Shown: positions 1-64,000, counted from the first letter of the stretch. The stretch is DNA of 64,000 nucleotides from Sulfuricurvum sp. (GCF_028713855.1 NZ_JAQTNN010000016.1:215-64214), one strand, 5' to 3'. Numbers and translations are program-made. Notes: generated by a model not told the origin, from the letters alone.

Positions 1-1
1 A

Positions 2-136
2 GAAGAAGCGCAAGCTGCTCTTGTCATTGCTAACGCCAACTTACATAAATATGTTAGCAAAGGTGTCTTGAAAAAAGAGACTGCTGCTCGTAAAGTAAGC
101 CGTCTTCACCTCGCTGTTAACGCAATCGCAGCCTAA
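2..136 (+). CDS. rpsT: 30S ribosomal protein S20, 3' part (5' end outside window)
   Basis: Manual translation [44 protein letters not shown]; matches the S20 C-terminus; sits upstream of prfA. Confidence 0.92.
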
Positions 137-162
137 GCTTAACCCCTCGGGGTAGCTTTCCT
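136..162 (+). terminator. Probable intrinsic terminator after rpsT
   Basis: Hairpin agct..accc-ctcg-gggt-agct followed by a short T run. Confidence 0.5.
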
Positions 163-207
163 TCTCTAAAATATTTTCTCAAAACGCCTCTCTTTAGGAA
201 TACCATT

Positions 208-1275
208 ATGTTATCCGACAAACTAACCCCTTTCATCAACCGTTATAACGAATTAACCGAACTTCTCAGTTCTCCCGATATTGGTAATGACATCAAACGG
301 ATGACCGATCTCTCCAAAGAACAATCCGCGATTCAAGCAATTGTGACCAAAGCAACCGAATACAAAAAGCTCCTTGATGATATCGAAGAGAACAAATCAC
401 TCGCGTTTGATGCGGAACTCGGTGAACTTGCGAAAGAAGAGCTAAGAGCATTGGAACCGATGGTTTCACCACTTGAAGAAGAGATCAAAAAACTTCTCAT
501 CCCCGCTGATCCTAATGATAAACGTAACATCTATATCGAACTTCGCGCCGGAACCGGAGGGGATGAAGCAGCAATCTTTGTCGGCGATTTGTTCAATGCT
601 TATGTCCGTTATGCCGATGTCAAAGGATGGAAAATTGAACTCATGAGTTCCAGCCCCTCTGATGCAGGAGGCTACAAAGAGATTATTGCCCTCATCAAAG
701 GGGAGCAGGTTTATTCACGGCTCAAATACGAAGCGGGAACCCACCGTGTTCAACGTGTCCCTGCAACCGAGTCTCAAGGACGGGTTCACACCTCAGCAAT
801 CACCGTTGCCGTAATGCCGGAAGTCGATGATGTCGAAATCACGATTAATGAAAGTGATCTTAAAATTGACGTCATGCGCTCAAGCGGATGCGGCGGACAA
901 AGTGTCAATACAACCGACTCTGCGGTACGTATTACCCACATCCCAAGCGGAATTGTAGTCAACAATCAAGATGAAAAATCACAGCATAAAAATAAAGATA
1001 AAGCGATGAAAATTCTCAAAGCTCGTCTGTATGAAATGCAGATTCAAGAGGCCAAAGAGAAAGAGATGAATGAGCGTAAAGAGCAAGTGGGTACAGGAGA
1101 TCGCTCAGGTCGTATACGTACCTACAACTACCCTCAAAACCGTATCTCCGATCACCGTATTACCTTAACACTGTACCGTCTTGAAGAGATTATGCAAGGG
1201 GGGTTGATGGATGATATTATCGATCCGCTGATCGCTGATGCACAGGCGCAGATTATGGAAAGAGCAGGATTATAA
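208..1275 (+). CDS. prfA: Peptide chain release factor 1
   Basis: GGQ motif (GCGGQSVN), [22 protein letters not shown], 355 aa. Confidence 0.97.
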
Positions 1276-1276
1276 A

Positions 1277-1354
1277 AAAATCGCAAGCGATTTTGGGCTT
1301 CCTGCCGAAGGAAACCCAGTGTTAACGTAGCCAATCGGGACGCGTTCCGATGGC
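1277..1354. repeat. Three adjacent hairpins between convergent prfA and dapF (bidirectional terminator or REP-like element)
   Basis: aaaatcgc-aa-gcgatttt; gggcttcct-gccga-aggaaaccc; gccaatcggga-cgcg-ttccgatggc. Confidence 0.55.
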
Positions 1355-1356
1355 GT

Positions 1357-2106
1357 TTAAAACCTCCAGTAAGTCTCAAAAACCCCTTTGACTTCCCCTT
1401 TAAACGTAATCGTCCCCTCATCAAGTCCTAGATATAGTGTTTCTCCACTTTTTGGATAGACACGGGCATTATCCGTAACCAAATTCTCAATCGAAGCACG
1501 ATAAAAACACGCTGCCATACCAGTTCCGCAGGCTAATGTCTCATCTTCTACCCCGCGTTCATAGGTTCGTACCCGCATACTTCCATCAGCATTTATACTT
1601 GCGATATTTACATTGGCATTGTATTTGTAACGAAGTTCTCTCGCCATCGCAATATCAAAATGATCCATACCCGCATCAAATGTCACGAGATGAGGGACAC
1701 CCGTATCGATAAGCCACCACGTCATCTCATGCTCTAGAATGGCATCATTAATAACTACCGGAGGAGTCAAATCACTCTGAACCATATCTCCTTCGATAGC
1801 GGCTTTTATCAACCCGGCACCCGTTAAAAACTCCATTTTTTCGCCTGCTAATCCAAATCGGTAAGCATAATGGGCACACGCACGGCTTCCGTTTCCGCAC
1901 ATCGATGCAGTGGAACCGTCAGCGTTATAAAACTCCCATTCAAAATCATGGCTCTCATGAGGAAGAATGACAATCAGTCCATCCGCTCCGATACCGTTTT
2001 GGCGGTCACAAAGAGTCCGGGCGAGTCCGGATCGATCCGCTCCGTGAAAGGCATGAAAGATGACGAAATCGTTGCCGCTGGCACAATATTTGGCAATTTG
2101 AAGCAT
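1357..2106 (-). CDS. dapF: Diaminopimelate epimerase
   Basis: KYCASGNDF, SMCGNG, TGVPHLV, ERGVEDETLACGTG motifs; start moved to MLQIAK (ATG 2106). Confidence 0.95.
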   Translation of the reverse strand: MLQIAKYCASGNDFVIFHAFHGADRSGLARTLCDRQNGIGADGLIVILPHESHDFEWEFYNADGSTASMCGNGSRACAHYAYRFGLAGEKMEFLTGAGLIKAAIEGDMVQSDLTPPVVINDAILEHEMTWWLIDTGVPHLVTFDAGMDHFDIAMARELRYKYNANVNIASINADGSMRVRTYERGVEDETLACGTGMAACFYRASIENLVTDNARVYPKSGETLYLGLDEGTITFKGEVKGVFETYWRF

Positions 2107-2137
2107 GAGATAATCCTTTGGATTAATAATACGGTAA

Positions 2138-2743
2138 TTATACCTTAGGCGCGGGATAGAGTGTTTTAATATTATCAACAAACTGCTCGCATTCGTGCTG
2201 AAGATGTTTGAGATTGGAGGAGTTATCGATCACCCACGTTGCACGCTCTTTTTTCTCCTCGATATCCATCTGACTCTCGATGCGTCGAAGGGACTCCTCC
2301 TCAGAGAAACCGTTGCGTTTCATAAAACGCTCCAACTGTAATACTTTAGGGGTATAGACAACAACGGAGTTTTTGATCGGGTACGACGAGGTTTCAAAAA
2401 AAAGGGGGATATCGATCAGATAAGGGTATTTGAGGCTATCTTGTTTTTCACTTTGCTCTTCGATCGCAGCGCGAATTTTCGGATGGAGAAAACTTTCCAA
2501 CTCTTTTTTTGCTTCGGGATCGGCAAAAATGATTTTACCGAGAGCGGGACGATCCACTTTGCCGTTTTTGACAAACTCGTGACCGAATCGCTCGGTTACC
2601 CATGCACCGTTTTCATCCAAAATACGGTGTGCTATCGTATCGGCATCAATGATACGCAGACCATTAAGCCCCAGTAAAGAGGCAACGGTACTTTTACCCG
2701 TCGCTATCCCTCCTGTAAGTGCAATGGCATATTCAAAAGCCAT
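2138..2743 (-). CDS. coaE: Dephospho-CoA kinase
   Basis: LTGGIATGKS P-loop, DADTIAH, DRPALGKIIF, LHPKIR, DIPLFFE. Confidence 0.95.
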   Translation of the reverse strand: MAFEYAIALTGGIATGKSTVASLLGLNGLRIIDADTIAHRILDENGAWVTERFGHEFVKNGKVDRPALGKIIFADPEAKKELESFLHPKIRAAIEEQSEKQDSLKYPYLIDIPLFFETSSYPIKNSVVVYTPKVLQLERFMKRNGFSEEESLRRIESQMDIEEKKERATWVIDNSSNLKHLQHECEQFVDNIKTLYPAPKV

Positions 2744-3297
2744 TAGTTACGGATAATACCCAAATAATTTTTACGGATGTATTGCGGCATGGCAAATACC
2801 CCGATATGGACATCGCAGTTGTAAAACTGAAGTCCCTCAATCAAATCGCTACGCTGTAAAATCAAATCAGCGGTCGGGTGATACTCTTTTGAACAAATTA
2901 GCAATGTCGAACCATCCCCTGCGTAATAAGGCATAATGATTTTAAAATAGTTCCCTAAAATCTGCATTACCTTTGTATTTTCCGTGACATCATCCAAATT
3001 TGGATGTTTCGCAACCATAAGCCCATCATCCTTGAGAAGGCGATTAGCATGGGCGAATACGGCGGCATCATCGCTTTGTGCGTCCAAAAGTAACACATCA
3101 ATACTTTTATCGATGCCGTCGCGTAACGATGCGAGAATATCCATACTGTCAACTACTGTTGACTCGATATCACGATAACGTCCAAGCTCATCTTGAATGA
3201 GCGCACTATTGGTACTTGCTACCAAGACACTCTTCGGGGTTTTGTGGGTACACATCGGAACATGGACCATCATTTCAGGATAAATAAACGTTTTCAT
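2743..3297 (-). CDS. speE: Spermidine synthase-like protein (short, degenerate Campylobacterota type)
   Basis: FIYPEMMVHVPMCTH, SKEYHPTAD, FYNCDVH resemble SpeE; no GGGDG motif; start could be upstream (3345). Confidence 0.7.
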   Translation of the reverse strand: MKTFIYPEMMVHVPMCTHKTPKSVLVASTNSALIQDELGRYRDIESTVVDSMDILASLRDGIDKSIDVLLLDAQSDDAAVFAHANRLLKDDGLMVAKHPNLDDVTENTKVMQILGNYFKIIMPYYAGDGSTLLICSKEYHPTADLILQRSDLIEGLQFYNCDVHIGVFAMPQYIRKNYLGIIRN

Positions 3298-3455
3298 TCG
3301 TTGAGTGATCTCTTCTTCATCGGAATTTTTGAGCGATTGTAACACGCAGAGATTAAAAGGGTTTGAATATTCCAGTTCTCTTTTAACATTAAAGCTTCTG
3401 CTATTCTCTTTTGATATAATTTTACCAAATTAATCCTATAAATATCGGAGTTATA

Positions 3456-3656
3456 ATGTGTGCTGAAAGAATTCAACGTTTTTTGATGGCAATCGTCTTA
3501 ACCGCAGCAATGCTTCTGTTTGCAAACAACCAAATGTTCTACGCGATGATCGTTCAAACACTTGTAATCGTGATGGTTATCGTGTGGGCTCTATTCGATT
3601 TTTGCCCTTCTTTGTGGCTGTTTAAAAAAGTTTTCGGATCTTGTTACGAAAAATAA
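3456..3656 (+). CDS. Small two-TM membrane protein (YgaP/DUF2892-like)
   Basis: 66 aa, RBS ggag, two hydrophobic segments, FCP motif near the C-terminus. Confidence 0.65.
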   Translation: MCAERIQRFLMAIVLTAAMLLFANNQMFYAMIVQTLVIVMVIVWALFDFCPSLWLFKKVFGSCYEK

Positions 3657-3713
3657 ACTTCTCCTAACACTCCCTTCGTTATAATTCCCTTATTACAACA
3701 GATGAGGGACTTC

Positions 3714-4709
3714 ATGAGTCAAATCAGCTATAAAGATGCCGGTGTCGATATCGACGCAGGTAACAGTTTTGTCGAAAATATCAAACCACTCGTTAAATCG
3801 ACGGCTATCCCCGGTGTACTCGGTGGAATCGGTTCGTTTGCGGGGGCATTTGAACTCCCTACCGGATACCGTGAACCCGTTATGCTTGCTGCAACCGACG
3901 GTGTAGGCACGAAACTCAAACTCGCTATCGATTCGGGTATTCATAATACTGTTGGTATCGATTTGGTCGCCATGTGTGTGAATGACCTCATCTGTAACTT
4001 CGGAACCCCTTCGTTTTTCCTCGACTATTACGCAACCGGCAAACTCGATGTTACCGCAGCAACGGCTGTAGTCAGCGGTATCGCTGAAGGGTGCCGTCAG
4101 GCCGAATGCGCCCTTATCGGCGGTGAAACAGCAGAGATGCCGGGAATGTATCACTCAGATGATTATGACTTAGCCGGATTTGCTGTCGGTATAGGCGAAA
4201 AAAGCGAACTTGACCGCTCTGATAAAGTAGAAGCAGGGGATATTCTTATCGCTCTTCCGAGCTCAGGCTTGCACTCAAATGGCTTCTCGTTGGCCCGTAA
4301 AGTATTGTTCGAAAAAATGGGGATGAAATTTGAAGACGATTTCGAAGGAAAACCTCTGATCGAAACCCTTCTTACTCCGACACGTATTTATGTTAAAACA
4401 TTTAAAGCACTCAAAGACAAAATCCAAGCACTTGCACACATCACGGGCGGTGGAATTGTGGAAAACTTCCCGCGTGTTCTCCCAGAGGGGCTACGTGCCG
4501 TCATTACCGAATCTTCAATCCGGGTATTGCCAATTTTCGAATTGATCGGTCAGCATGTCGAACGTACTGAAATGTTCCGTGCATTCAATATGGGAGTCGG
4601 CATGATCCTTGTGGTCAAAGAAGCCGATGTTGCCGATGTATTAGCATCTACTGACGGCTATGTTATCGGTCATCTTGAAGCAGGTCAACGCGAGGCTGTT
4701 CTCGTTTAA
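3714..4709 (+). CDS. purM: Phosphoribosylformylglycinamidine cyclo-ligase
   Basis: YKDAGVDIDAG, TDGVGTK, GGETAEMPG, SSGLHSNGFSL, HITGGG. Confidence 0.97.
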   Translation: MSQISYKDAGVDIDAGNSFVENIKPLVKSTAIPGVLGGIGSFAGAFELPTGYREPVMLAATDGVGTKLKLAIDSGIHNTVGIDLVAMCVNDLICNFGTPSFFLDYYATGKLDVTAATAVVSGIAEGCRQAECALIGGETAEMPGMYHSDDYDLAGFAVGIGEKSELDRSDKVEAGDILIALPSSGLHSNGFSLARKVLFEKMGMKFEDDFEGKPLIETLLTPTRIYVKTFKALKDKIQALAHITGGGIVENFPRVLPEGLRAVITESSIRVLPIFELIGQHVERTEMFRAFNMGVGMILVVKEADVADVLASTDGYVIGHLEAGQREAVLV

Positions 4710-4809
4710 CTTTTCCTCTCCGCTTCGGCGGATACCCGTTGTTTTAACTTCATTAACATTTTTAACTTTTTTTTATATTATGATATTCTTTTTATTTAAA
4801 GGACTTGTC

Positions 4810-5256
4810 ATGAAACTCAAAATTCTAGGAGCTTTAGCGGTTACTGCAATAGTGATTCAATTTATTCCTTACGGTAAAGATCACGTTAATCCTCCAATCA
4901 TGAGTGAACCTCAATGGGATTCCCCACGTACACATGAGTTATTCAATCGTGCTTGTGCCGCTTGCCACTCACACGAAACAACCTATCCTTGGTACAGTAA
5001 TATTGCTCCGATATCATGGCTCATTGCGCGCGATACTAATGAAGGTCGTGAGCATTTTAATGTTTCAATGTGGGGCATTCAAAAGAAGAATGAAGGTAAA
5101 GATGCCGCTAAAGAAGTTCGTGAAGGAGATATGCCTCCATGGTTTTTTCTTCCAACCCACCCTGAAGCACGATTAACTGCGTTAGAGAAAAAGGATCTCG
5201 CAGCCGGGCTTGAAAAAACATTTGGAAAAGAGGCAAAGGAAGAAGAAGAAAAATAA
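4810..5256 (+). CDS. Exported haem-binding domain c-type cytochrome
   Basis: N-terminal signal/anchor, CAACH haem c motif, YPWYSNIAPISW, MPP near the C-terminus; start set at MKLKIL. Confidence 0.8.
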   Translation: MKLKILGALAVTAIVIQFIPYGKDHVNPPIMSEPQWDSPRTHELFNRACAACHSHETTYPWYSNIAPISWLIARDTNEGREHFNVSMWGIQKKNEGKDAAKEVREGDMPPWFFLPTHPEARLTALEKKDLAAGLEKTFGKEAKEEEEK

Positions 5257-5264
5257 AGATAAGT

Positions 5265-5291
5265 CAAAGGAGGGAGTCATTCCCTCTTTTG
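5265..5291. terminator. Bidirectional terminator between convergent genes
   Basis: aaaggaggga-gtcat-tccctctttt. Confidence 0.55.
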
Positions 5292-5294
5292 AAT

Positions 5295-6737
5295 TTATTT
5301 CAGCATATCTGCACGTGGGAAAGTAAAGGTCGATTGTCGTATAACAACTACTTTATCTTTTGCGTCCATTGCATAAGCACGTATGGTAATCGGTATAACC
5401 GTATCTTTACGATCATCATTCACAAGAACTTCATCTGTATAAAGGACAATTACTTTCTTCTTAACAACACCCGGTTTCACTTTGAACGGCTTTTCAGGCT
5501 CAGCGATTTTGATTTTGCCTTCCATACCTTTAGGTGCGATGACATCAAAATAGTATTCATGATCTTCATTCAATGTATTTTGCAATAAGAACGTATAGGC
5601 ATTGTCTACCTGCACCTTACCTTCATCATTGGTTGTAATCGAATACAAACGGTTCTCTTTATTGATATTAAGAAGCATATACTCTTTTTTGCTTCCCATC
5701 ATCCCTAAAATGACACTCACGATAACTAAGATTGTAATGTATCCAATAATTTTTGGGCGTAAATAGTGCGTTTTCCCTTTCATGTAGAGGGTCTCTTTTT
5801 CGCTTGACCATTCCACAAGACTCGGCTTACCGAGTTTGCCCATCACTTCCGTACACGCATCAACACATTCCAGACAGTTAATACACTCAAGCTGGAGCCC
5901 TTTGCGAATATCGATATGAGTTGGACATACCGTAACACAGCTCTCACATGTCGTACATTCCGCATGGGCGTTGACAGCTAACAAATCTTTTTGTTTAGTA
6001 AATATTTTCTCTTTTTGCTCGTTGTAAATCTCACCGCCGCGATTTGGGTTATAGACCGCCATAACTGTATCATCATCATATAAAACGGACTGAATACGTG
6101 AGTAAGGGCAAACGTATACACAAAAATTCTCTTGTAAGAAAATAATGTCATAAACTAAAAATAGAACAATCCCGATAATCGATCCCATCAATACCGTATG
6201 TTCCATCGGATTTTGAATATACGCCAAGAAATCTTCCGGCGGTACGAAATACCACATCAGATCGGCCGCAGCGATAAAAGACAATCCAGTCCAGAGGAGA
6301 ATTCCTACCAGTCGTTTTACTTTATTTTCAAACTTAGAATAATCCGGTTCTTGTTGTTTGTTTTTAATACGTTTGCGAAGACCTAAAAGTTTTGTTTCGA
6401 TCAAATCACGGTAAACCACACGGAAAATGGTTTGGGGACACATCCATCCGCAGAAAACACGTCCGCCCAATACGGTAATACCAAAAATACCAATAAAAAG
6501 GATCATCAGCAAAAATGGCATCAAATAAAGTTCTTGCATATCAAACTGAATAAACATCAAATGAAGTTTTAATTTATCAAAACTCAGCAAGAAAAGGTGA
6601 TTACCATCTACTGTAATCCATGGCACCGCCAGTGCAAAAATAGTAACCAGCCCATAAAACCAATACCGTCTAATCCGCCAAGGGGTCCACCCCGACAGAT
6701 ACTCTTTCCCTTTTGGGGACACTGTTTCTTCACTCAT
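5295..6737 (-). CDS. ccoG: Cytochrome c oxidase (cbb3) accessory protein CcoG/FixG
   Basis: GRVFCGWMCPQT, CVYVCPY, CTTCESCVTVCPTHIDIR, CINCLECVDAC, multiple TMs. Confidence 0.93.
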   Translation of the reverse strand: MSEETVSPKGKEYLSGWTPWRIRRYWFYGLVTIFALAVPWITVDGNHLFLLSFDKLKLHLMFIQFDMQELYLMPFLLMILFIGIFGITVLGGRVFCGWMCPQTIFRVVYRDLIETKLLGLRKRIKNKQQEPDYSKFENKVKRLVGILLWTGLSFIAAADLMWYFVPPEDFLAYIQNPMEHTVLMGSIIGIVLFLVYDIIFLQENFCVYVCPYSRIQSVLYDDDTVMAVYNPNRGGEIYNEQKEKIFTKQKDLLAVNAHAECTTCESCVTVCPTHIDIRKGLQLECINCLECVDACTEVMGKLGKPSLVEWSSEKETLYMKGKTHYLRPKIIGYITILVIVSVILGMMGSKKEYMLLNINKENRLYSITTNDEGKVQVDNAYTFLLQNTLNEDHEYYFDVIAPKGMEGKIKIAEPEKPFKVKPGVVKKKVIVLYTDEVLVNDDRKDTVIPITIRAYAMDAKDKVVVIRQSTFTFPRADMLK

Positions 6738-7405
6738 TATACGACCTCCATCATATTAATAGTTGATTCATCGATTGGACACCGAATCGTTCCAATCACT
6801 GTAGCTTCTGCATCCACATCGTCTCCGATACCGATGACACCGCTAACCACCTCTTTAAGCTCGCGTGATTCGATGTAATCTTTAAGGGAGCTTCGACTCA
6901 CTGCCAAGACACGTGCGATCTCGCTCACACTTTTTCTTTTCTTCAATAAATCGATAATCTGTTCCAAATGCATATCGAATTTTGACGATGATTTGGATCC
7001 GCGCGGACGGCCAATCCCTTTTTTGGCATCATCTTGTAGCACCTGACGGAGCTGATCAATAAGACCTAAAACGACCATTGTATCACTTTTACGGTCGATT
7101 ATTACACCGGATTTGACAAAGTGGATCGTATTATTATTTTTTAGAAGACAGCTGAACATTTGAACAACATCCTCAATATAGCTGCTCAAAGTCCATGTAT
7201 CATAAATGATTAAAGTATCGCCATTCAGTGTACGAAAGAACCGCACTACTTCATGACGATCTACCAACCGTTTGTTTTGGGAAGTTTGATCCACAAGCTC
7301 TTCGTTAATCACGATCCCTTTTTGATCGGCATATCCGTTAATCAATTTAAGCTGTTCATAAACACCATCGAAGTCTTTGTCTGGACGGATATAACTTACG
7401 GTCAT
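6737..7405 (-). CDS. Resolvase-family (serine recombinase-like) protein with C-terminal HTH; catalytic residues absent
   Basis: SYIRPD at the YxRVS position, GDTLII, GRP hinge, SVSEIARVLAVSRSSL HTH; stop overlaps ccoG start. Confidence 0.75.
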   Translation of the reverse strand: MTVSYIRPDKDFDGVYEQLKLINGYADQKGIVINEELVDQTSQNKRLVDRHEVVRFFRTLNGDTLIIYDTWTLSSYIEDVVQMFSCLLKNNNTIHFVKSGVIIDRKSDTMVVLGLIDQLRQVLQDDAKKGIGRPRGSKSSSKFDMHLEQIIDLLKKRKSVSEIARVLAVSRSSLKDYIESRELKEVVSGVIGIGDDVDAEATVIGTIRCPIDESTINMMEVV

Positions 7406-7482
7406 TGTATGTTTAAATCCTTTCTAAAACTGAATTTCATCGTCATTTTAACAACTATGACGACTAAAGTCAATACAAAAGA

Positions 7483-8280
7483 TTATTTTTTCGTCAGAAA
7501 TTTATCATCCACCAAAACAATTTCACATTGTAATTCAATATCAAACTCTGTTTTTACCCGTCTCTGTGCTTCTTGTATCAGGCTTAACGCATCTTCATAC
7601 GTTCCGCCGCCGTAGTTGACGAGAAAATTGGCATGAACTTCACTAAAAGCCATAGCTCCGACACACTTACCTTTTAATCCAACCGCTTCGATAAGGCGTC
7701 CGGCATAATCACCCGGAGGATTTTTAAAACAGCTCCCGGCGCTTGGCTCGGATGGTTGATTTGAACGCATTTGAGCAAACATATCATAACGCTCAGTCGA
7801 ATACCCCGACTCTGCCTCGAACACTGCTTCAAAGACTACTTCATTTATAGAGGTTTTACGGTAGCCGTACTCAATTTGGTCTTTAGCTATCCAACCGCTT
7901 TGAGTGCGGATGGCAATAAGATGGTTAAAAATCTCATATTCTTTGAGTCCGGCGTTCATTTTCAACATTCCGCCGAGTGTTCCGGGAAGTTTCGAGAGAT
8001 ACTCAAAATGGGCTATATTGTGCTTTTTGCAAAATGAGACAACCCGTCCGCCCGGAGTTGCCGCACCGATGTGAAGTCCATCCCTCTCAAGAGCGATAAA
8101 ATCATACGCTTTTGAGAGAATCATCAATGGCGGAGGAGTGGACGAAACCAATATATTGTTAGCAGCACCGATAATAAAACACTCTTCAGGGACAATATCA
8201 TTTTCTATGAGAGCGACATCGACGACGGGGCCGATGCGGATGGAGCTGAACTTGGAAAAATCGATCGTTTTGCTGTTCAT
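7483..8280 (-). CDS. murB: UDP-N-acetylmuramate dehydrogenase
   Basis: PGTLGGMLKMNAG, YGYRKT, QPSEPSAGSCFKNP, HANFLVN. Confidence 0.95.
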   Translation of the reverse strand: MNSKTIDFSKFSSIRIGPVVDVALIENDIVPEECFIIGAANNILVSSTPPPLMILSKAYDFIALERDGLHIGAATPGGRVVSFCKKHNIAHFEYLSKLPGTLGGMLKMNAGLKEYEIFNHLIAIRTQSGWIAKDQIEYGYRKTSINEVVFEAVFEAESGYSTERYDMFAQMRSNQPSEPSAGSCFKNPPGDYAGRLIEAVGLKGKCVGAMAFSEVHANFLVNYGGGTYEDALSLIQEAQRRVKTEFDIELQCEIVLVDDKFLTKK

Positions 8281-8546
8281 TGCGTAAAGGTTGGAATCAT
8301 ATTAAACATCCGAATCGTAAAATCCTGCATTTCGTTCATCATCCACGGCATCGTTAAAATAATTACAATGACGATACCGATAATCTTAGGGATAAAACTG
8401 AGTGTCATCTCATTGATCTGAGTAGTAGCCTGAAAAATACTCACCGCTAATCCTAAAAACATTCCGACAAGTAGTGCCGGAAGCGCTAAAATTAATGCGA
8501 TTTTAAATGTTTCAATCCCTAATCCAATCAATTCTTCTTGCATCAT
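8277..8546 (-). CDS. fliQ: Flagellar export protein FliQ
   Basis: 89 aa, FQATTQINEMTLSFIPK. Confidence 0.96.
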   Translation of the reverse strand: MMQEELIGLGIETFKIALILALPALLVGMFLGLAVSIFQATTQINEMTLSFIPKIIGIVIVIILTMPWMMNEMQDFTIRMFNMIPTFTQ

Positions 8547-8547
8547 G

Positions 8548-9411
8548 TTATGAATACCTCAAATCAGTATATTCCAAAGGAATCATAAAATCCCTCGGAT
8601 CAATCCGTGTGTCAAAGAAACCGTGTTTATGCCCTAACTCAAAAAGGAGATCAATCGCTTTGTATTGGGTCTCACTCAGAGTAATGGATTCATCATTTGC
8701 GTAGAGTTCCAAATATTTTTCCAACGTCGGCGCATCAATACGGACAAGATTGCGCTCCATCAACATTTTAGATAGATTTTCTTTATGGTCTCGGGCAATT
8801 TGCACCGCTTTGGTCAAAAGATTCTCATACGAAATAGCGGAAGTGATCGGAAGTGATCGGCGAATAGCCATCCCACCAAGAGGAAGAGGAAGTTCTCCTC
8901 CGGAGAGTTCACACCAAATATCCCAAAGTTCTCGTTCAACTTCCAGCGAGTCATCGTATCCCAAAATACTTTCATGAATCAAAACGCCTGCATCGACAAC
9001 ACCGTCCAAAACAGCCTGTTCAATCTCTAAAAAGTTCATATAAATGATTTTTGCATCAGGATAAGCAATTCGAAAGAGCAATGCATTGGTGGTGTATTTC
9101 CCGCTAAGTGCCACTTTAAACCGTTTTTTGAGAAGCGTATCTTTTTTCCGGATGAGTTTTGGACCATACCCTTGACCGAAACTCACTGCCGTCCGAAGCA
9201 ATGCGTAATCGTTTCGAATATGGGGATAAAGACCAAAACTGATCGCACTAATATCGTACGTCCCTTTGAGCGCTTCCGTATTGAGAGTTTCAATATCTAA
9301 AGCAATGTTGTCAAACTGAATATTGTTTTGCCCTACCCAACCGAATTTAATGGCGTAATACATAAAAATATCATCGGCGTCGGGAGAGTGGGCAATCACC
9401 ATTTTTTTCAC
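8548..9411 (-). CDS. mqnD: Futalosine-pathway menaquinone biosynthesis protein MqnD
   Basis: IAHSPDADDIFMYYAI, LDIETLN, GVLIHE, LPLPLGG; GTG start. Confidence 0.88.
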   Translation of the reverse strand: MKKMVIAHSPDADDIFMYYAIKFGWVGQNNIQFDNIALDIETLNTEALKGTYDISAISFGLYPHIRNDYALLRTAVSFGQGYGPKLIRKKDTLLKKRFKVALSGKYTTNALLFRIAYPDAKIIYMNFLEIEQAVLDGVVDAGVLIHESILGYDDSLEVERELWDIWCELSGGELPLPLGGMAIRRSLPITSAISYENLLTKAVQIARDHKENLSKMLMERNLVRIDAPTLEKYLELYANDESITLSETQYKAIDLLFELGHKHGFFDTRIDPRDFMIPLEYTDLRYS

Positions 9412-9495
9412 TAAAAATCCTATTCAATTATGTATATCAATTAAATTTTAACCAAATAACGCTAAAATATCTCTATTCCAGAATGCGAATTATTA

Positions 9496-9553
9496 ATATT
9501 TCATTTTGTCATATTTTTAGAATATATTTCATTTTGTCATATTATGACGCAAT
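9496..9553. promoter_or_regulatory. 20-bp direct repeat x2 plus palindrome upstream of recA (candidate operator)
   Basis: atatttcattttgtcatatt at 9496-9515 and 9524-9543; GTCATA-T-TATGAC at 9536-9548. Confidence 0.55.
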
Positions 9554-9583
9554 TTTAAAACACTAGTCTCAGGAGAGCAACGC

Positions 9584-12172
<2,589 letters not shown>

Positions 12173-12173
<1 letters not shown>

Positions 12174-12802
12174 TGACAGGGAGACTTATGAAACGATCAT
12201 TCTATTTGTCTCTTCTTCTTCTTGCACCACTAATAGCACGTGAGAACCCATTTTTTGCTACCGATGAAGCAAAAAAAGATAAAATAACCTCCAATGTGCC
12301 GGATAACAGACCTCAACTTGGAAGTGTCAATTATACACTCCCGGACCAAGCACGTATCCTAAAAGAGGTTACCTTTACGATTCAAAACCTCGATGGCAGT
12401 ATAGAAAGCCGTAAAATACAGGTTGACCAGAGTATCGATTGGCACAAATCATTAACTATTTCCCAGACGAACAGTGCTCCAACAGCACGTTCCAATACAG
12501 AAAGCAGCTCTTCTGCGGACTTTGGATTTATCCGATTTGACACCAAAGGCAAACGCCTTGCCATTAAAACCCAAAATCTCCTCATGCGCCATTTTATGCT
12601 AAGCGATCCGAATCGGATTGTCCTTGATTTTAAAAGTGATGCCGTATTTAATGCAACACAAAAACCGTTAAAAGCATCACCTTATGTTAACGTAGCAGTA
12701 GGCAATCACGGTAAATTTATCCGCGCTACGGTTATGCTCGACGGTCGCTACAGCTATATTTTGAATAAAACGGGTGAGTTGGTAAGTATTACCTGTAAGT
12801 AA
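12173..12802 (+). CDS. AMIN-domain exported protein
   Basis: Signal peptide, ARENPF motif, FMLSDPNRIVLDF; real start may be 12188. Confidence 0.8.
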
Positions 12803-12826
12803 AAAAAATCGAAAAAGGAAGAATAT

Positions 12827-12846
12827 TTCTCTCCGAGAGGAGAGAA
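12827..12846. terminator. Terminator between convergent AMIN gene and tpx
   Basis: ttctctcc-gaga-ggagagaa. Confidence 0.6.
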
Positions 12847-12853
12847 GGTGAAC

Positions 12854-13357
12854 TTACGCTACAGCAGCCAATGCAGCATCGTAGTTTGGTTCTTCAGTGA
12901 TTTCAGGAACGATTTCTTTGTAAGTGACAACACCCTCTTCGTTTACTGCGAAGATTGCGCGGCACGTTACACCTGCGAGAACTGAACCTCCAAGCAATAC
13001 ACCATAAGCGTTTGCAAAATCTTTATTACGGAAATCTGAACATACTGTCAAATTATCGATACCTTCTGCTTGGCAAAAACGGCCGGCTGCGAACGGAAGA
13101 TCAAGAGATACGATTGTAGTGATAACATCTTTAAGACCAGCAGCTTTTGCATTGAAGTTACGAGTTTCAGTTGCACACACGCCTGTATCCAATGACGGAA
13201 CAACGATGATAAGTTGTTTTTTACCTTGTGCGCCACCTACGGTAACATCACCAAGACCTGCTGAATTAACAACTGTAATCGCAGGTGCTTTATCACCTAC
13301 ATTTACAGTGTTTCCTAAAAGCTCTACATCAGTACCTTTGAATTTTGTCGTTGCCAT
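12854..13357 (-). CDS. tpx: Thiol peroxidase (Tpx)
   Basis: VPSLDTGVC, SLDLPFAAGRFC, EITEEPNY. Confidence 0.96.
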   Translation of the reverse strand: MATTKFKGTDVELLGNTVNVGDKAPAITVVNSAGLGDVTVGGAQGKKQLIIVVPSLDTGVCATETRNFNAKAAGLKDVITTIVSLDLPFAAGRFCQAEGIDNLTVCSDFRNKDFANAYGVLLGGSVLAGVTCRAIFAVNEEGVVTYKEIVPEITEEPNYDAALAAVA

Positions 13358-13451
13358 TTAAAGCTCCTATTTTTTGTTTGGTACGGAAATTGTACTTAAA
13401 TCGGATAATTTAACTCTGAATTATGAAAGAGACGTTTCTGCTTAAGCAATT

Positions 13452-14429
13452 TTACAGTTTACAGCGAGGATTAATAGGGATATTATTGTAGGATTGCATC
13501 TCGTTTAACGCATACGCTTCGAGAGCTGCACGTCCAATCATTGCGGCATTGTCCGAGCAATACTGAAGTTCAGATAGATATAAATCGGCTTTATAAGGTG
13601 CCAATAGCTGCATTACATTTTCACGTAAATAGAGATTAGCGCTCGCCCCCCCGACGATTGCAAATCGTTTTGGAGGATGAGCTTTAAAATACTTTTTGAG
13701 TTTTTGGAGTAAGTGTTCCGTCGCTGTTTTTTGAAATGCTGCGGCAATATCAGGATACGCTGTAACACCATTGGCTTCTACTGCCAATCGAACTTGATTT
13801 TTGAGCCCTGAATAGCTAAAAGCTATCAATGGAGATTGCCATAGTGGCACGGTAAAGCTCAAACGACCCGCATCACCACTATGGGCTAACTCCTCAATAA
13901 GCGGTCCTCCTGGATAGCCTAACGCCATCATTTTCGCTACTTTATCGAAACTCTCCCCGTAACTGTCATCCATTGTTGTAGCAACGGTCTCCATTTGCGA
14001 ATATGATTTTACCTCTATTAGCTGTGTATGACCGCCCGAAACCAATAATACGGTAATAGGGAGAACAGCCTCTTTCTCTATAAAAAGAGAATAAATATGC
14101 CCTTTGAGGTGGTTAATCGGAAGTATCGGGATATTCAAAGAGATGCTAAGGGCTTTTGCCATCGTAACTCCTTCGATCAGTGTTACCCCTAACCCCGGCT
14201 CATTGGTCACCGCAATCGCTTTGAGCTGATCGAACCACGGTTCGCACTCGGCCAAAATGCGCGGTAAAGCTTCGGCATGAAGACGACTAGCAAGTTCAGG
14301 AACGACACCGCCATAAACTGAATGCTCTAACTCTTGGGAAATCTTCTTATGATAGATAAGCTTTTTAGTTGCAATCTCCGTTATCGCGATTGAACTGTCA
14401 TCACAACTACTTTCTATACTCAGGATCAT
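13452..14429 (-). CDS. tsaD: tRNA N6-adenosine threonylcarbamoyltransferase TsaD
   Basis: [43 protein letters not shown]; start set at MILSIE. Confidence 0.96.
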
Positions 14430-14956
14430 TGGAATACCCACTCTTTTACCCACGGCCATTCACCGTATCCGGAAGAGGAGTTAATATGGCCACCGTTTTC
14501 AATCACCTTCATCTCTACCCCAAGGGCATTTTGAAGGGCCAATGCTTCTTCAGGTGTCATATAGGGATCATTGTCTGAAGTGACCAAGAACACCTCTTCG
14601 GCAAACAGTTTTTTCGGAGCTTCAAGGGGAAAAAATGTTTTCAGGGTTTCCAACTCGCAATTCAAGCTCGGAGGGGCTACCAGTAAAAGCCGTTTGACAG
14701 GATTGATCTCCCCTTCATTACACAAATGGAACCATACTATATTAGCAAGTGAATGACAGATAACGACATCGGGCTGGAAATCGTTTAAAAGTGCTTTGAC
14801 CTGTTTCATCCATCGATTTTTACTCGGAAAGTGGGGATTGTCCAAAAGCGGAAAAGAGACCGTACCGTAGTTCTTTGCAATTTCACCTGCAAGCCATGCC
14901 TGCCAATGAGGGTCATCCGATCCACCCCAACCGTGCAGCATCAGTACTTTTAACAT
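14426..14956 (-). CDS. RBBP9/YdeN-family alpha/beta hydrolase
   Basis: LHGWGGS, HWQAW, CHSL nucleophile elbow, SDNDPY, GGHIN. Confidence 0.88.
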
Positions 14957-16026
14957 CGAATCCCTCTAACAAATGCACGTACTTCATCATCAAGTGCAAA
15001 AATGGCATCAATCGATTCCGGTACCGAGGTAAACGTCTCATAGGCACGAAGAATCATTGCGGAGATATCGACAAAACGGATCTCTCCGCGAACAAATCGT
15101 TCAATCGCTGCTTCGTTGGCTGCATTGACGATAACCCCTCGTGCAGGGTTGCTAAGTAAATCATTTTTGATTTCCCATATAGGGTAACGCGCAACCTCTA
15201 TAGAACGGAACTCCAATGCACCTACACGGCTCAAATCGATTCGATCCACAATCGGAGTCTCAACTTTTCCCATAAGGGCGTAAGCGATAGGCAGACGCAT
15301 ATCCGCATGAGCAAAATGAGCCGTCGTAGAACCGTCCGTATAGTCGATCATCGCATGAATCAGTGATTTTGTCTCAATTAGAGCATCGTATTCTCCTTCA
15401 CCGAAGAGCCATCGAGCTTCTAAAAGTTCAAACAGTTTGTTCACCATCGAGGCACTGTCAATCGTGATCTTCTGTCCCATAGACCAATTGGGGTGCTTTA
15501 GAGCATCTTCCAAAGTAGCCGTCGATAACTTTTCCAATGGCCAATCCCGAAACGCTCCGCCGCTGGCAGTAATAACCATCCGTTCAACCTTGCGATCGCC
15601 TTGGTTCAAGTACCACAATCCAAAATGTTCGCTGTCAATCGGGACAATCCGCGAGGTGTCAACAAATGAGCCACCCACGACCAATGACTCTTTATTCGCC
15701 AACGCGATTTTTTTACCGCATTCAAGTGCTTTAAGGGTAGGTCTGAAACCAACAAAGCCAACCAAAGCATTAATAACATGATTCGAATCCGACTCTTCGA
15801 TTGCTCTCAAAATTTCCGCTTCGCCGAAACGAACATCATCATGATGCACCAAAGAGCAATCCTCTTCTCGCATCACAACCACACATTTAGGATTATGACG
15901 TTTGATTTGTTCATTGAGAAGGGTGATATTACGTCCGGCGACAAGAGTATCGACCGATAGATGGAACTGTTCAGCAATATTAAGAGCGTTGACCCCGATC
16001 GAACCGGTGGAGCCTAGTAGGATCAA
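14950..16026 (-). CDS. dxr: 1-deoxy-D-xylulose 5-phosphate reductoisomerase
   Basis: LGSTGSIG, ALANKESLV, PIDSEH, HPNWSMGQKITIDSA. Confidence 0.97.
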   Translation of the reverse strand: MILLGSTGSIGVNALNIAEQFHLSVDTLVAGRNITLLNEQIKRHNPKCVVVMREEDCSLVHHDDVRFGEAEILRAIEESDSNHVINALVGFVGFRPTLKALECGKKIALANKESLVVGGSFVDTSRIVPIDSEHFGLWYLNQGDRKVERMVITASGGAFRDWPLEKLSTATLEDALKHPNWSMGQKITIDSASMVNKLFELLEARWLFGEGEYDALIETKSLIHAMIDYTDGSTTAHFAHADMRLPIAYALMGKVETPIVDRIDLSRVGALEFRSIEVARYPIWEIKNDLLSNPARGVIVNAANEAAIERFVRGEIRFVDISAMILRAYETFTSVPESIDAIFALDDEVRAFVRGIRC

Positions 16027-16796
16027 ACAAGTCCCCGTAATAAGACAAGCATAACAATGGATGCAAAAAGATATCCGTCAATACGGTCAAGTACCCCGCC
16101 ATGTCCCGGCAAGATGCTGCCGCTGTCTTTTACTCCGGCTCTGCGTTTGAGATAACTCTCGAACAAATCTCCGAAAACAGCACTGATAGCGGCCATCATG
16201 GAGATAATAATCGCTTGGGGAATATCGACAATCATAATCCCTATAAAAAATCCGGCAGCGGTAGCAACGGCAATACCGCCGTATACCCCTTCTCGTGTTT
16301 TGCTTGGGCTTGAAACACTAAACGGTGTTTTTCCGATGCTGCGTCCGACAACGTACGCACCAATATCGGCAGAAGCAACTACGACAAGGAGCCATAAAAG
16401 TGCCGTTATACCGTATTCTTGGTACATACTAAGGGTAAAAAGCATACCTGCCGTCGGGTAGACAAACGGAAAAAAGTTTTTCCACGGAATGTTCTGAGTG
16501 TACGCTACCGCTGCAGCAAAAATAAGCCCGGCGATGATAAACAAATCCTCACCGTAGGGGTACCATGCCGCCGCAAGCCAAAGAATCGCCGCATACGCAT
16601 AAAGCGAATTGTTATTAATTCCAAATAATCGTGTCGCTTCATGAAATGCTAGGAGATAGATAACTCCCATTACTGTCCATATAAGCCAAAAGTTGTTGAT
16701 CAATCCGACGATAAGGATGCCGGTGACAAGGAAGATCGCGGTAACAATGCGTTCTTGAGTTGAATTTTTTGCGGTTTGCATAGTTTGATTGACCAA
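16023..16796 (-). CDS. cdsA: Phosphatidate cytidylyltransferase
   Basis: SPSKTREG, GDLFESYLKRRAGVKDSGSILPGHGGVLDRIDG. Confidence 0.95.
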   Translation of the reverse strand: MVNQTMQTAKNSTQERIVTAIFLVTGILIVGLINNFWLIWTVMGVIYLLAFHEATRLFGINNNSLYAYAAILWLAAAWYPYGEDLFIIAGLIFAAAVAYTQNIPWKNFFPFVYPTAGMLFTLSMYQEYGITALLWLLVVVASADIGAYVVGRSIGKTPFSVSSPSKTREGVYGGIAVATAAGFFIGIMIVDIPQAIIISMMAAISAVFGDLFESYLKRRAGVKDSGSILPGHGGVLDRIDGYLFASIVMLVLLRGLV

Positions 16797-16864
16797 TGGT
16801 ATTAAAATTTCGCGATTATAGCATTTATTTGATTGTAATAAGCGTGATTAAAGCTCGTAAAACT

Positions 16865-17173
16865 CTAAACTTTGATATCTAAAAGGTGAAGCGGTTTTTG
16901 AGCTTTTGGTTCTTCCGCTGCCTCTTCATGATGTGAGGATCGTCTCTCTTCTTGTTCGGCTTGCTCTTTCGTATGTTCACGATCAGGATCGACCGCTTGA
17001 TTTTCTTCAGCAGGGCGAACCTCTTCGATCTCTTTTTTTTCCGCTTGGGCAGCTGTTGCAGCGGCCAAAGCCTGCAATTCGAAACGGTTTAAAACAGCAT
17101 TTTTCTCGCTTGCTACACTTGCCATCTGCTGGTTGACATAAATAGCACCGCCGATGGGACCGATATCTGCCAT
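16865..17173 (-). CDS. Hypothetical protein (102 aa, charged, ends LDIKV)
   Basis: RBS aagga upstream; 3 nt from the NFACT gene stop; protein-like composition. Confidence 0.7.
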   Translation of the reverse strand: MADIGPIGGAIYVNQQMASVASEKNAVLNRFELQALAAATAAQAEKKEIEEVRPAEENQAVDPDREHTKEQAEQEERRSSHHEEAAEEPKAQKPLHLLDIKV

Positions 17174-17176
17174 AAG

Positions 17177-18502
17177 TTATCCTTTTTGGATATTCAGTGT
17201 CTTGTAATTGGTATAGAGGACGTTAGCCCCCTCTTGCACCTTAACTTCTCTTCTAGGAGTATAATCGACCAAATAGCGCCCCTTCTCAAATACCGAGAAA
17301 TCAACACACAATTTTGCCGCCGCTTCAAGGAGCCGTTCGGGAAGCTGCTGTTTATCGGTTGTAATGACGACATGGGCGGAAGGACGGTCTTTTAGGTGCA
17401 TCCAGATATCCCGTGCTTTTGCATTTCTGAGCAATTCTATGTTCCCTTTTTCACTTTTGCCCAAAGAGACTTTTACCCCTTCAATCCAAAATTCGGCAAC
17501 CAAATCAGACGTTTTGAGCTTTGTTCCTCCGGTTTTACTCGGAAATAACAATCCGATCTCCTCAGGCGTAGAGGCCTCAGATACCGTCTGGATAAAGAGT
17601 TCATGATGACGGATTTTGGCTTCGAGGTTCGTCCGTTCTTGATGTAAACCGATCGCTTTTTGTTTTGCTTTTTTAGATCGTTTGAAAAAGCTCTCGGCAC
17701 ATCCTGAAGCGCTGTTGCATCCTGCGGGAAGTTCTAACCGAATCGGCGTACCGTCAAAATCATTCAACGCAGCACTCTTTTCATAAGGCTTTATCGTGTC
17801 CAAATTAGCAAGAACTAAATGCCCTGCGTGCTGAAGTCTTTCCGCTTCTTCCATCAATTCGGATTCGCTCTCAAGCGTATCTAGATGCTTTTTAAGCGTT
17901 GCCAAACGCTTCTTCAGAAGAGCTTTTTTTTCTGCTTTAAGCCGCTCAAGTTTATCACCGCTGCGACGGCGAAACTCCTCAAGTAAAAAGAAACGAACAT
18001 CCTCCAATGGGTAAGACTGAGGTTCGTAGGGCGGTTTAGGCATTTCGTCCAAAACCTGTCCTACTCGCACACTCCGCGTCGAAACTTCTTTGTCGATATG
18101 ACGCAGTGCTTCCAATACAACTTCATCTTTATCCAAAATAATGACATTGGTGTTTTTTCCGGTAAACTCAAACTGCAAGATCGTTGTTTCCGATTTGTAT
18201 GAGCCGCTGGTATTCACTGTGATACGGATGATTTTATCATGGTTGTGAAGGGTTATCGACTGGATCGTCGAACGGTTAAACCGTTTGGCCAGCAATACGT
18301 CAAACGGAGCCTGATAGACTTTGCCCCGATTGGCAGCCTCACCGATGCTGATTGTCGAATTCCCTCTCTGCATCTCGAAATTCCAGCTGTTATCGCGATC
18401 AAATATCAACCGAATACTCGTATCGTCGTATCGGTATGCCGCAACAATATGGGTGAAGCGGTGCATGTGTGCCGCAATCTGTTCTAAATAAGAAAATCTC
18501 AT
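17177..18502 (-). CDS. NFACT family (RqcH/FbpA-like) RNA-binding protein
   Basis: EFTGKNTNVII, FFKRSKK coiled coil, C-terminal NFACT-R (WMHLKDRPSAHV, VDYT). Confidence 0.85.
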   Translation of the reverse strand: MRFSYLEQIAAHMHRFTHIVAAYRYDDTSIRLIFDRDNSWNFEMQRGNSTISIGEAANRGKVYQAPFDVLLAKRFNRSTIQSITLHNHDKIIRITVNTSGSYKSETTILQFEFTGKNTNVIILDKDEVVLEALRHIDKEVSTRSVRVGQVLDEMPKPPYEPQSYPLEDVRFFLLEEFRRRSGDKLERLKAEKKALLKKRLATLKKHLDTLESESELMEEAERLQHAGHLVLANLDTIKPYEKSAALNDFDGTPIRLELPAGCNSASGCAESFFKRSKKAKQKAIGLHQERTNLEAKIRHHELFIQTVSEASTPEEIGLLFPSKTGGTKLKTSDLVAEFWIEGVKVSLGKSEKGNIELLRNAKARDIWMHLKDRPSAHVVITTDKQQLPERLLEAAAKLCVDFSVFEKGRYLVDYTPRREVKVQEGANVLYTNYKTLNIQKG

Positions 18503-18568
18503 ATTTTACCTTCGCTTTAGTAAAAGAAAATTACAATGATGCCATCTTACCGATAATGGATACCCGAT

Positions 18569-20146
18569 ATGAATCTTTTCAATACGATCAAAGCTAAATT
18601 TATCGTCAATCTTGTGGCAGCCGTGGGCGCCATCCTCGTTAGTGTCATTGTAGCATACTTCATCGCCACCGGTTCGATCAAGACGATCATGACCAGCGAT
18701 CTCAATACCGTTGCAGACGCTTTGGAGAAAAATGTCAACTATATTGCAAAAATCGAACCCAAGGCTTATGAAGATGAAGCGTTTAAAGATGATATCAAAA
18801 GTATAAAAATCGGTAAAAGCGGTTATGTCTATTTTATCAATGCCGATGGGGTCATGACGATTCACCCAAAACCGGAGGATGAAGGAAAAAACAAAGCAGG
18901 ACATGATTATATCGACCACATTCGTGCCGACAAAGCAGGCGGTATATATGAATACGTCTCCTCCACCACCGGTCAGGACAAAATTGCGGCATATCGCTAT
19001 ATTCCGGCATGGGATATGTGGGTCATTCCCGGGATCAATAAAGGCGATTATTTTGAAGAACTCAAAGCAAGCTTTTTTAAATGGTTCCTTATTCTCGGCA
19101 GTGTACTCGCGGGAATATTAATTGCGATCAATTATTTTTCCGGTACCAGTATCCTCCGACCTATCGAAGAGCTTGATCACGTCTCTTCCGATTTGGCACA
19201 CGGAAACGGAGATTTGACCAAACGGCTCCCTATTCTCAATAAAGACGATGAGATCGGGATAGCAAGCCATTATTTAAATCAATTCATCGGAAAAATCCAA
19301 AGTACCATCAACGATACCAAACATATCACCACTTCCGCAGTACGTTCTACAGAAACGCTGCACAGCGCAGCTACCAATCTCTCGGCGCAGTCGGAAAAAA
19401 CCAATACCATCGCTCAAAATACCAATACGACGGCGGCTGAAATCGGTGTAACGCTGGAACAAAGTGTCAACATGGCAAAAAGCACCCTTGAAAATAGCCA
19501 ATCTACCGAAAAAGAGCTGGGGCATGTCCGTGAAATAGCCAATGCGATTACCCGTGAAGTCCATAAAACTACTGAAATGAGCAATGATCTCTCCGAACGT
19601 TTCGCGCAGCTTTCCAGCGATGCCGCCAGTGTCAGCGGTGTTCTCAGCATCATTTCCGATATCGCCGATCAAACCAATCTTCTCGCCCTCAACGCTGCGA
19701 TCGAAGCCGCACGTGCCGGAGAACACGGACGCGGATTTGCTGTTGTTGCCGATGAAGTACGTAAACTTGCTGAGCGAACCCAAAAAAGTTTGACCGAAAT
19801 CAACTCAACCATCTCTATCGTCATCCAATCGATTTCGGATTCTTCCGACATGATGAACTCAAACAGCGAAAACATTGAACGTCTCGCCGAACGAAGCGAA
19901 GAGATCGATGTAAAAATCAATTCGGCATCAAACGCACTGCGTTCTAATGTCGATGCAAGCCATAAAAGCGTTCAGGAAGCTGAAAATATGGCACGTAAAA
20001 TCAACGAAATCATCAGTAAAGTTTCTGAGATGTCCAATCTCTCTGAAAACAACCAATTAGAGATCAAACAAATCTCGAAAATTGCCGGCGAACTCTACAA
20101 TGCCGCCACAAACCTCAATACGCAATTGGGGCAGTTTAAGTCCTAA
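18569..20146 (+). CDS. Methyl-accepting chemotaxis protein (Cache sensor, HAMP)
   Basis: TM - [12 protein letters not shown] Cache - TM - HAMP - [40 protein letters not shown]. Confidence 0.95.
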
Positions 20147-20158
20147 AACCCTTTTCGC

Positions 20159-20395
20159 TATAATTCCTTAAAACAAAAAAGGGAGAATAGCGATGCATGC
20201 ACCGAAGGGATTTGGTAAAACCTATTTCTCTCTTGCCGCTATTCAAGCCTACGCTTCACAAATCCGGCTTATTCAAATTATCCATCAGATACTTTGGATT
20301 TGTCCAACACACCCTATTCATACCTATTCTACTGTTTCACCACCAAAAAATGTCCTTAAATCATCCCTTATTACGACTATTATTCAAGGACATTC
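20159..20395 (+). promoter_or_regulatory. Promoter (-10 TATAAT 20159-20164) and ~225-nt structured leader with SD-sequestering hairpin
   Basis: Perfect stems 20185-92/20237-44, 20258-65/20296-303 and 20349-57/20386-94 (the last covers the AAGGA SD). Confidence 0.5.
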
Positions 20396-22303
20396 ATGTT
20401 TAGACCAACCCTTTCGCTTGTCGCCTGTGCGACCCTCGTTGCCTCATTAGGGGCTAATACTCTTCAACTCGAACCGATCACCATAACTTCAAACGCTATT
20501 GAAAGCAATGAGCTTCAGGCACCGTATGCGGCTGAAATTTATACGGCGGAAGATATCAAAAAATCGCATGCACAAAATATTTATTCTTTTCTAAATGAGA
20601 ACACATCTCTTGTTACCTCATCTGGATATGGCAATTCCTTTTCCCAAAAATTGGATATTCACGGTTACGGGATAGGTGACGGTTATCAAAACATCGTTGT
20701 TACTCTCAACGGACGCCGTTTAAACAACATTGATATGACCGCGCAGTTATTAGGTTCTATTCCAGTAAACACCATTGATCGTATTGAAATTCTCAAAGGA
20801 GCCGGTTCGGCGGTTTACGGTGATGGAGCTAACGCCGCTGTTATCAATGTTATAACCAAAGAGGGCAATCACAACGAACTCGGCTTTTACAGCGGCAATT
20901 ATCATACTCTCGGACAGTCGCTTTATCTCTCCTCCTCCAAAGACCGTTTTTCCTATGCTCTTCATTTGGATCATTCCGATACAGACGGTGTTCGTGTTGT
21001 TGATACAAATAGTAATCGAGACCAACAAAAAAGTACCGACGGCGGAGGAGAGTTTTCTTATCGTCCTACTGATAAACTCGAAGTTCGTGCAGGTGCACAA
21101 TTTACCCGCAACGACTCGATTTACGGTCGTCCAATGACGCTCGCAGAGTACAAATCTAATCCGGCGCAAGAAGGTTCGGCCGGTTATGGAAGTACCCGCC
21201 AAAGTTTTAAATCCAACGTACTAAACAGTGGATTGATTTATACTCTCAATGAAAACACCTCAATCGAAGCGACAGGATCGCGGGAAATTAAGCAACTCAA
21301 CTACATTACCTATGGCAGTATTGCAAACTACCGCTACGATGAATTCCGTACTCAGATCAACTACGATTCAACTCAGTTTAAAGCAGCCACAGGGGTCAAT
21401 GGGACAAGGGGGAAACGGGAAGGATATGGCAATGAAACAAGTAAAGACAATAATGCTCTTTACGGAACAATCGAATATCATGCTGATAAGCATACTGTTT
21501 CTGCAGGCGGACGCCATGAAAAAGTATCGTATGAATATCTTGCTTCTTCAGCAGCCTCTTCCCAAAATAATTCATTAAACGGATACGAAGCGGGATACGT
21601 TTACCAGCTCTCTCCTGACCAATCCGTATTTGCCCACTATGCCCATGCCTATCAAGCTCCTGACATTGATCGTTTCTTCAACTGGGGAGGAACCTTTAAC
21701 GGATTCATTCAGCCGATGAAAAGCGATACCTATACCCTCGGCTATAATTTCATCACACCGGAAAACAAACTCAAAATATCGACCTTTTACACGAATTTGG
21801 ATAACGAAATATATTATCACGCCGCAACCTACACCAATACCAACATCGACCAATCCCACAAATACGGCATCGATATTTTTAATCAGTGGCTTATCAGTGA
21901 GCGGTTCAATATTACCGCTAATTACAACTACGTTCAAGCGATTATCGACCATGAACAAGAATCCGGTGATGACTACTCAGGGAAAAAACTTCCCGGTGTC
22001 TCCAAGCATAACGCTAAAGCGACACTGTCATATCTACCCAATACCCATACCACGTTTTCTCTAACGCAGCTTTACCGCTCATCTGCCTATGCCCAAGAAG
22101 ATTTCAGCAATAGTTTTTCTCAAAAGCAAGATGCCTACTACTCTACCAACCTCTCGGCTACCTACGCTAAAGACAATTATGAAATCTTCGCTAAAATCAA
22201 TAATCTTTTTGATCAATCAAACGGCATCTGGATCAATAACGACGAAATATATCCCGTCGATTTTACCGCAACGTTCACTGCTGGATTGAAATTTATTTTT
22301 TAG
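20396..22303 (+). CDS. TonB-dependent receptor (BtuB-like size)
   Basis: Signal peptide, plug IDRIEILKGAGSAVYGDG..VINVIT, KINNLFD, C-terminal Phe. Confidence 0.93.
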   Translation: MFRPTLSLVACATLVASLGANTLQLEPITITSNAIESNELQAPYAAEIYTAEDIKKSHAQNIYSFLNENTSLVTSSGYGNSFSQKLDIHGYGIGDGYQNIVVTLNGRRLNNIDMTAQLLGSIPVNTIDRIEILKGAGSAVYGDGANAAVINVITKEGNHNELGFYSGNYHTLGQSLYLSSSKDRFSYALHLDHSDTDGVRVVDTNSNRDQQKSTDGGGEFSYRPTDKLEVRAGAQFTRNDSIYGRPMTLAEYKSNPAQEGSAGYGSTRQSFKSNVLNSGLIYTLNENTSIEATGSREIKQLNYITYGSIANYRYDEFRTQINYDSTQFKAATGVNGTRGKREGYGNETSKDNNALYGTIEYHADKHTVSAGGRHEKVSYEYLASSAASSQNNSLNGYEAGYVYQLSPDQSVFAHYAHAYQAPDIDRFFNWGGTFNGFIQPMKSDTYTLGYNFITPENKLKISTFYTNLDNEIYYHAATYTNTNIDQSHKYGIDIFNQWLISERFNITANYNYVQAIIDHEQESGDDYSGKKLPGVSKHNAKATLSYLPNTHTTFSLTQLYRSSAYAQEDFSNSFSQKQDAYYSTNLSATYAKDNYEIFAKINNLFDQSNGIWINNDEIYPVDFTATFTAGLKFIF

Positions 22304-22309
22304 GGTCTT

Positions 22310-22870
22310 ATGAAACTTCATTTCCATCCCTATCTCCGATACAAATTTCTAAACTCCCTCTTTACCGGTATGGTGGGAGGCTCAGTGTTTACGATTTACG
22401 GATCACTCAGCCCTTCTACCTTTTCGGTAGGGGGGATTATTCTCGCCCTTGGATTGATGGGGATGGCGTACGTGTATCATCACCTGATGACGTTAAAACG
22501 TTTTTTTATCCTTTCGTTTTCAGCAGAAGCAGTGATGCTTTTGATGATTGGATACTTTCTCATTTTTCCTAAATATCAACTTACTGCGCTTATCGTTTAT
22601 GGAGCCTATCAGCTCTCATTTATATTCGGAGGCTATTTGGTACGGGCTGAAACCCATTTTGCCCGTAAAGCACGGGTTATGGGTTGGATCGATATCGCCA
22701 AACAGCAAGGCTATCTCGCTGGGCTTCTCCTCTCGTACGGATTTTACAAAGCCTTGGAACACTACGGTTCAGTCGATGCAAAAGTTCAGGTTTACGGACT
22801 TCATATTATCTTATTTCCGTTAGAACTTGCCATCATTATGTTACTGTTTGGGGCTTTTAGGGTAAAATAG
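22310..22870 (+). CDS. Small multi-TM membrane protein (half-MFS-like)
   Basis: About six hydrophobic segments in 186 aa; 6 nt after the receptor. Confidence 0.7.
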   Translation: MKLHFHPYLRYKFLNSLFTGMVGGSVFTIYGSLSPSTFSVGGIILALGLMGMAYVYHHLMTLKRFFILSFSAEAVMLLMIGYFLIFPKYQLTALIVYGAYQLSFIFGGYLVRAETHFARKARVMGWIDIAKQQGYLAGLLLSYGFYKALEHYGSVDAKVQVYGLHIILFPLELAIIMLLFGAFRVK

Positions 22871-22893
22871 AGGAGTTTTAGAGAGGAGAGTGT

Positions 22894-24588
22894 ATGCGAA
22901 TTATTGCTTTGCTGATGGCGTGGTCGTTTCTTGCCTTCGCCTCTCCTCTTCTTCTCACCTTCAAAGGTAACGAAAAAATATCAGATAGCAACCTCTACGA
23001 CGCGTTGGGCTTGCGAAAACCCTACGCGATAGAGGTTTGGGAAGCACATCCATCTATCGAATCTGCGGCAATTTCCCAAAGTCTCTCCGCATTGACAAGT
23101 TTTTACCGATCCAAAGGGTTCTACCACGCAAAAATCACCTCTGAAACCAAAGAAAACGGGGTTGTTTTCAAAATAGAAGAAAATGATCCCATCATCATCG
23201 GTGACGTCAAAATCAACAGTCCGATAGAAGTGAACTCAGCGGTTACGCTTCATAACGATGACGTATTTGATCAGGAAAAGTTCTCTGCATCCAAAGCCGA
23301 AATTAAAAAACGCTACGCCCAAGCGGGCTATTGCAATGCAGACTTTAATTCCAAAGCGTGGGTCGATATCGAAACCAATCATGCCTATCTTCTCTTCGAA
23401 GCGACTCCCGGAGAACCCTGCACCTTCGGTGCTGTCAATGTCGAATCGACGCCGAATATCAACGGAAAACTTACTGCCTCAATGCTCCGTTTTAAAGAGG
23501 GCGATCCCTACAGTGTCGAAGCCATCCGTCAAAGTTACGAAGCCCTATATGCGCAAGAAGGGGTAACACGGGTTATTATCAACGATAACGAGCGTAACGG
23601 CAGCGTGGTCCCGATCCTGCTCAATATCGAAGAGGCCGAACTTCCGATCCGCTTTACCGCAGGGTTAGGGTACAGCAGCGATGAGGGAATTACCGCTCAA
23701 ACAGGACTCAAACACCGCAATTTTTTAGGCAATCTCAAAACTCTCTCTCTGGATGCTCGTTATTCACAGATTAAGCAAGAAGCCTCCGGAACATTTGGTC
23801 TACCGCTCGAAAACCGGGGGCTTTTAGGTGCTGAAATCGGGTATAAAAATGAGATTTTCGACGGCTATAAAACCGAAAGCACCTATGAAAAATTAACCGC
23901 TAAATACCAAGACACCCCGGGATCAGCCATGTTTGGCGTGTTGTTGGATGAGGTTCAAACCTATCAGAGCCAAGACATCACTACCTTCCCCAACAGCAAG
24001 CTATTTATCGCTTCACCCATAGGCGAACTCAACTATGATACACGGGACAAGCCGCTCAATCCGACCAAAGGGTATTGGCTAAATGCCAACCTAATGGGAT
24101 CGTTGTATACCCCAGGACTCTCGGATGCTACCTATTTTAAATCTCTCCTCTCTGCCGCATACATCACCAGCATGAATGCGCATGTATTTGGTGCCAAAGT
24201 GAAATGGGGAACCCTCCGAATCTACGACGGCTCAATTCCTTCATCCTATCGATTTTACGCAGGGGGGATGAACTCCAACCGTGCGTACACCTATCGGGAT
24301 TTAGGTTCCAAGAACAGTGACGGCGATCCAATCGGGTTTGCATCGATAACGGAGGGGACGCTAGAGTATCGATTTCCGATTTATGAAGAGTTTCGAGGGG
24401 TTTTGTTCAGTGATGTCACCTTTGCCTCCCAAAATATTCTCCCCGATTATGCTAATGACGGATATTTAGGGGTAGGGGTAGGATTCCGTTATGTTACTCC
24501 GGTCGGACCTGTCGCAATTGATTTCGGGATTAATCCCGAAGATACGGCTCAATACGCGATCCATTTTCGAATCGGAGAACTGTTTTGA
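22894..24588 (+). CDS. tamA: TamA/BamA-family outer membrane protein
   Basis: POTRA-like N-terminus, GLGYSSDEG, RFYAGGMNSNRAY, GVGFRYVTPVGPVAIDFG; followed by a TamB-like gene. Confidence 0.85.
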   Translation: MRIIALLMAWSFLAFASPLLLTFKGNEKISDSNLYDALGLRKPYAIEVWEAHPSIESAAISQSLSALTSFYRSKGFYHAKITSETKENGVVFKIEENDPIIIGDVKINSPIEVNSAVTLHNDDVFDQEKFSASKAEIKKRYAQAGYCNADFNSKAWVDIETNHAYLLFEATPGEPCTFGAVNVESTPNINGKLTASMLRFKEGDPYSVEAIRQSYEALYAQEGVTRVIINDNERNGSVVPILLNIEEAELPIRFTAGLGYSSDEGITAQTGLKHRNFLGNLKTLSLDARYSQIKQEASGTFGLPLENRGLLGAEIGYKNEIFDGYKTESTYEKLTAKYQDTPGSAMFGVLLDEVQTYQSQDITTFPNSKLFIASPIGELNYDTRDKPLNPTKGYWLNANLMGSLYTPGLSDATYFKSLLSAAYITSMNAHVFGAKVKWGTLRIYDGSIPSSYRFYAGGMNSNRAYTYRDLGSKNSDGDPIGFASITEGTLEYRFPIYEEFRGVLFSDVTFASQNILPDYANDGYLGVGVGFRYVTPVGPVAIDFGINPEDTAQYAIHFRIGELF

Positions 24589-27404
24589 AAAGGTTCCGTA
24601 CTCTCCCTTGGCTCAAGTGGCTCAAACATCTGTTTGTAACGTTTCACTTTCTCCTCTACACTATGGTGCTATTGGCTTCAGCCGCTGTGTATATCGCCTT
24701 TCGTCCGGATAGCCTCGAAATCGTTAATACCTATTTCCTCGAACCGTTCGATATACACTATTCCCGTGCCGAAGGGTCATTGCTAGAGGGATTTACTATC
24801 CATAATCTCCACAGCAAAAAAATAACGGCTAAAACTCTCATTCTCAAATACAACCTCGTAAAAATGTTAGAGGGAGAACATACGATCGACTCAGTTCATA
24901 TTGACGGATTACAGCTCCATTTGGACGACTTTTTAACCGATGACAACGCCCCGTGGCCTTTTCCGACGTTCAAACTTCGCGAAGTAGTGATCACCAATCT
25001 CCAGCTTATCAGCAGTTATCCGATCGAACTGGATATTCATGCCAAAAATGGGAACTATGATGGAAATGTGATCAATTTTGCATCATTAGATGCGACTCTC
25101 AAATCTCGCTATGCCAACGGTGCGATTCATGGAAAAGTATCTAAAAATGCCCTCGTCGGAACAGGTGATCTGTATCCGAATGCGGTCGAGCTCGCTCCCT
25201 ACAGCGAGAAATTCACAACATTGCCCCGCGTAGTTCGGCTAACTATAACCGAACTCTCCGATACCAAAGCGCTGTTACAAACCTCCATTGCGAGCCTCAC
25301 GTCCAAACAAGATGCTACCGTGAGTGCCAACACCATAGCGCTTGATTTTCGCTATCGGTATGATGATGAGTATTTTGATGTCGATGCAACCTATGTGCTT
25401 CAACGCATCCAAGATTCAATGCAAACAAAACAACATTTGCGCTATACCCTAGAGGGCAAAACGGCAACCGAATTCGACGGACTCATCACCTCGCTTCAAC
25501 CCCTTCCGGCTAATACCTTGCATGGAGAGGTTACAGATGATGCAAACGGAGTGAACGGCACAGTATCCCTCGATGGAAGTACGCTGCATCTCTCCAGCCC
25601 TGATTACGACCGTTTTACATGGGATATGGGAAGTAATCATCAAAATCTCGCTTTTATCCCTTCCCTTCCAGAATTTTTACGTGCTTCACCCTTGCAGATA
25701 AAAGCGCATGGTACCTATATCCTCAGCACCAATGCCCTTGAGGGCTCTCTTGATGCCGCGCACAAGTCTGCCCTCTTTAAAGGGAAATTTTCAACCTTAA
25801 ACGACCATCATTCTCTAAGCGGAAACCTCACACTGCCAAGCGATGCACCGCTGTGGAAAAGCTGGAAACATAAACCGCCTGAACAGCTCATGATCTCACT
25901 CAGTAACGAAGCTAATGCTACTCGCATCAACCTCTCCGGAGATTCTTTAGCCCTATCGGCTGCTCTGATTGGAGAAAACATCAAAGGTTCAGGCAACTAT
26001 ATGGGTGCTTTTTTCGATTTTCAAGGAGGGATATCCGCCAACCAAAGCACCCTTCAAATCGATACTCTTATACCCTCTTTGTTTGCCACTCTCTCCAAAC
26101 TGGAACCTATCGAACTGAATCACGGAGAATATTACGATATGGAAGTTCGGGCAAAAACGCAGGTTACATTAAACGACACTCTCCATATCCAAAGTGATCT
26201 TACCATCCCCTGGTATGCGGCAGTGCTTGATTCTCAACGCTCTTTCGGGGGAACAGACGGTCAAGTCCGTATCGAATACAATGACGGTAATATCACCATT
26301 CCCCACTACCGTCTCGAAATTGCCGGGCATGACGTGATGAGTGATAAAACTTCCCACATGCATCTAGGAGCGGATGGAAAGCTTAGTATTGATGAATTTT
26401 GGATGTACGATACGCTGCTCCTCAACGGAACAATCTCTCCCGATTTGAGTGCATCGCTGCGGCTTCGATCGGATCGTTTCAGTTATCACGGTCCTGAAGG
26501 CTCTGCCCATGCGGGAGCCGATCTCACCTTTGAACGCGATTCACAAGCCAATCAAACACTTGCGGGCTCTTTAAACATATTAGACGCTACGATCACCTAC
26601 CTGCCGCTGCAACAGCTGAAAGTTATGGACGATGATATTGTGATCATTCAAGATGTCCGTCCCCCTAGTCATATAAAACTGGCTATGAACCTCCATATAA
26701 CGGCTCAACAGCCGATCCATTATCAAACCAAAGAGCTCGATTTGCGTCTCAGTCCTGATATCACTCTCTGGAAAGACCCTACCGCTCTCATGCAAATTTT
26801 AGGGATGGTAAGTATCCCTTCCGGCACCGCTAAAACGGGCGGGAAAGAGTTCACGATCAAACCGAGCGAAATCTATTTTGGCGGTGATGTTCCCCTGAAT
26901 CCCTACCTCAATCTGACCATTGCCCATGAAGTCGATTATAAAAAAATCCTCATCTATGTTACCCACACTCTCGATTCACCGATTTTCCTATTCAGCTCCG
27001 ATCCGGTGATGACCCAAAACGATATCATGAGCTATATTCTCTTCGGTGCTCCGGCCAATACGGCAGATAACAGTACCTCCGGCGTCCGTGCCGATGCAAC
27101 AAACTTTATGTTAGGGGCAGGTCTAAAAGGACTTATCAACGGAGCGACCAAAATTCAAATCGATACGATGAATATCCTCACTACTGCCGAGGGAGGTATG
27201 GGGTTTGAAGTGGGCGCCCGGCTAAACAAAGATCTCCGCGTCCTCTATAAAAATGATACCGTTTCCAGTGTCTTGATCCAATACACAGTCAATCGATGGC
27301 TCCGTCTGGATGCCGATGTCCATGAGCTTGGACAAGGAATTAATGCCGTTTATATCAAAGATTTTAGAGACTTTCTCCCACATAATAAGCCCGTTAAAAA
27401 ATAA
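24585..27404 (+). CDS. tamB: Translocation/assembly module TamB-like protein
   Basis: N-terminal TM, 939 aa beta-rich, DUF490-like C-terminus (NPYLNL, IYVTHTLDSP, MSYILFG). Confidence 0.8.
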   Translation: MKRFRTLPWLKWLKHLFVTFHFLLYTMVLLASAAVYIAFRPDSLEIVNTYFLEPFDIHYSRAEGSLLEGFTIHNLHSKKITAKTLILKYNLVKMLEGEHTIDSVHIDGLQLHLDDFLTDDNAPWPFPTFKLREVVITNLQLISSYPIELDIHAKNGNYDGNVINFASLDATLKSRYANGAIHGKVSKNALVGTGDLYPNAVELAPYSEKFTTLPRVVRLTITELSDTKALLQTSIASLTSKQDATVSANTIALDFRYRYDDEYFDVDATYVLQRIQDSMQTKQHLRYTLEGKTATEFDGLITSLQPLPANTLHGEVTDDANGVNGTVSLDGSTLHLSSPDYDRFTWDMGSNHQNLAFIPSLPEFLRASPLQIKAHGTYILSTNALEGSLDAAHKSALFKGKFSTLNDHHSLSGNLTLPSDAPLWKSWKHKPPEQLMISLSNEANATRINLSGDSLALSAALIGENIKGSGNYMGAFFDFQGGISANQSTLQIDTLIPSLFATLSKLEPIELNHGEYYDMEVRAKTQVTLNDTLHIQSDLTIPWYAAVLDSQRSFGGTDGQVRIEYNDGNITIPHYRLEIAGHDVMSDKTSHMHLGADGKLSIDEFWMYDTLLLNGTISPDLSASLRLRSDRFSYHGPEGSAHAGADLTFERDSQANQTLAGSLNILDATITYLPLQQLKVMDDDIVIIQDVRPPSHIKLAMNLHITAQQPIHYQTKELDLRLSPDITLWKDPTALMQILGMVSIPSGTAKTGGKEFTIKPSEIYFGGDVPLNPYLNLTIAHEVDYKKILIYVTHTLDSPIFLFSSDPVMTQNDIMSYILFGAPANTADNSTSGVRADATNFMLGAGLKGLINGATKIQIDTMNILTTAEGGMGFEVGARLNKDLRVLYKNDTVSSVLIQYTVNRWLRLDADVHELGQGINAVYIKDFRDFLPHNKPVKK

Positions 27405-27405
27405 A

Positions 27406-27449
27406 TCTTGATATCCGTCAAGATCTATTTCCACTGATTTTTCTATACT
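27406..27449 (+). promoter_or_regulatory. Crp/Fnr-family (Nss/DNR-type) box and class II promoter
   Basis: TCTTGA-TATCCG-TCAAGA at 27406-27423; TATACT at 27444-27449 places the box centre near -41.5. Confidence 0.7.
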
Positions 27450-27479
27450 TGCAGTTATACTTTAGCCAAGGATTCTATT

Positions 27480-27914
27480 ATGATACTCGAATTTATGCGT
27501 GACGATCACCGTGCCTGCGACCACCTTTATGCCGAAGCAGAAAGTGCCTTGCTAGCAAAAGATGCTGAAAAAGCCAAAACGATCTTTGATCAATTTTACA
27601 CTGCCACCAACCACCATTTCGATATGGAAGAAAAAGAGCTTTTTATCACCTTCGAAAAGCGGACAGGAATGATGGGGGGACCGACACAGATGATGCGTTA
27701 TGAGCACCAACAGCTTCGCAGTTTAATCGAATCGATGCGTCTTGCCCTGAATGAAAACCGTACAAACGATTTTTTCGGTATTGGTGAATCGATGATGATT
27801 ATGCTCCAGCAGCACAACATGAAAGAGGAACAAATGCTCTATCCAATGATCGATCGAACCCTGGGCGGTGATGCAGAACTTATCATACAAACATTGAGGG
27901 ATATGCCGATATGA
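27480..27914 (+). CDS. Hemerythrin-like (HHE) domain protein
   Basis: DHRACD, HHFDMEE, EHQQLR, HNMKEEQMLYP di-iron ligands. Confidence 0.9.
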   Translation: MILEFMRDDHRACDHLYAEAESALLAKDAEKAKTIFDQFYTATNHHFDMEEKELFITFEKRTGMMGGPTQMMRYEHQQLRSLIESMRLALNENRTNDFFGIGESMMIMLQQHNMKEEQMLYPMIDRTLGGDAELIIQTLRDMPI

Positions 27915-28147
27915 TTCTTCTCGATACTCGAGAACTCGATCATCCTATCCCTTTGGAGATGGCAGTCGATGCATTTAAAACTCTTAAAAGCAATGAGGTT
28001 ATCCACATGATTCATCGACGTGAACCGATCCCGCTGTTTGAGATCATTACAAAAAACGGCGGACGCTATCTCTCCTACCAAGATACAGATCAGCTATGGC
28101 ATATTTATATCACACGCGATGGTGATCTGGAGGCATTGCGTGTTTGA
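27911..28147 (+). CDS. DUF2249 domain protein
   Basis: LDTRELDHPIPL..HRREPIPL; ATGA-coupled to the hemerythrin gene. Confidence 0.8.
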   Translation: MILLDTRELDHPIPLEMAVDAFKTLKSNEVIHMIHRREPIPLFEIITKNGGRYLSYQDTDQLWHIYITRDGDLEALRV

Positions 28148-29405
28148 GGGATTATCACTCGATCAGGCGCCGCCGATTTCCGTCGTTCTCCGATTTTTTC
28201 TCAGCGTACCGGTTTTTGGAATATTCTTATCGGTGCTAATGATGCTCTACCCAACACAGATTCTTACAGTGAATCATCCTCTCTCACTCGCCGCGATTCA
28301 TCTGCTGTTTTTAGGGGTCATTACGATGAGTATGATCGGTGCACTCTTTCAAATGCAAAGCGTCCTCGGCGGACGCCCTATTCCTGCACCACTGGGAAAT
28401 GCCTTTTTAATTCATATTTTATTCAGCGTCGGCATCTTTACGTTGGCAGGGGCTTTTATCACCCAGATCGCTCCGCTCTTTGTTTTAGCCGCCACCCTCT
28501 TAGGGAGCGGTATCGTCTATACCGTTTTTTTAATTATCCCTTTACTGTTTAAAAGCAGCCTCCATGACACCCTCAGAGGGATGCGTCTGGCACTAATTTC
28601 TCTTTTTATCACCGCACTCCTAGGGATCGTTATGGCAGACGCTTATGCAGAGGGAAATTTCTCGACATTTCACGAGGCCATTCGAGCAACACACTACTCG
28701 TTTGCCCTTATCGGCTGGATCGGTGCGCTGATTATCGCGGTCGCATTTCAGGTAGTCGAGATGTTTTACGTCGCCACGCCGTACAGCGACTGGTGCAAAC
28801 ACAACGTTTTTCGCATCATCCCAGCCGCGCTCATCCTCAAAACGCTATGGCTCTTTTTGGCGCTTCCCTATGTTTGGGTGTTTGATCTTCTGTTAGCCGC
28901 GTTACTGATGGGATTTTTTACCACAACCGTGCGTCGGCTGCGTGAACGCAAACGACGTGTTAGCGATGTGAGTATTTGGTTTTGGAGTATAGGGATGGGA
29001 TTATTGTTTGTATCACTGATCGCCTATGGAGGCTATCTTTGGAATATGGAAGAAGTGATTCTACAGATTGCCGTTATCGCGTATGCACTGTTTGCTCTCT
29101 CTATCATTTTAGGGATGATGGGAAAAATCGTCCCTTTTTTAGTCTGGTTTCATCTCAGTTCAGCAGGATACATGGATGCCCCTATCATGTCGCATGTTAT
29201 TCCTCTTAAACGATCCCAATCGCTGTTTGGTTTGTTTGTTCTCGTCTGTGGTACAGCCGTCATGTCGGTATTGTATCCGCCTCTATTCATACTGACAGGG
29301 GTATTCTCCTTTGCCCTGTTTGCACTTTTGGGCTACAACCTCATCCAAGCATTAAAACTATACCGTTACACCCTCACTCACGGTACACGATTTACACTGG
29401 AGTAA
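28140..29405 (+). CDS. Polytopic membrane protein with conserved His (NnrS / haem-copper subunit I-like)
   Basis: GTG start at 28140 after GGAGG; about 12 TMs; AIHLLFLG, THYSFALIGW, KIVPFLVWFH. Confidence 0.7.
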   Translation: MFEGLSLDQAPPISVVLRFFLSVPVFGIFLSVLMMLYPTQILTVNHPLSLAAIHLLFLGVITMSMIGALFQMQSVLGGRPIPAPLGNAFLIHILFSVGIFTLAGAFITQIAPLFVLAATLLGSGIVYTVFLIIPLLFKSSLHDTLRGMRLALISLFITALLGIVMADAYAEGNFSTFHEAIRATHYSFALIGWIGALIIAVAFQVVEMFYVATPYSDWCKHNVFRIIPAALILKTLWLFLALPYVWVFDLLLAALLMGFFTTTVRRLRERKRRVSDVSIWFWSIGMGLLFVSLIAYGGYLWNMEEVILQIAVIAYALFALSIILGMMGKIVPFLVWFHLSSAGYMDAPIMSHVIPLKRSQSLFGLFVLVCGTAVMSVLYPPLFILTGVFSFALFALLGYNLIQALKLYRYTLTHGTRFTLE

Positions 29406-30007
29406 TACACATTCAAATAAACGAATCGGTTGATTATACTTCTCACGAGTATGACAATCAACCAACATGTAATCCATCCGGCGATAACATCCGAGGGGAA
29501 ATGAGCACCTAAACTTATACGTGAAATTCCCACTAAAACCACAAAAAATACCGCGACATACTTTTGCCAAGGGAATACAAATAATGGCCAGATGCTGGCC
29601 GCTATCAGTATTGCAAACGAAGCATGTCCGCTGGGTAGACTATGATGATATTCTGCCTCTCCGATAATATAAACCGTTTCAATCGGAAGTGCTAGCGGTG
29701 GTCTGGGAAAATCAAAGAAAGGTTTTACTACGCCCAACAACCAGCCATCGGCCAGATAAGCAACGCTAAAGACACTAATCGTACTGATCCAAAGCAACGT
29801 ATTGGTATCGGCCTGACCATTAGACGTTCTAGCAATGGCACGTGTAGCGATTAGACTCAAGATTGCAAGATACCATGGAAAAAGATGATGTGAGGCTGCA
29901 GCCGTTGCTGCAAGCATAATACTGTCTATAAAACCATTATGGATATTATTGATTAGATGAAATATCCAAACATTTAATCCACCCCAATCGTACAAATACC
30001 ACTTCAT
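29378..30007 (-). CDS. PAP2-family phosphatase
   Basis: KPFFDFPRP, SLPSGHA, SRISLGAHFPSDVIAG. Confidence 0.92.
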   Translation of the reverse strand: MKWYLYDWGGLNVWIFHLINNIHNGFIDSIMLAATAAASHHLFPWYLAILSLIATRAIARTSNGQADTNTLLWISTISVFSVAYLADGWLLGVVKPFFDFPRPPLALPIETVYIIGEAEYHHSLPSGHASFAILIAASIWPLFVFPWQKYVAVFFVVLVGISRISLGAHFPSDVIAGWITCWLIVILVRSIINRFVYLNVYYSSVNRVP

Positions 30008-30053
30008 AATAGTGCTTCCGTCCGTAATGAGTAACTACTAATTGCCTTCTCCC

Positions 30054-30734
30054 TCACGGAACACGCTTCGAGCAGTTATAATCGACAGTGGCTTCGACTT
30101 GTGTTGTTTCATCGCTTTGTATAGGGCTTTCGGTCGGAACCGAAGCCACCATTGCCATCCCTTTCGCCATCATAGGTATCGGTCGTGATACTCCGCTAAA
30201 ATTGACCGTGCTCACGAAACACTCCAACCCCGTCTCTTTTGAAAAAGCTTCAGCTTGATCTCGTGCTTTACGCAATAATTCCATACGCAGGTTTCCTTGA
30301 GCCGTAGCCTCCTGAACACGACTGACACCCCAATTCAACTCCCCCTGACTCTTTCGGACACCAACAGCCGTAACCTTATCGATTTCCGTACTCAACGCAT
30401 TGTAAGTATCGATACTCTTAAACTCACATCCGAAGCTAAGATTTGCACTGTAGCCGACAAATTCACGCTTTTGATCTTTGTAGCTATATTGCGGAGAGAG
30501 ATAATAGCCTCCGCCTTGGCACATCGTTGCATTCGGATCAAACCGTTTTACCTCTGCGACGATGGTATTAAGGTGTTCTTTTATCGTATTTTGATTTTTG
30601 CCCTGCTCTTCAAAGCTCAAACTCCCGCGCAGAACATCCGGTTTTAAAAGGGTCTCCACCCGCTCAGAAGTTGTAATATGCATCTGGGCGCTTACTAGTA
30701 CCGGCAATAAACAGGCTATCGAAAATTTATACAT
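30054..30734 (-). CDS. SIMPL (DUF541) domain periplasmic protein
   Basis: Signal peptide, PDVL start motif, LSPQY..FVGYSA, A..KARDQAE pattern. Confidence 0.7.
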   Translation of the reverse strand: MYKFSIACLLPVLVSAQMHITTSERVETLLKPDVLRGSLSFEEQGKNQNTIKEHLNTIVAEVKRFDPNATMCQGGGYYLSPQYSYKDQKREFVGYSANLSFGCEFKSIDTYNALSTEIDKVTAVGVRKSQGELNWGVSRVQEATAQGNLRMELLRKARDQAEAFSKETGLECFVSTVNFSGVSRPIPMMAKGMAMVASVPTESPIQSDETTQVEATVDYNCSKRVP

Positions 30735-30761
30735 AAGAACTCCTCTATCGAGATATTTTAT

Positions 30762-32300
30762 CTAATAACAGATACGGTTCCTGCCGGTCGTTTTCGCTGT
30801 ATACAGCGCATTGTCCGCCACCTTAATCATTTCCTCTTTATCTTGACCCTTATTGACAGTAGAAACTCCGATACTGACCGTCACTTTTCTACCTATTTCG
30901 AAATCATAATTTTCGATAACCTCTCTAAAATGCTCAGCCAATTGAAGGCTGTTTTTTAAATCGGTATTAACGGCAAGGACCATAAACTCTTCACCGCCCC
31001 AACGGACACAAACATCCGTAGAACGTGTATGCTGGTTCATAAGAGATCCCATGAGTTTGAGAACCCTGTCCCCTTTATCATGCCCATAGTTGTCATTGAT
31101 CATCTTGAAGTGATCCACGTCGATAAAAAGAATCGAAAACGGGGTTTGATAGCGATTATATTTTTGGACTTCATTATCCATTTGCTCCATCACCACCCTT
31201 CGATTTAAAAGCCCGGTCAAAGGATCGGTTCGCGACAGTGCATTAAGAAGTCTGTTTTGCTTTACAACATAGCGGATCAGGAAAGCGATAATACCAAAAA
31301 GCACCAGCATTGCACCGATAGCTATGCGCTGAATCGAAATCGTCCCCTCTTTTTGAACCAGATTTTTATTTTGGGATTCGATCTCTTTATTTAACGATTC
31401 AAGCTCTTCTTTTGCCCCGATTATCTTTTGCTGCTTCTCTTGATGTGATTGAAGAAGTTGTTTGAGAGTCTTCTCTTTCTCGGCAACTTTTTTCTCTTCC
31501 AGAAGAAGATTTTCTTTTTGAATAGCGATATTTTTTTGGATCGTATCGACTTCGAGCTGTTGAGCCTTTATCGTATTTTTCTGATCACTAATCGCTTCCA
31601 ATTGTTTCGTTATCATCGTATTTTGCGACTCTATCTTCGACTGTTGTTCCTTCAATGCCGCTTTTTGATTTTCAATAGCGGCAATCTTTTCGGATAACTC
31701 GTTATTTCTCTCTTTGATTTTTTTATTAAGTTCGGCAATCGTCTCTTTTTGCTCTTTAAGTTCATTTTGTGAACTTTTATAGAGTTTTGCGACGTCGATT
31801 TCCGTACCGCCCAGCAAGATTAAATCGGGAGAAACCCGCAGTGATCGGTTGATAAGATTAGGTTTATTTATCTCAAAAGTGACCATATCCCCGTTTTGGG
31901 TTAGATTGATCATCACCTTTTGTTTATCTTTGTAGTCATCACTGATGAGGAGGACACTGGATGAATCGTACTCATGGAAAAGCTTTTCATACATCGGTGC
32001 ATTGTCGCTGTCGACGTATACCGCCTGAATATTTTTCGGGATTTTTCCATCATAAAAAGAGACTCGGATTTTTTTATTTTCCAGCAGTTTTCTCGAAGAG
32101 AGGATTAAAAACATATTTTTCAGATTCTCATTCTTCGAGACAACAAGCAGATCGTAATCCTCAAACTTCGATTCATTCGGCCACGTCGTATGCTTCAAAA
32201 AATTATAGACATACGCTACTTTTACCTGATCACTGTTAATCTCTTTTGCACTAAGTGCAGTGAGCAACAATCCTAAAATTAGCCAAATAAATACTTTCAT
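30762..32300 (-). CDS. Diguanylate cyclase: YfiR/DUF4154 domain, long coiled coil, TM, GGDEF
   Basis: VKVAYVYNFLKHTTWP (YfiR-like), residues ~170-325 heptad-rich, TM ~326-345, DPLTGLLNRR, RSTD I-site, RWGGEEF. Confidence 0.9.
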   Translation of the reverse strand: MKVFIWLILGLLLTALSAKEINSDQVKVAYVYNFLKHTTWPNESKFEDYDLLVVSKNENLKNMFLILSSRKLLENKKIRVSFYDGKIPKNIQAVYVDSDNAPMYEKLFHEYDSSSVLLISDDYKDKQKVMINLTQNGDMVTFEINKPNLINRSLRVSPDLILLGGTEIDVAKLYKSSQNELKEQKETIAELNKKIKERNNELSEKIAAIENQKAALKEQQSKIESQNTMITKQLEAISDQKNTIKAQQLEVDTIQKNIAIQKENLLLEEKKVAEKEKTLKQLLQSHQEKQQKIIGAKEELESLNKEIESQNKNLVQKEGTISIQRIAIGAMLVLFGIIAFLIRYVVKQNRLLNALSRTDPLTGLLNRRVVMEQMDNEVQKYNRYQTPFSILFIDVDHFKMINDNYGHDKGDRVLKLMGSLMNQHTRSTDVCVRWGGEEFMVLAVNTDLKNSLQLAEHFREVIENYDFEIGRKVTVSIGVSTVNKGQDKEEMIKVADNALYTAKTTGRNRICY

Positions 32301-32306
32301 AACGTC

Positions 32307-34445
32307 CTAAATACTCATGCTGAATGTGATCGAAATCATTTGTGTATCTTGTGGGGATTTATACTTTGCACTACTATTATAGCGTACACCGTAATAATGC
32401 TCGTCAAAGAGGTTATCCACCCTCAAAGCAATTTTTTTATTCTGATCAAACGCGTAGCTGGCAAAAAGGTTAGTAACAAAATGTCCCTCAACCGTTGCGA
32501 ATTGGCCGTTATCATACGGCGCCGCCGCAATCGGGCTTACCCAGATGCATGAAGGGGAGAACCGCCAGTTTTGATACCGTAGTGTTGCACCCGATTTGAG
32601 CACATGCTTGGATTGGTAGGGGAGCTCATAATTATAGGTATCCTCTATTTTTCCATCGATATAACTGTAATTTGCCCAATAGCTCACATCATACCCCGGA
32701 AAATACGAATGCCCCTGATATGAAGCATCTCCGCCATAGACGGTTGCTGAAACCGAATTTGCCGCTCCGACCGCATGAATAATCGTCGTATCAGGGATAA
32801 AATAAATTTTATCCGGTAAATCCTCTTCATTTGAAATAATGTCTTTAACGGTTGCATAGTAGATTGAAAAGCTGAGTTGATCGTTCTGACTCAACAAAAT
32901 GTCTAAATCATACTCGTAGTTTTTGCTTTTTTCGGGCTTCAGATCGGGATTTGCCACCCTGAAACGATCCGTTTGATAAGTATTACCATCCCCCAGGGTA
33001 TTCGGTTGCAACGCATTACCGTAAATCTTGTATTTTTGATAATTCGAAGGGGCCAGATACGCTTGTGCATAGATAAGTTTTTGGGTCACATTATCGGTGG
33101 AGTAAAGCAGAGCAAAACGGGGGTTAAACGTCGAACCGTACGAAGAGCTATGATCGTAACGCCCCGCGAGAGAGAATTGTAAATCATCATCCAATCGTAT
33201 CTGATCTTGGAGATAGATCGCCTGATTATTCCACTGGATATGATAAATCGGCGCTTCGATATTTGATCCGGCGAAATAAATAGGGCCAGTGACAGAGGGA
33301 GCAGCTAAATCAACCGTCATCGGAGTAGATTTAAATGATTCGTACGACATTCCGAAAATAAGGTTATGCTTCTCGAAATTTTTATTCAACGTCTCCTCCG
33401 CCGCGTACCTTTGGGAATAGGAGTATTTGTATCCCGGAACATACGACGTGTATTTATTGATAAAATAACTATCTTTCAGCAACTCTGTGGAATCATAGCT
33501 CAGCGTGGTCGTTGATTGCACATCATCCAAAATTTTACCGCTGTATCGTCCGAAATAACCGAATAATTCCGTATTTAAATTGGAGTTATTGTCGTAAAGG
33601 TTACTCTTCGAGTTCCCTCCGTTCATAGCAATCAAGGTCGATTCAGACGAATAGCGGTAGTTTATCCCCATGTCAAACCCTCCGTTTTCATACCGTGCAC
33701 CAACCGATTTGGTGATAGTGGGCTGAAAATCGAACTCTCTATCCTGTGCGCTTTGGATAACACTCGATCCGAGAGTGACATCTTGTCTTAAAAAATCATT
33801 AGGGTACTCTTTTTCAAAATCATAATCTTGATCATGATGATAATGGGCTTTCAGCGTTAACATCCCTTTGTACAATGGTAAAGATTTAACGCCGTACAGA
33901 TAGTTGTACCCTTTTTTACCCCCCGTGACGCTCAACTCATCTTTCGGCGCCTTTGAACTAATAAGATTGATTACCCCACTCATCGCATCCGCACCGTAAA
34001 CAACCGATGCTGGACCGTACAAAACTTCCACCCGTTCGATTCCAAACAGCGGATACTGCATCGAGTGGCTAAGAATTTCTCCGTCTGTCTGATCGATCTC
34101 TATTCCGTCTTGGAGCACTTTAAAATAGTTTGTCCCCATAACCCCACGAATGCCGATCTGATTCAAAATACCGCTATCGGCATAACGCATCACTTGAAAT
34201 CCGGGGAGATCACCTAAAAGCTCATCCAGGCCTCGATAACCGCGATCTTCGATTTGTTCTTTCGAAACAACAACCATTTTGGCAGGGGTAAAGTTCAAAC
34301 TTTGCACTGATTTGGAAGCCGAAGTCACTTTTAGCTGTTGCAAATCATACAAATCGAGTCCAAAAACATCATCCATCAAATCGATTTTATATTCATTGCC
34401 ACCCAGCAATGAAGCTGCAGCGATGAGAGACAAAAGAAGCTTCAT
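32307..34445 (-). CDS. TonB-dependent receptor
   Basis: LQQLKVTSASK N-terminal motif, IERVEVLYGPASVVYGADAMSGVINLIS, VDNLFDEHY. Confidence 0.93.
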   Translation of the reverse strand: MKLLLSLIAAASLLGGNEYKIDLMDDVFGLDLYDLQQLKVTSASKSVQSLNFTPAKMVVVSKEQIEDRGYRGLDELLGDLPGFQVMRYADSGILNQIGIRGVMGTNYFKVLQDGIEIDQTDGEILSHSMQYPLFGIERVEVLYGPASVVYGADAMSGVINLISSKAPKDELSVTGGKKGYNYLYGVKSLPLYKGMLTLKAHYHHDQDYDFEKEYPNDFLRQDVTLGSSVIQSAQDREFDFQPTITKSVGARYENGGFDMGINYRYSSESTLIAMNGGNSKSNLYDNNSNLNTELFGYFGRYSGKILDDVQSTTTLSYDSTELLKDSYFINKYTSYVPGYKYSYSQRYAAEETLNKNFEKHNLIFGMSYESFKSTPMTVDLAAPSVTGPIYFAGSNIEAPIYHIQWNNQAIYLQDQIRLDDDLQFSLAGRYDHSSSYGSTFNPRFALLYSTDNVTQKLIYAQAYLAPSNYQKYKIYGNALQPNTLGDGNTYQTDRFRVANPDLKPEKSKNYEYDLDILLSQNDQLSFSIYYATVKDIISNEEDLPDKIYFIPDTTIIHAVGAANSVSATVYGGDASYQGHSYFPGYDVSYWANYSYIDGKIEDTYNYELPYQSKHVLKSGATLRYQNWRFSPSCIWVSPIAAAPYDNGQFATVEGHFVTNLFASYAFDQNKKIALRVDNLFDEHYYGVRYNSSAKYKSPQDTQMISITFSMSI

Positions 34446-34619
34446 TAATGCACCATTCTCCTATAATTTCTAGTAGAGTATCTAGTATTAAGGATACTAT
34501 TTTATTCCTTAAAGACATTTATCAACAGGATGGCTAAAACAGTGTTGTTTAACATCTATAAGCATGTAACTTATGCCGTATAAAAAAATAAATAATTCTT
34601 ATTTGTTTACCAATTTGAT

Positions 34620-34790
34620 TCATACTTCTTTTACCCAATGATCATAGCCGATCAAAAGGGCTTGATTCTCAAACTCCTTAAGCTTGGCTCTTTCCTTCTC
34701 GTCAATCGAAAGAGCATTTTCATCCCGAATTTCTCATATTTGAAACCATTAAAAAGCACAATGTTACGGTAAAGAATAAAGCAATATTTT
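34620..34790 (-). pseudogene. Possible frameshifted gene remnant just 3' of tRNA-Ser
   Basis: Start-less open frame 34733-34620 (EIRDENALSIDEKERAKLKEFENQALLIGYDHWVKEV*) joins YCFILYRNIVLFNGFKYE after a 1-nt shift. Confidence 0.3.
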
Positions 34791-34850
34791 ATTTTATTGA
34801 AAAGAAAGTACTGAGTAGGTTAAATGTCATAGTTAAGGGGGTTGGATAGA

Positions 34851-34938
34851 TGGCGGACAGCTAGGGGTTCGAACCCTAGATAGGTTGCCCTATACACGCG
34901 TTCCAGGCGTGCGCCTTCGACCACTCGGCCAGCTGTCC
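34851..34938 (-). tRNA. tRNA-Ser(GGA)
   Basis: GGACAGC/GCTGTCC acceptor stem, CACGC-CTGGAAC-GCGTG anticodon arm, long variable arm, GTTCGAACC T-loop, encoded CCA. Confidence 0.97.
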
Positions 34939-34986
34939 ATTAAAGTGAGCGTGAAATTGTACCTAATATAGCTTAAGGGTTAGCTT

Positions 34987-35424
34987 TCAAATCCCATAAC
35001 CACGCTTAGGCGGTTTTTTGCGTGCTTGCTCGTTACTCCAGCGGCTATTGATATGCTTGAGCCATGCCAGAAAAATCCCGACTAGGATCGACACCGCACA
35101 AACTTCATATCCGATAGCCCAGATAACGGCAAAAGAGGTTAAGTTAAACTGTAAAAAATATTCGTAACTTGCTTCGGCTACAAATAAATATAAAAATGTT
35201 AATCCTGCCAGATAAGGAATCGTTATCAAATAAAGAGCTAAGACAATTCCCTCATACCCTTCAGGAGAGAAAACAAAATCACGATAATCAAGTGATTTTT
35301 TAAAAAAATCACTTTCTATCTGACGTCGCACTTTGAGATTTTCTCTCTGGTATGTTTTAGCACTGTCTCGTGCACTATCTGAGATCAATGCTGACTGTAC
35401 CCGTTTCTCTTTATTTGCATTCAT
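34987..35424 (-). CDS. Hypothetical membrane protein (2 TM)
   Basis: 145 aa, RBS aaggta, two hydrophobic segments. Confidence 0.7.
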   Translation of the reverse strand: MNANKEKRVQSALISDSARDSAKTYQRENLKVRRQIESDFFKKSLDYRDFVFSPEGYEGIVLALYLITIPYLAGLTFLYLFVAEASYEYFLQFNLTSFAVIWAIGYEVCAVSILVGIFLAWLKHINSRWSNEQARKKPPKRGYGI

Positions 35425-35684
35425 AATTGATTACCTTACGTTAGACGCGTGATGATAAATTATATCTTGTTTTATAAAAAATGTCGGTGGATTGAAAAAA
35501 GAATTATGCGATAATTAAAATTTATAGATAACCGAAACACGAAGGATATGTATTTCGGTCAAACTATCGAAGGAGAATCGAACCACCATTGTAGAAAAGA
35601 AGTGTTAATTTTGTGTAAAAAAATATTATTTTTGAATGACCATTAGATTGATATAATGCCATTAAACTATTCAAAAGGGTTTAA

Positions 35685-36785
35685 GTGCTCCCAAATCAAC
35701 GTTTTTACTCCATCAGTGACGATTTTCGCTCCCCCTACGCCCGAGACCGAGACCGTATTATCCATTCAGGGAGTTTTCGACGACTTGAGTACAAAACACA
35801 AGTTTTTTTAAATTCACAAGGAGATTTTTTTCGTACCCGTCTCACCCACAGCATCGAAGTAAGCCAAATCGCCCGCTCTATTGCATCGCATCTAGGGTTA
35901 GAAGAATCGCTCGCCGAGAGTATCGCCCTCTCACATGATTTGGGACATACACCCTTCGGACACATCGGTGGGGATACTCTCGATGAGTGTTTACGCGAAC
36001 GTGGATTTAAAAGCGGATTCGAGCACAATTTTCAGAGCTTTCGGGTCGTAACCAAACTCGAACAGCGTTATAAGGCATTTTTAGGGCTGAATCTCACCTA
36101 CGCAACATTAGAGGGGATTTTAAAACACTCCTATCCGTATAACAAACCGTTTTTACCCGATGAGATACGAGAATCTTTTGCCCTCGATACCCACCCCAGC
36201 ATCGAAGCGATGATTGTCGATCGTGCCGATGAGATTGCCTACATCAGCCACGACATCGATGATGGAGTCGCTTCGGGGCTCATCAGTTTTGATACTTTGA
36301 AATCCTCTGAGCTGATCCAAACTATTTTAGAAAAAGTTTACGAAGAAGGTATCCACGAGGACGAGGACGAAATGTTCCGCTACCGGTTCAGCTCCCATCT
36401 AATCAACCATCTCGTTTATTCACTCCTCGAATACGCCCGAGACAAAATCGATAACACACGTGTGTTAGCCTCCGTTATACCTGCGTCAGAAGCGATTGTA
36501 GTCGGATTTGAACCTGAGCTTGAAACCCAAATCAAAAAACTCAAAAAACTCCTTTATCAGGAACTTTATCAACACAAACACATTATGCGCAAGATGTTTG
36601 CCGGAAAACAAGCGATTATCGGTCTCTTTAACGCCCTGATGGAAGAACCGAAGATGCTGCCGCGTTATTATCTCGAACAGTGTGATAGACGTAATCCCCA
36701 CCGTGTTATCAGCGACTACATCGCCAGCATGTCGGATCGATATGCTATGGAATTGTATAATGAACTGTATGGGAGAGAGGGGTAG
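35685..36785 (+). CDS. dgt: dGTP triphosphohydrolase-like HD protein
   Basis: RDRDRIIHSGSFRRLEYKTQV, RTRLTHS, HDLGHTPFGH, ADEIAYISHDIDD, DYIASMSD. Confidence 0.92.
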   Translation: MLPNQRFYSISDDFRSPYARDRDRIIHSGSFRRLEYKTQVFLNSQGDFFRTRLTHSIEVSQIARSIASHLGLEESLAESIALSHDLGHTPFGHIGGDTLDECLRERGFKSGFEHNFQSFRVVTKLEQRYKAFLGLNLTYATLEGILKHSYPYNKPFLPDEIRESFALDTHPSIEAMIVDRADEIAYISHDIDDGVASGLISFDTLKSSELIQTILEKVYEEGIHEDEDEMFRYRFSSHLINHLVYSLLEYARDKIDNTRVLASVIPASEAIVVGFEPELETQIKKLKKLLYQELYQHKHIMRKMFAGKQAIIGLFNALMEEPKMLPRYYLEQCDRRNPHRVISDYIASMSDRYAMELYNELYGREG

Positions 36786-36864
36786 ATTTCTGACAATATG
36801 CAATAAAAAATAGCTACTTATTTTATTCAAGTTATCCTATTGCATATTACTCATCGGAGTCCAT

Positions 36865-37422
36865 ATGGATACACTTATTATCGAACCCATTCGAGAAAAA
36901 ATCTACCATCTGCGTAATACTGAAATTATGTTAGACTCCGATATAGCCGAGCTGTACGGTGTAGAAACCAAACGGATTAACGAAGCTGTTAAAAATAATC
37001 CTGAAAAATTTCCTAATGACTTTATGCTTGAACTGACCGATGATGAGTTTGAAAACTTGAAGTCGAAAATTTCGACCTCAAGTTGGGGTGGGCGTAGACA
37101 TCTGCCGAAAGCCTTTACAGAACAAGGTGTTTATATGCTTGCCACTGTACTAAAAAGCCAAAAAGCAACAAATGTCACAATCTCAATCATGCGTACTTTT
37201 ACCAAAATTCGTCGCTATGCGCTGGAACATGGGGAGTTACTTGAACAAATCCATGAATTAAAAAAAGAAACCGCAAAACACAAAGAGTGGACGAAAGATA
37301 AACTAACCGCCGTAGCCGATACGATAATTATGCTCGAAGATTCACTAGGTGCTCTCGAAGAGATGATTTTAGATATAAAGTCGGCGAAAGAGGTGGAGAC
37401 GATAGGGTTTTTGAGGAATTAG
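36865..37422 (+). CDS. ORF6N domain protein (phage antirepressor-like DNA-binding domain)
   Basis: MLDSDIAELYGVETKRINEAVKNNPEKFPNDFM, PKAFTEQGVYMLATVL. Confidence 0.92.
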   Translation: MDTLIIEPIREKIYHLRNTEIMLDSDIAELYGVETKRINEAVKNNPEKFPNDFMLELTDDEFENLKSKISTSSWGGRRHLPKAFTEQGVYMLATVLKSQKATNVTISIMRTFTKIRRYALEHGELLEQIHELKKETAKHKEWTKDKLTAVADTIIMLEDSLGALEEMILDIKSAKEVETIGFLRN

Positions 37423-37471
37423 CAAAACCTAGCGAGATGGGTGGATATAACTGAAAAGTGAAAAGTTCATA

Positions 37472-37495
37472 GTTCGACAAGCTCACTACGAACGG
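37472..37495. repeat. REP-like palindromic motif GTTCGACAAGCTCACTACGAACGG
   Basis: GTTCG..CGAAC stem; resembles from memory the dispersed TTCGACAAGCTCA repeats of many bacteria; one copy seen here. Confidence 0.4.
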
Positions 37496-37508
37496 ATATA
37501 ATACCCCC

Positions 37509-38729
37509 ATGAAAAAGATAGCAATTATCGGCGGCGGTGCAAGCGGACTTATGGCGGCGCTTTTTGCCGCACGCTCCGGTGCGGATGTCACCATCTATGA
37601 ACACAACTCCGGTGTTGGAAAAAAGATATTGGCTTCTGGTAACGGACGGTGCAATATTATCAATACGACATCCTCTGCCGATGATTACGCAGGGGCTGAT
37701 CCCCATTTTGTCACCTATGCACTCAAACAACTCTCATTCGGCTATTTTGAAAAGTTTTGTAGCTCTATCGGATTGATTCTCGAGATTAAAGAAGACGGAC
37801 GATGTTATCCACTCTCCAATGAAGCCAAATCGGTATTGATCGCGCTTAAAAGTGCGGTGAGCGAAGCGAGGGTACATATCTGCACTGACACTTCGGTGCG
37901 TTCCATCTCAAAAAAAGATACTCACTTTATCGTCGAAACCAATAGTGGGAAAAGTGTTTATGATAAGGTGCTGATTGCAACAGGTTCTGAGGCAGCTCCT
38001 CAACTGGGAGCAACTGCGGACGGATATAACTTCGCCAAAAAATTCGGTCATGAAATTCTTCCGACCTATCCCTCTTTAGTACAGCTTCATTTGAACTCTA
38101 AAAATCACCACAAAATGGCGGGAGTCAAAACGACAGCCGAAGTAACCCTCATCATCGATGGCAAATCCAAAGAAAAAATCCAAGGGGATATTCTGTTTGC
38201 TGCGTACGGCATTTCGGGACTGGCGATCCTCGACATCAGCCAGAAAGCTTCGTATGCCCTCCATAACAAACAACGCGTTAGTATAGCCCTCAATCTACTC
38301 CCGCGCTATGATAGAGCGACCCTTGCTAATGTGATCGAAAAACTGTTTGCTTCCGTTCCAAAACATGACGTTCATACCGCACTTTGCGGCATCATCCCTG
38401 CTAAAATTACAACCTATCTCCTCGAAGATGCCGCTGTTCCTCTAAGCACTACCGTATCTGCTCTAAATCCCAAAGAGATCAAAAAAATCGCCCACTTGAT
38501 CGGAGAATGGAAATTTGAGGTGAATGACACCCACGGATTCAAACATGCCGAAGTGAGCGGCGGCGGGGTCAGTACGGCACAGATCAGTAACAAAACGATG
38601 GAATCAAAATTGGTAGAGGGGCTTTATTTTGCCGGAGAAGTTCTCGATATTGTCGGAAAACGTGGGGGATATAATTTTAACTTTGCGTGGGCTAGCGGTA
38701 TGATTGCGGGAAAAGAGATGGCGAAGTAA
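37509..38729 (+). CDS. HI0933/YhiN-family FAD-dependent oxidoreductase
   Basis: IIGGGASG, GKKILASGNGRCN, AEVSGGGV, GEVLDIVGKRGGYNFNFAWASG. Confidence 0.93.
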   Translation: MKKIAIIGGGASGLMAALFAARSGADVTIYEHNSGVGKKILASGNGRCNIINTTSSADDYAGADPHFVTYALKQLSFGYFEKFCSSIGLILEIKEDGRCYPLSNEAKSVLIALKSAVSEARVHICTDTSVRSISKKDTHFIVETNSGKSVYDKVLIATGSEAAPQLGATADGYNFAKKFGHEILPTYPSLVQLHLNSKNHHKMAGVKTTAEVTLIIDGKSKEKIQGDILFAAYGISGLAILDISQKASYALHNKQRVSIALNLLPRYDRATLANVIEKLFASVPKHDVHTALCGIIPAKITTYLLEDAAVPLSTTVSALNPKEIKKIAHLIGEWKFEVNDTHGFKHAEVSGGGVSTAQISNKTMESKLVEGLYFAGEVLDIVGKRGGYNFNFAWASGMIAGKEMAK

Positions 38730-38747
38730 GCGCGCAAGCGCTCTTAC

Positions 38748-40553
38748 TTACTTCTTAGCGCCGTAACGTTTACGATCACTAGGATCTAACCAACGTTTAC
38801 GGATACGGATACTAATCGGTGTAACTTCGAGAAGTTCATCGTCTTCGATCCACTCTAATGCACGCTCAAGGTTCATATCACGTGGTGGAACGAGTTTAAT
38901 CGCTTCATCGGCACCTGATGAACGGACGTTTGATTGTGCTTTCCCTTTGATCGGGTTAACATCGAGGTCATTGGTACGGCTGTGTTCACCGATAATCATC
39001 CCTTTGTATACTTTTGTTTGTGGGTTGACAAACAATACACCGCGATCTTGTAGGTTGAACAATGAGTACGCTAAGGCAACACCGTCTTCCATAGAGATAA
39101 GTGCTCCGTATTGGCGGCTCTCAACAGAACCGGTATAAGGGCGGAATTCCAAGAATGAGTGGTTCATAACCCCTTCACCTTTGGTATCGGTCAAGAACTG
39201 ACCACGGAAACCGATCAAACCACGTGCAGGGATTTCGAACTCTACGCGAGTAAAGCCCTCACCCATTGGTACCATCGCTGTCATTTCCGCTTTACGACGG
39301 CCAAGACGCTCGATGATCGTACCTGCATTTTCAGCCGGAAGGTCAACAACAAGGTGCTCGAACGGTTCACATTTAACCCCTTCGATCTCTTTTACGATAA
39401 CTTCAGGACGTCCGATACCGAACTCAAAACCTTCACGACGCATATTTTCTGCAAGAATCGTAATTTGAAGCTCACCACGACCGGAAACGATAAATTTACC
39501 TTCTCCGACCGTTTCGTAACGCATAGCAACGTTGGTGTTCATCTCAGCATCAAGACGCTCACGGATTTTGTTTGCCGTAACGTGTTTACCCTCTTGACCT
39601 GCAAGCGGAGAGTCATTAACCGAGAAAACAACGGTCAATGTAGGCTCTTCGATGTGCATAGGGTCGAGTGGCATAGGATTTTGCGGGTCACAGATAGTAT
39701 CCCCAACATCTACGGTTTCGATACCGGCAACAGCAACGATATCACCCGCTTCCGCTTCTTGGATCTCCATACGGTTAAGTCCGAGGAATCCGATCAATTT
39801 AGAAATTTTACCTTTGACCATTTCACCGTCAGCTTTTGCAAGGAGGATGTTATCCCCTTTTGCAATTTTACCGTTGAAAATACGGGCAATACCGATTTTA
39901 CCTACGTAGTTATCGTAGTCGAGTGTGAAAACTTGCAACTGAGTAGAGTTTCCTGCATCACCGGTAGGCTCAGGTACTTTGTCCAAGATAGTATCAAACA
40001 AACATTTGAAATCGCCATCCGGCTCAGACATGTCCATTTTCGCGATACCATCACGCGCCGCAGCGTAAACGATCGGGAAATCGAGTTGATCTTCGGTCGC
40101 ATCCATCGCTACGAAGAGGTCGAATACTTCATCTACTACACGCTCAGGATCAGCGGAAGGTTTGTCGATTTTGTTAATAACAACGATTGGCTTGATTCCA
40201 AGCGCAAGCATTTTTTTAACAACGAATTTCGTTTGAGGCATAACACCTTCATACGCATCAACAAGGATCAAAGCCCCGTCAACCATTTTCAAAACACGCT
40301 CAACTTCTCCACCGAAGTCGGCGTGGCCCGGAGTGTCGATAATGTTAATTTTGTGATCGCCGTAGCGAACTGCAGTGTTTTTCGAGAGAATGGTGATTCC
40401 GCGCTCTTTTTCAAGGGCGTTAGAGTCCATCGCTCTTTCATTCACTTGTTCGTGGCTTCCATAGGTTCCAGATTGCTTGAGCAACCCGTCAACAAGAGTC
40501 GTTTTACCGTGGTCAACGTGCGCGATTACGGCGATGTTACGAATTTTTTGCAT
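38748..40553 (-). CDS. typA: Translational GTPase TypA/BipA
   Basis: [43 protein letters not shown]. Confidence 0.98.
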
Positions 40554-40661
40554 TGCTGTCCTTTAAAATGAGGGCAAAGATTTTCGCGGATTATACCTTT
40601 TTTTATGTTAAGCATACTTTAAGCCATTTTTTTATTGTTACACTTTAGTTACTCCAATATA

Positions 40662-40678
40662 TGGAATATTTTTTGCTT
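40662..40678 (+). promoter_or_regulatory. Sigma54 (-24/-12) promoter of fliK-flgD-flgE
   Basis: TGGAATATTTTTTGCTT, GG-N10-GC. Confidence 0.8.
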
Positions 40679-40735
40679 TGCATATTTACTTATACTATAA
40701 AGCGTGTTCGGCATATACACAAACAAGGATCATTG

Positions 40736-42223
40736 ATGATCATTCAAAGCAAAGAGGTTCAAGCCAAAACATCACTGATTGATTTATTGGGGGGGAATTC
40801 AAAGTCCTCAACAACCAAATCAAGTGATCTGTTTTCAAAGCTATTGGCGACATTGAGCAATACTCAGCAAACCCATGATTTCAAAGCGATAATCGATCCA
40901 AAAAACGCATCCCTTAAAACAACCAAATCCTCTGCATCGACCCAAGAGCTGCAAACCCTTTTACTCGGAGGAGAGCAAAAAGATTCAACTCTGTTTTCCA
41001 AAGAATTAATAAGTACCCTCTCAAATGATCAGGTGCGAACCCTCATCAATCGGGCAAAAGAGTATCTGAAAAATGAGATTACTGCGAAAAATCCCGAATA
41101 CCACAATAATGAAATCAAATCTCTCCCGAAAACATTGGCAGGATTAGTGAAACTGGCTGAGAAACTGGGATTGGATCCCCAATCAATCACCCTCTCCGTA
41201 TTAAAAAATGATTCAGCCGAGCAAACTATTTTTACCCCTGAATCACTTTCCAAACCTCTGTTTGACACCAAGGCTATCACTCAACTCTCTATAATGCCAA
41301 AAGAACCAAGTCCTTTTGAATCGATAATTCAGCTCATCAGTGAATTGAAATCCAACGAGCCAAAAGAGACCAAAGTTCCTGCAACTACTGCATCAACCGC
41401 AGCGTCAACGGCACTATCTGCTGCAGCATCAACTACAATACCAGCGGCAGCATCAACTACAATACCAGCGGCAGCATCAACTACGGTATCGGCACCATCG
41501 GCTAAAGAAACAGCCGAGAAAATTGAAACCCAACCGCTAAAAGCGCTACTGCAGCATCTCGATAAACGTGAAGCCCCGACATTGGTGTCTACCCTTCCTG
41601 TCGAAGAGATAAAAACTCCCGATGTAAAACCGCTCGTTGCGGCCATAACATCTAAAACAGACACCCTTATCGCTCTTCTTCAAGGCGAAGGCGACCTAAA
41701 AGACTCAAAAGCAGATCGTCTCAATGTATCAAAAACCGATGCCGAGTCTCCCCGAACGATGCATGCCCCTAAGGCCGACTCGATTGAAGTAAAATCCAAA
41801 GAAGCCCAGCAAAGCATGCGACTTTTTGCAAGTGACCTTAAAGAAGCGGTACAAGAGTACAAACCCCCATTCACACGCCTTACCATGAAATTAAATCCGG
41901 AGAAGCTCGGCGAAGTAGAAGTTACTCTCGTGCAGCGGGGAAACAATGTCCATGTCAATATTCAGTCGAATAATACCAACAGTGTCGCCTTTTTAGCTCA
42001 CAACGCTACCGAACTCAAAACGCAGCTGGCCAATCAGGGGATTGCTAACGCCACTATGAATTTTATGTCCGGAGGCGAGGGGCAAACCAATCAGCAGACA
42101 TCGCAGCAAAAACAACAAGAACAGCAACAAAACCGTTTCCGTGCCTATGAGTCGCTCAACGATCTTGAGCTAAACAATGAGCAGTTATCGGCTCTTGAAA
42201 TCATTATTCCGCATTACGCGTAA
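40736..42223 (+). CDS. fliK: Flagellar hook-length control protein
   Basis: Low-complexity middle; C-terminal MKLNPEKLGEVEVTL..ELKTQLANQG; upstream of flgD; start set at MIIQSK. Confidence 0.9.
   Translation: MIIQSKEVQAKTSLIDLLGGNSKSSTTKSSDLFSKLLATLSNTQQTHDFKAIIDPKNASLKTTKSSASTQELQTLLLGGEQKDSTLFSKELISTLSNDQVRTLINRAKEYLKNEITAKNPEYHNNEIKSLPKTLAGLVKLAEKLGLDPQSITLSVLKNDSAEQTIFTPESLSKPLFDTKAITQLSIMPKEPSPFESIIQLISELKSNEPKETKVPATTASTAASTALSAAASTTIPAAASTTIPAAASTTVSAPSAKETAEKIETQPLKALLQHLDKREAPTLVSTLPVEEIKTPDVKPLVAAITSKTDTLIALLQGEGDLKDSKADRLNVSKTDAESPRTMHAPKADSIEVKSKEAQQSMRLFASDLKEAVQEYKPPFTRLTMKLNPEKLGEVEVTLVQRGNNVHVNIQSNNTNSVAFLAHNATELKTQLANQGIANATMNFMSGGEGQTNQQTSQQKQQEQQQNRFRAYESLNDLELNNEQLSALEIIIPHYA
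41423..41484 (+). repeat. 24-bp in-frame tandem repeat (2.6 copies) in fliK
   Basis: gcagcatcaactacaataccagcg x2 plus gcagcatcaactac; encodes AASTTIPA. Confidence 0.9.
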
Positions 42224-42243
42224 ACCCAACCAAGGAGCATATC

Positions 42244-42924
42244 ATGGCAATCGACGCATACGGCAACACATTAACATCCGCATCGGCAAATACCACAACA
42301 ACATCATCCACTGCGGTCAACCCTAACGGTATATTAGGAAAAGACGATTTTTTAAAGCTTCTCATGCTGGAGCTTAAATACCAAGATCCTACCTCTCCGA
42401 TGGACTCCGAAAAGATTTTGACCCAAACATCTCAGTTGGCGACACTAGAGTCGAGCGAAAACACGACAAAAGCACTCACAACACTCGCTACGGCACTCAC
42501 CGCATCCGCGCAATTCACCGGTATTTCCGCTATCGGGAAAATCGCCGATACAGGAAGCAATGCAGTTCTCGCCTCCAAAGGTTCAACAACCGACTTTGAG
42601 CTTTATTTTCCGGATAATGTGACTACCGGAAAAATCAATATTATGGATTCCAACGGTAAAATCCTCAAAACTATGGATATCGGAGCGACCGATGCAGGTG
42701 TCGCACAGTTTAGCTGGGATGGTACAAACAGCGCCGGTACAGCCTTAGACTCCGGCACATATTACGTCGAATCAACCTATAATAAGGCTGACGGCACTTC
42801 GGCTACAACACGTATCGGACGCTATCCGATCGAATCGATCAAATTTGACAGCGGTAAAACTTATGCCAAACTCGGATCAAGCTATATCGATTTCAGTACG
42901 ATCCATGAGATTACCAATAACTAA
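42244..42924 (+). CDS. flgD: Flagellar hook capping protein
   Basis: LGKDDFLKLLMLELKYQDPTSPMD, FSWDG. Confidence 0.95.
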   Translation: MAIDAYGNTLTSASANTTTTSSTAVNPNGILGKDDFLKLLMLELKYQDPTSPMDSEKILTQTSQLATLESSENTTKALTTLATALTASAQFTGISAIGKIADTGSNAVLASKGSTTDFELYFPDNVTTGKINIMDSNGKILKTMDIGATDAGVAQFSWDGTNSAGTALDSGTYYVESTYNKADGTSATTRIGRYPIESIKFDSGKTYAKLGSSYIDFSTIHEITNN

Positions 42925-42955
42925 GTTCTGCTGCTATTTATAAAAGGGAAACACT

Positions 42956-44290
42956 ATGACACAAGGGTACTATACGGCAATATCGGGTATACAAGCCAAC
43001 CAATACGGCATGGATGTTATTTCGGATAATTTAGCCAACGTATCGACAACGGCTTATAAAAGCTCAACAGCAGAGTTTGCCGATCTTTTTAGCAAAGCCA
43101 TCTCAAGCAGCAATACTCCAACGTCCAACGATATCGGCTATGGGGTAAAACTACAAGCCACAAGCTTTCAATTTACCCAAGGGACATTTATGCCCTCCGA
43201 TCGATTTAGCGATCTCGCACTCGAGGGGAACGGATGGTTTGGTGTCACTTCCAATGGAGAGAGTTCGTATACCCGAGACGGAAGTTTTTCGTTTGATACC
43301 TATCAAAAAACAAGCGGTGACGTCAACTCATCTACTAACCGGTTAGTGACGGCAGACGGACAATTCGTTACGGGTACGATGCTCAGTAATTTTGCCTACA
43401 ACCCATCATTTGATTACGGTGATCAAACGCTCAATGGAGCCGTCGGGGCTTATGTACTCAATAATCCGGCAAGTGATGTTGCCCTCTCCGACGTCGGCAG
43501 CCAAGGTGTGCTTGAGTTTCCAACACGCCTTGCTTATCCGGTTGTACCGACGACCCAAACGACTTTTGTCGGAAATCTGGGGGTTGTCGATGAAACACGC
43601 ACCATCAGTGCTAAAGTTATAAGCGCCAACAATGATGCCAATCAGCTCAAGCTGACTTTTACTAAAAGCGCGACTCAACCGACAAGCGGAATTGCTTGGG
43701 ATGTCGTCGCCACCGTGACGTCTAATGATGGCAGTATCGTATACGACACTCAAAATGGCCAAGCTACCTTCGGTGCATCCGGCGCTCTTGAAAATTTTAA
43801 TATCTCTTCCATGAACAACGACGGAACACCGGTTGCTGTAAATTTGGGGGCAGGATACAGCGGTGTAATCGCTATCGATGGAGTCGGGATTAGCGGATCA
43901 TCAACCTCCGATGGGGTCTCCGAAGGATCACTGACCAAATACGGTATCAATTCCAATGGGGTCATCATAGCCGATTTTTCCAACGGTCGCCAAAGTGCTA
44001 TCGGCCGTGTCGCGGTATACCATTTTCAAAATGATCAAGGTCTAAACCGCGAGGGGGGAACCTATTACACACAAAGTTCCGACAGTGGAAAACCTATTTT
44101 TTGGAGCGATGCCAATGGTAATACCATTACCGGAGCAACTGTCCGAAGTAATTATCTAGAGGGTTCTAACGCCGATGTATCGGTTGGACTAACCGATATG
44201 ATCGTCACACAGCGTGCCTATCAGGCCAATTCCAAAATAGTAACTACCGTGGATGAGATGATTCAAAAAGCTCTCTCAATGCATCGATAG
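42956..44290 (+). CDS. flgE: Flagellar hook/basal-body protein (short FlgE paralogue)
   Basis: ISDNLANVST, DLALEGNGWF, LEGSNADVSVGLTDMIVTQRAYQANSK. Confidence 0.8.
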   Translation: MTQGYYTAISGIQANQYGMDVISDNLANVSTTAYKSSTAEFADLFSKAISSSNTPTSNDIGYGVKLQATSFQFTQGTFMPSDRFSDLALEGNGWFGVTSNGESSYTRDGSFSFDTYQKTSGDVNSSTNRLVTADGQFVTGTMLSNFAYNPSFDYGDQTLNGAVGAYVLNNPASDVALSDVGSQGVLEFPTRLAYPVVPTTQTTFVGNLGVVDETRTISAKVISANNDANQLKLTFTKSATQPTSGIAWDVVATVTSNDGSIVYDTQNGQATFGASGALENFNISSMNNDGTPVAVNLGAGYSGVIAIDGVGISGSSTSDGVSEGSLTKYGINSNGVIIADFSNGRQSAIGRVAVYHFQNDQGLNREGGTYYTQSSDSGKPIFWSDANGNTITGATVRSNYLEGSNADVSVGLTDMIVTQRAYQANSKIVTTVDEMIQKALSMHR

Positions 44291-44294
44291 TTTT

Positions 44295-44311
44295 TGGAAT
44301 ATTTTTTGCTT
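44295..44311 (+). promoter_or_regulatory. Sigma54 promoter of the long flgE
   Basis: TGGAATATTTTTTGCTT, identical to 40662-40678. Confidence 0.8.
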
Positions 44312-44344
44312 ATAACTTTTACTTTGTCATAAAAAGGACAGCTC

Positions 44345-46234
44345 ATGTTGAAATCACTTTTTTCAGGCGTTACCGGATTGCAATCGCATCAAATCGCTAT
44401 GGACGTCGAATCCAACAACATTGCCAACGTTAATACGATCGGCTTTAAATACTCTCGTGCCAATTTTTCGGATTTGCTGGCACAGACCAATCAAATCGCA
44501 ACAGCTCCCCAAGGCTCACTGGGCGGTAAGAATGCGGTACAAATCGGATTAGGGACATCGGTAAATTCGATCACCCGTATCCATTCACAAGGTTCTATCC
44601 AAAATACCGATAAAAATACCGACGTCGCAATCCAAGGAGACGGATATTTTATTGTCTCTCCGGATGGGGGAAGTACCTATAAATACAGCCGATCCGGTGA
44701 CTTTAAATTTGATGCAGCCGGAAATTTTGTTGACAACAACGGATTTATCGTTCAAGGATGGGTACGTGACAAAGTAACCGGGCTTGTGGATTCTACCGCA
44801 CCTATCAGCAACATCACAATCCCTCCAGGACTCACCACTCCGGCAAATGCCAGTTCCGAAGTCGTTGTCAAAGCCAATTTGAGTGCAAGCACCACCATCA
44901 CTCAGTACAAACCGACTTATGAAACCGACACCGCAGGGGCATTTGTAAATACAAATGGATATCCTGTGGCTGCCGAAGACATGGGAGTCATGTTCAATGC
45001 CAGCGGTACCGCGTTTGCCCTCACTTCTGCCGCAGCCGGTCCTGGTGTAGGCGGAGACGGTATTTTCATCAGTACCGACGGCGGCGTGAACTACGCTGAA
45101 TTTCGTTATACCTCCAACAGTGCCGACGTTACCACTACCGGTACCGGTGCGGGCGGGGCGGCAACCTCTCCGCTTCAAAGTGACGGCTTCACACCATCCA
45201 ACAACAGAAACGTCTACTATTTCAACACGACCGAAGACCTTCGTGCCGCTGTTGCCAACTGGACATCAACCAATGCTCTTAATCCTGGGCGTTCTGCCGG
45301 TTCGACCGTAAACTACAATCCACAAGGAAAACTGCTTATTTCTAACAGTGCGGGGGCGAGTGACCTGAGTATCAACGTAGCCGGAATCACTGATGTCAAT
45401 ACCGTTAAAAACGAAACCTTTACCTCCAACTTTTTGACCCTTGCCGGTAATATAACGGCAGGTTCCGCTACGGCAAAACAATCACAAGCCGTCAATGCGG
45501 CTACCCACTCTGCAAGTATCGACGTGTATGATTCACTGGGAAGTAAACATACCCTTAAAGTCGATTTTAGAAAAGCAACCAGTAATTCGACCAGCGGAAC
45601 AACATGGAATTACACCGTTACTGTCCCGAAACCTGCGGATATCGGAGGGGTAGCCCCCTACCAAAACATCCTCAATCCGGCAGGGGCAATTACGTTTGAC
45701 TCTACCGGGGCATTGGCAGGGTACAACATTCCGGCAATCGACTTTACCGGAAACAACGGTTCCAAGCCAAACCAATCTATCAATCTGAATTTCGGTACGA
45801 TCAACGGATTTGACGGTATTACCAGTTTTGACAATCCATCTGCCACCAGTGGAATCAGTCAAGACGGTTATCCGGGCGGTGACCTAGAGGGTATTCGTAT
45901 CGATGCGAGCGGTACACTGATCGGTTCATTCTCAAACGGCCGTTCTTTCGGTCTTGCTCAAATCTCAATGGCAAAATTCTCGAACAATGAGGGTCTTACC
46001 AGCGACGGCGGAAACGTTTATCTCCAATCGGCAAACTCGGGTGATCCGATTATCGGTACAGCCGCTACTGCAGGACGTGGATATATGCAAGCATCCGCTC
46101 TTGAAGGCTCTAACGTCGATTTGTCCAAATCATTGACAAACCTTATCATTATTCAACGCGGCTATCAAGCCAATGCTAAAACCATTACCACTTCGGATAC
46201 CCTCCTCGAAACTCTTCTGGGCATCAAACGTTAA
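44345..46234 (+). CDS. flgE: Flagellar hook protein FlgE (long)
   Basis: SNNIANVNTIGFK, DVAIQGDGYF, LEGSNVDLSKSLTNLIIIQRGYQANAK, 629 aa. Confidence 0.93.
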   Translation: MLKSLFSGVTGLQSHQIAMDVESNNIANVNTIGFKYSRANFSDLLAQTNQIATAPQGSLGGKNAVQIGLGTSVNSITRIHSQGSIQNTDKNTDVAIQGDGYFIVSPDGGSTYKYSRSGDFKFDAAGNFVDNNGFIVQGWVRDKVTGLVDSTAPISNITIPPGLTTPANASSEVVVKANLSASTTITQYKPTYETDTAGAFVNTNGYPVAAEDMGVMFNASGTAFALTSAAAGPGVGGDGIFISTDGGVNYAEFRYTSNSADVTTTGTGAGGAATSPLQSDGFTPSNNRNVYYFNTTEDLRAAVANWTSTNALNPGRSAGSTVNYNPQGKLLISNSAGASDLSINVAGITDVNTVKNETFTSNFLTLAGNITAGSATAKQSQAVNAATHSASIDVYDSLGSKHTLKVDFRKATSNSTSGTTWNYTVTVPKPADIGGVAPYQNILNPAGAITFDSTGALAGYNIPAIDFTGNNGSKPNQSINLNFGTINGFDGITSFDNPSATSGISQDGYPGGDLEGIRIDASGTLIGSFSNGRSFGLAQISMAKFSNNEGLTSDGGNVYLQSANSGDPIIGTAATAGRGYMQASALEGSNVDLSKSLTNLIIIQRGYQANAKTITTSDTLLETLLGIKR

Positions 46235-46256
46235 CGCTAATGCGTTAGCGGCTTTG

Positions 46257-46433
46257 TTATAACTTTGTTTGTTTAATATTTAATAGGAAGAAGTAGATAG
46301 ACCCGGCAGTGAAGAAGCTGCCGGACTTTGAAACTTAAGGAGTGAGTGATGAAAACACCCTTGACTTGCTGCTGTCAATTGGGATTTAAGTATTATGAAA
46401 CAAATTAGTAAACAAACAGTAATAAGGTTATAA
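46257..46433. ncRNA. Candidate structured RNA or sORF-bearing element downstream of flgE
   Basis: Nested terminal inverted repeats (7 bp and 10 bp), hairpin ccggcag/ctgccgg 46303-46324, extended -10 at 46255-46263. Confidence 0.4.
46349..46408 (+). CDS. Candidate 19-aa peptide MKTPLTCCCQLGFKYYETN
   Basis: AAGGAG 6 nt before ATG; below the ORF-track cutoff. Confidence 0.35.
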   Translation: MKTPLTCCCQLGFKYYETN

Positions 46434-46440
46434 TTTCGTT

Positions 46441-46953
46441 ATGAGATGGCGAACCCTAAAAAAACAAAAACAGCACCAACCACCAACCCCTAAATCCAAA
46501 AAAATAATCTATGCCCCCTTTTGGCCTCGTGTCGCAGGATTTGCTACCGATATTTTTATGATCGGTTTACCGATATCGCTTATAACTATGATGCTATTCG
46601 GATACGATCAGATGCACACGGCAACCGCCATAGATGTGATTGTTCACAGCGATAAAGCACAGTTAAATCCCCCTAATCCTATAGCCTCTATCACCCAAAT
46701 AACCCTTTTTCTTATCACCTATGTCTGGTTATGGCATCGAGACGGCCAAACGCCGGGGAAAAAACTTGCCCATATCCGAGTGATCGATGCAACGACGCTA
46801 GAGAATGCTCCGTATTGGAAACTCTCCCTACGTTTTGTCGGTTATTTTATCTCCTTGATTAGTGTAATCGGTTTCTTTATCGGTTTACTCCGCAAGGATA
46901 AGCGTTCACTCCATGATCTCCTCAGCGGTACGGCTGTAATCCGCGTCTCTTAA
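46441..46953 (+). CDS. RDD family membrane protein
   Basis: APFWPRVAGFATD, GQTPGKKLAHIRVI, RSLHDLLSGTAV. Confidence 0.92.
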   Translation: MRWRTLKKQKQHQPPTPKSKKIIYAPFWPRVAGFATDIFMIGLPISLITMMLFGYDQMHTATAIDVIVHSDKAQLNPPNPIASITQITLFLITYVWLWHRDGQTPGKKLAHIRVIDATTLENAPYWKLSLRFVGYFISLISVIGFFIGLLRKDKRSLHDLLSGTAVIRVS

Positions 46954-46954
46954 T

Positions 46955-48055
46955 ATGCCGGTTTTAATCGCCTCGTTCTATTTTTTCTATTTTGCTCTGA
47001 TCGGGGTACACGTTATTTTTGTCCCAAAAATTCTCGCGATGGTGGGGTATGACCCGCTTCATATCGGGATTATACTCGCCTCCGCGCCATTGGTTCGTTT
47101 TGCGATGCCGTTTCTCTTTTTACAAGGTTTTCGGCTGGGTCAACAAACTTTTTTTACCTCTTTGGCTTTAATGCTGCTTGGAGCAGCAGGTTTCTACCCT
47201 TCACTAACCCATTTTTATCCTTTGCTTGGGGCGAATATCCTTTTTGGAATCGGAATTTCCCTTATTCTCCCTTATATTGAAGTCATCGCACTGGAACATA
47301 TTGGAAAAGAGCGTTACGGGCGAATCCGCCTCTTTGGCTCATTCGGGTTCATCGCCGTTGCCTTGGTGCTGGTCAAATTTCTCACCACCCCCTATGTCGG
47401 GATCGATTTTTTAATCGCAATGGCATTACTCACACTGGCCTTCGGAGCACTGATCGGTATGAAACAATCACATACCCCCTCTTCAGAATGCTCATCACAA
47501 GATGAAGCATGCCGATTTTCGATTGTGAAATACATCCCTCTTTGGATCGGATTTTTCCTAATGCAGGTGAGTTTCGGCCCTTTTTATAACTTCTTTACCA
47601 TCTATGCCACCGATCACGGCGTATCGTTGGACACGACGGTGTGGCTGTGGAGTTTCGGCGTTATTGCAGAAATCGCAATGTTTTATTTTCAAGGGCCGCT
47701 CCTTCGCGGCAATTTAGGACGAATCCTTCAGCTTACGGCATTGGTTACCGCATTGCGCTGGCTTATCGTTGCCCTTTTCCCCGATTCTACATTTCTCTTA
47801 TTTGCTTCCCAGAGTCTTCATGCCTTTAGTTTTGCTCTGTTTCACTCTGCGGCGATTGGAATGCTTTTTCATCTCCATAAAGCGCGTCGCCTTGCGCAAC
47901 AGTTTTTCTTCGGTATTTCATACGGTTTGGGAGGGTTTATAGGGGCAGTCGGGGCAGGGGCGCTCTATCAGTACACCCCTTCGTTATTATTTGTAGGAGG
48001 GGCGATAGCCGCATTGGGTGCCACTATCGCCTTTAGTGTTAATAATCGATCATAA
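46955..48055 (+). CDS. MFS transporter (HcaT/maltose-permease-like)
   Basis: About 12 TMs, ERYGRIRLFGSFGF, GVIAEI, QSLHAFSFALFH. Confidence 0.88.
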   Translation: MPVLIASFYFFYFALIGVHVIFVPKILAMVGYDPLHIGIILASAPLVRFAMPFLFLQGFRLGQQTFFTSLALMLLGAAGFYPSLTHFYPLLGANILFGIGISLILPYIEVIALEHIGKERYGRIRLFGSFGFIAVALVLVKFLTTPYVGIDFLIAMALLTLAFGALIGMKQSHTPSSECSSQDEACRFSIVKYIPLWIGFFLMQVSFGPFYNFFTIYATDHGVSLDTTVWLWSFGVIAEIAMFYFQGPLLRGNLGRILQLTALVTALRWLIVALFPDSTFLLFASQSLHAFSFALFHSAAIGMLFHLHKARRLAQQFFFGISYGLGGFIGAVGAGALYQYTPSLLFVGGAIAALGATIAFSVNNRS

Positions 48056-48895
48056 CTCCTCTTTTCGAACATGCAGTGCCATTTGAGGAAACGGGATGGA
48101 GAGTTTGTGTTTATCAAATTCTAGTTTTACCGCTTCGATGATCTCAAACGTCACATCTGCATAAGCATCCACTGCAACCCACGGGCGTGCAAAAATCTGC
48201 ACCGAATTTTGTGCTAATGCCCCTATGGCAACCACAGGAGCAGGTTCTAAAAGAACCTTCTCATTAGCAAGGAGAACATTCATAATGACCTCTTTTGCGA
48301 GCTTCAAATCATCTTTGTAGTCAATATCAAAAACCATATCGATACGGCGTGTCTCATTCCCCGTGTTATTAATAATATTACCTGAGATAAGGGCACCGTT
48401 AGGGATAATAATAGAGCGGTTATCCGGCGTTGTAAGCGTTGTCGAAAAAAGATTAATAGATTTCACCGTCCCCATCACCCCTGAGGCCTCGATAGCATCC
48501 CCCACTTTAAATGGGCGAAAAAAGATAATCAACACTGCCGCTCCGACATTGGAAAGGGTATCTTTGAGCGCTAAACCAACCGCCAATCCGGCTGCACCGA
48601 AGACCGCAACAAAAGAGGTCGTTTCCACACCCAAATTGCTAATAGCGGCGATAACAATGACTACGATCAATGCCACATAGGTCGCATTGGCGGCAAAAGA
48701 GACCAAAGTAGGATCAACATGCGTTTTTTGCATCCCTTTTTTAATCAGGGAAACTATTTGTCCGGCGATCCATTTGCCGATTAAAAAAATGAGAATAGAG
48801 CCTACAATCTTGATGCCGTATTCTGTCCCGTATTGATAGGCTAAGTCCGTGTAATGCTCAACTTTATCTCCGTAATGTTCAATCTTTTGCAACAT
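48050..48895 (-). CDS. mscS: Small-conductance mechanosensitive channel
   Basis: GAAGLAVGLALKDTLSN, RPFKVGD, IIIPNG, IPFPQ. Confidence 0.92.
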   Translation of the reverse strand: MLQKIEHYGDKVEHYTDLAYQYGTEYGIKIVGSILIFLIGKWIAGQIVSLIKKGMQKTHVDPTLVSFAANATYVALIVVIVIAAISNLGVETTSFVAVFGAAGLAVGLALKDTLSNVGAAVLIIFFRPFKVGDAIEASGVMGTVKSINLFSTTLTTPDNRSIIIPNGALISGNIINNTGNETRRIDMVFDIDYKDDLKLAKEVIMNVLLANEKVLLEPAPVVAIGALAQNSVQIFARPWVAVDAYADVTFEIIEAVKLEFDKHKLSIPFPQMALHVRKEEL

Positions 48896-48904
48896 GGTAT
48901 TTCC

Positions 48905-49546
48905 TTAACGGTATTCGATAATTTGTTTCACATCAAGCCGTTTTTGAGGGCTTTGCGGATTTACACGGTATCCAAATGCGCATAGAACAGCCACACTATG
49001 ACCGTATTCGAGATCCAAAATGGCTTCAACCTCCTCTTTATCAAACCCCTCGATCGGACAGCTGTCGATCTCTAGAGTCGCCGCATAGGTCATCATGTTT
49101 GCCAAGGCAATATAACACTGTTTCGCCGTCCAGTTTTCCAACAGCACCTCATCGCATTCGATCGGTTCCAGATAGTTTTTATAAACTCCCATATAAGTAT
49201 CGACGGCATCAGATGGAAGTCCTCGACGCTCAAACATTTTACGAACATACGGTGTGCCGCTTCGTACAGTGTCATTATCGGTAGTGAGTATCACCAGTTC
49301 TGAACAATCCGTAATCTGGTTTTGATTCCAGCACGCACTTTTGAGTGCTTTACGCAAAGCAGGCTTTCGCACCACGATCAGCCGCCATGGCTCCATCCCG
49401 AATGAGGAAGGAGACGTCCGAGCCACCTCCAAAATCTGCTCAAACTGCTCTGCGGGAATCTGTTTTTCGGTATCGAATGCTTTACAGGCGTGACGAAACG
49501 CCATAGCTTTTAAAAATTCAGACATGCTGTGCCTTTGTGTGTTCAA
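48905..49546 (-). CDS. NAD(P)H nitroreductase family protein
   Basis: FRHACKAFD, SPSSFGMEPW, IDSCPIEGF, AFGYR. Confidence 0.92.
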   Translation of the reverse strand: MNTQRHSMSEFLKAMAFRHACKAFDTEKQIPAEQFEQILEVARTSPSSFGMEPWRLIVVRKPALRKALKSACWNQNQITDCSELVILTTDNDTVRSGTPYVRKMFERRGLPSDAVDTYMGVYKNYLEPIECDEVLLENWTAKQCYIALANMMTYAATLEIDSCPIEGFDKEEVEAILDLEYGHSVAVLCAFGYRVNPQSPQKRLDVKQIIEYR

Positions 49547-49880
49547 TTATTTGTACCATTTTAACGTAGAGTTGTTTATGAGGGGTAATAAGATTTTCTA
49601 AAAGTGGGCAATATTTGAGATAATTTTTCCATGCTTTTTCCGAAGCTTCTTGCCGTCCCCGCTTGATGAGTTCAAAACAAACCGCCGCATTGATAAACCC
49701 TTTCCATAACAGCACTTCATCATCCTTCTCAAAACGACGGGGATACCATAAATGCTCTAAATCATTATGCGCGTCATAATAACGACCTTCTGAAAGAGAC
49801 CGTTCGTAAGCCTCAAACGCTATTGTTATACCCGTAGATTCTTGCGCCAATACCCTCGCCCTCCCCGTAAACTGATACAC
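49518..49880 (-). CDS. DUF309 domain protein
   Basis: YYDAHNDLEHLW, KGFINAAV; true start may be TTG at 49850. Confidence 0.75.
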   Translation of the reverse strand: MYQFTGRARVLAQESTGITIAFEAYERSLSEGRYYDAHNDLEHLWYPRRFEKDDEVLLWKGFINAAVCFELIKRGRQEASEKAWKNYLKYCPLLENLITPHKQLYVKMVQIIEHTKAQHV

Positions 49881-50134
49881 ACATGATTCGGAAATTTGGT
49901 TCGAAATTCGTTTAGCCGTTCTTTGGACGATTTACCGGTATCGCAATAGAAAACAAATACACTCCCATCAGGCTCGTTTTTTAAAAGCGGAGGAGCATAC
50001 AATGTGGTTTCGATTCCATCGATCGGATTGAGGATCGTATCGATCAACACAACCCGAATTCCTTGTGCTTCTAATGAGCGTTTATTCCGTAAAAACTCTT
50101 CCTGCGTCCATTCATCGACATTTAGATCGATCAT
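49826..50134 (-). CDS. Minimal rhodanese-like domain protein
   Basis: VFVFYCDTGKSS loop and SLRGGRGYW motif. Confidence 0.6.
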   Translation of the reverse strand: MIDLNVDEWTQEEFLRNKRSLEAQGIRVVLIDTILNPIDGIETTLYAPPLLKNEPDGSVFVFYCDTGKSSKERLNEFRTKFPNHVCISLRGGRGYWRKNLRV

Positions 50135-50214
50135 CGATTCTTCCCGTTATATTATTTTATGAGAGTTTATCAAAGCTATAAATGCTTTAGCCTTAGGATT
50201 TATAACTGGCTGTT

Positions 50215-52179
50215 TTATGAAAGAGAACCGTATTTCTCCTCATATTCCCGAATCCGAGCTAACACTTCATTCACACTTTCAGTGAGTTCGCTACCCATCT
50301 TTTTGTATTCCTCATCCTCTCCCATAAGGCTCATAAGTGCATACCAAATTGGTTTGTAGATGTCTTTAAAGCCGTATTCTTCCATTTCAAAGAATTTTTT
50401 GGCTTGATAGTATTGACCTTTGGCGATCAATAAAATTAAGTAATCTTGAATATTTAGATCATGTTCTTGTTTTTTGGAGCTACACCATTCAATAAATTCA
50501 ATATAACTTTCTTCAAATCTTTCACATTTTAACTTCATTAGTGCCAATGAGTAATAACCATTAGGTAACATGGTGTTATGAATATCAAACATTTCATCAT
50601 AATTTGTTTTTGAATATCGCTGAATAATTTTATCTTGCGCCATGTGCAATTCATCAATTGCATCTTCTGCCTCCAATCGTTTAATTATAATATCAAGAAT
50701 TTCACCTATGTCTTGTTTGTTTTTAATTTTGAGTAGATTTTTTTTAGCTTGGTCAGTATTTTGTTCTCTAATTCCTTTTATTCCAGATAATAATAAATCC
50801 AAATCAGATTCACTTAATTCCTCAGCAAGATCTGATTTTATTGATAATAAATATTCCATAGTTTTTGACTTTAACTTATGTTCCATATCTACACCTATAC
50901 CTGCATGACTTAACGCTTCCGCCATATGATACGCATGATTTGGACTCACTTCAGTTGTTTGCAACGAATCGATAAGTCTTTTTGCCCTCTCCTCCAACTC
51001 CTCTTTCGAATACCACGATTCCAAAAACTTCACGAGCCATTCAACCCGCTGTCGGTCTTTTTTCCGTCCGTAACGCATCAGATACCAGATGTTAAAAAAT
51101 CGTTCCTTGATCTTGTAAATCTTGTTTTTCCCGATCGATTCGGATTCGACGATCTCGTATTTTTCTAGCTGTTTGAGCTGTGAGGAGATCGCTTTGCTCT
51201 CCAGTTTCGTTTTTTTCGCCACTTCACGGGTGAACATCCCATCCCAGTTCATTGCGATTGTATGGACGATCTCCTGCAACTGCGGAGGCAAATCATCCAT
51301 ACGGTGTTTATAGAGCGGTGTTACCTCATCGAGAATTTTGAGCAAATCATCAAAGGCATTTCCCCCATCATCCATCAAAATATCAAAAAGCATTACAAGT
51401 GTTCGCGGCACCCCGCCCGTCAATCGTCGCAATGTTTCAATCCGCGCAGGATTGGTTCGAATCAAAGTTTCTATCTGCTCTTTTTGATCTTCTTTGGCAA
51501 TAGCACGGAGAAAGGTGTGGGCTTCGGATTCATTGAACCCGCGCAGTTTGATAATCTTGAAAAACTGGTAAAACGGTTTATCGTATTTGTGGTGCTGTTC
51601 GAGCATATCGGTGGAGCCACCGATGATACGAATCGACGAAGAACTGAGCAAAATTTCGCGTAATCTACGTTGTTCTTTGATGCTTAGTTTACCGATCAAC
51701 TCATCGATGTTATCGATCAGCAATAGTAATTTTTTCTCCGATTGGATAACGGTGTTTTCAAAGAGGGAGAAACTTTTCAGCTCATAATCATCATCCTCAA
51801 AATGCCCTTCCATCTTATCCAGTATATCAGGGAAACTATCGGGATAGATACTTTGTAGATAATCGGCAACCTCTTCCCACAGTCGGCTAAGGGAGCGGAT
51901 TTGATACTGCTCTTCGGAAAATTTGACGGGTACAATACGCTCCGAGAGGTCAGGAGAGTTTTTCACCTCAAGCAACACCTTTCGCAATAACGTCGTTTTT
52001 CCCTGCCCACGTTGACCGATGATAATATAGTGTTGTTGCGGTACCGTATGGTTGGCTGATTTTATATCTTCAAATATTTCATTAAATATGTCCGTGCGAA
52101 CGACGAAGCGCGATAGGAACTCTCGCTCTTCCATCTCATCAGGGGTGTATTTGTAGCGTGAGTAATTAGTTAGCGACAT
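50215..52179 (-). CDS. STAND-like P-loop ATPase with winged HTH and helical C-terminus (654 aa)
   Basis: Walker A GQRGQGKTT, Walker B LLLIDNID, TGGVPR, HTH-like TREVAKKTKLESKAISSQLKQL; start set at MSLTNY, overlapping the upstream gene. Confidence 0.8.
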   Translation of the reverse strand: MSLTNYSRYKYTPDEMEEREFLSRFVVRTDIFNEIFEDIKSANHTVPQQHYIIIGQRGQGKTTLLRKVLLEVKNSPDLSERIVPVKFSEEQYQIRSLSRLWEEVADYLQSIYPDSFPDILDKMEGHFEDDDYELKSFSLFENTVIQSEKKLLLLIDNIDELIGKLSIKEQRRLREILLSSSSIRIIGGSTDMLEQHHKYDKPFYQFFKIIKLRGFNESEAHTFLRAIAKEDQKEQIETLIRTNPARIETLRRLTGGVPRTLVMLFDILMDDGGNAFDDLLKILDEVTPLYKHRMDDLPPQLQEIVHTIAMNWDGMFTREVAKKTKLESKAISSQLKQLEKYEIVESESIGKNKIYKIKERFFNIWYLMRYGRKKDRQRVEWLVKFLESWYSKEELEERAKRLIDSLQTTEVSPNHAYHMAEALSHAGIGVDMEHKLKSKTMEYLLSIKSDLAEELSESDLDLLLSGIKGIREQNTDQAKKNLLKIKNKQDIGEILDIIIKRLEAEDAIDELHMAQDKIIQRYSKTNYDEMFDIHNTMLPNGYYSLALMKLKCERFEESYIEFIEWCSSKKQEHDLNIQDYLILLIAKGQYYQAKKFFEMEEYGFKDIYKPIWYALMSLMGEDEEYKKMGSELTESVNEVLARIREYEEKYGSLS

Positions 52180-53320
52180 TGTTATACCACCACATACGCA
52201 AAATCGGGGAATTAAAACGGTATATATTTGGATCGTCACTGTTATTGATATAGCCATCATAGACGAGAGTATGGACAATCTCTTTAGCTATGTCATGATC
52301 CAAATTATGTTTTGAAATCAGGTTCGTAATCGATGATGATTTGATCGTATGTTTGTCAGATATAACATTCAAAATCTCTTTTGCGAAGTTGTATCCTGTC
52401 GGTTCAAATGCCTCTTTGAGCTTGCTTTTCCAGTGTTCAAAGTGATTCTTATGTTGAAGTGCCGCAGTAATGGCACAGTCAATATTCTCATTTGTAAGTG
52501 ATTCTTTGCTAATTGCTTTCGCCTCTTGTAGAACAAGCTGAATATAAAAAGGGATCAACCACTCAATTTTCTCTAATAAATACGTAATCGCTTCATTATC
52601 CACTTCTATCTCTTTACATAAAGCGCGAGTAAATACAAAAGCATCCTCAAACACCAAAGGAGGTATTTTTATACTGTTTAGATCATTAATCGATTTTGTT
52701 GCACCGATTCTCGCAACCACACTTTCCAATCCGATGGAACCTGCATATATAAACGTTACTTTTTCCAATATTTTAGGATTTTGTCGCAAGCTCCGTGCAG
52801 TTCGTAAAAATGATTCGGCTTGCTCCTTACTCTGATATTTAATGATATTCTCTACCGCTTGGGCAAATTCATCCACCATGATGATGAGCTTTTTTTCTAT
52901 CTGCAATTCTGTTACAAATTTTTCAAATGCTGCTGCATAATCCAATGTTTCCCCATCACCGAATTCGATTCCCGATGTCGAAACTTTTTTTACTTTCCCC
53001 GCTAATTCGCGTAGTGAAGCTGCCAATTTTGCGGCATAACGGTGCGTTTGAGAGATAAATGTTTCACTCGTTAGTGTATTAAATAGTTTGTGCCAAAATT
53101 CATGCTCATTATCCGCCGATTCAACATCCACAAACGCGACAACATACCCATTACGTGGTTCATCGTACATTTTGTACATGACAGAAGTTTTACCGACACG
53201 TCTCGGAGCCGCTATCAAAATGTGCCCGCCTGAGTCCACTGAATCCCAAATACGGTTTATCTCCGTATCTCTCGCCCAAAATTGATCTGCACGCGCTACT
53301 TGTCCAACACATAATTGCAT
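52166..53320 (-). CDS. STAND-like P-loop ATPase (384 aa) with C-terminal winged HTH
   Basis: Walker A APRRVGKTS, Walker B IIMVDEF, GSIGL, PFYIQ, FNSPILRMWW. Confidence 0.82.
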   Translation of the reverse strand: MQLCVGQVARADQFWARDTEINRIWDSVDSGGHILIAAPRRVGKTSVMYKMYDEPRNGYVVAFVDVESADNEHEFWHKLFNTLTSETFISQTHRYAAKLAASLRELAGKVKKVSTSGIEFGDGETLDYAAAFEKFVTELQIEKKLIIMVDEFAQAVENIIKYQSKEQAESFLRTARSLRQNPKILEKVTFIYAGSIGLESVVARIGATKSINDLNSIKIPPLVFEDAFVFTRALCKEIEVDNEAITYLLEKIEWLIPFYIQLVLQEAKAISKESLTNENIDCAITAALQHKNHFEHWKSKLKEAFEPTGYNFAKEILNVISDKHTIKSSSITNLISKHNLDHDIAKEIVHTLVYDGYINNSDDPNIYRFNSPILRMWWYNNVAN

Positions 53321-53331
53321 TTCAAGTTCCT

Positions 53332-53405
53332 TGACAAAATATTTATTGTCATTCTATCTGACAAAATATTTATTGTCAATGATTCTGACAAGATATTTAT
53401 TGTCA
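53332..53405. repeat. Three 20-bp palindromic repeats TGACAA(A/G)ATATTTATTGTCA, 27-bp period, distinct 7-nt spacers
   Basis: 53332-53351, 53359-53378, 53386-53405. Confidence 0.95.
53351..53379 (-). promoter_or_regulatory. Sigma70-type promoter for the ATPase pair
   Basis: Minus strand TTGACA (53379-74) - 17 nt - TAGAAT (53356-51). Confidence 0.65.
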
Positions 53406-53451
53406 TATCTAATAAGAAGAAAATATTAGGAGAAAAAAGATACACTCTCTT

Positions 53452-56283
53452 ATGGCAAAGAAAAAGAAAAAAATGATAAAACTCAACCAATCCATCCGCC
53501 ATTTTTTCGGCGATGAAGGATTTGACGAGGGGATTGAGCGGGTTTCGACCGAATCGCTGATCGCCCTCGCCCATACACTGGGAATATTTAACGGTACTAC
53601 TGATAAAGCGGCCCTGATTAAAAACTTCCGCCGTTTGTGGTCGGAGGGGGAGACCGACAACCGCGAGATGATCGTCGCCTTTTTCAAAAATGAGGGGAAA
53701 ATCTACCCCAACCCCAAACCCAAAGAAAAACCCCATGAGCGAGAAGACAAGATTGATGAGCTGTTGGAAGCCTTTGAAATCACCGAAGCCGAACGACGTG
53801 ATTTGCACGCTTCGTTTATCGATATACGCACCCGTAAAATCACCCCAGAGAAAATAGCGTCGAAGCTAGAGCACATCCGCTATACCAAAAAACGCGAATC
53901 CCTTGAGAAAGCGTTAGAGGGGAAATTCAACTATGATGATACGATGGAGTATTACGCTCCGATCACCTACCGTATCGACAGTGAAACATTTACTAAAATC
54001 CATGTCCTCAAAACAGCACCGCTGAATGAAAAACGGCTCCATGAAGAGAGTGTAGAGACATTGGTACCTGAGATCACCGAACTAAAGTCAGCACTAACAA
54101 CACTAAAACAAGAACAAACCGATCTGTTTTTATCGTCTATCAATCTCACCAATCATCGCTACTTGACCAAAGAACAAATCATATCTGCACTCAAAAGCGC
54201 CCCGCCATCGACCCAAACCTACGGGACGCTCAACATTACTATTTTACGCGACGTATTAGCACACCATTTACACACGCCGCTGATCTCTGTCGGAACCGAT
54301 GATTTAATCATCGAAATCGAGAAACAACTTCTGCTTCCTCATCGTAATATACCGCTCGAATATACCCTCTCTCTCCATTTGGATGCACAGGAATTGAGCC
54401 GACAAATCTGGAACGAAGAAGAGCTCACTATCACTACGATGGTAGAAGAACAAAGCACCCATGAAGAGAGGGCTTTTTTAGTTGAGTTAGAACATTTAGT
54501 CCATGAGTGCCGTGAGCGTTCCAAACTGCTCGAAATGAGTGAAGAGCTTCTTTACGGTGTTGTTTATGAACTTCTCCTTCCCTATCTCACCCTTACCCCT
54601 CACATCAGTTCTAAAACAACTCGACGGGTTCTATTTGCTTTTGATCAACGCAATGCGAATGAACTGCTCAAACGTCAGCGCCAAGCGTTGTTAGCGCGAA
54701 CCGTACGTGATTTTAAAAATCTTTTTCCCCTTGCGCGCTCCCTCCGCCGCCGCCTTATTTTTCATACGGGACCCACGAACAGCGGTAAAACCTATACGGC
54801 ATTTCAACAGCTTAAAAAAGCGGGGACAGGATACTATCTTGCCCCTCTGCGTTTGTTGGCGTTAGAAGGGTATGAGACTCTTCGGGATGATGGGGTCAGT
54901 GCATCCCTCATTACCGGAGAAGAGCAGCTGCTTGATGAGGATGCAACCCATATCAGTTCTACCATCGAGATGTTGAGCTTCGAAGTCGAAGTCGATTGCT
55001 GTGTCATCGATGAGGTACAAATGATCGATGACCGCGACCGGGGATGGGCGTGGGCAAATGCTATTATCGGTGCTCCGGCTAAAACGGTGATTATGACGGG
55101 TTCCCCCAATGCCCGTGAGGCGATTATCGCATTAGCCGAATACTTGGGTGAGCCGTTGGAGATTGTCGAATTTGAGCGGAAAAATCCCCTCGAACTTCTC
55201 AAATCACCGACGTCCATCGATGCAATTGAGCCTAAAACCGCCGTTATCGCCTTTACCCGTTCCAATGCCCTGCGGCTGAAACAACAACTTTCCAAAACGT
55301 ACCGTACCAGTGTCATCTACGGCAATCTGAGTCCGGAAGTACGCCGTGAAGAAGCACGCCGTTTCCGTGAGGGGGAGACCGATATTCTCGTCGCCACCGA
55401 CGCGATCAGCATGGGTCTGAACCTCCCGATCAAAACCCTGTTGTTTTCCAAAGCGGACAAATTCGACGGGCAAAACCAACGCAATCTCACCGCGACCGAA
55501 GTACGACAGATTTCAGGGCGCGCTGGACGATACGGGTTGAGTGAAAAAGGGTATGTCGGAGCACTAACAGGTGATGTGCTCAAAACCGTTACCAATCTCT
55601 TTACTAAACAAATCGAACCAATCGCATTGCCGTTTAACGTCATGGCAAACTTCGATCATATCATGCTTGTTTCCACTATTTTGGAAGAAAAATCTCTCTC
55701 AAATATCGTCGATTTTTTCGTTGAAAATATGAAGTTCGAAGGCCCTTTCCGTGCGGCCAATCTCGAATCGATGCAGGAAGCCTCCGCCATCGTCGATCAT
55801 TACGATCTCGATATGCGAACCAAATACACCCTTGCTACGGCACCGCTCTCCACCTCATCGCCGCTTGTGATGGCGGCATTCGAGCGCTATGTACGTGCAT
55901 TAGAGCAGAAAAAACCGATTGCCTACATCCCGCCGCAACGGTTAGGAAATTATGCCCTCTCAATGGAAGAGCTCCAAGAAGCGGAAGATCGGATCAAAGA
56001 GATCAGTCTCTATCTGTGGCTATCGTATCGAATGGGGGAATATTTCGTGGATGCAGAAAAAGCACGAGCGTTTCGGGGGGAACTGAACCGTTTTATCGAG
56101 AACTCGCTTCAGCAAAGCCATTTTGTCCCACGATGCAAAACATGCGGAAAACCGTTAGCACCTAACGCTGAGTTTGCCATCTGTCAGAGTTGTTTTCACA
56201 ATCTAAATCGTGCAAAAGCACATACGACAGCTCCCACTAAATTTCAGCCAAAAGAGAAAAGACGCTCTACTTACAGAGGCTGA
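53452..56283 (+). CDS. SUV3-like SF2 RNA helicase with long N-terminal extension and C-terminal Zn ribbon
   Basis: HTGPTNSGKT, APLRLLA, IDEVQM, RGWAW, ATDAISMGLNL, QISGRAGRY, CKTC..CQSC. Confidence 0.88.
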   Translation: MAKKKKKMIKLNQSIRHFFGDEGFDEGIERVSTESLIALAHTLGIFNGTTDKAALIKNFRRLWSEGETDNREMIVAFFKNEGKIYPNPKPKEKPHEREDKIDELLEAFEITEAERRDLHASFIDIRTRKITPEKIASKLEHIRYTKKRESLEKALEGKFNYDDTMEYYAPITYRIDSETFTKIHVLKTAPLNEKRLHEESVETLVPEITELKSALTTLKQEQTDLFLSSINLTNHRYLTKEQIISALKSAPPSTQTYGTLNITILRDVLAHHLHTPLISVGTDDLIIEIEKQLLLPHRNIPLEYTLSLHLDAQELSRQIWNEEELTITTMVEEQSTHEERAFLVELEHLVHECRERSKLLEMSEELLYGVVYELLLPYLTLTPHISSKTTRRVLFAFDQRNANELLKRQRQALLARTVRDFKNLFPLARSLRRRLIFHTGPTNSGKTYTAFQQLKKAGTGYYLAPLRLLALEGYETLRDDGVSASLITGEEQLLDEDATHISSTIEMLSFEVEVDCCVIDEVQMIDDRDRGWAWANAIIGAPAKTVIMTGSPNAREAIIALAEYLGEPLEIVEFERKNPLELLKSPTSIDAIEPKTAVIAFTRSNALRLKQQLSKTYRTSVIYGNLSPEVRREEARRFREGETDILVATDAISMGLNLPIKTLLFSKADKFDGQNQRNLTATEVRQISGRAGRYGLSEKGYVGALTGDVLKTVTNLFTKQIEPIALPFNVMANFDHIMLVSTILEEKSLSNIVDFFVENMKFEGPFRAANLESMQEASAIVDHYDLDMRTKYTLATAPLSTSSPLVMAAFERYVRALEQKKPIAYIPPQRLGNYALSMEELQEAEDRIKEISLYLWLSYRMGEYFVDAEKARAFRGELNRFIENSLQQSHFVPRCKTCGKPLAPNAEFAICQSCFHNLNRAKAHTTAPTKFQPKEKRRSTYRG

Positions 56284-57260
56284 TCGCTCCTCTGCATCTG
56301 GATGAATGCATCAACTATATACATATCCAAGTGGTGTTTCATGGTCTCTTTCATCAAATGAAGTGCCTCGAACGAACTCAACCGCTCTTTATAGGGACGC
56401 TTTGTCGATAGTGCATCAAATACATCACACACCCCTATAATTCGAGCGAAAATAGTGACTTCTTCTTCTCTTAATCCATCCGGATAACCGCTTCCGTCGA
56501 GTTTTTCATGATGATGGCGTATTCCATCAAGAACCCGCTCATCATGAATTCCGATTTTCATTGCAATCGTATATCCATAGGAAGGATGATGTTTCATTTG
56601 TTCATATTCATCATGCGTCAATAACCCATTTTTGTTGGTTATAGCATGATCGACTTTGCTTTTTCCTAAATCGTGCAATAATGCAGACATCCCAAGCTCT
56701 TCAAGCTCATTAGCATTTAGTCTCAAATATGACCCTAAACTAAGCGCATAGACGCAGACATTGATCGAATGGGTATGGGTATAATAATCATACGATGTAA
56801 TTTTTATCAATGACTCAATCGCATGGGTATCACTAAAAATTGTATCAACGAATTGGTTAACCACTTTCTTCGATTTGGGAACATTTTCAAGGGCTTCAGG
56901 ATCATCAAACATCTCATTAAGGATAATAGAGGCCTGCCGATAGATAACAGCTGCTTTTTTTGTAATAGCAATATGGGTGTTTTGAGATACAGCTTGAACA
57001 ATAAAGTCGATAAATTGATTGTAAATCGGCTCATCTTCTTGACAGATATAGAGGGCTTCGAGCTGATCCATCTTCTTTTTAATCTCATCGTGCAACGGTT
57101 TATTTTTAGGAAGAAAAAGCTCCTTTTCGCCGCGAGTTCCTACTGATTCATACAAATTACATTCTATTACATCACCGACGTCAAGAAGCCATTTTTCGAT
57201 TTTGACATAAATCTGTGTCTCTTCTAAAGGAATAGCATGAAAAATACGGATTCGCTTCAC
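56271..57260 (-). CDS. HD-GYP domain phosphodiesterase
   Basis: THSINV, LLHDLGK, HHEKLDGSGYP, CDVFDALSTKRPYK. Confidence 0.9.
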   Translation of the reverse strand: MKRIRIFHAIPLEETQIYVKIEKWLLDVGDVIECNLYESVGTRGEKELFLPKNKPLHDEIKKKMDQLEALYICQEDEPIYNQFIDFIVQAVSQNTHIAITKKAAVIYRQASIILNEMFDDPEALENVPKSKKVVNQFVDTIFSDTHAIESLIKITSYDYYTHTHSINVCVYALSLGSYLRLNANELEELGMSALLHDLGKSKVDHAITNKNGLLTHDEYEQMKHHPSYGYTIAMKIGIHDERVLDGIRHHHEKLDGSGYPDGLREEEVTIFARIIGVCDVFDALSTKRPYKERLSSFEALHLMKETMKHHLDMYIVDAFIQMQRSDQPL

Positions 57261-57272
57261 CGTCTTTACATC

Positions 57273-57884
57273 CTATGTCAATAATTCTGAATAATCATAC
57301 TGCGAAGGATTTAAAAAAATCTTTCCTTCACGGACACTAAGGCGTTCGTCACCTTCTTCTGCAACCGATTCAAAGCGGTTTTTTATTTTTTTCTTCTCTT
57401 TGTCTTTGATCCGCTTCAGTTTTAAAAACGATTTCAATGAAATCCACTCTTCGATAACGGTATCCACAACATCCGCATTAATTGCTTCCTGCATCACCGC
57501 TTCTTCATTCGCATGGGAGAGAAATTTCGTCGCAACAACATGCAAAACGCTTCTTAGCTGCGCATCACGCTCTTTATAAATCTGTTCGACTTTGATCCGC
57601 TCGTCAATCAACATTTGCTCACGCTGATCGCGCAAACGGGTTGTCTCTTTCTCAAGGCACTCTACCTTGTCACGTAACCGAACATTTTCTTCTTCGATGT
57701 ACTGCGTATAACGGTTATCACTCACGAGGTTAGTCACTGCGTTATTCTTTGCCGCTTCTACCGCAACATATTTCACCCCGTTTTCGACAATACAATTCAA
57801 ACTGCCGCGACGGATACGATTATGAATCGCCTCTTTGGATACGTTGAAATACTCTGCCGCATCGGCTATCGTCATTTTTTTCAT
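57273..57884 (-). CDS. HTH (excisionase/MerR-like) plus coiled-coil protein
   Basis: TIADAAEYFNVSKEAIHNRIRRG; coiled coil EENVRLRDKVECLEKETTRL. Confidence 0.75.
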   Translation of the reverse strand: MKKMTIADAAEYFNVSKEAIHNRIRRGSLNCIVENGVKYVAVEAAKNNAVTNLVSDNRYTQYIEEENVRLRDKVECLEKETTRLRDQREQMLIDERIKVEQIYKERDAQLRSVLHVVATKFLSHANEEAVMQEAINADVVDTVIEEWISLKSFLKLKRIKDKEKKKIKNRFESVAEEGDERLSVREGKIFLNPSQYDYSELLT

Positions 57885-58834
57885 GATTTTCCTTGTTTGT
57901 GTAACATTCGGATAAATGCATCTACCATATTCATATCCAAATGCCCGACCATCTGCTGTTTCATTAGTCGAAGCGAATCAAAAGAACTCATCGGATCTTT
58001 ATACGAGCGCTTTGTGGAGAGAGCATCAAACACATCGCATGTCCCTATAATACGGGCAAACTGACTGATTTGATCTCCTGTGAGATTATCAGGATAACCA
58101 CCGCCGACAATCTTTTCGTGGTGATGACGAATCCCACTCAAAATTCGCTCATCACTAATACCCAGTTTTAATGCGATCTCATGTCCAAGGGCAGGATGGA
58201 GTTTCATTTGCGTAAACTCCTCATCACTGAGTTTCCCATTTTTATTGATAATCTCATAATCAATTTTGCTTTTTCCCAGATCATGTAAAATCGCCGCCAT
58301 CCCCAACACCTCCAGATCTTTCCCCGCTATCCCAAGATAGGAACCCAGACTAAGAGTGTAGATACTGACATTGATAGAGTGGGTGTGAGTATAGTAATCG
58401 TGCGCCGTAATCTTCATCAGAGACTCTACCGCACTGTTGTCCTGTAAAATGATGTCGATTAAATTATTGACAATCGGCTGAGCATTTTTGACATTTTCGA
58501 GCGATTCCGGATCTTTAAACATCGCGTCAACCGCTTCGCTCGCTTTTGCATAAACCAAACGCGCTTTCTCTTCTGTGGGGATATCACTGTTTTTGGCAAT
58601 ACTTTGAAGGTGTTGAGCAACATACTCGTTATAACGCTCTTCATCTTCTTCGCTCACATAAAGTGTCTCAATCTCACGAAGCTTTACTTTCGCATTACCG
58701 TCCACCGCAGTATCGCTTTGGAGGAAAAGGCTCATAGCACTTTTAGCTTCATTGGGCAAAAAAAGGTTAAAGTTAATCTCAGACCCCTCAGTTATGAGCC
58801 GTTTATCGATCGCTTTATACCGTTTTTTGCTCAC
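57881..58834 (-). CDS. HD-GYP domain protein (variant motifs)
   Basis: THSINV, ILHDLGK, HHEKIVGGGYP, CDVFDALSTKRSYK; GTG start. Confidence 0.88.
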   Translation of the reverse strand: MSKKRYKAIDKRLITEGSEINFNLFLPNEAKSAMSLFLQSDTAVDGNAKVKLREIETLYVSEEDEERYNEYVAQHLQSIAKNSDIPTEEKARLVYAKASEAVDAMFKDPESLENVKNAQPIVNNLIDIILQDNSAVESLMKITAHDYYTHTHSINVSIYTLSLGSYLGIAGKDLEVLGMAAILHDLGKSKIDYEIINKNGKLSDEEFTQMKLHPALGHEIALKLGISDERILSGIRHHHEKIVGGGYPDNLTGDQISQFARIIGTCDVFDALSTKRSYKDPMSSFDSLRLMKQQMVGHLDMNMVDAFIRMLHKQGKS

Positions 58835-58843
58835 TTGAGACCC

Positions 58844-59341
58844 TTAGCGGAAATTTTCAAATACGAGAGGAGCATCCCACTCAAGCGATTTAATGTGAGC
58901 CATAATCTTTTGAAGCTCATCAATCTGTTTGGATTTCACACGGATGTAATCACCCTCAATCGCCGCGCTTGCTTTTGTTTTGAGATTTTTAATCTCTGCC
59001 ATAATCTTTTTGGCTTCTTTGGACTCGATGCTATCCACGATTTTATAGGTCGCTTTTCGTGCTCCCCCGCTTGCATCCTCGGTTTTTAATTCTTCGAGTG
59101 CTTTGGAAGAGAGCCCTCGTTTAATAAGTCGTGCAATGACAATATCTTTGAGAGCATCGAGTTTGTTATCGCTTGAAGCGAGGAGGATAAGCTGTTTCTC
59201 TTTTTCACGGTAGTTGATTTCGTAGGTAATCCCTTTAAAATCATAACGACCGATTGCCTCTTTTTCAGCTTGGGCAATCGCATCTTTGAATGCTTGGAGA
59301 TCAATTTTTGCGGAGATATCGAGAGAGTGTTCTGATGCCAT
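58844..59341 (-). CDS. yajQ: YajQ family nucleotide-binding protein
   Basis: EHSLDISAKID, RYDFKG, IEGDYIRVKSK..DELQ, FENFR. Confidence 0.93.
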   Translation of the reverse strand: MASEHSLDISAKIDLQAFKDAIAQAEKEAIGRYDFKGITYEINYREKEKQLILLASSDNKLDALKDIVIARLIKRGLSSKALEELKTEDASGGARKATYKIVDSIESKEAKKIMAEIKNLKTKASAAIEGDYIRVKSKQIDELQKIMAHIKSLEWDAPLVFENFR

Positions 59342-59349
59342 ACTAATTC

Positions 59350-59379
59350 CTAACTGTTTTATAACAGTTAGTATAACAC
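59350..59379 (-). promoter_or_regulatory. Extended -10 and perfect palindrome (candidate operator) upstream of yajQ
   Basis: CTAACTGTT-TTAT-AACAGTTAG at 59350-59371; minus-strand TGtTATACT. Confidence 0.55.
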
Positions 59380-59382
59380 ACT

Positions 59383-59402
59383 AAAACCTTAATGTTTTAA
59401 GG
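59383..59402 (-). terminator. Intrinsic terminator after the Fe-S subunit gene
   Basis: Minus strand ccttaa-aaca-ttaagg-tttt. Confidence 0.55.
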
Positions 59403-59404
59403 GG

Positions 59405-60112
59405 TTAAAACATCGGGCTTCCAAAATCCAATCCGCCGCCAAACGCCATTGCCGCATTGGGATCCTGATATCCCATCATCGCACTTTTCATCCGCAACAT
59501 CGTTATGTCTTGTTTAGGGGCAATATTTTGCGGACAAACAGGGACACATTCGCCGCAGAGGGTACAGTCCCAGATTCCGTTTGTTTGGATCGCCGCTATC
59601 TTCGTATCACTTCCATTTTCCCGAACATCATTTACATAACGCCACACACGGGTAAGGGCAAAGGGACCGATAAAATCAGGATTCACCGCATATACGGGAC
59701 AGGCGCTGTAACACGACGTACATAGGATACAGTCGCTTTGCGTCTCAATACGGTTCGCATCTTCTTCGCGTACTTTTCCTTCGTGTGAGCCTTCGCTCCA
59801 CGCAGAAGCGACACGATTAAAATGCTCAACCATACCGGAATCAACCACCAGATCCCGAATTACACGGGCATTACGGATCGGCTCTACACAATCGCCATCG
59901 GAGGGTTTATACTCACACATCAACTGCTCACGCCCATTCACACGAACGGCACAGCTTCCGCATACGCCGCTTCGGCAACCATGAGAATAGGTCAAAGTAG
60001 GATCAATTTTGGTTTTGATATGATTAAGCACGGTGAGTAAAGTAACGTTATCTAACTCGACGTTATAACTTTGTGCTTCATTATCAGTACTGCGTAAAAT
60101 TTTAATTTCCAT
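59405..60112 (-). CDS. frdB: Fumarate reductase/succinate dehydrogenase Fe-S subunit
   Basis: CRSGVCGSC..C, CILCTSCYSACP, CTLCGECVPVCP; start set at ATG 60112 (MEIKIL). Confidence 0.9.
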   Translation of the reverse strand: MEIKILRSTDNEAQSYNVELDNVTLLTVLNHIKTKIDPTLTYSHGCRSGVCGSCAVRVNGREQLMCEYKPSDGDCVEPIRNARVIRDLVVDSGMVEHFNRVASAWSEGSHEGKVREEDANRIETQSDCILCTSCYSACPVYAVNPDFIGPFALTRVWRYVNDVRENGSDTKIAAIQTNGIWDCTLCGECVPVCPQNIAPKQDITMLRMKSAMMGYQDPNAAMAFGGGLDFGSPMF

Positions 60113-60222
60113 CAGTCGCACCACTCCCGCTCTTCATCTTCTTCATCCTCATAAGGGTCTTCACAGCATCCCTCCTGATTCGAATCTTTATCGTCATCCC
60201 AAACTTTATCATCACCCAACAT
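60112..60222 (-). CDS. Unannotated 36-aa acidic Cys-containing peptide
   Basis: MLGDDKVWDDDKDSNQEGCCEDPYEDEEDEEREWCD; ATG 2 nt after the frdA stop; TGA overlaps the frdB ATG. Confidence 0.65.
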   Translation of the reverse strand: MLGDDKVWDDDKDSNQEGCCEDPYEDEEDEEREWCD

Positions 60223-60224
60223 TT

Positions 60225-61826
60225 TTATTGTATAAAATCCGCGCATAGCACTCCATCCTCTTTCCATGTAATTGTGTGGGCTCCGAACATTCGGTCATTA
60301 CGCGCAGGTGCATCGATACGGTAATGCGCCCCTCGGCTCTCGACGCGGCTGATCGCACACACAACGATAATTTCGGCCAACTCGATCTTATTTCCAAACT
60401 CGATAAATTCGACCAAATTGGTATTGCATATTTTCGACTTATCGCGAGGTCCCATAAACGGCAACTCTTTTTGCATCTGACGGATCGCCCCAAGCACTGC
60501 CTTCAGCCCCATATCATCTCGAACTAATCCCACATTGTTATAGAAGATATTAGCGAGCATCTCCTGTTTTTGGTAAAAATCAATCTGATTGGTGAAATAC
60601 ATCACCCCACGAACAAAATTGGTATCTTTAGCTAACTGTGAGCTTTCACCTACAGGAGCAGAGGATTTATCTGCATATTCGGTCGCGTTTTTTCCGCACT
60701 CACGTCCATAAACGACAAGTTCCAAAAGTGAATTACCCCCAAGTCGGTTCGCACCGTGGGTTTTATGATTGGCACACTCACCAACGGCAAACAAGCCACT
60801 CACACTACTCATACATGCGGCATTGACTTCGATTCCCCCCATGCTGTAATGGGCTGAGGGTTTAATCGGGATAAGTTCATGTACCGGATCAATACCCTCA
60901 TAGATTTTTGCGAGTTTGCGTTCTTGAGGCAGTTCATGATCGATAAACTCTTCCCCTAGATGGCGGATATCGAGATAGACCGCACCGCTTTTATTTATCT
61001 CATCATGGATAGCACGGGCAACGATATCACGGGAAGCGAGCTCATCGGTAAAGCGATCCCCCTGCGCATCCACCAAATACCCGCCTGCACCACGAGCACT
61101 CTCAGAAATCAAAATCGAGGAGCCTTTCAGCGCCGTAGGGTGAAACTGGATAAACTCCATATCGGCAAGTTTTGCCCCCGCACGTACCGCTGCCGCCAAA
61201 CCATCACCGGTTGCCTGTACGGAGTTTGTTGAATGTTTACCATAAAGTGCGCCGTATCCGCCCGTCGCAAGTATCACAGCATTGGCACGTATCTCTTCGA
61301 CCTCACCCGTTTCGATATGTAAAAACGTCGCTCCTAACACACGGTTAGCAGTTTCGTCTACAATCAGATTGAGCAAAAATCGCTCGTTTTTAAATTCTAT
61401 CCCTGCTTTGAGGCATTGGTCGTAAAGGGTATGAAGGAGTTTAAGCCCCGTATAGTCTTGCGCATAACAAGCACGAGGCGCACTCGCTCCGCCTAAACGC
61501 CGACGGGCGATTTGCCCTTCTTCGTCACGACTGAAAGGTAAGCCGATACGGTTGCACCACTCTATCGCTTCGGGTGCTTTTTCACACATAAATGCGATCC
61601 GTTTTTCATCTCCCAATCCAGCTGAGGATTTGAGAGTATCAGCAATATGGCTTTCGATCGTATCATTAGAACTCAAAACTGCGTTCATCCCTCCCTGAGC
61701 CATCGAGGTTTGTGAACGTGTGGGAAGTGTTTTGGAAGCGACAATAACCTCTGCCCCGCTCTCACGAGCTGACAATGCGCTCACCAATCCTGCACCGCCG
61801 CTGCCGATAATCAATACTTTCGCCAT
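60225..61826 (-). CDS. frdA: Fumarate reductase/succinate dehydrogenase flavoprotein subunit
   Basis: GSGGAG, TRSQTSMAQGG, QFHPT, SESARGAGG, ASRDIVAR, HYSMGG, NRLGGNSL, ESRGAHYR; start set at MAKVLI. Confidence 0.9.
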   Translation of the reverse strand: MAKVLIIGSGGAGLVSALSARESGAEVIVASKTLPTRSQTSMAQGGMNAVLSSNDTIESHIADTLKSSAGLGDEKRIAFMCEKAPEAIEWCNRIGLPFSRDEEGQIARRRLGGASAPRACYAQDYTGLKLLHTLYDQCLKAGIEFKNERFLLNLIVDETANRVLGATFLHIETGEVEEIRANAVILATGGYGALYGKHSTNSVQATGDGLAAAVRAGAKLADMEFIQFHPTALKGSSILISESARGAGGYLVDAQGDRFTDELASRDIVARAIHDEINKSGAVYLDIRHLGEEFIDHELPQERKLAKIYEGIDPVHELIPIKPSAHYSMGGIEVNAACMSSVSGLFAVGECANHKTHGANRLGGNSLLELVVYGRECGKNATEYADKSSAPVGESSQLAKDTNFVRGVMYFTNQIDFYQKQEMLANIFYNNVGLVRDDMGLKAVLGAIRQMQKELPFMGPRDKSKICNTNLVEFIEFGNKIELAEIIVVCAISRVESRGAHYRIDAPARNDRMFGAHTITWKEDGVLCADFIQ

Positions 61827-61914
61827 AGTCTGACTCCTTATTATTGCGATTTTACCCGATGGAGTGTTAGCTCTCACTCAAAAAGATTGACTAATTTTTT
61901 GGATAAAATAAACT

Positions 61915-62820
61915 ATGCAAACTTTATTCTCTATTATGGGTATCTACCTCTTTATCGCTGTCGGTTTCGGTGCCAAATGGACCTTCAAAGAAAAGATCGA
62001 TGATCGTACAATTACCTTGCTCAGTGTCTATTTTTTACAGATTTTTCTCACCTTTTGGGGTTTGCTTAAACGTCCTATCGATACCGAACTCCTCTTTGCC
62101 CCCTCGCTTTATCTGGGAATTTCCCTTTTGGCTTTGTTACTGATGATTCCTCTGGCTAAAATTCTTTTTCATAATCCCAAAGAGCGTTCCATTGCTACCG
62201 TTGCCGCACTCATCGGCAATACGGGAAATCTCGGTATTCCTTTGGGTATCGCATTGTTTGGAGAGATGAGTGTCCCTTATCTCACCCTCATCAATCTCGT
62301 CAATGTCTTCGTCGTTTACACTATCGGGGTTTTCTACTATTCACGTGGAGAGTTCAGTGTGCGCGATTCGCTCATAAATATTCTCAAACTTCCCGTACTC
62401 TGGGCAGCGATGGTGGCAATCGCATTGAATCTCATCGGATATGTTCCCTCTCCTGCTGTGGATAAAACACTGATGATGGGGGCATATGCCTCGATGACGA
62501 TGCAGTTGGTACTCTTTGGGATTTATCTCTATGGTATCAAGTTGGGAGAAATCAATCTGCGGCTCACCACTTGGGTAAACGGAACAAAATTTCTTCTCAT
62601 ACCGCTGATCGCATTTGTTGTGTTAGGAATGGTGGAGATGGATAGTACTGTGAAAGGGATTTTATTTTTAGAGCTGATCGTTCCACTGGCGGTGGCTAAC
62701 GTGAACCTCGCCTCACTCTATAACTGCTCCCCTCGTACTGTTACAGTAGAGGTATTTACGACTTCCGTCGTATTTTTGGGAATTGCACTCGTATTACCTA
62801 CGCTGTTACAAATGTTTTAA
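61915..62820 (+). CDS. AEC (auxin efflux carrier) family transporter
   Basis: About 10 TMs, GNTGNLGIPL, KFLLIPL, PLAVANV. Confidence 0.88.
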   Translation: MQTLFSIMGIYLFIAVGFGAKWTFKEKIDDRTITLLSVYFLQIFLTFWGLLKRPIDTELLFAPSLYLGISLLALLLMIPLAKILFHNPKERSIATVAALIGNTGNLGIPLGIALFGEMSVPYLTLINLVNVFVVYTIGVFYYSRGEFSVRDSLINILKLPVLWAAMVAIALNLIGYVPSPAVDKTLMMGAYASMTMQLVLFGIYLYGIKLGEINLRLTTWVNGTKFLLIPLIAFVVLGMVEMDSTVKGILFLELIVPLAVANVNLASLYNCSPRTVTVEVFTTSVVFLGIALVLPTLLQMF

Positions 62821-63727
62821 TATTATCGATTGTAGCAGCAATCAATCGCTCACGCGCTTCACGAGACGTCCATGCGATATGGGGAGTGATATAAAGACGT
62901 TCAGGATGTTTTACCGCTAACAGTGGGTGTGGTGTTTTCATCGGTTCTTTCACCAATACATCCAGTCCGACAAAAATCGGTTTCACATCGATGATCACCG
63001 AAAGGGCATCCTCATCGACAATTCCGCCGCGTCCGAGATTGAGCAATACCGCACCGTCTTTCATCTGCAACAGTTCAGAATGAGAGATCAGATTTTCGGT
63101 CAATGGATTGAGTGGTGCATGAATGGAAATAATGTCACTATTCTCGATTAGACGGCTGAGGGTCGTTTTCTCAAAATCGCTGTTCTCATTTTTTCCCGAG
63201 GTCGAGTAATAACAGACATTTGCACCGAAAGCTGACGCGATTTTTGCCACATTGCGGCCGATTTCACCCAGTCCGATAACTCCCCATGTCTTACCGCGCA
63301 ATTCGCTGAATGAGGGGCCGATATGGGCAAATACCGCTTCACGCTGCCACTCGCCGCTTTTAACGTATTCGTCATAGTATCGGCTGTGACCCATCAGGTA
63401 AAACAACATCGAAAATGTATGTTGAACAACGGCATCGGTCGAATAACCTGCCACATTTTTGACGGTAATCCCGCGACGTGCCGCCGAGTCGTGATCGATG
63501 TTATTCATCCCTGTCGCCGCAATACAGATGAGTTTGAGATTTGGTGCCGATTCCATCACGGCATCGTTAATCACCACTTTGTTCGTAACAATCACCTCTG
63601 CATCACGTACACGCTCCGCTGTTTCATCAGCGGATGTCGTCTGATGGACAATAACCTCGCCTAAGGTATCAAACCCTGCTAACGTGGTGTCACCATACGT
63701 TAGTGCATCAAGTATTACGATATTCAT
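62798..63727 (-). CDS. D-2-hydroxyacid dehydrogenase (glycerate dehydrogenase-like)
   Basis: [42 protein letters not shown]. Confidence 0.92.
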
Positions 63728-63999
63728 GCGTCTTGAATCTTTTTAATCAATTTTTTCGCTTTTTTAAGCGCTTTATTCACTTTGTCAAACACCAAAACAA
63801 CCGCCATACGACGTCCGACATGCGCTTCGGGTTTCCCGAATACACGGACAAAACTGTTATCATCAAACAACTCATCCGCAACATCGATCACCGGTTCATG
63901 CGATTCAACAGTCGATTTGAACGCCGCACTTGCACCGTCACCGTAGAACGTAAATCCAAGAGGAAGCCCAAGTACTGCACGTACATGAAGGGCAAATTC
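63724..63999 (-). CDS. purT: Formate-dependent phosphoribosylglycinamide formyltransferase, 3' part (5' end outside window)
   Basis: Manual translation [35 protein letters not shown]; ATGA overlap with the next gene. Confidence 0.85.
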
Positions 64000-64000
64000 G

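Follow-up and report, generated by a model that had tools for sequence, protein, structure and literature searches.

In the structures of human SDHA with SDHAF4 (PMC10784507), a disordered assembly factor places a strictly conserved C-terminal Asp-Phe on the active-site residues His407 and Arg451. This Asp has been described as a 'dicarboxylate mimetic', and the factor occupies the site of SDHB until assembly (PMC10784507). We checked the C-terminus of SDHAF4 against 8dyd_C, where it reads ...GDWERKGRCIDF. The microprotein that we describe here, encoded between frdA and frdB of Sulfuricurvum, shares with SDHAF4/Sdh8 (DUF1674) a small size, predicted disorder, acidic residues of the kind that make the contacts there and a tie to a flavoprotein of the SdhA/FrdA family. 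Both have a conserved extreme C-terminus with an Asp and an aromatic residue by the free carboxylate, and the equivalents of the His and Arg of the SDHA site are invariant in these FrdA. The motifs differ, being GDWE[RK]KGxxIDF-COOH in SDHAF4 and E[RK]E[WY]CD-COOH in the microprotein; the ...IDF-COOH ending does not occur in the family, in which 58 of 58 loci and 93 of 93 database proteins end in [WY]-C-D-COOH. SDHA is also a covalently flavinylated client, whereas the FrdA of this locus has Gln at the His position. The microprotein, a proposed binder of FrdA, has its gene between those of the A and B subunits and is much more acidic than SDHAF4. None of the 23 members submitted to Pfam matched DUF1674 (E ≤ 10), and a profile of these 23 members gave 0 matches against the PDB, 8dyd_C and 2k5k_A included. 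By analogy, the assembly factors of complex II that are small and disordered come closest in concept to the microprotein.

Disordered acidic chains with a short invariant tip are also found in SSB (...DDDIPF-COOH) and in Hsp70/Hsp90 (...EEVD-COOH), where recognition needs the free terminal carboxylate, which in EEVD belongs to the terminal Asp, together with a hydrophobic residue. Those tips are the tails of large proteins that bind OB-fold partners or TPR clamps, whereas the microprotein is essentially all tip and its presumed partner is FrdAB. SdhE/SDHAF2 is likewise a small accessory protein of SdhA/FrdA; unlike the microprotein it folds into five helices, carries an RGxxE motif and promotes covalent FAD attachment. 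The Pfam search gave no match to PF03937, the microprotein has no RGxxE, and the FrdA position concerned is an invariant Gln. Compared with the complex II anchors (FrdC/FrdD, SdhC/SdhD) and with type-E SdhE, the microprotein has no hydrophobic segment and no match to a CCG domain.

The window, that is, the whole stretch of 64,000 nucleotides of Sulfuricurvum sp. DNA that was analysed, carries the features listed in Table 1. A preliminary description of this DNA had proposed that a frame of 36 codons fills the gap between frdA and frdB exactly, and both junctions are as it claimed. On the minus strand the frdA stop codon TAA (60227..60225) is followed by AA and then by ATG (60222..60220), and at the other end TGA (60114..60112) shares its A with the ATG of frdB (60112..60110), forming TGATG. 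The composition that it gave is also correct for the window: the translation, MLGDDKVWDDDKDSNQEGCCEDPYEDEEDEEREWCD, has 18 Asp and Glu in 36 residues (50%), one CC pair, a third Cys and two Trp. The complete gene of 44 codons overlaps frdA by 22 nt and the ATG of frdB by 1 nt. The longest frdA reading frame would begin at GTG 61877, and the ATG given in the table is the one used. FrdA contains the Pfam domains FAD_binding_2 and Succ_DH_flav_C, and FrdB contains Fer2_3 and Fer4. No membrane-anchor gene follows frdB, and the operon holds no anchor or donor gene; a scan for promoters and terminators gave nothing informative.

Table 1. Features of the frdA-frdB junction and its neighbours (coordinates in the window).
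Feature	Coordinates	Strand	Basis or detail
frdA (flavoprotein subunit), 533 aa	60225..61826	minus	ATG 61826; Pfam and NCBIfam
Shine-Dalgarno-like GAGGATGGAG in frdA codons K-E-D-G, 4-9 nt upstream of the microprotein ATG	60251..60260	minus	anti-SD duplex energy
Conserved microprotein start ATG	60244..60246	minus	last base of frdA Leu codon CTA plus TG of Cys codon
Microprotein gene, 44 aa, MRGFYTIKMLGDDKVWDDDKDSNQEGCCEDPYEDEEDEEREWCD + TGA	60112..60246	minus	conserved start, pN/pS 0.18
36-codon frame (non-overlapping part of the microprotein gene)	60112..60222	minus	
Codons of the invariant tip E-R-E-W-C-D (GAG CGG GAG TGG TGC GAC)	60115..60132	minus	codons compared across 58 loci
frdB (iron-sulfur subunit), 235 aa	59405..60112	minus	Pfam and NCBIfam
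yajQ/DUF520, next gene after frdB	58844..59341		

The host enzyme belongs to a group that, in the passages of PMC4674564 that treat it (citing Sievert et al. 2008), is a cytoplasmic two-subunit Frd serving the rTCA cycle, with no donor named there. FrdA of the window has Gln at the position of the covalent-FAD His (TRSQTSMAQGG). This Gln, Q44 of the alignment, is invariant in 52 FrdA, and FrdA is therefore not flavinylatable at a His. The segments of the dicarboxylate site, QFHPT, ESAR, AHYSMGG and NRLGGNS, are intact and were invariant in 52 of the 52 aligned FrdA.

We compared the locus with those of 61 related genomes that were searched and of species-representative genomes that were scanned with an FrdB alignment, which together gave 110 loci and assign the window to Sulfuricurvum (Sulfurimonadaceae, Campylobacterales). 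The named set plus the window provided 81 frdA-frdB junctions, and 74 of these were usable. Conservation of the frame in relatives, one of the tests by which the preliminary description had proposed to judge itself, was found at 58 of these 74 junctions (57 species loci and the window). The carriers comprise 49 of the 51 junctions at the level of Sulfuricurvum, the window among them, and 9 of other Sulfurimonadaceae whose FrdB is 59-65% identical. In the non-overlapping part, the pooled Nei-Gojobori pN/pS over 55 same-length pairs was 0.18 in the frame, versus 2.14 and 0.87 in the other two. The coupled loci have 18 different frdA-to-frdB spacer lengths, from 52 to 145 nt, all of them 1 mod 3, and in each the frame is intact from the ATG within frdA as far as the stop by frdB. 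At least 8 different repeat or MITE-like insertions were found in the N-terminal or middle part in various lineages, all in frame and free of stops; the length of the product in the family ranges from 24 to 80 aa. The frame is far more than a chance one, because it is conserved and under purifying selection at 58 of the 74 usable junctions, and on this comparative evidence we hold it as practically certain that it is a genuine protein-coding gene under purifying selection.

The position of the start codon was also conserved. In all the Sulfuricurvum carriers the frame is open back to an ATG equivalent to that at 60246, which lies in the frdA context ...V-L-C-A-D-F. The ATG is found at this position in 55 of the 56 carrier loci whose frdA has the Cys codon there, and the codon of frdA before the Cys in these 55 is Leu TTA (29), Leu CTA (24) or Val GTA (2). 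The same codon in the non-carrier loci is TTG (three times), CTC, CTT or TTA. CTA and TTA together make just 20% of the Leu codons in frdAB of the window. The association between the presence of the ATG and that of the gene gave a Fisher p = 5e-6, among species that are related to one another. At the GAGGATGGAG site the energy of the anti-SD duplex had a mean of -9.6 kcal/mol in carriers and a median of -3.6 in non-carriers. The ATG and the Shine-Dalgarno sequence co-vary with the gene, and the ribosome-binding site and the start of the microprotein are therefore written into synonymous positions of frdA. The same start was chosen by gene callers in NCBI records, for example P0003 (Sulfuricurvum sp.), a 44-aa 'hypothetical protein'.

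Two other starts were considered and rejected. The ATG at 60222, which the preliminary description had taken as the start, is not conserved and gives Met only in the window and in its two nearest relatives (L031 and L033); a longer product of 51 aa from ATG 60267 has Leu or Val at that position in several relatives. We also considered a -1 frameshift that would fuse the acidic tail to FrdA at GAT TTT ATA, where there is no two-site slippery heptamer. This reading is unnecessary, because the conserved ATG and Shine-Dalgarno sequence exist and because the outgroups differ in the frame relation to frdA: in L083 and L095 the microprotein is in the same frame as frdA after its stop, and L111 has an ATGA overlap.

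The start in the last codons of frdA and the stop at or near the start of frdB indicate translational coupling on both sides. The three proteins would thus normally be made together, except where a repeat element has been inserted.

The part of the product that is universal is the C-terminal block, formed by a run of Asp and Glu with interspersed Phe, Tyr or Trp and then by the tip E-[R/K]-E-[W/Y]-C-D-COOH, which is followed directly by the stop codon in 58 of 58 loci. The codons of this tip vary synonymously: over the 58 loci, Glu at -6 is GAG in 30 and GAA in 28, Cys is TGC in 17 and TGT in 41, and Asp is GAC in 40 and GAT in 18, while the basic residue is Arg written as CGG, AGA, AGG, CGA or CGC, or Lys written as AAA. 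The stop is TGA in 44, TAA in 9 and TAG in 5. Conservation is limited to the last 10-16 residues, whereas deletions and transposon-like insertions that keep the frame are tolerated towards the N-terminus and in the middle; judged by this pattern, the functional weight of the microprotein lies in the C-terminal block alone, and the tip is probably what acts on the enzyme. The microprotein is 40-50% Asp and Glu, and the 44-aa product of the window has 18 Asp/Glu and 5 Lys/Arg in 44 residues. The microprotein of S. kujiense has 26 aa, MRGFYTMNEDIEDDFDDEENEREWCD, and the outgroup members have an N-terminal motif of their own, MN(S/G)ERKT. A search for covariation of the W/Y residue of the tip with columns of FrdA found phylogenetic signal only.

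The preliminary description had proposed to look for conserved Cys and Trp with synonymous variation. Such conservation holds for the Cys of the tip and for its aromatic residue, as W or Y, with synonymous codons, and fails for the CC pair and for the second Trp, which is not conserved. The CC pair sits in a sub-motif, W-x-(E)GCCED-P, found in L083, L101, L104, L097 and many Sulfuricurvum; being common to distant members, this sub-motif is old. In roughly half of the family CC is missing and there is just one Cys.

Searching 5.8 billion proteins with a profile brought up another 93 members, of 29-80 aa, whose endings are EWCD (81) or EYCD (13) and no other, and every named one is 'hypothetical'. 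When 1.84 billion cluster representatives were searched exhaustively with an HMM, only 12 matches came up, all of the same family. One distant member, P0087, is likewise located between frdA and frdB, with an ATGA overlap. Profile searches in Pfam, NCBIfam and the PDB gave no match to the microprotein even at E ≤ 10, and literature searches found no description of it. As far as these sequences indicate, it is a new, uncharacterised microprotein family, always placed between frdA and frdB. The gene has also been lost. In one Sulfuricurvum, L047, it is deleted and the frdA TGA overlaps the frdB ATG; in another, L048, it is truncated (...NEERGWCDR*); and several other genera, Sulfurimonas sp. CS5 among them, have a degenerate gene or none. 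These losses indicate that the gene is accessory and not essential to the enzyme. Unique to L047 are V176A in FrdA and R80Q in FrdB and nothing else, which is too few to interpret.

We consider it very probable that the microprotein works together with FrdAB. The preliminary description had placed a third micro-partner there, and as regards a real, coupled gene tied to frdAB, whose product is a candidate partner, this was borne out; the specific functions that it proposed did not find support. For the ferredoxin-mimicking acidic docking peptide among them, the evidence spoke neither for nor against. Another of these was a translational coupler, a purely mechanical form of which is contradicted by selection at the level of the residues (pN/pS, an invariant hexapeptide and synonymous variation) and by the retention of the gene in 8 species in which it is uncoupled from frdB. 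In these species a MITE-like element of 106-135 nt stands exactly at the TGATG junction, and the intact gene and the tip are kept. L064 and L080 share an old insertion of this kind, now 85% identical, and both have kept E-[R/K]-E-W-C-D with different codons and stops. In the outgroups the stop lies 11-25 nt before frdB and the tip is still conserved. A mechanical coupler would need no conserved peptide, so that the conservation of the tip speaks against such a role, and its retention after uncoupling from frdB favours, at the sequence level, a product that acts in trans.

Our preferred mechanism, put forward tentatively and by analogy with SDHAF4, is that the microprotein serves FrdA as a disordered accessory factor and plugs its dicarboxylate pocket with the aromatic-Cys-Asp tip at the C-terminus. 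Acting in trans as an accessory or assembly factor, the flexible polyanionic chain would land on the enzyme, and its tip would enter the strongly basic pocket formed by the His of AHYSMGG and the Arg of NRLGGNS. With its two free carboxylates on adjacent carbons, the terminal Asp is an N-acyl-aminosuccinate and might mimic fumarate or succinate; the aromatic residue and the Cys would pack over the flavin. Such a plug could shield or gate the non-covalently bound FAD until FrdB docks or while it does so, either during assembly or as a gate of activity, and the microprotein would do for FrdA, without being homologous, what SDHAF4 does for SDHA. That it is dispensable in the two Sulfuricurvum lineages L047 and L048 is more in keeping with an accessory factor than with a catalytic subunit.

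The His and the Arg of the dicarboxylate site, which a plug of this kind would contact, are among the residues invariant in all 52 aligned FrdA. On the other side, the order of the Asp and the aromatic residue is D-F-COOH in SDHAF4 and W/Y-C-D-COOH here, and a plug leaves the universally conserved Cys and the basic residue at -5 without explanation. FrdA and FrdB are both net acidic, with charges that are alike in carriers and non-carriers, so that the enzyme presents no obvious complementary surface for the long acidic run. Tight stoichiometric coupling is also more typical of a subunit than of a chaperone.

For structure prediction we gave AlphaFold2 the natural same-frame read-through chains of two outgroup loci, L083 (FrdA-TAA-15 aa-microprotein) and L095 (FrdA-TAG-KG-TAA-S-microprotein). 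FrdA was modelled with confidence in both (pTM 0.83 and 0.84). The means over blocks of 10 residues of the microprotein were 35-53 in L083 and below 50 throughout in L095, and the two models predict a disordered microprotein, with pLDDT <50 apart from short stretches. The tip was not placed with confidence (pLDDT 31-45) in these chains, which were modelled without FAD and without a usable peptide alignment, and the plug on FrdA drew no support from them.

It is also conceivable, though we think it somewhat unlikely, that the microprotein is a stoichiometric third subunit residing on FrdB or at the FrdA-FrdB interface. It could, for example, sit over the surface to which the membrane anchor attaches in quinol:fumarate reductases, and its polyanionic chain would then dock a (basic) electron donor. 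Coupling on both sides implies synthesis at about 1:1:1, and the operon has no gene for an anchor or a donor, in an enzyme thought to be cytoplasmic and whose donor is unnamed in the passages of PMC4674564 that concern it. Against such a subunit, the gene has been lost or truncated in two species of Sulfuricurvum and is absent from FrdAB of the Sulfurimonas type, which is otherwise the same enzyme; moreover, a single change in FrdB (R80Q) accompanies the loss of the gene in L047.

An unlikely reading is that of a nascent peptide which acts in cis and tunes the FrdB:FrdA ratio to the level of Mg2+ or of a metabolite. What would be tuned is the number of ribosomes that reach the TGATG junction, either by an early stretch of poly-Asp/Glu that destabilises the ribosome, as in MgtL, or by a tip that arrests termination, in the manner of TnaC or SecM. 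MgtL works by intrinsic ribosome destabilisation, and TnaC and SecM are arrest peptides. The microprotein resembles them in being a very short ORF directly upstream of a cistron, with a conserved stretch just before the stop and a richness in Asp/Glu like that of IRD sequences; it differs in lying between structural genes and not in a leader, in keeping its motif after uncoupling and in having no known arrest signature. The conserved last 10-16 residues are shorter than the ribosomal exit tunnel, the N-terminus varies so that the whole has 24 to 80 aa, and in most species the stop overlaps or abuts the start of frdB, all of which would suit a peptide acting in cis. The motif and the open frame nevertheless persist in the 8 species with 106-135 nt between the stop and frdB, the stop codon itself varies, there is no Pro or other known arrest signature, and selection for a free C-terminal Asp better suits a mature protein.

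The remaining protein-level explanations are improbable. According to the first, the microprotein is an acidic chaperone that handles iron or another metal and loads the three Fe-S clusters of FrdB, with an acidic surface of the frataxin or IscX type and Cys ligands. It is hyper-acidic and is encoded directly before frdB, and W-x-(E)GCCED-P and the penultimate Cys are common to distant members; but CC is missing in about half of the family, and profile searches of Pfam and the PDB showed no similarity to known Fe-S scaffolds or carriers. Since the CC pair is not conserved, a metal or Fe-S site based on it, as the preliminary description had suggested, cannot be the core function.

Still less probable is a redox-active swinging arm, in which the penultimate Cys on a flexible tail would deliver or accept reducing equivalents or sulfur, as in DsrC. 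The invariant penultimate Cys does lie on a tail predicted to be disordered, the host is a sulfur oxidiser, and thiol:fumarate reductases of the TfrAB type are among the closer NCBIfam matches of FrdA and FrdB. In DsrC/TusE, too, the penultimate Cys is invariant and lies on a flexible C-terminal arm, which in DsrC reaches into the active site of the partner. DsrC is, unlike the microprotein, a folded protein; it has about 110 aa and another conserved Cys 10 residues upstream, and its partner enzyme is a different one. In the microprotein family only the penultimate Cys is conserved, FrdB has no thiol-oxidising domain of the CCG/Hdr type, and there was no similarity to DsrC/TusE (no Pfam match to PF04358).

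That the frame is open by chance, or belongs to an RNA element or a purine-rich spacer without a coding role, is scarcely credible: the sequence is GA-rich and contains the ribosome-binding region of frdB, but pN/pS is low in this frame only, the codon pattern is synonymous, the frame survives indels and insertions, the hidden ATG and Shine-Dalgarno sequence are conserved, and the search for an RNA element gave no Rfam match and no stable fold (z = -0.22 versus shuffled sequence), by which such an element was ruled out.

Most Sulfuricurvum and several other Sulfurimonadaceae thus encode a third, overlooked product in the frdAB operon, next to the anchor-less two-subunit Frd that, in the passages of PMC4674564 that treat it, is taken to drive the reductive TCA cycle of Campylobacterota that oxidise sulfur. 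Its unusually clear tip, E-[R/K]-E-[W/Y]-C-D-COOH, makes the family sharply defined and easy to test. The gene is a clean case of a start, ATG and Shine-Dalgarno sequence together, encoded in synonymous positions of the gene before it, and it shows clearly that a microprotein can tolerate MITE insertions that keep the frame. If the plug on FrdA is correct, bacteria would have arrived independently at the SDHAF4 principle, a C-terminal Asp that mimics a dicarboxylate. A bolder extension of the analogy, which we consider improbable, is that this convergent counterpart of SDHAF4 stays on the mature enzyme: the Cys-Asp-COOH tip might then sit in the active site of FrdA as a thiol-sensitive gate, responding to redox state, sulfide or succination by fumarate, and the microprotein would switch the fumarate reductase of the rTCA cycle on and off or form part of the route of electron input of the two-subunit fumarate reductases.

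The microprotein gene between frdA and frdB was found to carry, in different species, at least eight distinct repeat or MITE-like inserts, all of them in frame and without stops. Their translations gave, for example, ...PFVVSLSNHE.TLR.AQ.ER..., ...SRLRGNDN..GLDPGIH... and ...SVIPDLIGDPSS..GFPI.LGMTG... The microprotein reached up to 80 aa with these inserts, and the C-terminal tip, E-[R/K]-E-[W/Y]-C-D-stop, was retained in every case. The loci and proteins concerned are listed with the other features in the table.

Features in and around the frdA-frdB region, in the own genome (G000) and in related frdA-frdB loci (L) and database proteins (P)
Feature	Location	Strand	Remark
Auxin-efflux-carrier-type membrane transporter (Mem_trans)	window 61915-62820	+	divergently upstream of frdA
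Putative D-2-hydroxyacid dehydrogenase-like gene	window 62798-63727	-	resembles L083 neighbour in sequence
Related copy of MITE-like element	window, about 1294-1363		
FrdB/SdhB-like frame	G000 C1:239752-240348		outside window; 36% identity, about 336-aa open frame
FrdB/SdhB-like frame	G000 C9:96507-97103		outside window; 36% identity, about 336-aa open frame
Inserts in micro-ORF region	L040, L063, L068, L070, L072, L077, L087, L050, L055		
Inserts in microprotein	P0050, P0070, P0089, P0090		

Elements were also located between the microprotein stop and frdB. A MITE-like element of 106-124 nt sits precisely at the TGATG junction in L050, L055, L066, L070, L075 and L079, and the same genomes hold more copies of it elsewhere, in both orientations. 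At its end, the insert nearly repeats the final 12-14 nt of the micro-ORF (TGGTGTGAYTGATG). This repeat resembles a target-site duplication, and it restores the start context of frdB. Another element, of 135 nt and carrying its own GGAG, occupies this site in L064 and L080. The 154-nt "insertion" of L056 (= L024) at this position is an N run with the duplicated junction on its flanks, that is, an assembly or scaffolding artefact and not a biological element.

The frdA-frdB spacer of L097 has a 57-aa frame in which the acidic W-EGCCED-P part is present and the end is ...DEDNG, not ...YCD. Only decayed remnants of the gene were seen in L105 and L088; in the latter the letters EWCD are still readable, but behind stop codons. 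These three loci represent stages in the divergence or loss of the gene. L047 is the sole Sulfuricurvum species with the gene deleted, and there FrdB arginine 80 (window numbering; EPIRNARVIRDL), at least 97% conserved apart from this locus, is replaced by glutamine. Together with V176A in FrdA, this is the only L047-unique change at such conserved positions, in a comparison that amounts to one data point (n=1).

Upstream of frdA, the reverse-strand gene beside the transporter looks like a D-2-hydroxyacid dehydrogenase-like gene, judging from its similarity to the neighbour in the distant locus L083, where such a gene likewise lies upstream of frdA. The two further FrdB/SdhB-like frames of G000 had identical scores. 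Their presence indicates another complex-II-type enzyme in this genome, apparently encoded in two identical copies or on one contig that is duplicated.
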